A DNA stretch of 38,428 nucleotides from Ruminiclostridium sp. (lineage in GTDB: Bacteria > Bacillota > Clostridia > Oscillospirales > Oscillospiraceae): positions 1-38,428 of the forward strand of contig JAFVUT010000147.1 in NCBI GenBank assembly GCA_017502545.1, in the 5' to 3' direction. The notes beneath the pieces are model-generated. The model searched no databases and was not told where the DNA came from. It saw only the letters and a program-made list of their open reading frames with translations. Made by a program: the position numbers and the translations under genes. Positions 1 through 38,428 of this stretch are shown here, piece by piece. Every line of letters starts with the position of its first letter. Position 1 is the stretch's first letter.

Positions 1-167
1 AAAGGTGAGTCCTGAAAGATACAGATTCTTCTGAATCTTTTATATAAATGAAAAGAACTCGTCAATTCTAATGAATCTGCAGAAAGAGAGGTAACCAATG
101 ATGTTAGATAATAAGAATTCTCAGTAACCCTTGATCGTTCCGGCGATCAAGGGTTACTTTATTTTTG
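1..167 (+). ncRNA. Tandem small RNA/micro-ORF unit A (5' end truncated by the window edge)
   Basis: Shares the block AGAAAGAGAGGTAACCA(A/T)TGATGTTAGATAATAAGAA with units B and C. Contains ORF 101-127 MLDNKNSQ* and the hairpin GTAACCCTTGATCG/CGATCAAGGGTTAC plus a T-tract at 124-167. Confidence 0.55.
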
Positions 168-359
168 TGCGTTACACCGTTTCGCCTCTGCAGAGGCGAA
201 ACTCTGCGAGGCTCTGGGAAACGAAAAAGCGGTCCCAAGGACCGCCTACGAAAACAAGATACCACACCCCAACTGTCTTGTCAACGCTTCACCTCTTTAC
301 CGAAACAGATTCTCCCCTTTTCACAAGAATCCTTCGTTCATTTTATACAAAACCCCATC

Positions 360-672
360 TTGAAACCGCCCGCCTCCTGTGCTATATTATAGACAAGGAA
401 AGGGTGAGTCCCATGTACTAAGTACCACCCCTCTCAAAATAATGTGAGAGCTGTTGCACAACGATGAACATTCGCTCAAGCAGATCTTCCAGCATCCAGG
501 TGTTCTCCCTTACGAGAATTGATTGAATTGATAAGTGCTTCGTAGTAGATTCAGACCTGAACGAATTGACATCTATCCTGTAGAAAGAGAGGTAACCATT
601 GATGTTAGATAATAAGAATCACCAGTGACCCTTGGTCGTTTCAGCAGAACGGTCAAGGGTCACTTTATTTTT
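360..672 (+). ncRNA. Tandem small RNA/micro-ORF unit B with promoter and terminator
   Basis: TTGAAA-17-TATATT at 360-388, the conserved block, ORF 602-628 MLDNKNHQ*, and terminator GTGACCCTTG...CAAGGGTCAC-TTTATTTT at 625-672. Confidence 0.55.
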
Positions 673-835
673 GTCCTGCGGACAAAAATAAAGTGACCCT
701 GCGCCAAGACGGCGCAGGCTGATTTGACGCGTGGGCCGGGACGGCCCACATGCGAAAAAAACTTCATGCGCCTCGGTACACCCGTTGGCTTCACAGGTTG
801 TATGCGCACGAAGTATTTTGTTTTTGCAAAAAGGC

Positions 836-971
836 TTGCGGCCTGCTGCAGCCCACGCCTTGTGCCAAGGCGCACGTTTACAGGGCGAGAAGTGTTTTCT
901 GGCACGCACATGTCGCGCCAGAAAACGAATTTCAATTTATTTTGTCGCTACGGCGACAAAACTCTACGAGG
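836..971 (+). repeat. Structured intergenic repeat family 1 (multi-hairpin, MITE/REP-like)
   Basis: Core GTGTTTTC(C/T)GGCACGC.ATGTCGCGCC(G/A)GAAAAC...hairpin...AACTCT(A/G)CGAGG, also present at 1547-1638, 21231-21365 (minus strand) and 34709-34835. Confidence 0.8.
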
Positions 972-1175
972 TTCTTTTATGCGCGCCTGGGTGGCACGCT
1001 GTTTTTCTTTCCACACCCTAGAAAAATGGGGAAAGAAAAATGGCGGTCAAATGACCGCCGAACAAATACAGCATACCAGACAACCCCCTGTCTTGTCAAT
1101 CCCCTTCCCGTGAATTCCTCCAGTTTTCTCCCGGTTGCCCAAGGCCGGACAGGCTATTTTATACAATTTCCCAGC

Positions 1176-1472
1176 TTGCAGGCGGCCGGATCCTGTGCTA
1201 TTATATAACCAGAAAAGGAAGTCAGGTGAAGGCCTGAAAGCTCAGAGTAGACGTAATGAGCTCCTTACGATGACTCGGTTCCATCGAAAAATCTTTCCAC
1301 ATCCAGGTTGTTCTCCCTTATGAGAAATGTATGATTGATATGTGTGCAGAGTAGATTTGGACGGCAGAACGAGCATTGAATCTGTAGAAATGCGAGGTAA
1401 CCATTGATGTTAGATAATAAGAAGAACCAGTAACCCGTGTTCGAGTGGTTAGCGAACACGGGTTACTTTTTT
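1176..1472 (+). ncRNA. Tandem small RNA/micro-ORF unit C with promoter and terminator
   Basis: TTGCAG-17-TATTAT at 1176-1204, the conserved block, ORF 1407-1433 MLDNKKNQ*, and terminator GTAACCCGTGTTCG/CGAACACGGGTTAC-TTTTTT at 1430-1472. Confidence 0.55.
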
Positions 1473-1546
1473 ATACCACTTAAAAAGGCAAAGCCTTTTT
1501 AAGTGTAAAGATTGCGCCCCTCTGCGCGCGCCCTGCGAGCACACTG

Positions 1547-1638
1547 GAGGGGCGAGAAGTGTTTTCCGGCACGCGTATGTCGCGCCGGAAAACGGATCAA
1601 ACTTTATTTCGTCGCCATAGCGACGAAACTCTGCGAGG
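1547..1638 (+). repeat. Structured intergenic repeat family 1 copy
   Basis: GCGAGAAGTGTTTTCCGGCACGCGTATGTCGCGCCGGAAAAC...TTTCGTCGCCATAGCGACGAAACTCTGCGAGG. Confidence 0.8.
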
Positions 1639-1649
1639 CTGTTACACCC

Positions 1650-2252
1650 CTATGGGGTGTTTTTTTGTTTTTCCACGGATATTTCCTTCCACTCCCCCGG
1701 GGCCAGAGCGTCATCCAGGACGATCTCCCCCATGGACACCCGCTTGAGCCGGAGGACCAGACAGCGGACCGCCTTCATCATCCGGCGGATCTGCCGGTTC
1801 CGCCCCTCGGTGATGGTGATGGTGCCGAAGGTCACCGGGCGGTCCATGGGGTTGTGTCGGGTCTTTTCCTGGATCTCCGGGTGGAGGGCGGGCAGGGTCT
1901 CGGCCAGAGTGGATCGGCCCGTGACGGCGATCACCGCCGGAGCCGTGGGTTCGGTCTCGCCGTTGAGCATCACCCCGGCCTCCAGTCGGGCCACTTTTTC
2001 CGGGGTCAGGTCCCCCATCACCACGAACTCGTAGGTCTTGGCCTGGTGGAATTCCGGCCGGGTCATCTGCCGGTTCCACTTGCCGTCGTCGGTGATGATG
2101 AGGAGCCCTTCGGTCTCCCGGTCCAGCCGCCCCACCGGGGAGAGGTTTTCGTTCCCCATGTCCCGGAACCAGTCCATCACCGTGGGGTGACGGTCATCCC
2201 GCCGGGCGGTGACGCAGCCGAAGGGCTTGTGGAACATATAGTAACGGTACAT
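1650..2252 (-). CDS. RsuA-family pseudouridine synthase (catalytic domain, no S4 domain)
   Basis: Motifs HKPFGC, VGRLDRETEGLL, ITEGRNRQIRRM and LKRVSMGEI. Confidence 0.9.
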   Translation of the reverse strand: MYRYYMFHKPFGCVTARRDDRHPTVMDWFRDMGNENLSPVGRLDRETEGLLIITDDGKWNRQMTRPEFHQAKTYEFVVMGDLTPEKVARLEAGVMLNGETEPTAPAVIAVTGRSTLAETLPALHPEIQEKTRHNPMDRPVTFGTITITEGRNRQIRRMMKAVRCLVLRLKRVSMGEIVLDDALAPGEWKEISVEKQKNTP

Positions 2253-2255
2253 CCC

Positions 2256-4004
2256 TTACATCTGCTCCACCACGTCGGCCAGGGCCTGGAAGAAGACCTT
2301 GGCGGTCTCCCAGTCTCCGGCCTCCAGGCAGCGGGCCACCTTGGTCTCCATCTCGGACTTTTTCAGCTCCAGCTCCAGGTACTCCCGGCTGAAGTGCCGC
2401 TTGTAGATCATCTTCCGGAAGGCACGGCCGCTCATGGGACGGATGGTGCCGTTGTCCACGTAGAGGATGGCGTCGGCGCAGTTCACGATGCTGTAGAAGT
2501 CGTGGGACACCATGAGGACAGCACCCTGGTAGTTGGCCACCGCCTCTTCCAGGGCCATCTGGGCGTAGGTGTCCAGGTGGCTGGAGGGCTCGTCCAGCAG
2601 CAGGAGGTCAGCATCACTGATGGACAGCTTAGCCAGCTGCAGCAGGTTCTTTTCGCCGCCGGAGAGCTGGCCGATCTTCTTGCCCAGGGAGTCGGGGTCG
2701 AAGCAGTACCGGGCCAGGAGGGCCTCCACCTGGGCGGGGGTGTCCACCCCGGCCTCGTAGAACTCCTGATAGATGGAGTTGTTCTCGTTGAGCCGTTCCT
2801 CCTGAAGCTGGGAGAAGAAACCCACCTTTGCCTCGGGATGGAACCGGATGGCGGGGTTCTCGTTCTGCCACAGCTGGCGCAGAAGGGTGGTCTTGCCGGT
2901 GCCGTTGGGGCCCACGATGGCCACCTTCTGGTGCTGGCTGACGGTGAAGTTCACGTTTTCCAACAGTTTCTCATCGAACGCCAGGCTGTAGTCGGAGACC
3001 TCCAGCAGGACCTTGGGTTCCTCGTCCTCGCTGGCCTCCACCACAGGCAGGGTGATCTCGGGCTGGCGGATCTCCACGAAGGGAGCCTTGATCTGCCGGG
3101 CCTGGAGCCGCTCCAGATAGCTGACCTTGCCCTTCAGGGTCCGGCCCTTCAGGGGGTCTACGATCTTGGTGGCCTCGTCCCGGAGGCGTTCCACCAGCTC
3201 GGTGACCCGCTGGATCTCCCCCAGGTCCTTGGCGGCGGCCTCCTGGAGGTCGATCTTCTTCTGCAGCAGGGAGAGGTTGTACTCCCGGAAGTTGCCGTCG
3301 AACTCCTGGAGGTCGGCGTTCTCCAGGTGCCAGATCTTGTCGAAGCAATGGGCCAGCAGGTAGCGGCTGTGGGTGATGACCAGCAGGGTGCCCTCGTAGG
3401 CGTTCACCAGGTCCCGCAGGCCGTTCAGGTTCTCAAAGTCCAGGAAGACGTCGGGCTCGTCCATCACCAGCAGACCGGGCCGCAGGAGCATCTGGCGGAT
3501 GACCTGGATGAGCTTGTACTCACCGCCGGAGAGCTTGGACAGCTCCAGGTCGGCCTTGTCGGTGAGCTCGGCCAGGTGGAGCTGGCGGCGGATGTTGGTC
3601 TCGTAGTTGTCGGCGTCCATGGACTCGCTCTCGTCCAGGAGGGTCTGGTACTCCTCCAGAAGGGCATCCAGATCCTCGGTCTCCTCCATCCGGGCGCAGA
3701 CGTCATCGATGGATTCCTGGAGCCGGAGGAAGTCCCCGCTGAGGTACTGGAAGACGGTGACCTCCTGGTCCTTCTCCCGGCTGGCGAACTGGCTCACAAA
3801 ACCGATGCGGCCCACCCCCTCGGTCTCCAGGGTGCCGTCAAAGAGGTAGTTGTCCGGGCGGCGGATGAGATCAGCCAGGGTGGTCTTGCCGGTGCCGTTG
3901 CTGCCGATGAGGGCGCAGTGGCGGCCGGCCTCCAGGGTGAAGGAAATGGTATGGTATAAGTCCTTGTCGGTAAAACCGAAGGACAGGTTTTCAGCTCTGA
4001 TCAT
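2256..4004 (-). CDS. ABC-F family ATP-binding protein
   Basis: Two ABC domains (GSNGTGKT/LSGGE/MDEP and GPNGTGKT/LSGGE/LDEP), a helical linker and no transmembrane segments. Start placed at MIRAENL (4004) after GAGGGA. Confidence 0.9.
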   Translation of the reverse strand: MIRAENLSFGFTDKDLYHTISFTLEAGRHCALIGSNGTGKTTLADLIRRPDNYLFDGTLETEGVGRIGFVSQFASREKDQEVTVFQYLSGDFLRLQESIDDVCARMEETEDLDALLEEYQTLLDESESMDADNYETNIRRQLHLAELTDKADLELSKLSGGEYKLIQVIRQMLLRPGLLVMDEPDVFLDFENLNGLRDLVNAYEGTLLVITHSRYLLAHCFDKIWHLENADLQEFDGNFREYNLSLLQKKIDLQEAAAKDLGEIQRVTELVERLRDEATKIVDPLKGRTLKGKVSYLERLQARQIKAPFVEIRQPEITLPVVEASEDEEPKVLLEVSDYSLAFDEKLLENVNFTVSQHQKVAIVGPNGTGKTTLLRQLWQNENPAIRFHPEAKVGFFSQLQEERLNENNSIYQEFYEAGVDTPAQVEALLARYCFDPDSLGKKIGQLSGGEKNLLQLAKLSISDADLLLLDEPSSHLDTYAQMALEEAVANYQGAVLMVSHDFYSIVNCADAILYVDNGTIRPMSGRAFRKMIYKRHFSREYLELELKKSEMETKVARCLEAGDWETAKVFFQALADVVEQM

Positions 4005-4112
4005 AATAGATCCCTCATTTTCATGTTGTTCATGGGTATCATAGCGGGAAAAGCCCTGTATTGCAAGGGGTTTGGGCGAAAAAACTCCCCCATTCCCTTT
4101 TGTCCTGGGACA

Positions 4113-4121
4113 TGGTATAAT
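4113..4121 (+). promoter_or_regulatory. Extended -10 promoter of the TnpB/Cas12-like gene
   Basis: TGGTATAAT lies 30 nt upstream of the ATG at 4152, with RBS GGAGG at 4144-4148. Confidence 0.6.
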
Positions 4122-4151
4122 AGCGACATCAAGCAGAAAGGAGGGAGGCAA

Positions 4152-5633
4152 ATGTCCCAGGAAACCGGACGTTGTGTCCTGACCCTGCCCCTGCTGACCG
4201 AACCCTGGCAGGAACACATTTTAGAGACCCGCTTCAACATCGTGGAGCATCTGCAGAACTCCCTCATTGCCTACGAACTCCGTCAGCTGAAGAATCTGAA
4301 GCGCACCCGGGCCTACCGGGACCTCATCAAGCAAATTGAAGAAACTCCGGCAGACAAGCGGAAGCCCCTGTACCGCCAGCGACAGAAAATGCTGCGGGAA
4401 GCCGGATTCTCCGAGTTTGCATTTAAAGATGCCATCACTCCCATGCAGAAGCATTTCTCAGAGCACATCGCCACCCATATTGCCCACAGGGCAGCCTCCA
4501 ATGTTTGGCGCTCCTTTGAGAAATACCTGTTCGGCAGCGGACAGGAGGTCCACTTCAAACGCCGCGGCACCCTGGACAGCGTTGCCAACCAGAAGGCCGG
4601 TGTCTCCATGGCCTACCAGGATGGCGTATTTACCTGGAGCGGTGGACGAAGCAAGCAAGCCATCAAACTGTCCCTCAAGGTTGCCCACCCCTCCACCGAC
4701 TATGAACGTGCCATGCTGGAAAAGGAGTGCAAATACTTCCGAGTGGTCCGCAAGTGGATGAAGACCCGGTACAAGTATTACCTCCAGTTCACCCTGGTGG
4801 GCGGTCCTGTCCAGAAAGACCGCCCCGTCTCCCCCGGCCGGGTGGGACTGGACATCGGCACCCAGTCCCTGGCCATCGCCTCGGAGCAGGAGGTCCGCCT
4901 CCTGGAACTGGCCGACCGGGTAAACGACAACCACCGGAAACTCCTGACCCTTCAGCGGAAGATGGACGCCAGCCGACGGGCCACCAACCCGGACAACTAC
5001 AACCCGGACGGCACCATTTGCCGGGGTGTCAAGCTCCGTTGGAACCGTTCCAACCACTATAACCGCCTGGCGGGCCAGGTTCGGGAACTCCAACGAAAGA
5101 ACGCCGACATCCGAAAACACCAGCACACCTGCCTGGCCAACCACATCCTCTCCTTAGGCAGCGAGATCTATGTGGAGCAGATGAACTTCAAGGGACTCCA
5201 GAAACGGGCCAAGGAGACCACGGTCAACGCCCAGGGCCGGTACAACCGGAAGAAGCGGTTCGGTAAATCTCTGGCCAATAAGGCCCCCGCCATGTTCCTG
5301 ACCATCCTGGACGGGAAACTGGATGCCCTGGGTCTGCCCCCCACCTATCGGGTGGACACCTGGTCCTTTAAGGCCAGCCAGTATGACCACCTGAGCCAGC
5401 AATACCGCAAGAAACGCCTGAGCCAGCGGAACCACACCCTGGACAACGGCGACACCCTCCAGCGGGATCTCTATTCCGCCTTCCTCCTGATGAACGCCCA
5501 CGAGAGCCTCAAGCACCCCGACCAGAGCCGCTGCGAGGCCACCTACAACACCTTCAAGACCCTTCACGACCAGGAGGTCCATCGGCTCCGAACCGATGAC
5601 CGCCCCCACCTGTCCAGCTTCGGCATTGCCTGA
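4152..5633 (+). CDS. tnpB: TnpB/Cas12f-like RNA-guided RuvC nuclease, 493 aa
   Basis: RuvC-I GRVGLDIGTQS, a basic helical region (LQRKMDASRR...RKHQH), RuvC-II IYVEQMNFKGL and RuvC-III LQRDLYSAF. The zinc-finger cysteines are absent (KASQYDHLSQ...LSQRNH). Confidence 0.85.
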   Translation: MSQETGRCVLTLPLLTEPWQEHILETRFNIVEHLQNSLIAYELRQLKNLKRTRAYRDLIKQIEETPADKRKPLYRQRQKMLREAGFSEFAFKDAITPMQKHFSEHIATHIAHRAASNVWRSFEKYLFGSGQEVHFKRRGTLDSVANQKAGVSMAYQDGVFTWSGGRSKQAIKLSLKVAHPSTDYERAMLEKECKYFRVVRKWMKTRYKYYLQFTLVGGPVQKDRPVSPGRVGLDIGTQSLAIASEQEVRLLELADRVNDNHRKLLTLQRKMDASRRATNPDNYNPDGTICRGVKLRWNRSNHYNRLAGQVRELQRKNADIRKHQHTCLANHILSLGSEIYVEQMNFKGLQKRAKETTVNAQGRYNRKKRFGKSLANKAPAMFLTILDGKLDALGLPPTYRVDTWSFKASQYDHLSQQYRKKRLSQRNHTLDNGDTLQRDLYSAFLLMNAHESLKHPDQSRCEATYNTFKTLHDQEVHRLRTDDRPHLSSFGIA

Positions 5634-5878
5634 TGCGAACCCCAAGCGGACAGAGTTTTCCCACAGGTTCGCACCTCTAACTCAAACAAAAACCACGGGA
5701 CAGGGCATGTCCCGGCTGCCAAAATGCCTGATGTTTTTCCCATTGGGCTGACAGTAAACGACGCGGGAATTGGTTCCAGTGCCCCTTTGCCAGGCCCCAA
5801 AGCCACCAAAGAGGAGAAGGACCATAGTACCAGAGTCTCCACACAACCGAACAATGCGAATGTTGCGATGCGAAGTGC
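5634..5878 (+). ncRNA. Putative tracrRNA/omegaRNA-like scaffold with a partial anti-repeat
   Basis: Hairpins TGCGAACC/GGTTCGCA and CGGGACA/TGTCCCG. TCCACAC (5838-5844), TGCGAA (5855-5860) and TTGCGA (5863-5868) are complementary, in antiparallel order, to the repeat segments GTGTGGA, TTCGC(A/G) and TCGCAA. Confidence 0.5.
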
Positions 5879-6084
5879 CCTCGCAATTCGTGCGTAAGTA
5901 TGGATCGCCAGATTTTACCAAAAATGAAGGAGGTCTGCAATAGTGGCCTCGCAATTCGCGCGTAAGTGTGGATTGCCAGTTAAACTCTCCCATCGTCATC
6001 ACTCCTTTCCGGCCTCGCAATTCGCACGCAAGTGTGGGTCGCTGGTATAGTATCAAGATAAGGGTATTACATCCATCTGTAAGT
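5879..6084 (+). CRISPR. Mini CRISPR-like array: three 33-bp repeats with spacers of 35, 33 and about 39 nt
   Basis: Repeats at 5879-5911, 5947-5979 and 6013-6045, consensus CCTCGCAATTCGCGCGTAAGTGTGGATCGCCAG (2, 1 and 5 mismatches). Spacers are mutually unrelated. Each repeat folds into a stem of about 11 bp with a GNRA loop. Confidence 0.75.
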
Positions 6085-6116
6085 ACCGTCCGCACCTCTG
6101 CGGACGGTTTCTTTTT
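6085..6116 (+). terminator. Intrinsic terminator closing the array
   Basis: ACCGTCCGCA-cctc-TGCGGACGGT followed by TTCTTTTT. Confidence 0.8.
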
Positions 6117-6166
6117 CCCCGAAACAATGCTATAATATCCTCAAAAGAACCCAAGGAGGAATCCCC

Positions 6167-6862
6167 ATGAAGGAAGAATGTCTCATCTGTCAGGCCCCCC
6201 TGGAGTACCTCACCCAGGACGAGCCCATGACCTGCGCCATCTGCGGCAAGACCGAGCCCAGCAAGGCCCGCTGCGTGAAGGGCCACTACGTCTGCACCGA
6301 CTGCCACACCCAGGGGCTGGACACCATCTTCGGCCTCTGCCTCCGGGAGACCTCCCGGGACCCCATCGCCATCCTCAAGAAGATGATGGACCTCCCCTTC
6401 TGCCATATGCACGGCCCGGAGCACCACACCATGATTGGCGCCGCCCTCCTCACCGCCGCCAAGAACGCCGGGGCTGACCTGGACCTTCCCGCTACCCTGA
6501 ATGAGATGCACGCCCGGGGCAGGCAGGTCCCCGGGGGCGCCTGCGGCTTCTGGGGTGCCTGCGGCGCCGGCGTCAGCACCGGGATGTTCGTGTCCATCCT
6601 CACCGGCTCCACTCCCCTGGCCGGGGAACCCTGGGGCCTGTCCAACCGAATGACCGCCAAGTCCCTGGGCACCCTGGGCCAGATCGGCGGCCCCCGGTGC
6701 TGCAAGCGCAACGGCTACCTGGCCATCCAAACGGCCATCGACTTCGCAGAAGAGCATCTGGGCATCCAGATGGACCGGGTCCCCCCGGAATGCACCCACC
6801 AGAAGCAGAACAACCAGTGCATCAAGGCGCGGTGTCCCTTCTTTGGGGGTGACGGCCAGTGA
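6167..6862 (+). CDS. Cys-rich DUF5714-like protein
   Basis: N-terminal CxxC clusters, HGPEHH, GGACGFWGACGA and GGPRCCKR. Confidence 0.75.
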   Translation: MKEECLICQAPLEYLTQDEPMTCAICGKTEPSKARCVKGHYVCTDCHTQGLDTIFGLCLRETSRDPIAILKKMMDLPFCHMHGPEHHTMIGAALLTAAKNAGADLDLPATLNEMHARGRQVPGGACGFWGACGAGVSTGMFVSILTGSTPLAGEPWGLSNRMTAKSLGTLGQIGGPRCCKRNGYLAIQTAIDFAEEHLGIQMDRVPPECTHQKQNNQCIKARCPFFGGDGQ

Positions 6863-7266
6863 GCAAGCCCAAGGTCGCCTTTGTTTGCGTCCACAACTCC
6901 TGCCGCAGCCAGATGGCCGAGGCCCTGGGCAAAGCCCTGGCAGGGGATGTTTTTGAAAGCTACTCCGCCGGCACCGAGACCAAGCCCCAGATCAACCAGG
7001 ACGCCGTCCGCCTCATGAAGGACCGCCACGGCATCGACATGGAGGCCACCCAGCGGTCCAAGCTCCTGGCGGACATCCCGCCCGTGGACGTGGTGGTCAC
7101 CATGGGCTGCAACGCTCAGTGCCCCCATCTCCCCTGCCGCCACCGGGAGGACTGGGGCCTGGATGATCCCACCGGATGCCCCGACGAGACCTTCCTGGAC
7201 GTGATGGAGGCCATCCAGGAAAAGGTCCTGGACCTGAAACACCGCATCGAAACCAACCAAATCTAA
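6859..7266 (+). CDS. arsC: Arsenate reductase, LMW-PTPase family
   Basis: P-loop CVHNSCRSQMAE, SAGT, TMGC..QCP and DWGLDDP. Confidence 0.85.
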   Translation: MSKPKVAFVCVHNSCRSQMAEALGKALAGDVFESYSAGTETKPQINQDAVRLMKDRHGIDMEATQRSKLLADIPPVDVVVTMGCNAQCPHLPCRHREDWGLDDPTGCPDETFLDVMEAIQEKVLDLKHRIETNQI

Positions 7267-7284
7267 CATAAAGGAGACTGCACC

Positions 7285-7842
7285 ATGAGAAGAAACTTCG
7301 GCCCTCAGCCCTACCTGTTCCCCATGCCCGTCCTGATCATCGGCACCTACAACGAGGACGGCGTCCCCAACGCCATGAACGCCGCCTGGGGCACCATCGC
7401 CGACATGGACCGGGTGGCCATCTTCCTGGCCGACCACAAGACCACCCAGAACATCTTCGCCCGCCGGGACTTCACCGTGAGCCTGGCCACCGCCGATCAG
7501 GTGGTCCCCGCCGACTACGTGGGCATCGTCTCCGCCAACGACGAGCCCAACAAGTTTGCCAAGACCGGCTGGACCGCCGAGAAGAGCGCCCATGTAGATG
7601 CTCCCCTCTTTGCAGAGCTCCCCGTGGCCCTGGAGTGCCGGATGGTGAGCTATGATGAGGAGTCCGAGCTGCTCATCGGCCAGATCGTCAACGTCTGCGC
7701 CCACGAGTCCGTCCTGCGGGAGGACGGCAGCGTGGACATGGCCAAGCTCCGCCCCATCGCCTACGACCCCATGAACCACGACTACCTGCTGGTCACCGAG
7801 AAGGTGGGCAACGCCTTCGAGGACGGCGTGGAGTTGAAGTAA
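7285..7842 (+). CDS. Flavin reductase family (flavoredoxin-like) protein
   Basis: PMPVLIIGTYNEDGVPNAMNAAWG and ELPVALECR. Confidence 0.85.
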   Translation: MRRNFGPQPYLFPMPVLIIGTYNEDGVPNAMNAAWGTIADMDRVAIFLADHKTTQNIFARRDFTVSLATADQVVPADYVGIVSANDEPNKFAKTGWTAEKSAHVDAPLFAELPVALECRMVSYDEESELLIGQIVNVCAHESVLREDGSVDMAKLRPIAYDPMNHDYLLVTEKVGNAFEDGVELK

Positions 7843-7854
7843 GGGGGTGGGCCT

Positions 7855-8049
7855 ATGCTGCTGGGTTTGATGGAAATCCTGGGACTGGTCTACTACTGGA
7901 CCTGGTTCCTATGGCCCTTTACCCTGGTCATCAGCTTTGCCGCCCTGATGAAATCCGAGGAGAACTCCCCCGGTCTGCTCATTTTGGCCGGAGCATCCCT
8001 GCTGATGATCCTGGCTGGACTGAGCTATCCCGACATTGTATTTGCGTAA
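7855..8049 (+). CDS. Small membrane protein (64 aa, two hydrophobic segments)
   Basis: RBS-like GGGGGTG directly after the upstream stop codon; hydrophobic sequence. Confidence 0.55.
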   Translation: MLLGLMEILGLVYYWTWFLWPFTLVISFAALMKSEENSPGLLILAGASLLMILAGLSYPDIVFA

Positions 8050-8120
8050 TCGCAGCTCCTTGGAGCTCCTCTCCCTTTGGGCGAGGAAAGGAACAAGCGT
8101 TGTTCTAGCCCTTCGGAGAG

Positions 8121-8253
8121 CGGGCCGATGTGGGCATCGGCCCCTACAAGAGGCGGTTCCCTCTGCTGCCATATTCGTAGGGGCGATTCACGAATCGCCC
8201 GCCGCCCAAAGGGCTAGAACCACGTTTCGGGCGCATCGTGATGCGCCCCTACG
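8121..8253. repeat. GTAG-type REP/REPIN-like cluster (family 2)
   Basis: CGGGCCGATGTGGGCATCGGCCCCTAC, and GTAGGGGCGATTCACGAATCGCCCG ... CGGGCGCATCGTGATGCGCCCCTAC in inverted arrangement. Related copies at 15754-15783, 18531-18608 and 33119-33146. Confidence 0.75.
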
Positions 8254-8258
8254 ACACA

Positions 8259-8291
8259 AAAAAGCCGCTGAGGATTTCCTCAGCGGCTTTT
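8259..8291. terminator. Bidirectional intrinsic terminator
   Basis: AAAAAGCCGCTGAGG-attt-CCTCAGCGGCTTTT between convergent genes. Confidence 0.75.
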
Positions 8292-8309
8292 GCCATTTCA
8301 ATATAAATC

Positions 8310-9758
8310 TCAGATCTTCTTCCACTGTGCGCCGCCGGCAACGTCGATGATCTCGATGCCCTGGGCCTTCAGCTCGTCGCGGATGCGGTCGGCCTCGGCA
8401 AAGTTCTTTGCCTTCTTGGCCTCGTAGCGCTGCATGACCAGTGCGTCGATGGCGGGGTCGCCCTCACCCACGATGGTGTAGCCGCCCCCGGTCTTGGCAG
8501 CGGCTGCCTTGGCGTTCTCCTGGCGCTTGGCCTCTGCCTTGGCCAGCAGGTCCAGGCTCAGGACGTAGTCATAGTCAGCCAGGACGGCCAGCTTGGTGGC
8601 ATCGGTGGTCTTGGCCTTCAGCACGTCGTAGACGGCGGTCATGGCCTGGGCGGTGTTCAGGTCGTTCTCCAGAGCGGCCACAAACTTTGCCTTCAGCTCG
8701 TCAAAGACAGCCTGGTCCACGTCGTCGCCGGGCTTCAGGTTGGCGATACGGCCGATGAGCTTGTTGAAGGTGCCCACGGCGTTGTCCAGGTTCTCCCAGG
8801 AGAAGACCAGGCCCTTGCGGTAGTGGGACTGCAGGCAGAACATACGGTAGACCAGGGGATCATAGCCCTTCTCCTCCAGCAGGGAAACGGTGAGGAACTC
8901 GCCCTTGGACTTGGACATCTTGCCGCCGGTGGTGTTCAGGTGGTGGACATGGAACCACTGCTTGCACCACTCGTGGCCCACGAAGGACTCGGTCTGGGCG
9001 ATCTCGTTGGTGTGGTGGGGGAAGGCATTGTCGATGCCGCCGCAGTGGAGGTCCAGGTACTCGCCGTTGTACTTCAGAGAAATGCCGGAGCACTCAATGT
9101 GCCAGCCGGGGTAGCCAACGCCCCAGGGGGAGTCCCACTTCAGGGCCTGGTCCTCGAACTTGGACTTGGTGAACCACAGAACGAAGTCGTTCTTGTTGCG
9201 CTTGTTGGTGTCCTCTTCCACGCCCTCACGGACGCCCACAGCCAGGTCTTCCTCGTTGTGGTCGTTGAAGACGTAGTAGCGGTCCAGCTTGGAGGTGTCG
9301 AAGTAGACGTTGCCGCCGGCAAAGTAGGCGAAGTCCTTGGCGATCAGGCCCTCCACCATGTGGATGAAGTCGTCGATCAGGCCGGTGGCGGGCTGGACCA
9401 CGTCGGGGGTCTTGATGTTCAGCTTCTCGCAGTCGGAGAAGAAGGCGTCGGTGTAGAACTTGGCGATGTCCATGACGGACTTGTTCTCACGCTTGGCGCC
9501 CTTGAGCATCTTGTCCTCGCCCTCGTCGGCGTCGCTGGTCAGGTGGCCCACGTCGGTGATGTTCATGACGCGGTTTACGTCATAGCCGGTGTAGCGCAGG
9601 GTCTTTTCCAGCACATCCTCCATGATGTAGGAGCGCAGGTTGCCGATGTGTGCGAAGTGGTACACGGTGGGGCCGCAGGTATACATCTCAACATGGCCGG
9701 GGGTGTGGGTCTTGAACTCTTCCTTTTTACGGGTGGCGGAATTATACAGCTGCATCAT
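8310..9758 (-). CDS. cysS: Cysteine--tRNA ligase
   Basis: YTCGPTVY, HIGN, PGWHIEC, FPHHTNE and KMSKS. Confidence 0.97.
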   Translation of the reverse strand: MMQLYNSATRKKEEFKTHTPGHVEMYTCGPTVYHFAHIGNLRSYIMEDVLEKTLRYTGYDVNRVMNITDVGHLTSDADEGEDKMLKGAKRENKSVMDIAKFYTDAFFSDCEKLNIKTPDVVQPATGLIDDFIHMVEGLIAKDFAYFAGGNVYFDTSKLDRYYVFNDHNEEDLAVGVREGVEEDTNKRNKNDFVLWFTKSKFEDQALKWDSPWGVGYPGWHIECSGISLKYNGEYLDLHCGGIDNAFPHHTNEIAQTESFVGHEWCKQWFHVHHLNTTGGKMSKSKGEFLTVSLLEEKGYDPLVYRMFCLQSHYRKGLVFSWENLDNAVGTFNKLIGRIANLKPGDDVDQAVFDELKAKFVAALENDLNTAQAMTAVYDVLKAKTTDATKLAVLADYDYVLSLDLLAKAEAKRQENAKAAAAKTGGGYTIVGEGDPAIDALVMQRYEAKKAKNFAEADRIRDELKAQGIEIIDVAGGAQWKKI

Positions 9759-10462
9759 AATGTATTTTCTCCTTTAAGTTTGGCTTCACGGACGGCCTCA
9801 CGGTGGTCGTCCTGAGGGTTTTCACGCAAATAGTGCTCGTCGATGAGCTTTTCCAGGAACTCCAGGCGGGAGGACATGGCAGCCATCTTCTCCAGCAGGG
9901 GGTTTTCCACGTTGATCTGGTCCACGTTGTCGGCGTAGTGGGCCTCCTGGCCGTGGACGCGGACGATCTGGGCGGGAACGCCAACAGCGGTGCTGTCCGG
10001 GGGAACCTCACTGAGGACCACGGAACCGGCGGCGATACGGGCGTTGTCACCCACTTTGAAGGGGCCCAGGATACGGGCGCCGTTGCCCACGAGAACATTA
10101 TTCCCCAGGGTGGGGTGACGCTTGCCCTGGTCCTTACCGGTGCCGCCCAGGGTCACGCCGTGGTAGAGGAGGCAGTCGTCGCCGATCTCGGCGGTCTCGC
10201 CGATGACGATGCCGCTGCCGTGGTCGATCACCAGACGGCGGCCGATGGTGGCGCCGGGGTGGATCTCAATTCCCGTCCAGAAGCGGCTCCACTGGGAGAC
10301 GGCACGGGCGAAGAAGCGCAGGTTGCGGGTCCAAAGACCGTGGGCGATGCGGTGATAGATGGTGGCGTGGACGCCGGGGTAGAGGAGGAAGACCTCCAGC
10401 TTGCTCCGGGCCGCCGGGTCACGGGCCTGATAGGCCCCTAAGGTTTCTGATAAGATAGACAA
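9755..10462 (-). CDS. cysE: Serine O-acetyltransferase
   Basis: RDPAARS, GIEIHPGA, IDHG, GVTLGGTGK and KRHPTLG. TTG start at 10462 after GAGAGGT. Confidence 0.93.
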   Translation of the reverse strand: MSILSETLGAYQARDPAARSKLEVFLLYPGVHATIYHRIAHGLWTRNLRFFARAVSQWSRFWTGIEIHPGATIGRRLVIDHGSGIVIGETAEIGDDCLLYHGVTLGGTGKDQGKRHPTLGNNVLVGNGARILGPFKVGDNARIAAGSVVLSEVPPDSTAVGVPAQIVRVHGQEAHYADNVDQINVENPLLEKMAAMSSRLEFLEKLIDEHYLRENPQDDHREAVREAKLKGENTL

Positions 10463-10504
10463 AGTGATATACCTCTCACGAATGATATTTTGCGGGTCAG
10501 GGGG

Positions 10505-10725
10505 ATAAAAAAACACCCCTTGCCCCACAGTTGGGTCAAGAGGCGACAGGATATCGCGGTTCCACTCTTTTTTATCACTCAAAGGGCTTGTAACGGTGCC
10601 AAACCGGAGGGCATCTGCATCCCTCTCGCTCCCGGGCGCACTTTCCCATTCCTCCGCGTAGGGCAGCTTGCAGTCGGTGACCGCCCCTCTCTGGCCGTTT
10701 CTGGCATGGTACTCTTCCCGTTCAA
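10505..10725 (-). ncRNA. T-box riboswitch, likely Cys-specific
   Basis: The minus strand reads GAAGAGTA...AGAGAG...GACTGCAA (stem I), a candidate TGC specifier in GGAAAGTGC, T-box AGAGTGGAACCGCG, then a hairpin plus U-tract upstream of cysE-cysS. Promoter TTGACA-17-TAATAT at 10781-10753. Confidence 0.85.
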
Positions 10726-10924
10726 CACGATATGAAATTGTACAATACCAGTATATTAACATGACCGGGAGCGGGTGTCAAGTAAGACCCTTGCACCTTT
10801 TGTCGTTGTGTGGTATGATTTTTCTGTTATACGATGGCAGATCAGATTCTGGCCATGGCGGTTAGCCCCTTTTCACGGGGGCGAGAACTTTTTGCCCCCA
10901 TTCCTTGGGAAAGGGGGTGATGGG

Positions 10925-11008
10925 ATGGTTACTTATGCGGACTTGTTTCAGTATACGCTGGTCATCATCGGCATCGTCGCCCTGGTTATCCAGTGCGGGA
11001 AAAAGTAA
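10925..11008 (+). CDS. Putative holin-like type I toxin (27 aa)
   Basis: MVTYADLFQYTLVIIGIVALVIQCGKK: one transmembrane helix with a basic tail. RBS AAGGGGGTG and promoter TTGCAC-17-TATGAT at 10791-10819. Confidence 0.75.
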   Translation: MVTYADLFQYTLVIIGIVALVIQCGKK

Positions 11009-11088
11009 ACCGCCCGGCTGCACCCGAGCGGTTTATTTCGTTATGTAAATAAACAACCTAGGGGCTGACCGCAAAGCCAGCTTCCTCT
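11001..11088 (-). ncRNA. Putative type I antitoxin sRNA convergent with the toxin mRNA
   Basis: Consensus TTGACA-17-TATACT on the minus strand (11123-11095) with no credible ORF after it, and terminator AAACCGCTCGGG...CCGGGCGGTTT-ACTTTTT at the toxin stop. Confidence 0.65.
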
Positions 11089-11147
11089 GCTATCAGTATA
11101 ACTTCCGCCGCCGTCCTTGTCAAGGGCGGCGGCTTCTTTTTCCCATA

Positions 11148-11199
11148 ACCTCTCCCTCTGGGAGAGGTGGATTCACCCGAAGGGTGAAGACGGAGAGGG
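11148..11199. repeat. Structured intergenic repeat family 3, single module
   Basis: CCTCTCCCTCTGGGAGAGGTGG-hairpin-GACGGAGAGGG. Confidence 0.6.
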
Positions 11200-11212
11200 C
11201 AAACGTTTCTGC

Positions 11213-11584
11213 TTACCCGCCCTTCGCTTTCTTCACCGCCGGGACCGTCCGCAGGCAGGCGAAATAGCCCAGCAGCTGCAGCAGGATCAGGGCCACGTTT
11301 TCCCCCTGGCCCACCAGCAGATAGCCGTAGGTCCCCGCCTGGAGGACCAGCACCAGCACCTGGAGGATGAGCTTTTTCTGGATATCTGCCCAGACCTCTC
11401 CGGCCCCTTTCCCCATGGGGATGAGGACCCCGCAGAGGACGGCCAGGATCAGGCTCATGGCGATGTGGCTGATGGCCAGGACCGGCCCCACCTGGGACCC
11501 GGTGAGCAGCCACATGGCGATGCCCATCACACTCAGGCCGGCGATCATCCAGGCCAGCCACTGGATCTTCTGATAGGTATTCAC
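11213..11584 (-). CDS. Hypothetical membrane protein (about 4 TM)
   Basis: GTG start after AAGGGGGAG; four hydrophobic stretches. Confidence 0.65.
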   Translation of the reverse strand: MNTYQKIQWLAWMIAGLSVMGIAMWLLTGSQVGPVLAISHIAMSLILAVLCGVLIPMGKGAGEVWADIQKKLILQVLVLVLQAGTYGYLLVGQGENVALILLQLLGYFACLRTVPAVKKAKGG

Positions 11585-11683
11585 AGAACTCCCCCTTTTT
11601 CTCATTGGGGTTATTGTACCCCATCGGGGGCGGTTTCGCAAGAGAATCCCGTGGGAAGCAGCTGCTTCCCACGGGATGGCTCC

Positions 11684-13036
11684 TTACTCATAATACCCGT
11701 AGATCTCACGTTCCCACTCCTGCATTTCATAGGTCATGATCACATGATCCAGGCAGTACAGCGCGCCATCCTCACCCTCCGAATACCGCAGGTCATACTC
11801 GGTCAAAGCCAGATGGCCATCGTGCCATTCTTCCAGGGTGTATGCCGCATTTCCCCAATAGAGATACCCGGCAGGGACCTTACCCTCTGCACCTGCGTTC
11901 CTGTACAGGTCCATGGACAGGTCCTGAAGAGCCTTCAGCTCCCAGGTCAGAGCCTCCGGTTCCGTGGCCCAAAGGTCCTCATGGGAAATATAGCGGTACT
12001 GACTGGTTTCTCCCGTAAAATGCGTTGCCAGAAGGTGTGCCATCTCATCTCGCAAGTCCTTCCCGACAGCCGCCTCCGCAATGGATCCCGGGGCAGCCTG
12101 CAGGCCGTTCCGAAGTTCTCCGCCATCGGTTTCCTCGCCAATCGCAATGGCACCGGTCTCCTCATTCACCGCCAGCACGATCCAGGGGACCACTGTGGTG
12201 CTGACCCCGTTTTGGGTCAGAATGAACTGGCGGTAAACGGCACAGGATCTATAGTCAGAAGACACCTGGGTCCAGGTCGCCCCCACAGCCCTGACCGTGT
12301 ATCCATCGGGCATCCCTCCCGCCGTCATCTCTCCCTCAAGGATCCGTTGGATGTAAAAATCAACAGGGCCCGCAGGGGTGCTCACCACCACATCGATATC
12401 CACATTCCAGGTCATCCCCAGGGCATCGGCGTAACCATCGGTGGTCTCCGATATCTCCCGGGTCCCCATGCCCACAATACGTCGGTCCAGATTGAACAGC
12501 TCCCGGAGAAACTCCTGGGCGAAGGTGCGCTCCGGCACCTGTCCCCCCTGGTGCTGGCCAATATATTGGACGGCTTCCACCATCTCGTCCACGTCATGCC
12601 GGAATCTTGTCACCGTGGGCATACGGTCCGGGTCCAGTTCCTCCAGAGGGGCCAGGGTGAGGTCTACCTCATGGGTCTCATTGGTTTCTTGTATGATCGT
12701 CTCGTATTCCTGATACAAGACCTCCGGGGCGGTCTCCCGGTCCCAGCCAAAGACCTGCTGGGACATCTGGGCTCCCACAGTGACCCAGGCCACCCCACCC
12801 ACCAGAAAGACCAGGCAGAAGCAGGCCACCCGGCGGAGACCGGTGGTCCAGCCGGATCGGTCTGTCTTTTGGGTCAGACCGTCCATCTTCCGGCGGAAGT
12901 CATCGGAAAAAGTATAGGTGCAGTCCTCAGGTTCCGGCAGGGAGTCGGTGATGGCCTGCCCCGCTGCCCGGGCGGCCTGTTCCAGCTCTCCCTGGGAAAA
13001 GGGCAGCTCCTTCCAGTTCACGTTGCGGTTTCTCAC
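11684..13036 (-). CDS. Putative membrane-anchored anti-sigma factor
   Basis: Overlaps the sigma-factor stop (GTGA). N-terminal YTFSDDFRRKM...RRVA is followed by one TM helix and a large extracellular domain. Confidence 0.6.
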   Translation of the reverse strand: MRNRNVNWKELPFSQGELEQAARAAGQAITDSLPEPEDCTYTFSDDFRRKMDGLTQKTDRSGWTTGLRRVACFCLVFLVGGVAWVTVGAQMSQQVFGWDRETAPEVLYQEYETIIQETNETHEVDLTLAPLEELDPDRMPTVTRFRHDVDEMVEAVQYIGQHQGGQVPERTFAQEFLRELFNLDRRIVGMGTREISETTDGYADALGMTWNVDIDVVVSTPAGPVDFYIQRILEGEMTAGGMPDGYTVRAVGATWTQVSSDYRSCAVYRQFILTQNGVSTTVVPWIVLAVNEETGAIAIGEETDGGELRNGLQAAPGSIAEAAVGKDLRDEMAHLLATHFTGETSQYRYISHEDLWATEPEALTWELKALQDLSMDLYRNAGAEGKVPAGYLYWGNAAYTLEEWHDGHLALTEYDLRYSEGEDGALYCLDHVIMTYEMQEWEREIYGYYE

Positions 13037-13551
13037 AGCAGGCCCTCCTCTCTGCATAAGGTCTCCAGCCGGGCCTTGGCCCGCTGCTCCACCTTGTAGG
13101 CGGCGGACAGGGTCAGGCCCATCATGTCTGCGATCTCTTTCGTGGTGTATCCCTGGTCAAATTTGAGCAGGACAAACTGACGGTCCCGGTCCGGCAGCTT
13201 CAACATGCACCGGGCCAGTCCGTTGTCCGTCTCATGTACCGTGGTGAGGCCCAGGCCGGCCTCCTCCAGATGGGTCACCGGGCGGCGGGTCCGCTGGCGG
13301 CAGAGGTCGATGGCCTTCCGCTGGGCGATGGTCACCACATAGGCTTTGGTCCTGGGATCCCCCACCTCCCCCACCTTGTTCATGTGGCGTGACATGGCCA
13401 GAAAGGCCTCGTGGACGGCGTCCTCGGCATCCTTTTCGTTCCCCAGGATGCCCATGGCCACATGGTGCATGAGACCCCCGTACCGGGTATAGAGTTCTTC
13501 AAACCTGGCCCGCTCCTTGGGTCGGGCGATCAGGGCGAGATAGACCAGCAT
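13033..13551 (-). CDS. ECF RNA polymerase sigma factor
   Basis: Region 2 DAEDAVHEAF...IAQRKAID and region 4 LPDRDRQ...GYTTKEIADMMG. Confidence 0.9.
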   Translation of the reverse strand: MLVYLALIARPKERARFEELYTRYGGLMHHVAMGILGNEKDAEDAVHEAFLAMSRHMNKVGEVGDPRTKAYVVTIAQRKAIDLCRQRTRRPVTHLEEAGLGLTTVHETDNGLARCMLKLPDRDRQFVLLKFDQGYTTKEIADMMGLTLSAAYKVEQRAKARLETLCREEGLL

Positions 13552-13664
13552 GGATACACCTCAAATCATAGGAAAACTTCCTTTCACTTACTATAACGAA
13601 ACAGGACCTCAAAAGTGGACAGGGGTCCCAAAATTTTTTGAAAAAGTTTTGCGCTGTACGGAAT

Positions 13665-13810
13665 GCCTCCCCTGTGAGGGGAGGTGCCCCAACGGGGCGG
13701 AGGGGTGCGGGGCCAAAGGGTATGTTGTCGTACCGGTACGACATTTCAACTTCTGAGATAGCACCCCTCAGTCAGCCTGCGGCTGCCAGCTCCCCTATCA
13801 AGGGGAGCCT
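13665..13810. repeat. Structured intergenic repeat family 3
   Basis: GCCTCCCCTGTGAGGGGAGGT...TGTCGTACCGGTACGACA...CACCCCTCAG...CAGCTCCCCT..AAGGGGAGCC; a close paralogue lies at 27231-27373. Confidence 0.8.
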
Positions 13811-13865
13811 TTTTGCTGCGAACAATGGAAAAACGGCGGGAGCTTTCGCTCCCGCCGCTGTTGTG

Positions 13866-14384
13866 TTACATATCTCCGTTGAGGATGACCTGCTTGTTCT
13901 GGATGAAGTACTCAATGCCGGAGTACACGGTGGTGATGACGATGACGGCCACGCAGATCAGGTTCAGCAGATCGCCGGGGACGGCCAGCATCAGGATGAT
14001 GCCCACCATGGTGGAGGCGGTCTTCACCTTGCCGGACTTACCGGCGGCGATGACCAGACCCTGCTCCACCGCCACCAGACGGAGGCCGGTGACGGCAAAC
14101 TCACGGGCCAGGACGATGAAGAAGGCCCAGCCGGGCATCCAGCCCACCTCCACGAACCAGGCCATGGCGGACATGACCAGGAGCTTGTCGGCCAGGGGGT
14201 CCATGAACTTGCCGAAGTCGGTGACCAGGTTGTATTTCCGGGCCACATAGCCGTCCACGAAGTCGGTGACGCTGGCCACGATGAAAACGGCCAGGGCGGG
14301 GATGGTATGGCCCAGGTACAGAAGCACGATGAACACCGGGATCAGGACCACCCGGATCATGGTGAGTTTGTTGGCAGTATTCAT
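13866..14384 (-). CDS. pgsA: CDP-diacylglycerol--glycerol-3-phosphate 3-phosphatidyltransferase
   Basis: ANKLTMIR and TDFVDGYVARKYNLVTDFGKFMDPLADK. Confidence 0.95.
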   Translation of the reverse strand: MNTANKLTMIRVVLIPVFIVLLYLGHTIPALAVFIVASVTDFVDGYVARKYNLVTDFGKFMDPLADKLLVMSAMAWFVEVGWMPGWAFFIVLAREFAVTGLRLVAVEQGLVIAAGKSGKVKTASTMVGIILMLAVPGDLLNLICVAVIVITTVYSGIEYFIQNKQVILNGDM

Positions 14385-14386
14385 GG

Positions 14387-15721
14387 TTACTCCTCCTCGT
14401 TGGCAATGACGCCGATGAGCTCGCCGTCATAGGTGCTGGTGATCTTCACCCGGTAGAAGCCGCCGGGGCGAACGCCCCCCTCTTCTCCCTCGAAGTGGAC
14501 GATGCCGTCGATGCCGGGGGAGTCGTACTCACTGCGGCCGAAGAAGAGCTCGGTGTCGTCGTCGTAGCCCTCGCACAGGACGGTCATCTCCCGGCCCACC
14601 TGGTTCTCGCAGTACTCGTCCACCACCCGCATCTGCAGGTCGGTGAGAAGTTCCAGACGGCGGCGCTTCACGTCCTCGTCCACCTGGTCGGCCATGGCAC
14701 CGGCCACGCTGCCGGGCTCGGGGGAGTAGGCGAAGACACCGGCCCGCTCCAGCTTGTACTCCAGCAGGAACTCGCACAGCTCCTCGAACTCCTCGTCGGT
14801 CTCCCCGGGGAAGCCGGTGATGAGGCTGGTGCGGATGACCAGGTTGGGGATGCGCTCTCTCAGCTTGGTGAAGAGGGCGCGGATCTCCCCGCCGGTACCA
14901 CGGCGGTTCATGGCCTTCAGGACCCGGTCGTTGATGTGCTGGATGGGCAGGTCGATATACTTGACGATCTTGGGCTCGTTGGCGATGACCTCAATGAGCT
15001 CGTCGGTGATCATGTCAGGGTACAGGTAGTGGAGGCGGACCCACTCAATGCCCTCGATGGCGCACAGCTTGGGCAGCAGGTCGGCCAGGGCGGGACGGCC
15101 GTAGAGATCCAGGCCGTAGCGGGTGATGTCCTGGGCCACCACGATGAGCTCCTTCATGCCGGCCTCGGCCAGGCTCCGGGCCTCGGCCAGAATGGCCTCC
15201 TCGGGACGGCTGCGGAACTTGCCCCGGATATAGGGGATGACGCAGTAGGTGCAGCGGTTGTCGCAGCCCTCAGCAATGCGCAGCCAGGCCCAGTAGTCGG
15301 AGGTGCAGACCACACGGTCGGTCTCCGGGATGGGGGCATGGATGTCCCCGAAGTGGTGGACGGTCTCGCCGGCTTCGATGCGGTCCATGATCCGGCCGAT
15401 CTCCTCATAGCCGCCCACGCCGATGAAGCCATCCACGTCGGGGCAGAGCTCTGCCATCTCGTCCTTCTTCCACTGGGCCATGCAGCCGGTGACGATGATC
15501 TTTTGGATCTGACCGGCCTTCTTCAGCTCCACCAGCTTTTCAATTTCACCCATGGCCTCGTCCCGGGCCTCCTGGAGGAAGCCGCAGGTGTTCACCACCA
15601 CGGCATCGCAGTCCTCGGAACCCAGGGCCACCTCGTGACCGGCCTCGTAGGTCTGCCAGATCATCTGCTCGCAGTTGACCTGATTCTTGGCACAGCCAAG
15701 GGAAATAAATCCAACTTTCAT
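14387..15721 (-). CDS. rimO: Ribosomal protein S12 methylthiotransferase
   Basis: SLGCAKN, NTCGF, radical-SAM CDNRCTYCVIP, RLHYLYP and C-terminal DSPGIDG TRAM domain. Confidence 0.93.
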   Translation of the reverse strand: MKVGFISLGCAKNQVNCEQMIWQTYEAGHEVALGSEDCDAVVVNTCGFLQEARDEAMGEIEKLVELKKAGQIQKIIVTGCMAQWKKDEMAELCPDVDGFIGVGGYEEIGRIMDRIEAGETVHHFGDIHAPIPETDRVVCTSDYWAWLRIAEGCDNRCTYCVIPYIRGKFRSRPEEAILAEARSLAEAGMKELIVVAQDITRYGLDLYGRPALADLLPKLCAIEGIEWVRLHYLYPDMITDELIEVIANEPKIVKYIDLPIQHINDRVLKAMNRRGTGGEIRALFTKLRERIPNLVIRTSLITGFPGETDEEFEELCEFLLEYKLERAGVFAYSPEPGSVAGAMADQVDEDVKRRRLELLTDLQMRVVDEYCENQVGREMTVLCEGYDDDTELFFGRSEYDSPGIDGIVHFEGEEGGVRPGGFYRVKITSTYDGELIGVIANEEE

Positions 15722-15795
15722 GTGTTTCTCCTATCCCACCAACGTGGGTCTCCGCGGGCCGATGTGGTCATCGGCCCCTACAATGTGTGCGTGTG

Positions 15796-16413
15796 TCAAA
15801 GGTCGTCAAAGTCCCGCAGGAAAGACTCCATCCCCGCCGAGACCTGGCCCCAGGTGAATCCCCGGCGGATGAGGGCATCGGAGACCTTCTTCACCTGTTT
15901 CCGGTCCTGGGGGTCCGTGAGTTTCTTTTCCAGGAATCGACGAATGGTGTCAGAGGGCTCCTCCAGCCCGGCCAGGGCCTCCTGCCAGAGGTCCTTGGGG
16001 ACCTGACGGCGGTAGAGCTCGTCTTTTATTTTATAGATGCCGTAGCCCTTGGCCTGGTAGTGCCGGGCCAGAGCTTTGGCATATTCCTCGTCATTGAGCA
16101 GTCCAATTCTCTCCGCCCAGTCCAGGATCTCCTGAACCTGGGCTTCCGTCCCGCCCTTGGCCAGGAGCTTTTCCCGGAGCTGTCCGGCGGACAGGAGCCG
16201 CCCGGTGAGGAGGCGCACGGCCTTCTCCCGGAGACCGGCGGCCAAGGCCGCCTGTTCCAGCCGGGCCAGGACCTCCTCCTCCAGTTCCTTCCCCTGGTAG
16301 AGGGCAAAGTCAACGACCAGCCCTTCCGGGATGCGGAAGGAAGTTCCCCCCTCCAGAGTCAAAGTCCAAGGTTTTCCCGGCTGACCGGGAGGGAGAAGGG
16401 ACTCAATCCTCAT
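15796..16413 (-). CDS. recX: Regulatory protein RecX
   Basis: Downstream of recA; [20 protein letters not shown] and LIRRGF. Confidence 0.9.
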
Positions 16414-17575
16414 CGTCGTCGAAGTCGTCTGCGCTTATGTCAATGCCGCGGGGGGCGGGAGCTGCCGCCTTGGGCTGGGCTGCGTGGGTGATGGTCTCCT
16501 CCTGGGGGGCACGGCCTGCGGCACGGGCGGCAGCCTGGGCCTGGGCGCTGAGGAGCTTGAAGGAGTTGACCCGGATCTGCTCCTCCACCTGGTCGCAGAT
16601 CTCGGGATTCTCCATGAAGTACTGCTTCACGGAGTCACGGCCCTGGCCGATGCGCTCGTCGCCCATGGAGAACCAGGAACCGCTCTTGTGGACGATGTCC
16701 AGCTTCACCGCCAGGTCCACCAGCTCGGCGTACTTGGAGATACCCTCGCCGTACATGATGTCGAACTCGGCCTCCCGGAAGGGGGGAGCCACCTTGTTCT
16801 TGACCACCTTGGCACGGGTGCGGTTGCCGATGACCTCGCCGCCCACCTTCAGGGCCTCCACCCGGCGCACGTCGATGCGGACGGAGGAGTAGAACTTCAG
16901 GGCGCGGCCGCCGGTGGTGACCTCGGGGTTGCCGTACATAACGCCCACCTTCTCACGGAGCTGGTTGATGAAGATGACCACGCAGTTGGTCTTGGAGATG
17001 GAGCCGGCCAGCTTACGGAGGGCCTGGCTCATGAGGCGGGCCAGGAGGCCCACGTGGGCATCGCCCATGTCGCCCTCAATTTCGGCCCGGGGGACCAGAG
17101 CGGCCACGGAGTCCACCACGATGACATCCAGAGCGCCGGAGCGGACCAGCGCCTCGCAGATCTCCAGACCCTGCTCGCCGGTGTCGGGCTGGGCGATGAG
17201 CATATCGTCAATGTTCACCCCCAGAGCACGGGCATAGGTGGGGTCCAGGGCGTGCTCGGCGTCGACGAAGGCCACCTCGCCGCCACGCTTCTGGGCCTCT
17301 GCTGCAATGTGCAGGGCCAGGGTGGTCTTACCGGAGGATTCGGGACCGTAGATCTCGATGATACGGCCACGGGGCACGCCGCCGATGCCCAGAGCCAGGT
17401 CCAGGGCCAGGGAGCCGGTGGGGATGGCCTCCACCATGACCCGGCTGTTGTCCCCCAGGCGCATGATGGAGCCCTTGCCGTAGGCCCGCTCGATCTGGGC
17501 CATGGCGGTCTCCAGGGCCTTTTTCTTGTCAGAAGCCGGCGCTGCCGACTCGATCATTTTCTTTTTCTCTGCCAT
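16403..17575 (-). CDS. recA: Recombinase RecA
   Basis: [23 protein letters not shown] and [16 protein letters not shown]. Confidence 0.99.
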
Positions 17576-18484
17576 TTATGCTTCCTCCTTCATGTCATGG
17601 AGCAGGTCAGGGATCTCTCGTTCTTTGGGGCGCATTCCCTGGACCACACGGTCGATCTTACCGGTGTCCCGGGTGATGCAGATGTTTTCGTAGCCTGCCT
17701 TCAGCAGGATCATGGCCACAGCCTCGGACTGGCCGATGCCCACCTCGAAGAGGATGCGGCCGCCGGGCTTCAGGGCGGGCTGCCAGAGAGTGGCAATGGC
17801 CCGGTAGAAGTCCAGGCCGTCGGCACCGCCGTCCAGAGCCATCATAGGCTCAAAGTTCTTCACGGAGTCGTCCAGGCCGGGGATGTCTCCGGTGGGGATG
17901 TAGGGGGGATTGCTCACCAGGATGTCGAAGTTCCCCAGGGCGTGGCTGGGTGCCTGCATGGCATCCCCTTTCAGGTGGACCACCCGGCCGGTGAGGTTGT
18001 GGCGGCGGATGTTCTTCTTGCACAGGTCCAGGGCCCCGTCGGACAGGTCCACCAGGACGGCCCGGGCGTTCTTGACATGGTGGGCGATGGAGATGCCCAC
18101 GCAGCCCGACCCGGCGCACAGGTCCAGGACCCGGGTGTTGCCCCCCACCTCCTTCAGGCAGGTGATGGCACGGTGGGCCAGGATCTCGGTGTCCACCCGG
18201 GGAATGAGGACCTGGGGACCCACGTCAAAGGTGAGGCCCAGGAAGGACCACTCCCCCACAATGTAGGCCACAGGCTCCCCCTTGGCCCGACGCTGGAGCA
18301 TCTGGTCCACGGTGGCCGCCACCTCATCGGTGGTGTACAGGTTCAGGTCCTGCAGGAGCTTTTCCGGGCTTTTCCCGGCGGCGGCACAGAGGAGCTCCCG
18401 GGCCTCCAGGCGGTTGGCCTCGATGCCCATGGCTCCCATGGCCTTGCAGGTGTTCAAATACAGATCATGATATGTGATCGCCAT
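17576..18484 (-). CDS. prmC: Release factor glutamine methyltransferase
   Basis: RRAKGEPVAYI, VLIPRVDTE, LDLCAGSG and SNPPY. Confidence 0.95.
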   Translation of the reverse strand: MAITYHDLYLNTCKAMGAMGIEANRLEARELLCAAAGKSPEKLLQDLNLYTTDEVAATVDQMLQRRAKGEPVAYIVGEWSFLGLTFDVGPQVLIPRVDTEILAHRAITCLKEVGGNTRVLDLCAGSGCVGISIAHHVKNARAVLVDLSDGALDLCKKNIRRHNLTGRVVHLKGDAMQAPSHALGNFDILVSNPPYIPTGDIPGLDDSVKNFEPMMALDGGADGLDFYRAIATLWQPALKPGGRILFEVGIGQSEAVAMILLKAGYENICITRDTGKIDRVVQGMRPKEREIPDLLHDMKEEA

Positions 18485-18530
18485 GATACGCACCCCAATC
18501 ACAATAGAGTTTACAGTTTACGGTAGGTTT

Positions 18531-18608
18531 TGTAGGGGCGATTCACGAATCGCCCGCCACCCAGAGGGTTTGACACAGGTTTCGGGCGCTTCGTGAAGCG
18601 CCCCTACG
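18531..18608. repeat. GTAG-type REP inverted pair (family 2)
   Basis: GTAGGGGCGATTCACGAATCGCCCG...CGGGCGCTTCGTGAAGCGCCCCTAC. Confidence 0.75.
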
Positions 18609-18637
18609 AAGAATGGGTTCGTTGAAGATGCTTGGAT

Positions 18638-19633
18638 TTACCATTGGTCATCGCCCTGCTTTTCGGGCAGGACTCGAACAAGGGCCTCAATGGCCACCTC
18701 CAGCATGGAGTCGTCCGGCTCGAAGGTGGTGAAGTTCTGCATCCACAGGCCGGGGGCCGAGAGGATGCGGGTCACCACATTGTCGTGACGGCCGATGAAG
18801 CGGTTGAGCTCATAGGTCACCGACACGATGAAGGGGAGCATCACCAGATGGAGCAGGATGCGCACCAGGGCGTTGGTGGCCACCTCCCGGATGCCGGGCA
18901 GCTCAAAGACCACGCAGGAGGCCAGGATGGCGATGGCGATGACCACAAACAGGAAACTGGTGCCGCAGCGGGGATGGTGCCGGGGCATTTGGCGGGCGTT
19001 CTCCACGGTGAGCTCCAGGCCCCGCTCGTAGCAGAATATCGTCTTGTGCTCGGCCCCGTGGTACTGGAAGGTCCGGTGGATGTCCTTCATTTTCGAGCAG
19101 AGGTAGAGGTACAGGAAGAATATGATGAGCTTCACCACACCCTCCAGCAGGTTCCGCAGCCACATGGGTGCCTCCGGGAAGAAGTACAGCAGTCCCGAGG
19201 TGGCCAGGGTGGGCAGAACGATGAAGAGGAGGAGGGACAGGCCGATGCCCAGGACCACCGCCACGGCAATGATCCACTTCATGAGGGCCTCGCTGCCGAA
19301 CTTGGCCTCGATCCACTTTTCGAATTTGGTGGGTTCTTCCTCCTCCTCGGGGTAGAACTCCGCCGACCACATGAGGGCCTTCATGCCGTTGACCAGGGAG
19401 CCGATGAAGGTGAACACGCCCCGGATGAAGGGCAGACCCAGGATGGGGTGCTTGTCCTTGATGAGCTTCAGCTCATCCTCCTTGATCTCCAGACCGCCCT
19501 CCTGGTTGCGGACCACGATGGCCTGCTTCTGAGGGCCCCGCATCATGATGCCCTCGATGAGGGCCTGCCCACCAATGGTGGTACGGAAGGTGCAGCCGTT
19601 GTTCTCTGCACCGCAGTTGTTTTTGTTTTCCAT
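18638..19633 (-). CDS. DUF1385 domain membrane protein
   Basis: IGGQALIEGIMMRG, FQYHGAEHK and HPRCGTSF. Confidence 0.9.
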   Translation of the reverse strand: MENKNNCGAENNGCTFRTTIGGQALIEGIMMRGPQKQAIVVRNQEGGLEIKEDELKLIKDKHPILGLPFIRGVFTFIGSLVNGMKALMWSAEFYPEEEEEPTKFEKWIEAKFGSEALMKWIIAVAVVLGIGLSLLLFIVLPTLATSGLLYFFPEAPMWLRNLLEGVVKLIIFFLYLYLCSKMKDIHRTFQYHGAEHKTIFCYERGLELTVENARQMPRHHPRCGTSFLFVVIAIAILASCVVFELPGIREVATNALVRILLHLVMLPFIVSVTYELNRFIGRHDNVVTRILSAPGLWMQNFTTFEPDDSMLEVAIEALVRVLPEKQGDDQW

Positions 19634-19747
19634 AGTGTCTCCTAAAGCCTGCATACCGCAGGGAAAATATGCCGGGTCAGACACCTGGAAGGGGTGCTGA
19701 CTCCATGGTAACAAACCTTGCCCCAAAAAGCAAGGATTTTCTCGAAC

Positions 19748-21205
19748 TTATGTTCCAGTCGGCAGACGGATCTCTGCCACACAGCCCCCCCGGTCGTCCT
19801 CGGCGTTGCGGATGATGAGCTGGCCGTTGTGGCGGGAGATGATCTCCTCGCAGACGGCCAGGCCAATGCCGCTGCCCCGGGCGGTGGAGCTTCCCTTGTA
19901 GAACTTGTACTTTACGTTGGGCAGCTCCTCGGGCGGGATGCCGGGGCCGAAGTCCCGGATGGTGATGACCACGTCCCCTGCATCGGGGAAGATGGCGGTC
20001 TCGATGCGCCGGCCGGCACCGCCGTGCTTGGCGGCGTTGTCCAGCAGGTTGCAGAAGACCTGGCGGAGGCGGTCGGGGTCCCCGGGGATGGGGGCGAACT
20101 CCTCCTCACAGTCGTGGTGGTAGACGAAGATCCCCTCGGCGGCCAGGAACTCGTGGTAGGTGTACACGGCGTCCTCCAGCTCGGCCTTGATGTCCATGGG
20201 CTCGATGGACAGGGTGAAGCGGCCGTCCTCGATACGGGAGAACTCCAGCAGCTCCTCCACCATGCCGGAGAGACGACGGGCCTCACTGGCGATGATGCCC
20301 ATGCCCTTGCGGATGTCGGAGGCATCCCGGGCCTCGCCGTTCATGATGGTCTCGGCCCAGCCGGTGATGGCGGTGAGGGGGGTGCGCAGCTCGTGGGAGA
20401 CCGAGGAGATGAATTCCGACTTCATGCTCTCGGCCTGTTTGATGCGCTGGGACATATCGTTGATGGCGTCGGTGAGATCACCGATCTCGTCATCGAAGGC
20501 TTTTTCCACCTGGATGCCGTAGCTGCCGTCGGCAATGCGCTGGGCGGCAGAGGTGATGGTCTTCACCGGCACCTCGATGGACTTGACGAAGTAGACGTTG
20601 GAGATGTACACCAGGACCAGGACCCCCAGGGCCATGGCGGCAGCCACCAGGGTGAGGGTGGTCACCTGACGGTCCACCACCCGCATGGAGGTCACATAGC
20701 GCATGATGCCCACCAGGTCATCGTCATAGACCAGGGGGGCGGACACGGCGGTGATCCGCTCTCCCGTCTGGGGGGAGACCCCCTTCCAGGAGGAGATCTG
20801 CCGGGTCTCCTGGAGCTGGGTGATGTCCGCCGTCCCGGGCATGGTGCCCGAGAGGGTCAGGCCGTTGGAGGAGTAGACCACCTTCCCGGCGGGGTTCAGG
20901 AACTGGAGCTCGATCTTGCTGCCGTCCTCAAAGGAGGTGACGTAGTCCTGGGCCGCGGTGAGGTAGTCCCCCCGGTCGGGGTCGGTCCCGGCGTAGGTGC
21001 TGAAATAGGTGGCCGCCGTCCGGGCCTTGCTCTCCATGTCGGAGAGGATACTGCTGTCGTAGTAGTTCTTCATGACCAGGGAGCAGGCGATGACCAGCAC
21101 CGTCAGGATGACCACCAGGACGCTGATGCTGCTCAGCAGCCATCGCTTCCGGATGCCCCGGACCCGTAAGAACGGAATGTTGGGTAAGGATATCATGGTA
21201 TCCAT
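19748..21205 (-). CDS. HAMP-domain sensor histidine kinase
   Basis: Two TM helices, a HAMP domain (DEIGDL), H-box SHELRTPL, NLLDNAAK, DFGPG and GSGIGL. Confidence 0.95.
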   Translation of the reverse strand: MDTMISLPNIPFLRVRGIRKRWLLSSISVLVVILTVLVIACSLVMKNYYDSSILSDMESKARTAATYFSTYAGTDPDRGDYLTAAQDYVTSFEDGSKIELQFLNPAGKVVYSSNGLTLSGTMPGTADITQLQETRQISSWKGVSPQTGERITAVSAPLVYDDDLVGIMRYVTSMRVVDRQVTTLTLVAAAMALGVLVLVYISNVYFVKSIEVPVKTITSAAQRIADGSYGIQVEKAFDDEIGDLTDAINDMSQRIKQAESMKSEFISSVSHELRTPLTAITGWAETIMNGEARDASDIRKGMGIIASEARRLSGMVEELLEFSRIEDGRFTLSIEPMDIKAELEDAVYTYHEFLAAEGIFVYHHDCEEEFAPIPGDPDRLRQVFCNLLDNAAKHGGAGRRIETAIFPDAGDVVITIRDFGPGIPPEELPNVKYKFYKGSSTARGSGIGLAVCEEIISRHNGQLIIRNAEDDRGGCVAEIRLPTGT

Positions 21206-21230
21206 CCTTTTAGATCATAGATTTCAAAAA

Positions 21231-21365
21231 GCCTCGCAGAGTTTCGCCGCCTTGGCGGCGAAACAAAATTCAATGTGTTTTCCGGCGCGACATGCGCGTG
21301 CCGGAAAACTCTTCTCGGCCTGCAAACGTACAGGCCTTTGGCCTGTGCGCTGCAGCAGGCCGCAA
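21231..21365 (-). repeat. Structured intergenic repeat family 1 copy (inverted)
   Basis: The reverse complement matches 836-971; it sits between the response regulator and the kinase. Confidence 0.8.
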
Positions 21366-21409
21366 TCTCACTTTTGGGAGCCCAGCGCAGCGGGTCCCAA
21401 AAGTCTTGC

Positions 21410-22093
<684 letters not shown>

Positions 22094-22141
22094 TGTCCTG
22101 CTCCTTTCAGGTGTTGGTATGGGATCGGGAAGGGCTTCCCG

Positions 22142-23527
22142 TTAATGACTGTAGCTCCAGGTACCGGCGTTCAGATGGAAGCGCTGGCGGAGGGATTCCT
22201 CATCCAGCCCGCAGTCCCAGCCGTCGAAGAATTCCCCGGCGAAGATGGTGGTGCTGTCCGAGGACAGGATGAAGCGGCTGCCCAGCTGGGCCAGTTCCCC
22301 CCGGTCTGCCCCCATGAGGGTGGAGATGGCCAGGAAGGTCTGGGGTTGGGCATCGGAGGTGTTGTCCTCCCCTTCGTCCTCCTCCTCTGCGGCCAGTTCC
22401 ACACCCTGGGCAAAGAGGACGTTGCGGACACCGGTGGCGGAGTTCTCCTGGCGGCACATGGAGAAGGCCCCGGTCCAGTCGTCGGGGATCTCCAGATACC
22501 AGCCGTCCCCGCTGTGGTAGGTGGTGAGGACCTGGACAGAGGTACCGTCAGACCGATAGGCCATCCAGTGGAGCCACCAGAACTCCCCGGCGGTGGAGGT
22601 GCCGTAGGCAGGCACGGACTGGGCCACGGGGACCTCGGTGATGCCGTCCCCGTTCATGTCAGCGGGGTGGACCCCGGCGTAGTAGTGATAGATGTCTCCG
22701 CTGCGGTGGGTGTCCCCGGAGAGGGCAATGTTTTCCAGGCCCTGGTCCCCCAGGCAGAAGACATCGGTGATGAGATCCTCCTTGCCATAGTAGGAGGTCA
22801 CGAAGAGGGCGGGGACCTCATCGGCCAGCAGGCCGGCCGTCCAGGTGTGGATCTCTGCCGCTCCCGCGGACAGGGGGGTGGCAGAGATCAGATCCATGCG
22901 GCCCTCCAGGCCGTCGTAATACTCCACCTTCCAGTTCCCCGGGCTGTCTCCTCCGGGCTGGGTGAGGACCAGCTCCTCCTGCCCGTCCCGGTCCAGGTCG
23001 GCGGCCAGATAATCACCGTAACCGCTGCGGAGAATCTCCACAGGCTGGCCGTCCTTGACGGCGTAGCCCACCAGGTCACGGACCGAGGCATTCACCTGCC
23101 AGCTCACCAGGATCTCACAGCCGGCAGGCTCGCAGAGCTCCAGGTAGTCGATGGACTCGATCTCGGTGCCCACGCCCTCGATGCGGGCCCAGGGCTGGTA
23201 CTCCCCGTCCTCATCCTGGCGGAAGAAGACGATCTTCAGGGGGGCATCCGCCTGGGCATCCCGGAAAAAGGCCACCGCCTCCTGGGTGCCGTCCCCGTCC
23301 ACATCCACCAGCTGGATGGTCTGACGGTTCTCACCGCTCAGGGGGGCGATATACTCGGCATTCCCCTTTTCTTCATTGATCTTGGCCTGGAGGTTCACAT
23401 AGGCCTCCGAGGATTTGGGCAGGGCGTACATCTCCTCCACGCTGCTGAACACGCAGCCGGAGAGGCCCGTCAGGCAGAGAAGCAGGGCCATAAGGCCCAG
23501 GATCTTTCTGGCCATGGGGTCGGTCAT
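22142..23527 (-). CDS. Putative lipoprotein with FG-GAP/VCBS-like Ca-binding motifs
   Basis: Lipobox LSGC and repeated DVDGDG, DLDRDG and DMNGDG motifs. Confidence 0.7.
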   Translation of the reverse strand: MTDPMARKILGLMALLLCLTGLSGCVFSSVEEMYALPKSSEAYVNLQAKINEEKGNAEYIAPLSGENRQTIQLVDVDGDGTQEAVAFFRDAQADAPLKIVFFRQDEDGEYQPWARIEGVGTEIESIDYLELCEPAGCEILVSWQVNASVRDLVGYAVKDGQPVEILRSGYGDYLAADLDRDGQEELVLTQPGGDSPGNWKVEYYDGLEGRMDLISATPLSAGAAEIHTWTAGLLADEVPALFVTSYYGKEDLITDVFCLGDQGLENIALSGDTHRSGDIYHYYAGVHPADMNGDGITEVPVAQSVPAYGTSTAGEFWWLHWMAYRSDGTSVQVLTTYHSGDGWYLEIPDDWTGAFSMCRQENSATGVRNVLFAQGVELAAEEEDEGEDNTSDAQPQTFLAISTLMGADRGELAQLGSRFILSSDSTTIFAGEFFDGWDCGLDEESLRQRFHLNAGTWSYSH

Positions 23528-23694
23528 CCCCCTTTCTGTATGGTCATGCGGGCAGTTCCCGCCATAGTATCATCATAATATTGTATCATACCACATCCGG
23601 CGCGATTTTCCTATATCAAATTGAAAAATCCCGAAGAAAAACCCTTGCCTTGGGACGGCCTCTGTTGTATAATCAATCCGATTTGTAAATACAC

Positions 23695-23781
23695 GCCGGT
23701 GTGATGAAATTGGTAGACGTAGCGGACTCAAAATCCGCCGCTGGCAACAGCGTACCGGTTCGAGTCCGGTCACCGGCACCA
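23695..23781 (+). tRNA. tRNA-Leu(CAA)
   Basis: GCCGGTG acceptor stem, anticodon arm GCGGA-CTCAAAA-TCCGC, long variable arm, TTCGAGT T-loop and encoded CCA. Upstream promoter TTGCCT-17-TATAAT. Confidence 0.96.
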
Positions 23782-23953
23782 AAAAAAGCAGGACCCCGCA
23801 TGGGGCCCTGCCTTTTTTGGTGCCGGTGGTCTGTTGCGCAGAATCGGCTTCCGGCGACGGGCTCGCTCTGCGAGCCCTAGTGCCCGAAGGGCGTCGAGTC
23901 CGGTCACCATGCAAAAGCCCGATTTGTCTTTTTGACAAATCGGGCTTTTGCAA

Positions 23954-24122
23954 TGATATCCGTTCCTGACGGAACGGGTGATATATCTTCGATATGATAT
24001 CCACCTGCGGTGGATGATATATGCCTGCGGCATATGAAGGAACGGATATCACATCATATTTGCCTTTGGCAAATATATCATGCGGCTTCGCCGCACATCA
24101 TATCCCGCAAGGGATATATCAT
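23954..24122. repeat. Array of short hairpins separated by GATAT/ATATC motifs
   Basis: Examples are ATCCACCTGCGGTGGAT, ATATGCCTGCGGCATAT, ATATTTGCCTTTGGCAAATAT and ATATCCCGCAAGGGATAT. Confidence 0.6.
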
Positions 24123-24148
24123 TTCACAATGCCCCTCCGGGGCAAGCT

Positions 24149-24670
24149 TCATTCCCTCCCCCGGCTCTTCTCAAACCGGAAAAAGCCATCCCCGCTATCT
24201 CCTTCGAATTCACCGGGCATGGGATGCTTGGAATGGAAATACTCCACGATATGAAACCCGCATTTGTTCACATAGAAGTGGATATTCCGGGTCTCAAAAT
24301 AGGGGGTAAAGGTCTCCCAGACCTCTGCCTCCGGGTAGCGGGCCTGGATGGCCTCCCAGGCTGCCTGACCCACACCCCTGCTGTGGCAGTCCACATCCAC
24401 ATACAGCAAAAGAAGCTCCGCCCGGCGGGTCTCAGGTTTCCAGGCAACCACTGCACCCCCTACCGCTTGGCCTTCCAGAAGGATCTGCCAGCTCTCGGCC
24501 CCCGGCTCATCAAAGGCACCTTCCACATCCTCCCGGGGAATGACCTCGGTCCCATCGTCCCCGTATTTTTCCACAAAGGCCTGCTTGAAGGCTGGCTGTA
24601 TGCCCCGGATAAAGGACTCTCTGTCCTCTGCTGCCAGAGGACGCAGGATGATTTTGGGTAATTCTCTCAT
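24149..24670 (-). CDS. GNAT family N-acetyltransferase
   Basis: HSRGVGQ acetyl-CoA motif and RNIHFYVNKCGF; RBS AGGAGG. Confidence 0.88.
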   Translation of the reverse strand: MRELPKIILRPLAAEDRESFIRGIQPAFKQAFVEKYGDDGTEVIPREDVEGAFDEPGAESWQILLEGQAVGGAVVAWKPETRRAELLLLYVDVDCHSRGVGQAAWEAIQARYPEAEVWETFTPYFETRNIHFYVNKCGFHIVEYFHSKHPMPGEFEGDSGDGFFRFEKSRGRE

Positions 24671-24684
24671 GTTGACCTCCTAAA

Positions 24685-24854
24685 AACAAAAAAGCCCCAT
24701 TATTGCCTCATGCAATAACCGAGCTCACTCGACATCTTCTCTGACAGGCGGCCTGCAAGCGGTGCGCTTACGATCCCCTACACTACGGTGTACTGTCCTC
24801 CGATGGAACTATGGATTTCTCTCGCATGGTATCATAGCTTCCCGTTCCTGTCAA
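24685..24854 (-). promoter_or_regulatory. Promoter plus about 135-nt structured leader with terminator upstream of the GNAT gene
   Basis: TTGACA-17-TACCAT (24854-24826). The leader ends in a TTATTGC/GCAATAA hairpin and GGGGCTTTTTTG just before the RBS. Confidence 0.5.
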
Positions 24855-24970
24855 TCATCCTTTGGACACGCAGTGGATTGACACCCCGCCCGCAATATAG
24901 TACACTATTCCTGTCTATCGAAGCTATTTTTTAGACAAATCAGACAATCTGCACAAAATGGAGGCTATTT

Positions 24971-26188
24971 ATGAAATCGATCCACAAAATTCTCAGGGGT
25001 CTTTTGGCTGTATCCCTTGCGATCGTCCCCCTGTGCTCCTGCGCATCCCAAACCGAATCGGCGGAACCCGTGATCGCCGACGGACTTCCCGGCTTTACTG
25101 TAGAAGGTGAAACCGATCTCAGCGGCAATTTCTATCTTTCCTTCCCCTATACCCGAGATCTCATCATGCTCGACGGAAAAGGTAATATCGTCTGGTCTAA
25201 GCACGAAGACATTTCTGCACCCTCCGGTCTCGGTTCCTTCTGGGACTTCAAAAAGCACGAAGTGGATGGTGAGATCTATTACAGCTACCACGATGAAACA
25301 GGCACCTATGATAACTACGGTCTGATGGGGTACTCTCCGGGAGAGCGTGTCATTCTGGACAAAGACTTCCAGGAGATCAAGCGGATCACCTTCGAGGCAT
25401 CCGACGTCGTGGAGCAAGGGGCCCCTCTTGACGGTCATGATTTTCTTATGATCGATCTGGATCACTACATCCTCTCAGGATACATCAAGGACACCGTGTA
25501 TAATATCCCCGGATACGAAGACGGCACAAAGGTGATCTTCTCCTACCTCCAGGAGGTCAAAGACGGCCAGGTGGTCTGGGACTTCAACAGCACCGACTAC
25601 CCCGAGCTGTATGGGCTGACCACCGTTGCCTCTGAAAGCATGATCGGCGCCGATGACTTTGCCAACCAGCTCACCGACGGCCCTGACTACATCCATTTTA
25701 ACTCCATGCGGATCGCCGACGACGGCAGCCTGGTGTGTTCCTTCCGCCACATTCATTCCATCCTGGGCCTGGACCGCACCACCGACAGGGATCAGATCCT
25801 GTGGACTCTGTCCGGCCCCGGAGATGAGTTTGGCCTGTCCGAATGGCAGAAGTCCAGCGGTCAGCACTACGCTGCCATTGACGGCGACTATATCACCCTC
25901 TTTGACAACGGCAATGGGTCCGCTTCCTCCCGTGTGGTCTCTTACTGCATCGATCCTGCCGCCAAAACTCTGGAAGCCTTCCGTTCCTATTCCCTGGGGA
26001 ATAAATACTCGGAAGCCTGCGGCTCTGCCCAGCATCTGTATGACGAAGTATATGTGATCGGCTGGGGTGCCTCCATCCGAGATGCCGATTGTATGACCGT
26101 CTGCGATTTCAGCACAGGCGAGACCCTGATGACGGTTGCACTGGACAATCCTCAGAGCCCCACCTACCGCTGTGTCTATTACGATTGA
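24971..26188 (+). CDS. Aryl-sulfate sulfotransferase (ASST)-like lipoprotein
   Basis: Signal peptide with LCSC; motifs DGHDF, DYIHFNS, SFRH, GQH and LFDNGN. Confidence 0.75.
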   Translation: MKSIHKILRGLLAVSLAIVPLCSCASQTESAEPVIADGLPGFTVEGETDLSGNFYLSFPYTRDLIMLDGKGNIVWSKHEDISAPSGLGSFWDFKKHEVDGEIYYSYHDETGTYDNYGLMGYSPGERVILDKDFQEIKRITFEASDVVEQGAPLDGHDFLMIDLDHYILSGYIKDTVYNIPGYEDGTKVIFSYLQEVKDGQVVWDFNSTDYPELYGLTTVASESMIGADDFANQLTDGPDYIHFNSMRIADDGSLVCSFRHIHSILGLDRTTDRDQILWTLSGPGDEFGLSEWQKSSGQHYAAIDGDYITLFDNGNGSASSRVVSYCIDPAAKTLEAFRSYSLGNKYSEACGSAQHLYDEVYVIGWGASIRDADCMTVCDFSTGETLMTVALDNPQSPTYRCVYYD

Positions 26189-26288
26189 CCCGGACTGCAA
26201 AAGCCAGCAACCTCCCCCCTCTGAATTGACACCCCACAAATAATCCGCTATACTAAATCATTATTCTGTCGATTCGGGAGGGTTTCCC

Positions 26289-27173
26289 ATGTCCATCCTC
26301 AAAAATCCCCGCCTGGCCATCATCATCGCCATGGCGTCCTTTGGTACCCTGGCCATCTTCGTCCGAAACATCTCCGTCACCTCCGGCGAGCTGGCCCTGT
26401 ACCGGGCCGTTCTGGCCATCATCCTCCTCTCCGGCTACTTCCTGGTGACCCGTCAGTCCATCCAGCTGAAGGCCATCCGAAAGGAACTCCCCCTCCTGCT
26501 CCTCTCCGGCGTGGCCATGGGCTTTAACTGGATCCTCCTCTTTGAGGCCTATAAGTACACCACGGTCTCCGTGGCTACCCTGAGCTACTACTTCGCCCCG
26601 GTCATCGTCACCGCCGTCTGCCCCTTCCTCTTCAAGGAAAAGCTCACCCCCAAGCAGATCCTCTGCTTTATCATGTCCACCCTGGGCCTGGTGCTGGTCA
26701 TCGGCATCAGCGACCTGGGCAGTGGAGCGGGTACCGACCACATCGGCATGGCCTTCGGCCTGGGGGCTGCCGTCCTCTACGCCACCGTGGTCCTGCTGAA
26801 CAAGTTCATCAAGGGGGTGGCCGGTATCCAGCGGACCTTCCTTCAGTTTTTCGCCGCCGCCGTGGTGCTGATCCCCTATGTGGCCGCCACCTCCGGCGTG
26901 ACCCTTGGCACCATGGACGGCAAGGGCTGGGTCTGCCTGCTGGTGGTGGGTCTTTTCCACACCGGCGTGTGCTACTGCCTGTACTTCACCTCCCTGAAGG
27001 AGCTCTCCGGCCAGGAGGCCTCCATCCTCAGCTATGTGGACCCCCTGGTGGCCGTGCTGGTCTCCGTCTTTATCCTGGGGGAGGCCATGACCGTCACCCA
27101 GCTGGTGGGCGGTGTCCTCATCCTGGGCTTCACCCTGTGGAACGAGCTGGAACCAAGAAAAAAGAAAGCATAA
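26289..27173 (+). CDS. DMT/EamA family transporter
   Basis: About 10 TM helices in two repeats; YYFAPVIV and SYVDPLVA. Confidence 0.9.
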   Translation: MSILKNPRLAIIIAMASFGTLAIFVRNISVTSGELALYRAVLAIILLSGYFLVTRQSIQLKAIRKELPLLLLSGVAMGFNWILLFEAYKYTTVSVATLSYYFAPVIVTAVCPFLFKEKLTPKQILCFIMSTLGLVLVIGISDLGSGAGTDHIGMAFGLGAAVLYATVVLLNKFIKGVAGIQRTFLQFFAAAVVLIPYVAATSGVTLGTMDGKGWVCLLVVGLFHTGVCYCLYFTSLKELSGQEASILSYVDPLVAVLVSVFILGEAMTVTQLVGGVLILGFTLWNELEPRKKKA

Positions 27174-27230
27174 CGAAAGCCCGTAGGCGCAGGCCTACGG
27201 GCTTTGCATATATTCGGAGCAGGTCCCCTA

Positions 27231-27373
27231 GCCTCCCCTGTGAGGGGAGGTTCCCCGAAGGGGTGGAGGGGTGCGGGGTCTAAGGATATGCTGTCGTACC
27301 GGTACGACAATTTATCTGCAAGGATAACACCCCTCAGGCTGCTTCGCATCCAGCTCCCCTCTAAAGGGGAGCC
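27231..27373. repeat. Structured intergenic repeat family 3
   Basis: Paralogue of 13665-13810, including TGTCGTACCGGTACGACA. Confidence 0.8.
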
Positions 27374-27397
27374 TTTTTTCTCTCTAACACAGGTCCT

Positions 27398-29341
27398 TTA
27401 GCTTCCCAGCTCCCCGTACCGCATGAAGATCACGGCGCACTGGGCGCGGGTGGCATCCCCCTTGGGGGTAAGGCGGCCATTGCTGCCCTCCAGGATCCCG
27501 GTGCCCACGGCCCAGGCCATGGCTTCCTCCGCCCAGGGACTGATGGTACGGGCATCGGCAAACCCAGACAGGTCGGCCGTCTCTCCGGCAGACAGGTCCA
27601 GGCCCTGGACCTCCCCGTACCGGTACAGGACAGCCGCCATCTGCTCCCGGGTCAGGGGGGCGTTGGGACCGAAGACCGTGTCGTTGTAGCCCGTCATGAC
27701 CCCGGCCTCTGCCGCCCAGGTCACCGCATCCCGGTACCAGGCATCCTCGGCCACGTCACGGAAGGGGTTCTCCCCCTCCACAGCGGGCTTGCCCTCCAGG
27801 TTGTAGAGGATCTGGGCCGCCATGGCGCGGGTCACCTGGCCCTCCAGATGGAAATACCCATCCTCATAGGGCTGCATGATCTTGTTGGTCATGCAGTAGG
27901 CCACCCCGTCGTGGTACCAGGCGGGGGCAGGCAGGTCATACTCCGCCCCATCCACCAGGCCCCAATAGGGGACGTTGACGGCGGTGAGGGCCTCCAGCCA
28001 GGTCAGGCCGTTGGCCCGCTGGATATCCAGGGTGTTCAGGATGACGCTCCGGATCCGCTGGGTGCCGGACTGGCCGGGGATCTTGATCTTGCTGACGGCG
28101 CTGATCACGTAGTCCTCCCCGTTTTCACTGCCCAGATAGAGCATCTCGTGGCCGGAGAAGAAGAGGACGGAGCCCAGAGGCAGGGCGGCCATGACATCTT
28201 CCCGCTCCTCCAGGCACATGTTGGTCATATCCACCTTGGCCATGGGCATGGCCTGCTGCCAGGTGGTGTTCCGGGCCAGTTCCAGGCCGAAGCACTTGTA
28301 GATGTTGCGAATGTAGGCCGAGCAGTCCTCGGACAGGAGGCTGCCGCCCCAGCCGTAGGTGTTGCCCAGGGCCTCCAGGGCCACCGAGGCGATGTTGGCC
28401 CCGCTCAGGTCCAGATAGCCCTCACTGACCTTGGCGTGCTCGGAGATGAGGGTCTTTTTCTTGGCATAGCTGCCGTCCTCGTTCCGGATGGGCATCCACA
28501 CCACATGGTTCTGATAGGGGGCCCGGTTGTCGATGAGCTCGTTGGGGTCCTCCACCACCGCCAGCTCCAGGGTGGTGCCCATGGTCAGCAGCAGCTGGGA
28601 GGTGATGGGGCTGTAGTTGGATTTTTCCGTGTAGACCTTGTCCCCATAGACCACCAGGGTGTCCTCCGGGGCCAGGTCCCAGGCGGAGAGCCATTCCTCC
28701 TTGTCCCGGCAGACCGCCACATCCTGGGCGGGCACCCAGCCGGAGCAGCAGATGCTCTTGGCCAGGTAGTACTTGCCGTCGGCAGAGACCGAGGTGATGA
28801 CGATGGGCTCGTTCACCCGCAGGCCCACCAGATGCTGGTAGTTGAAGTCCGGGTCCTTGGGGTCGTCCCAGATGGGGGGCTCCGAGGGGAAGGTCCGCAG
28901 GGTGGTCCGGTGGACGGCCACGCCGTAGCGCACCGCCTGGTCGGTGGTGGCCTTGGGGTTCTGGGTGTTGCGGATCATCTTGTCAAAGTCCTTCTGGGTG
29001 GCCTTGGTGTCGGTGCCCAGATAGGTCCAGCCCAGGTAGTATGCCGCGTCCGCCTGACTGGAGGACTTGACCATCTTGTTCAGGTTGACCCCGTCCACGG
29101 TCTCAGCCTGGTTTTTCAGGTCGTACATCCCGGTGCCGTCGGCGGCAATGGTCAGGTCGTTCAGTCCCTGGATCTCGTCCCAGGTCATGAGGACCCGTTC
29201 ATCGGTGCACCAATAGGCAGGGTCGGACATGGCCTCCGTCACATCGGGCAGATAGGGGACCCGGGCGGCCCCTGCTGTCAGAGGGATGCTTATGGCCATC
29301 ACAGCCGCCAGCAGTCCGGCCAGGATCTTGGTTTTCTTCAT
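27398..29341 (-). CDS. Secreted SH3/NlpC-P60 peptidoglycan endopeptidase with C-terminal SLH domains
   Basis: Signal peptide, YGWGG...DCSAY...LARNT, GHEMLY, and SLH motifs TRAMAA, TREQMA and TRAQCA. Confidence 0.85.
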   Translation of the reverse strand: MKKTKILAGLLAAVMAISIPLTAGAARVPYLPDVTEAMSDPAYWCTDERVLMTWDEIQGLNDLTIAADGTGMYDLKNQAETVDGVNLNKMVKSSSQADAAYYLGWTYLGTDTKATQKDFDKMIRNTQNPKATTDQAVRYGVAVHRTTLRTFPSEPPIWDDPKDPDFNYQHLVGLRVNEPIVITSVSADGKYYLAKSICCSGWVPAQDVAVCRDKEEWLSAWDLAPEDTLVVYGDKVYTEKSNYSPITSQLLLTMGTTLELAVVEDPNELIDNRAPYQNHVVWMPIRNEDGSYAKKKTLISEHAKVSEGYLDLSGANIASVALEALGNTYGWGGSLLSEDCSAYIRNIYKCFGLELARNTTWQQAMPMAKVDMTNMCLEEREDVMAALPLGSVLFFSGHEMLYLGSENGEDYVISAVSKIKIPGQSGTQRIRSVILNTLDIQRANGLTWLEALTAVNVPYWGLVDGAEYDLPAPAWYHDGVAYCMTNKIMQPYEDGYFHLEGQVTRAMAAQILYNLEGKPAVEGENPFRDVAEDAWYRDAVTWAAEAGVMTGYNDTVFGPNAPLTREQMAAVLYRYGEVQGLDLSAGETADLSGFADARTISPWAEEAMAWAVGTGILEGSNGRLTPKGDATRAQCAVIFMRYGELGS

Positions 29342-29508
29342 GGAGATCACTCCTTTCCTTTGCTGGGTCAATTATACCGCATTTTCCTCCCTATGACAAC
29401 GGTGAGGAAAATTTTTGCCAAACCCGGCTTTTTCCCCCTATCCCATTGCAAAACTCGTCATTTTTCGGTATAGTAATAAGGTTAAAGCACGTATTGGGGA
29501 GGATGGCC

Positions 29509-30888
29509 GTGAAAACACCCGCCGAACATTCCCGATGGGCCATGCTCCCGGTGATCCTTTCCCTGGCCTGGCCCACCATGCTGGAGCAGCTCATGCAGAC
29601 TGCCGTTCAGTACATCGACACCGCCATGGTGGGGACCCTGGGCACCCAGGCCACCGCCGCCGTGGGGGCCACCACCACCATCAACTGGCTCATCAGCTCC
29701 ACCATCTCCGCCATGGGCGTGGGGTTTCTGGCCTACATCGCCCGGGCCCGGGGCGCAGGCGATGAGAACAAGGCCCGCCGGGCCGCTGCCCAGGCCGTTC
29801 TGGCCGCCGCGGCAGCGGGACTCTTCTTCACCGCCCTGACCCTGGGTTGCAGCGGAAAGGTCCCTGTCTGGATGCAGGTGGACCCCTCCATCCAGGAGCT
29901 GTCTGCCCAGTACTTCTTCGTCCTCTACTCCCCCATGCTCTTCCGGACGGCCATCCTCATCTTCGGCACCATCCTCCGGGCAGCGGGAGACGCCAAGACC
30001 CCCATGCTGGTGGGGCTGCTGGTGAACGTCATCAATATCGTTCTGAACCTTCTCCTGATCTTCCCCACCCGATCTGTGACCCTGCTGGGCCTGACCTTCA
30101 CCATGCCCGGCGCAGGCTGGGGTGTGGTGGGCGCGGCAGCCGCCAGCGCCCTGGCCTTCACCACAGGAGGCATCGTCATCACCATTGCCCTGTGGCGGCA
30201 TCCGGATATCTCCCCCAGAGGCCAGTCTTTTCGTCCCAACCGAGACATCCTGCGCCCCTGCCTGAGGACCGCCGTCCCCAATATGTTCCAGCGGTTTGCC
30301 ACCAGCCTGGGTTATGTGGCCTTCGCCGCCATGGTCAACGGACTGGGCCCGGTCTCCGCTGCCGCCATGACCATCGCCAACACGGTGGAATCCGCCTTCT
30401 ACATCCCGGGCTTCGGCATGCAGACCGCCGCCTCCACCCTGGCGGGCAACGCCCTGGGGGCCCGGGACCAACAGCGGATGAGGGACCTGACCGCCATGTT
30501 CATCCGCATCGAGCTGGTCCTCATGATCCTCTCGGGCGGGACCCTCTTCCTCTTCGCCCCGGCCCTGACCGGCCTCTTCTCCACCAGTCAGGAGGTCATC
30601 CTCCTGTGTGTGGCCGTCCTGCGGATGATGGCCCTGTCCGAACCCCTCTTCGGAGTTGCCCTCATCATCGAGGGCATCCTGCTGGGGATCGGCAACACCA
30701 AGATCCCCTTCCTCTTCAACCTCATCGGCATGTGGGGGGTGCGGATCGTGTGCACCTTCCTGTGCACCCAGCTGTGGGGCATGGGTCTGGTGGCCGCCTG
30801 CGCCTGCATGATCCTCCACAACCTGGTCCTTTTCATTCTCTTCCTTGTTTACTACGTCCGGGGGAACTGGAACCCCCTGGCGAACTGA
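29509..30888 (+). CDS. MATE family efflux transporter
   Basis: LAWPTMLEQ, IDTAMVG, GDAKTPM and GVVGAA; GTG start after GGGGAGG. Confidence 0.92.
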   Translation: MKTPAEHSRWAMLPVILSLAWPTMLEQLMQTAVQYIDTAMVGTLGTQATAAVGATTTINWLISSTISAMGVGFLAYIARARGAGDENKARRAAAQAVLAAAAAGLFFTALTLGCSGKVPVWMQVDPSIQELSAQYFFVLYSPMLFRTAILIFGTILRAAGDAKTPMLVGLLVNVINIVLNLLLIFPTRSVTLLGLTFTMPGAGWGVVGAAAASALAFTTGGIVITIALWRHPDISPRGQSFRPNRDILRPCLRTAVPNMFQRFATSLGYVAFAAMVNGLGPVSAAAMTIANTVESAFYIPGFGMQTAASTLAGNALGARDQQRMRDLTAMFIRIELVLMILSGGTLFLFAPALTGLFSTSQEVILLCVAVLRMMALSEPLFGVALIIEGILLGIGNTKIPFLFNLIGMWGVRIVCTFLCTQLWGMGLVAACACMILHNLVLFILFLVYYVRGNWNPLAN

Positions 30889-30914
30889 TATGACCCTGAA
30901 AGGAGAAAACACCC

Positions 30915-31778
30915 ATGATCCCCGAACTTTACGCCGCTTTGGAGGCCGTCCACGCCGGGCATAGCCTGTCCCCTGTTCAGGCGGACCTCCCCGACGGTCT
31001 CTCCCCCGAAGTCCAGCCTCTGGCCCGGCAGGTCCACGCCTGCCTCACCGCCGGTGACGGCAAGGCCCTGCTGGATCTGTGCTTCTCCCCCGTGTGGGCA
31101 GAGTACAAGGCCTTCCTGGCCCCCCTGCCCATGACCCTCTGCCTGGCCGAGGCCATGATCGACCTGCTGAACGCCCTGGACCCCCAGGAGGACCCCCTGA
31201 CCTTCCTGGACGACCGCTTTGATGACACGGGAGAGACCATTTTCCTGGAAAATGAGACCCGATCCCTGGCCTTTGACCGCTTCGGCTCCCAGCTCATGAC
31301 CGTCACCCGCAGCCAGTCCGGCTCCGTCTCCGGCTGGAAGAAGGAGTTCCGCTACGAGGGCGAGACCGAGAACGGCCTGCCCCACGGCCAGGGCACCCAG
31401 TACGCCGGCACTCGCCGGATGCTCACGGGCCGACTGGCAGAGGAACCCTTCCGTACCGGTCGCTGGGAGAAGGGCCTTCTTGCAGAGGGCACCTACAAGG
31501 GAGCTCTGGTCCTCTGCAATGACGACCAGGTCTCCCCCGTCCAGGGCCCCGACGGGCTGCCCCTCCAGATGGCCACCTGCGTGCCGGATACCTTCATACC
31601 CAGGAACGCCCCCTCCTGCTCCCTTCTCTATGTGACCGACCTGGCAGTGGGTCCCGACGGGTATGCCGCCCAGGGTCCCCTGACTCCCCTGTGCCCCGCC
31701 AAGGGCGGCGAGTTCCACAGCACCTGCCAGGGCTGCTTCATGCTGCCCGACTTAGACCTTCCCCAGGAGGACCTCTGA
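30915..31778 (+). CDS. Hypothetical protein with a MORN-like motif
   Basis: RBS AAGGAG; YEGETENGLPHGQGTQY. Confidence 0.6.
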   Translation: MIPELYAALEAVHAGHSLSPVQADLPDGLSPEVQPLARQVHACLTAGDGKALLDLCFSPVWAEYKAFLAPLPMTLCLAEAMIDLLNALDPQEDPLTFLDDRFDDTGETIFLENETRSLAFDRFGSQLMTVTRSQSGSVSGWKKEFRYEGETENGLPHGQGTQYAGTRRMLTGRLAEEPFRTGRWEKGLLAEGTYKGALVLCNDDQVSPVQGPDGLPLQMATCVPDTFIPRNAPSCSLLYVTDLAVGPDGYAAQGPLTPLCPAKGGEFHSTCQGCFMLPDLDLPQEDL

Positions 31779-31779
31779 C

Positions 31780-33078
31780 ATGAAAAGAATCACCGCCGCA
31801 CTGCTGACCTGCCTGATGCTGGTGGGACTGCTCCCCACCACTGCCCTGGCCGCCCAGGTCACCGACGAGCAGATCATTGAAAAGGTCCTGGCCTTCCTGT
31901 ACGTCCACGAGGGCAACTACGGCTCCATCAACAAGAACGACAACGGCGCCCTCTCCGTGGGCAAGATCCAGTGGCACGCAGGCAACGCCCTGAACCTCTG
32001 CCGGGATGCCGTGAACCGGAACCCCGAGAGCGCCCGGGAGATCCTGGGGGAGGACCTGTACAACGAGATCACCGACTCCACCACCAACTGGTCCACCCGC
32101 ATCGTAAACGACGAGGAGGCCGCTCTCCTCTCCGCCTTCCTGACCTCTCCCGAGGGCAAGGCCGCCCAGGACGACCAGGGCCGCTCCTACATGACCAACT
32201 ACATCAACGCCGGCAAAAAGCTGGGCATCACCGACCCCGCCGTCATGGTCTACTTCTGTGACCTGCACAACCAGGGCGGTCTGGGCATGGCCCGCCGGGT
32301 GGCCACCGCCGCCGCCGACATGGCCGGTTCCTTCGGGGCCATCTCTCTGGACCAGATCTACCAGGCCGGTCTGGATGACAGCGTGGCCGGCCGCTACCCC
32401 ACCCGCCGCAAGGCCACCTATGACTACTGCAAGAGCCTGGGCTGGGAGGTCAACACCGGCAAGCCCCCCATCTCCTCCACCCCTGACAAGGTGAAGTTCC
32501 CCAAGGTAAACAGCTACCGCCAGGGCCAGTTCTGGGATGTGACCGCCAGCGCCTGGTACACCAAGAACGTGGCCTCCGCCGTGGAGTTCGGCCTCATGAA
32601 CGGTCTGGAGACCGGTGCCTTCAACCCCGACGGCAACGTCACCGTGGCCCAGGCCGTCACCCTGGCCGCCCGCATCCACGCCATCTACACCAACGGCTCC
32701 GCCAACTTTAAGCAGACCTCCGGCACCCAGTGGCACAAGGTCTACTACGACTACTGCTACCAGAACAAGATCCTCACCGCCTCCTACCACAGAGACATCG
32801 CCAACTGGACCATCACCCGGGCCCAGTTCGCTGAGATCTTCGCCAAGGCTCTGCCCGCAGAGGCCCTCTCCGCCAAGAACACCGTGAACCGGATCCCCGA
32901 CGTGCCCTCCTCCGCCTCCTACGCAGGGGCTGTGTTCACCCTGTACCGGGCGGGCATCCTGACGGGCAACGAGTACAACCAGTTCCAGCCCACCAAGGCC
33001 ATCACCCGGGCCCAGGTGGCCGCCATCGCCTCCCGCATGGCCGACAGCGACCTGCGCATGAGCGTGACCTTGAAGTAA
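31780..33078 (+). CDS. Secreted SLH-domain protein with a lysozyme-like N-terminal domain
   Basis: Signal peptide, HEGNYGSINKNDNGALSVGKIQW, and SLH motifs FNPDGNVTVAQ, TRAQFA and TRAQVA. Confidence 0.7.
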   Translation: MKRITAALLTCLMLVGLLPTTALAAQVTDEQIIEKVLAFLYVHEGNYGSINKNDNGALSVGKIQWHAGNALNLCRDAVNRNPESAREILGEDLYNEITDSTTNWSTRIVNDEEAALLSAFLTSPEGKAAQDDQGRSYMTNYINAGKKLGITDPAVMVYFCDLHNQGGLGMARRVATAAADMAGSFGAISLDQIYQAGLDDSVAGRYPTRRKATYDYCKSLGWEVNTGKPPISSTPDKVKFPKVNSYRQGQFWDVTASAWYTKNVASAVEFGLMNGLETGAFNPDGNVTVAQAVTLAARIHAIYTNGSANFKQTSGTQWHKVYYDYCYQNKILTASYHRDIANWTITRAQFAEIFAKALPAEALSAKNTVNRIPDVPSSASYAGAVFTLYRAGILTGNEYNQFQPTKAITRAQVAAIASRMADSDLRMSVTLK

Positions 33079-33189
33079 GGATAAGCCCTCGGACCTCTCC
33101 CGGTCCGAGGGCTTTTTGCGGGCCGATATGGAATCGGCCCCTACGCAACTTTCTGGCAGGAAAGACAGTGCTTAATCGGCAGGCTACAA

Positions 33190-33310
33190 TCCCTCCGTTT
33201 CGCCTAACGGCGAGCCACCTCCCTTTGCACAAGGGAGGCTGAGGCGGGTACAAACCTCAAGGCTCCCCTGTGCAAGGGGAGCTGGCAGTGCGAAGCACTG
33301 ACTGAGGGGT
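33190..33310. repeat. Structured intergenic repeat family 3 (two modules)
   Basis: CCCTCCGT..CCACCTCCCTTTGCACAAGGGAGGC and GGCTCCCCTGTGCAAGGGGAGCTGGC..GACTGAGGGG. Confidence 0.7.
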
Positions 33311-33420
33311 TGTAAACCCAAAGGGCTATCCTCACGGTGGACTTACCCGCCCATGCCCCCTTGCCATTCCTCCCGATTTTTGATACCATACCCTCAAGAG
33401 ATAGGAAAGAGGTGCACCCC

Positions 33421-33906
33421 ATGAAGCCCATCAACCCCGCCCACACCCAGGCCCTCATGGGCCTGTTGAACAAAGCCCCCTATTTCGCCCTCCTGGGCAT
33501 GAATTTTAAGGTCATGGAGCCGGGCTACTGCCGCCTGGAGGTCCCCCTGGACTACGCCCGCCACGGCAACTCCTTCGGCGGGGTCCACGGAGGGGTCTAC
33601 TCCTCCATCATCGACACCGTGGCCTATTGGGCCCTCTACTGCCAGATGGAGGAGGACCAGGGCTACACCTCCCTGGACCTGAACGTGACCAACCTGGGGA
33701 TGGTGGGTTCCGGCACCCTCATCGCCGAGGGCCACGTGGTCCGGGTGGGCCGGTCCATCTGCCTGAGCGAGGCCACCGTGAAGAACCAGGAGGGGAAGCT
33801 CCTGGCCCACGGCACCTCCAAGCTCATGGTCCTGGAGGGAAAGCAGTCCATCCACACCCTCCTGGCTGCCGAAGGGGCCGACCCCCTGCCCCCCAAATTC
33901 TTATAA
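33421..33906 (+). CDS. PaaI family thioesterase
   Basis: NSFGGVHGGVYSSIIDT hot-dog motif. Confidence 0.9.
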   Translation: MKPINPAHTQALMGLLNKAPYFALLGMNFKVMEPGYCRLEVPLDYARHGNSFGGVHGGVYSSIIDTVAYWALYCQMEEDQGYTSLDLNVTNLGMVGSGTLIAEGHVVRVGRSICLSEATVKNQEGKLLAHGTSKLMVLEGKQSIHTLLAAEGADPLPPKFL

Positions 33907-33918
33907 GGGAGATGCCCT

Positions 33919-34422
33919 ATGCACGACGAACTGACCCAAGTTGACATTGATAAAATGAAGGCCGAGCTGGACCACCGCCGTCTGGTCCTCCGCCCCCAGC
34001 TCATCGAGGAGGTGAAGGTGGCCCGGGCCTTCGGCGACCTCAGCGAAAACTTTGAGTACAAGGCCGCTAAGCGGGAAAAGGGCCGCAACGACAGCCGCAT
34101 CCGCTACCTGGAAAACATGATCAAGACCGCCAGGGTCATCGACCCCATCTCCACCGGGGAGGGCATCGGCCTCTTCGACAGGGTGACCTTCTGGATCGAG
34201 GAGGATGAGGAGGAGGAGACCATCCAGCTGGTGACCACCCTCCGGCAGGATGCCCTGAAGGGCCTCATTTCCAAGGAGTCCCCCGTGGGCAAGGCCCTGT
34301 GGGGCAAAAAAGAGGGGGACCGGGTCCTCATCGAGGCCAGCCCCACCTACAGCTATTACGTCCAGATCCGCTCCGTGGAAAAGACCGGGGAGGACCCGGA
34401 CATTCCCATCAGCACCTACTAA
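33919..34422 (+). CDS. greA: GreA/GreB-family transcription elongation factor
   Basis: ARAFGDLSENFEYKAAK and ISKESPVGKAL. Confidence 0.9.
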   Translation: MHDELTQVDIDKMKAELDHRRLVLRPQLIEEVKVARAFGDLSENFEYKAAKREKGRNDSRIRYLENMIKTARVIDPISTGEGIGLFDRVTFWIEEDEEEETIQLVTTLRQDALKGLISKESPVGKALWGKKEGDRVLIEASPTYSYYVQIRSVEKTGEDPDIPISTY

Positions 34423-34530
34423 GGGCTTTCTGCAATTTATTTTTGGGAATTTTCAGAAAAAGTCGGAAAATCCAAGGGTTTCTTTGGTTCTCCTCTTGAT
34501 TTTGCAAGGAAAATGGTGTATGATTTCATC

Positions 34531-34677
34531 GTGTATGAGATACTCCTATTCCCATCCATACTTTTCTTCGACATTTCATCCTTCCTACCTTCTTTTTCAT
34601 TGTTGTCCGAGGGTATGCGCGTACCCGAGGACGAAAAGACAGCACCCGATCTCCTGTCCGGGTGCTGTCTTTTTTTG
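34531..34677 (+). ncRNA. Candidate CU-rich trans-acting sRNA
   Basis: TTGATT-17-TATGAT at 34496-34524, a pyrimidine-rich body, and terminator AGACAGCACCCG/CGGGTGCTGTCT-TTTTTT. Confidence 0.5.
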
Positions 34678-34708
34678 TGAAAAGGCAAAGCCTTTTCACA
34701 AAAGGGGG

Positions 34709-34835
34709 TTACGGCCTGCTGCACGCGTCCTTCGGACACACTGGCAGGCCGAGCAGTGTTTTCCGGCACGCACATGTCGCGCCGGAAAACGAATCCAATT
34801 ATATTTCGCCGCTGCGGCGGCGAAACTCTACGAGG
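34709..34835 (+). repeat. Structured intergenic repeat family 1 copy
   Basis: CGGCCTGCTGCA...GTGTTTTCCGGCACGCACATGTCGCGCCGGAAAAC...AACTCTACGAGG. Confidence 0.8.
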
Positions 34836-34845
34836 TTTTATCGGT

Positions 34846-35196
34846 TCAGTCGGTAACAATGTCGTATCCCGTCACCAAACCATTCTGAAAGTCCACCAGA
34901 AGCCACTCGCTGTCAATGGAAAAGAATCCTCGCTCTGGACCCATCCAGTAAACCAAACGATCCATCTGGACAAAGAGCCCCTCATCGTTGTCATCCACTC
35001 CCAACAAGGTTTCTACTTCTTCCTGGGTCATACCGATTTGCAGGTGATCCTCCAGCAGGTCGTCCACGATCATCGTCCGCTCAGCCGGGTTTTCCACCCA
35101 CTTCTCCGTAGTAAAGCTGTGCTGCCAATGTCGGAATCCAGCGAAGGCCGCCAGACAAAGGAGCAGAACCAGAACGATTACATATCGTTTCTTCAT
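34846..35196 (-). CDS. Hypothetical exported/membrane-anchored protein
   Basis: MKKRYVIVLVLLL signal/anchor sequence; GMTQEEVETLLG; follows the response regulator. Confidence 0.7.
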   Translation of the reverse strand: MKKRYVIVLVLLLCLAAFAGFRHWQHSFTTEKWVENPAERTMIVDDLLEDHLQIGMTQEEVETLLGVDDNDEGLFVQMDRLVYWMGPERGFFSIDSEWLLVDFQNGLVTGYDIVTD

Positions 35197-35200
35197 CGAC

Positions 35201-35896
35201 TCACCCCCGAAATCTATACCCCACGCCCCAGACGGTCTCGATGTACTGGATGTTGTCCGGGTCGATCTCGATCTTGTCCCGGATGTGCTTGATGTGGACG
35301 GTGACGGTGGACACGTCCCCGTAATTCTCCACCCCCCAAACCGCATCGAAGAGGCGGTCCTTGGAGTAGACCGTGTCCGGGTGCTCGGCCAGGAAGAGGA
35401 GGAGGTCGTACTCCTTGCCGGTCATGCTCACCTCCCGGCCGTTGACCCACACCCGGCGGGCCTCCCGGTCGATCTCCAGGCCCCGGATCTTCAGGACCTC
35501 GGGACGGGGCCGTTCCCGGCTGCCCACCAGCCGCTCGTACCGCTGGATGTGGCTCTTGACCCGGGCCACCAGCTCACTGGGGGAGAAGGGCTTGGTCATG
35601 TAGTCGTCGGCCCCCAGGCCCAGACCACGGACCTTGTCGATGTCGTCGGCCAGGGCGGAGATGATGATGACGGGGGTGTCCTTCACCTCCCGCAGGCGGC
35701 GGCAGATCTCGAACCCGCTGAGTCCCGGGAGCATCACGTCCACGATCACCAGGGCGAAGTCCTGGTCCAGAGCCAGCTGCAGGCCCTGGGTGCCGTCGGC
35801 GGAGATCATGCAGGCGAAGCCCCCGTTGATCTCCAGGTAGTCCCGCTCCAGCTCGGCCACGCTCTGGTCGTCTTCGATAATGAGTATGTTCATCAT
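35201..35896 (-). CDS. OmpR-family response regulator
   Basis: IEDD, VDVMLP, GADDYMTKPF and TVWGVGYR. Confidence 0.95.
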   Translation of the reverse strand: MMNILIIEDDQSVAELERDYLEINGGFACMISADGTQGLQLALDQDFALVIVDVMLPGLSGFEICRRLREVKDTPVIIISALADDIDKVRGLGLGADDYMTKPFSPSELVARVKSHIQRYERLVGSRERPRPEVLKIRGLEIDREARRVWVNGREVSMTGKEYDLLLFLAEHPDTVYSKDRLFDAVWGVENYGDVSTVTVHIKHIRDKIEIDPDNIQYIETVWGVGYRFRG

Positions 35897-37047
35897 GCAG
35901 GGTCCTCCTCTCGCAGGGGCAGGTAGACAAAGGCACGGGTGCCCTCCCCCACTTCGCTGGTGAGCCAGATCTTGCCGTGGTGGCTCTCCACGATGGACCG
36001 GCAGATGGCCAGACCCAGGCCGCTGCCGGGAACGGTACTGGACCGGGCGGCATCCTCCCGGAAGAAGCTGTCAAAGACATGGCGGAGGGCCTCGGTGCCG
36101 ATGCCCTGGCCGTTGTCGGTGAGCTGGATCACCAGCCCCTTTTCATATTCCTCGGCGGTGAGGTCGATGGCCCCGCCGGGTTTTCCGTATTTGATGGCGT
36201 TGGACAGGAGATTGTCCAGCACCCGCTTGATCTTGTTCCGGTCGGCAGTGACCACAAAGGGCCCCGGCGGCACCCGGCAGGTAAAGGTCATCCCGGCTCC
36301 CTGGGCCTCCAGGGCGTATTCCTCCCCCAGGTCGGCCAGGAAGGGGGCCAGGTCCACGTATTCAAAGTGATACTGCATCCGGCCCAGCTCGTACTCGGAA
36401 AAGTCGCTCATGTTCCGCACCAGCTTCTCCAGAACGGTGGTCTTGCTGTAGACGATGTCCAGGTAGTGGGCCTGCTTCTCGGGGGTGTTTGCGATGCCGT
36501 CCCGGATGCCCTCCACATAGCCCTTGATGGCGGTGATGGGGGTGCGCATATCGTGGGACAGGTTGGCCATGAGGAGGCCCCGCTCCTCCTGGGCGGCGGC
36601 CTCTGCTGCCGCTGCCGCCTTCAGCCGCTGGCGGACCCCCTCCAGGGACTGGCTCAGCTCGTCCAGCTCCTGCTCCTGGCAGGAGAGGACCTCGAAATCC
36701 AGGTCCCCCTGCCGGAGGTTGTCTGCCGCCTGGCGGAGGGTATCCAGGGTGGCGGCGATGCGGCCTGCATACCGGGAGGCCAGCCACACGCACAGCCCCG
36801 CCACGGACAGGGTCAGCAGGACGCAGCCCAAAATAAAGTAGGGCAGGATCCGGCCCGTGCCGGAAAACTCCCCCTGGAGCAGGGTGACCATGGCCAGGAT
36901 GAAGCTCTCCCCTCCGGGGACCTGGAGGGCGAAGGCCCCCAGCAGGATCACCATGAGAATCCCGGCGATGGCCAGGGAGAGGACCAGCATCAAAAGGCCG
37001 GTCTGGAGGAACCGGCCTTTCAGGGTTTTCTTTTTGGGCAAGGACAA
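35893..37047 (-). CDS. Sensor histidine kinase (two TM, short external loop)
   Basis: SHDMRTP, NLLSNAIKY, DNGQG and GSGLGL. Confidence 0.93.
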   Translation of the reverse strand: MSLPKKKTLKGRFLQTGLLMLVLSLAIAGILMVILLGAFALQVPGGESFILAMVTLLQGEFSGTGRILPYFILGCVLLTLSVAGLCVWLASRYAGRIAATLDTLRQAADNLRQGDLDFEVLSCQEQELDELSQSLEGVRQRLKAAAAAEAAAQEERGLLMANLSHDMRTPITAIKGYVEGIRDGIANTPEKQAHYLDIVYSKTTVLEKLVRNMSDFSEYELGRMQYHFEYVDLAPFLADLGEEYALEAQGAGMTFTCRVPPGPFVVTADRNKIKRVLDNLLSNAIKYGKPGGAIDLTAEEYEKGLVIQLTDNGQGIGTEALRHVFDSFFREDAARSSTVPGSGLGLAICRSIVESHHGKIWLTSEVGEGTRAFVYLPLREEDPA

Positions 37048-37071
37048 CGACCTCCTCCCTTTCTTGCGGCA

Positions 37072-37189
37072 AGCCTCCCTCTCAGAGGGAGGTGGCTCGC
37101 CGCAGGCGAGACGGAGGGAGTTTGCAAGCGCAAAGTTTCGCAGGCTCCCCCAGTCAGCTTCGCTGACAGCCCCCTCCCGGAGGGGGCCT
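37072..37189. repeat. Structured intergenic repeat family 3 (two modules)
   Basis: GCCTCCCTCTCAGAGGGAGGTGGC..GACGGAGGG and CCCCCAGTCAGCTTCGCTGACAGCCCCCTCCCGGAGGGGGCC. Confidence 0.7.
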
Positions 37190-37191
37190 TA

Positions 37192-37965
37192 TTAGCTTTC
37201 TTTTTTATCGAAAAGGATATACCCCACGCAGCCAAACACCAGCCCGTACCCGGCTAACAGTCCGATGCGGGACAGGAGGGAGGTGAAGGGCAGGGTAACA
37301 CCGATCCACAGGTTATGCCACCGGAGGTAGCCGGTAAAGAGCAGACCGCCCAGGGCGGGCAGGTAGGTGCCCACGGCAATGAAGCCGATGTACAGGACCA
37401 CGCACAGGAGGACCGCCAGGCTGGACCCCTTCACCACCTGGTTGATGAGGCAGAAGAAGAGGATCAGGACGGCCAGGGGAATGAGGTCCAGAAGGCAGGC
37501 AAAGAGACTGCTGACGACACCCCGGGTGCCCCCGCCCAGGGCCAGCTGGATCACGGTGGTGACGGCGTACATCACCGCCAGGTCAAAGGCGCACAGGAGC
37601 AGGACAGCCGCCGCCTTGGAGAAGAAGAGCTTCCCCTTCCCCACCGGCCGCACGAGGGAGAACCGCATGGTGTGGTCGGCCTGCTCCCCCACGAAGAGGT
37701 CGCAGGAGGCCATGATGGCCATAAGAGGCAGGAAGATCAGCAGGATGAAGGTCAGGTTGGAGTTCATCAGGTTCCCCAGCAGGGCCTGGGGGGAGATATT
37801 CCCCGTCCCCAGCTGGCCGGTGAAGAAGTTGGCCGCCAGGACCCGCAGACCGCTGGCCACGCAGACGGCACAGCCCAGGATCAGAAAGACCAGGTATTTC
37901 TTCCGCCTGCGGAGCTTGAAGAGCTCATTTTGCAGATTGGCAATGAATTTTTCCATGGCGTTCAC
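37192..37965 (-). CDS. ABC-2 type transporter permease
   Basis: ELFKLRR, E...TMRFSLVRPVGK...SK and about 6 TM helices. Confidence 0.85.
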   Translation of the reverse strand: MNAMEKFIANLQNELFKLRRRKKYLVFLILGCAVCVASGLRVLAANFFTGQLGTGNISPQALLGNLMNSNLTFILLIFLPLMAIMASCDLFVGEQADHTMRFSLVRPVGKGKLFFSKAAAVLLLCAFDLAVMYAVTTVIQLALGGGTRGVVSSLFACLLDLIPLAVLILFFCLINQVVKGSSLAVLLCVVLYIGFIAVGTYLPALGGLLFTGYLRWHNLWIGVTLPFTSLLSRIGLLAGYGLVFGCVGYILFDKKES

Positions 37966-37966
37966 C

Positions 37967-38428
37967 TCACAGGACCACGGAGCCCTTCTTATCCCGAACC
38001 TTGGCCAGGAAGTAGTCCTCCAGGGAGGGGTTCAGGCGCAGGGCCTCCTCTTTGCTGTCGCAGGAGAGCATCTCCCCTTCGTAGAGGACCATGACCTTGC
38101 TGCACATTTTTTCGATCTCACTGGCCAGGTGGCTGGCCACCAGGAAGGTGACCCCCTTCTCCCGGGCCAGACGGATGATGATCTCCCGGATCTCCACCGT
38201 GGCCTCAATGTCCAGACCGTTGGTGGGCTCGTCCAAAATCATCAGCTCGGGCTCGGACAGCAGGGCCAGGGCCAGGCCCATCCGCTGCTTCATGCCCAGG
38301 GAGAACTTGCCGCAGCGCTCCTTCTTATAGGGGGCCAAACCCACGATCTCCAGGACCTTGTCCATCCGGGCCTCGTCCACGTTGGGGTAGTACCGCCCGG
38401 CCATCACCAGATGGTCCCAGGCGGTGAG
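37967..38428 (-). CDS. ABC transporter ATP-binding protein (5' truncated by the window edge)
   Basis: FSLGMKQR, ILDEPTNGLD and SHL. Confidence 0.9.
   Translation of the reverse strand, partial: LTAWDHLVMAGRYYPNVDEARMDKVLEIVGLAPYKKERCGKFSLGMKQRMGLALALLSEPELMILDEPTNGLDIEATVEIREIIIRLAREKGVTFLVASHLASEIEKMCSKVMVLYEGEMLSCDSKEEALRLNPSLEDYFLAKVRDKKGSVVL

What the first reader, a model, noticed from the sequence alone, without database searches (positions are those of the whole stretch)
5879..6045. Repeat substitutions preserve an 11-bp hairpin with a GNRA tetraloop
Seen: repeat 2 folds as GCAATTCGCGC-GTAA-GTGTGGATTGC. In repeat 1 a C-G pair becomes T-A (a double compensatory change). In repeat 3 a G.U becomes A-U, a U-A becomes U.G and the loop GTAA becomes GCAA, still GNRA. 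Repeats 1 and 3 have one A/C mismatch near the stem base. The G.U pairs work only on the + strand, which fixes the transcription direction. The 5' boundary is uncertain by 2 nt (GG precedes repeats 2 and 3). Inference: the repeats are maintained as RNA structure rather than decaying neutrally, so the array is probably old and functional.
Basis: partly seen in the sequence, partly recalled or inferred. Interest (0 to 1): 0.75.

Follow-up and report, generated by a model that had tools for sequence, protein, structure and literature searches.

The report
Mini-CRISPR array of a TranC nuclease
The three hairpin repeats are a small CRISPR array behind a transposon-derived nuclease gene, likely a new member of the already described TranC systems; across relatives it is the repeat's predicted pairing with an upstream guide-scaffold RNA, not the internal GNRA hairpin, that shows compensatory change.

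Summary
The substitutions and the 11-bp hairpin are in the sequence as described, but they do not exceed chance. All 9 changes are transitions; a transition-only null keeps the stem this well 66% of the time and gives a double change 26%. Across 19 homologous repeats the palindrome persists but does not covary (228/500 shuffles), and GNRA occurs in 6 of 20.

The repeats (32 nt; spacers 36 and 34 nt) are a CRISPR array behind a 493-aa TnpB-derived RuvC nuclease. All 39 loci with at least 50% identity and at least 400 nt downstream carry such arrays. The covarying structure is intermolecular: the repeat's 3' arm pairs with an anti-repeat and pseudoknot loop in an upstream scaffold (0/500 shuffles). 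The clade nests within IS605 TnpBs. Three homolog spacers match phage contigs; the closest matches follow TTC/TTT. The cassette is absent at the same site in three congeners.

This is TranC-type, best fitting clade 3. This scan reported the same family on other DNA. The window's own array looks like it is drifting. The repeat and leader resemble type I-C, suggesting borrowed adaptation. Verdict: new member of a known kind.

The parts
4098..4122 (+). Left copy of a degenerate 25-bp direct repeat bounding the cassette; contains an extended -10-like TGnTATAAT (4113-4121), the likely promoter of the nuclease gene
   Evidence: Overlap of the two flanking blastn matches in empty-site genomes; 16 of 25 identical to the right copy and the motif, both read by eye; the promoter scan did not list it
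4152..5633 (+). 493-aa TnpB-derived RuvC nuclease (TranC/Cas12-like), catalytic D234, E342, D439 intact
   Evidence: NCBIfam guided_TnpB E 2.3e-19, below cut-off; model pLDDT 87; best fold ISDra2 TnpB 8h1j, Z 17.4, rmsd 8.8, 344 aligned; D-E-D in 24 of 24 array-linked proteins
5634..5673 (+). Hairpin directly after the stop codon, conserved in most homologous loci
5697..5845 (+). tracrRNA-like scaffold, homologous to the IS605 omegaRNA without its last strand
   Evidence: Conserved in 19 core loci; an IS605 omegaRNA model hits the same position in 9 of 22 array loci at E<0.01, but not the window itself
5704..5707 (+). Loop (GGCA) of scaffold hairpin 5697-5713, predicted pseudoknot partner of repeat positions 27-30
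   Evidence: 94.7% of cells paired, one pair with a double change in 3 loci; further switches in L007 and L107/L057/L070 seen by eye
5838..5844 (+). Anti-repeat, pairs with repeat positions 19-25
   Evidence: 7 of 7 pairs have double changes, 90.7% paired; cognate duplex -12.7 against -10.9 +/- 0.5 kcal/mol, 0 of 5000 permutations as low
5846..5879 (+). Leader; ends in TGCC, homologs mostly TTTGCN or TCCGCA, as in type I-C leaders of host genomes
5880..5911 (+). CRISPR repeat 1 (3 differences from R2; breaks 1 of 7 anti-repeat and 1 of 4 pseudoknot pairs)
5912..5947 (+). Spacer 1 (36 nt), no target found
5948..5979 (+). CRISPR repeat 2, the only copy fully complementary to both scaffold elements
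5980..6013 (+). Spacer 2 (34 nt), no target found
6014..6045 (+). Terminal repeat 3 (6 differences from R2)
6085..6108 (+). Intrinsic-terminator-like hairpin (10 pairs) followed by a T tract, closing the array
6113..6137 (+). Right copy of the degenerate direct repeat; extended -10-like motif (6128-6136) before the DUF5714 gene

Best explanation
The three repeats and two spacers are a CRISPR array at the 3' end of a 2-kb stand-alone cassette whose 493-aa TnpB-derived nuclease likely cuts phage DNA, guided by a predicted two-part RNA (a TranC-type system). Shown: the gene, scaffold, leader, array and terminator in that order; true arrays in homologs; covariation between the repeat's 3' arm and the scaffold; descent from IS605 TnpB; phage matches of three homolog spacers; empty sites in congeners. 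Inferred: (1) the cassette is transcribed from the host promoter it landed in. (2) The scaffold is the old omegaRNA lacking its last strand; the repeat's 3' half supplies that strand in trans (7-bp anti-repeat duplex plus 4-bp pseudoknot) and places the spacer where TnpB's guide sits. (3) The whole-repeat hairpin is more stable than the duplex, so the repeat must first be cut or refolded; the hairpin is probably a transient processing or adaptation feature, not part of the mature guide. (4) Targets are DNA with a 5' TTC/TTY PAM. (5) Spacers are acquired in trans by type I-C Cas1-Cas2 at the leader end. (6) In this genome, where no Cas1 was found, the array is probably frozen and drifting, with R2 plus spacer 2 the best-formed guide.
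For: Arrays: 39 of 39 loci with at least 50% identity and at least 400 nt downstream carry one (32 by the strict detector, the other 7, the window's own among them, by the seeded parser), against 23 of 176 below 50%. 61 loci were parsed; 365 of 377 spacers are 33-36 nt. Covariation: 92.2% of cells paired against 81.2% shuffled, 8 of 11 pairs with double changes, score 0.430 against 0.221, 0/500; slid controls 23-44%. Tree: 24 array-linked proteins plus L172 and L086 form one clade (FastTree support 0.999) inside 35 Y1-TnpA-linked TnpBs (Y1_Tnp E 5e-41 for one such TnpA). The IS605 omegaRNA model hits 9 of 22 array loci between gene and array at E<0.01. Protospacers: L088 spacer 2, 34/34, TTC; L088 spacer 1, 32/35, TTC; L116 spacer 3, TTT at 34/34 and TTC at 33/34. 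No Cas1 or TnpA by tblastn in the 61 loci (2.5-kb flanks), the window or G000. I-C Cas1 in 9 of 18 host genomes against 28 of 151 genomes of G000's order. Repeats score mean z 3.0 against host I-C repeats. A related strain has a different spacer between the outer repeats (run X7, one contig). Empty site in G004, G028 and G003 and in runs X7 and X19.
Against: No transcript, processing or cleavage is shown. No target was found for the window's own spacers. The omegaRNA model misses the window's scaffold at E<=1; the link runs through alignment A4. The PAM rests on 3 spacers from 2 loci, and 21 of the 27 phage records for L116 spacer 3 have TCC (all at 32/34). Three of 5 spacer scans found nothing. 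The shuffle control ignores relatedness, and L007 is misaligned at the pseudoknot in A4. Half of the hosts (9 of 18) show no I-C Cas1 at the threshold, the background set is not taxon-matched, and G000 is only 76.55% complete. The tree used 62 of 106 non-redundant proteins and one distant root.
Confidence: 0.88

Rival explanations
1. One reading: each repeat is selected as a self-contained 11-bp GNRA hairpin (for example a Cas12a/Cas12m-like, tracrRNA-free crRNA handle), and the three copies show this selection.
For: The hairpin folds on the + strand only; 85% of cells pair across 19 homologs, far above slid registers; one double change in R1.
Against: No covariation (228/500); GNRA in 6 of 20; 6 of 19 core repeats form only 7-8 of the 11 pairs; the window's changes are within the transition null; a conserved, covarying anti-repeat and pseudoknot exist.
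Confidence: 0.06
2. Same system, but this particular copy is dead: the array has decayed beyond use and the cassette is a passenger.
For: All three repeats differ; G1>C in all; the leader end departs from TTTTGCN; R1 and R3 each lose a pseudoknot pair; no Cas1 in G000 and no I-C Cas1 in three congeners. This is compatible with the best explanation's identity call and differs only on present activity.
Against: Intact ORF with D-E-D; R2 keeps 7/7 and 4/4 pairs; scaffold and terminator are intact; near-identical copies lie in runs X5 and X6.
Confidence: 0.3
3. The repeats are stacked IS605 right ends (an omegaRNA array left by repeated transposition), not a CRISPR array.
For: Sister TnpBs are IS605 elements ending in a hairpin plus TCAG, and the repeats end in CCAG; L172's repeat closely resembles an IS605 right end (z 3.6).
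Against: No TnpA near any of 61 loci; spacers tightly 33-36 nt, up to 25 repeats parsed in one chain, leader-trailer polarity; phage protospacers with a PAM. It may describe the repeat's origin, not its present nature.
Confidence: 0.03
4. An orphan type I-C array lies next to a TnpB gene by chance.
For: Repeat and leader resemble I-C; TTC is the canonical I-C PAM (PMC8482600, passages).
Against: Fixed position 190-320 nt behind the gene in 61 loci; the 3' end lacks the I-C ending and covaries with the scaffold; gene and array are gained or lost as one unit.
Confidence: 0.03

Closest known systems
TranC systems (Jin et al., Cell 2025, 188:6283; paper not held, known here only through passages of PMC13565253, PMC13639567 and two preprints)
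   Same: [quoted passage not shown]
   Different: No activity shown here; assignment to a numbered clade could not be checked by sequence.
TranC clade 3 / OsTranC3 (bioRxiv 10.64898/2026.03.27.714800; parts 1-3 of 7 and passages read)
   Same: Median 32-bp repeats, 3-20 repeats, Oscillospiraceae host, TTC PAM by bacterial depletion, ISDra2-TnpB-like fold.
   Different: Its sequences are in closed supplements, so identity is unknown; the enlarged bridge helix was not measured here.
LaTranC (PDB 9jfo, 9jfq; bioRxiv 10.1101/2025.09.28.678669, parts 1-2 of 4 read)
   Same: TranC organisation and TTC PAM.
   Different: 574 aa (evolved TranC11a) against 493 aa; 15-16% identity in structure alignment, Z 11.5 against 17.4 for ISDra2 TnpB; not hit by sequence or profile at E<=1. 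A separate lineage.
IS605-family TnpB with omegaRNA (ISDra2; Firmicutes sister group at 36-45% identity)
   Same: Fold, catalytic triad, scaffold architecture with loop-to-3'-end pseudoknot.
   Different: No TnpA; the right-end hairpin is replaced by an anti-repeat, a leader and an array.
Putative Cas12 groups V-U6 to V-U45 (PMC10691335; passages and SI search)
   Same: TnpB branches with downstream arrays and no cas1/2/4.
   Different: The group tables are on Zenodo and were not visible, so it cannot be mapped to one group.
Type I-C CRISPR arrays
   Same: 32-33-nt repeats, similar 5' start and 3'-arm sequence, similar leader end, TTC PAM.
   Different: Different last four bases; no adjacent cas1; pairing with a tracrRNA-like scaffold.

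Membership tests
TranC | Compact (about 300-600 aa) TnpB-derived RuvC nuclease with intact catalytic residues | tested here: met
   493 aa; size range from 10.1101/2025.09.28.678669
TranC | Conserved association with a downstream CRISPR array | tested here: met
   39 of 39 loci at >=50% identity with >=400 nt downstream
TranC | omegaRNA split into a tracrRNA with anti-repeat and a crRNA | tested here: met
   Covariation 0/500; omegaRNA model hits 9 of 22 array loci, not the window itself. Sequence evidence only.
TranC | Arises from within an IS605 or IS607 TnpB lineage | tested here: met
   Clade support 0.999 inside Y1-linked TnpBs
TranC | No dedicated adaptation genes beside the locus | tested here: met
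   No Cas1 hit in 61 loci (2.5-kb flanks) or in the 38-kb window; Cas2 and Cas4 were not searched
TranC | Programmable RNA-guided DNA cleavage | not testable with these tools
   Needs a bench assay
TranC clade 3 | 32- or 36-bp repeats, 3-20 per array | tested here: met
   32 nt, 3 copies here; 2-25 parsed in homologs; criteria
TranC clade 3 | TTC PAM (OsTranC3) | tested here: inconclusive
   TTC/TTT at the best matches of 3 homolog spacers, TCC at weaker ones; none for the window's spacers
TranC clade 3 | ISDra2-like fold with enlarged bridge helix, no REC/WED expansion | tested here: inconclusive
   ISDra2 TnpB is the top fold; long helices 257-278 and 301-335 lie between RuvC-I and RuvC-II; domain sizes not compared
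TranC clade 3 | Sequence clusters with published clade-3 proteins | not testable with these tools
   Cell paper not held; bioRxiv supplements closed
LaTranC lineage | Detectable sequence similarity to LaTranC | tested here: not met
   No hit at E<=1; 15-16% identity in structure alignments
IS605 insertion sequence | Adjacent Y1 TnpA and a right end closing the omegaRNA | tested here: not met
   No TnpA in the 61 loci, window or G000; cassette ends lie in a promoter-like direct repeat
Cas12 V-U2 (C2c8) and Cas12f | Family profile score | tested here: not met
   C2c8 42.5 bits against cut-off 350; PADLOC Cas12u4 and Cas12f only 24-32 bits, no cut-off given
Type I-C CRISPR-Cas | Adjacent cas operon and I-C repeat 3' end | tested here: not met
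   No Cas1 in the window or G000; last 4 nt match host I-C repeats at 1.0 of 4; cas3/5/7/8 not searched

The most novel reading that the evidence does not exclude
This clade records how a TnpB got its array. An IS605 element joined a type I-C leader-repeat unit, giving a chimeric repeat: I-C-like at its start, length and leader so that host I-C Cas1-Cas2 can extend it, and IS605-right-end-like at its last bases so that it completes the omegaRNA pseudoknot. L172 keeps a near-ancestral right-end repeat. That would be sequence-level evidence on the open 'duplication versus capture' question and would predict adaptation in trans. Not found in six literature searches, but the Cell TranC paper and all bioRxiv supplements were unreadable and may already say it.
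Probability: 0.35. Interest if true: 0.55.

Novelty: new member of a known kind. Interest (0 to 1): 0.3.

Why it matters
As a locus it adds one more member to a class described in 2023-2026, and possibly to a clade already used for genome editing (OsTranC3), so a specialist would not be surprised. Its value is a complete, testable parts list: nuclease, scaffold boundaries, 7-bp anti-repeat, 4-bp pseudoknot, predicted TTC PAM. The family also offers a close series from IS605 TnpB (about 40% identity) through L172 to full arrays, with I-C-like leaders and repeats. That makes the origin of type V arrays and borrowed adaptation directly testable. It also shows that apparent compensatory changes in G/U-rich CRISPR repeats can arise from transition bias alone.

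Tried and rejected
Rfam: no family at gathering score over the locus. The Hrs13 match (E 0.006, 23.6 of 52 bits) is driven mainly by the terminator. Pfam: no hit for the nuclease. My first guess of IS607 ancestry (weak NCBIfam hit) was rejected: sister elements carry Y1 TnpA.

Targets of the window's spacers: none in IMG/VR (exact 25-mer of spacer 1 only), in GenBank phages (one 19-nt match at E 8) or in 401 genomes of the order (best 25/36 and 23/34, treated as chance). Homolog arrays L135, L124 and L088 gave no match in GenBank phages. The L135 array against 240 genomes matched only its own species' array region and a host gene piece beyond the array's end, and against 5 phage contigs nothing. 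Spacer scans for L090 and L015 were empty. L001 spacer 4 matches phage loci at 27/34 and is a palindrome, so it was not counted.

Plain nhmmer of the scaffold on 82 non-array loci found only L086 and L172 (both in the array clade) and L187 at E 0.19. RNAalifold on the gappy intergenic alignment gave only -2.6 kcal/mol. RNA run X19 has contigs on parts of a related nuclease gene but none on the scaffold or array; contigs show neither strand nor transcription, so this is no evidence either way. Repeat variants in further strains could not be read. The nuclease was not found in 60 relatives of G000, nor (at E<=1e-100) in 200 genomes of G070's family other than G070. The Cell TranC paper is not held; the PNAS SI text has no clade tables. 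The search listings, and passages of PMC12721324, gave nothing on I-C-derived TranC repeats.

Full report
1. Observation. The + strand folds better than the - strand. Homologs fix the repeat at 32 nt: 5880-5911, 5948-5979 and 6014-6045, with spacers of 36 and 34 nt. Position 1 is C here and G in the other 60 of 61 array loci. The pattern is not beyond chance. All 9 differences from R2 are transitions, and 14 of 22 single stem transitions keep all 11 pairs because G.U absorbs them. Simulation gives P=0.66 for two or fewer broken pairs, 0.26 for a double change, 0.21 for both and 0.54 for GNRA kept. Only with 50% transitions does 'both' fall to 0.045. Among 19 non-redundant homologous repeats the palindrome is real (85% paired against 22-57% slid) but shows no covariation (228/500). 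The loop is GNRA in 6 of 20.

2. Context. Upstream lies a 493-aa ORF (4152-5633) that scores below cut-off on guided_TnpB, C2c8 and IS607/IS200 TnpB models and has no Pfam hit. Its model (pLDDT 87) is closest to ISDra2 TnpB (Foldseek E 1.9e-13; Z 17.4, rmsd 8.8, 344 aligned), with Cas12f next and LaTranC at Z 11.5 and 16% identity. It has 3281 relatives among 7998 scored candidates. It is single-copy in G000 and was not found in 60 relatives. A terminator-like hairpin follows the array.

3. Related loci. Of 243 loci, all 39 with at least 50% identity and at least 400 nt downstream carry an array (32 by the strict detector, 7 more by the seeded parser, the window's own among them), against 23 of 176 below 50%. 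In 61 parsed loci the array starts 190-320 nt after the stop; 365 of 377 spacers are 33-36 nt. The last repeat is degenerate in 28 of 45 arrays and the first in 7 of 45, so arrays grow at the gene-proximal end. In a FastTree tree of 62 of the 106 non-redundant proteins (I left out non-array proteins without a detected Y1 ORF, except L172, L086 and the root L003), the array-linked proteins form one clade (0.999) inside TnpBs flanked by Y1 TnpA. D-E-D is intact in all 24 array-linked and all 35 Y1-linked proteins. The ancestor is therefore IS605-type; its omegaRNA ends in a hairpin plus TCAG.

4. The structure that is conserved. The region between gene and array is a conserved scaffold. A covariance model built from 27 IS605 omegaRNAs hits it in 9 of 22 array loci at E<0.01 (best 6e-13; L001's hit is its second module), though not in the window itself. 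Two scaffold elements complement the repeat: an anti-repeat (5838-5844) pairs with repeat positions 19-25, and the loop at 5704-5707 pairs with positions 27-30. On 19 loci, 92.2% of cells pair, 8 of 11 pairs have double changes (7 of 7 in the anti-repeat), and 0 of 500 shuffles reach the score; slid controls give 23-44%. An alignment-free test agrees: cognate duplexes average -12.7 kcal/mol against -10.9 +/- 0.5, with 0 of 5000 permutations as low, although 7 of 22 loci rank no better than tenth for their own repeat. These controls ignore relatedness, but the same control gave nothing for the internal hairpin. In cofolding, the whole-repeat hairpin wins over the duplex, whereas the 3' half pairs with the anti-repeat, so the repeat must be cut or refolded first (inference). 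In the window R2 keeps 7/7 and 4/4 pairs, R1 6/7 and 3/4, R3 7/7 and 3/4.

5. Targets and adaptation. Two of 5 exact spacer scans of IMG/VR hit. L088 spacer 2 matches two phage contigs at 34/34 after TTC. L116 spacer 3 matches 27 contigs: TTT at 34/34 (1), TTC at 33/34 (3) and 32/34 (2), TCC at 32/34 (21). Of 324 spacers compared with five of these contigs, L088 spacer 1 also matches (32/35, TTC). The window's spacers have no known target. TTC is the canonical I-C PAM (PMC8482600, passages). No Cas1 or TnpA lies in the 61 loci, the window or G000 (76.55% complete). Cas1 was found in 13 of 18 host genomes, I-C type in 9 of 18, against 28 of 151 in G000's order (not a matched background). The repeats resemble five host I-C repeats (mean z 3.0, window 4.4) more than 25 IS605 right ends (mean z 1.5), except for their last four bases (2.7 of 4 against 1.2 of 4) and except L172 (z 3.6 against 0.5). 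The leader ends match I-C leaders. I infer a chimeric repeat extended in trans by I-C Cas1-Cas2; plain convergence is not excluded.

6. Mobility. Runs X7 and X19 join 4101 to 6127. G004, G028 and G003 (89-94% identical flanks) have the ABC-F and DUF5714 genes adjacent; the other 8 loci examined matched only on the DUF5714 side. The cassette is bounded by a degenerate 25-bp repeat that holds an extended -10-like motif, so it probably entered by recombination at the promoter and took it over (inference). One X7 contig has a different spacer between the outer repeats, so spacer content has changed within this lineage.

7. Comparison. It works like a TranC: TnpB-derived, with the omegaRNA split into tracrRNA and crRNA (passages of PMC13565253 and PMC13639567; the Cell paper itself was not seen). 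All membership features testable by sequence are met; cleavage is untested. Clade 3 fits best (32-bp repeats, 3-20 copies, Oscillospiraceae, TTC, ISDra2-like; 10.64898/2026.03.27.714800, parts 1-3 of 7 and passages), but its closed supplements prevent a sequence check. It is not close to LaTranC (10.1101/2025.09.28.678669, parts 1-2 of 4). PMC10691335 (passages and SI search) lists 40 such V-U branches and leaves array origin open between duplication and capture. Earlier notes of this scan reached a TranC reading on other DNA; they are not independent evidence.

8. Verdict. A real feature with an over-read signal: a new member of a known kind. Identity as a TranC-type mini-CRISPR, 0.88. This copy is currently inactive, about 0.3. 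Chimeric I-C/IS605 origin with borrowed adaptation, 0.35. Interest 0.3.

Noticed in passing
L001:4334-4750: A phage contig carries a second scaffold-leader-array module behind the first, with a different repeat and a matching different anti-repeat.
   Followed up: partly
L172:4037-4800: Phage member (47% identity) with the ancestral IS605 pseudoknot loop and a 33-nt repeat close to an IS605 right end; a likely early stage.
   Followed up: partly
window 77-160, 578-680, 1383-1470: Three related copies of about 90 nt, each ending in a terminator-like hairpin with a T tract; possibly a repeated small RNA (D5). No Rfam match.
   Followed up: no
window 845-977, 1512-1654, 21216-21329, 34709-34839: Dispersed family of palindromic elements of about 125 nt on both strands, REP/MITE-like (D1, I1-I3).
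   Followed up: no
window 8174-8254 and 18529-18609; 13665-13776 and 27231-27342: Two further pairs of intergenic palindromic or repeated elements (D15, D8).
   Followed up: no
window 23695-23778 and 23951-24025: A tRNA gene and an Rfam Gut-1 RNA.
   Followed up: no
window 5855-5868: The leader holds a stretch roughly complementary to the repeat's 5' arm; similar stretches by eye in L005 and L006 but absent from short leaders such as L016.
   Followed up: no
L287-L313: 21 of 27 phage records matching L116 spacer 3 have TCC rather than TTC/TTT before the protospacer, possibly PAM escape or a separate phage lineage.
   Followed up: no
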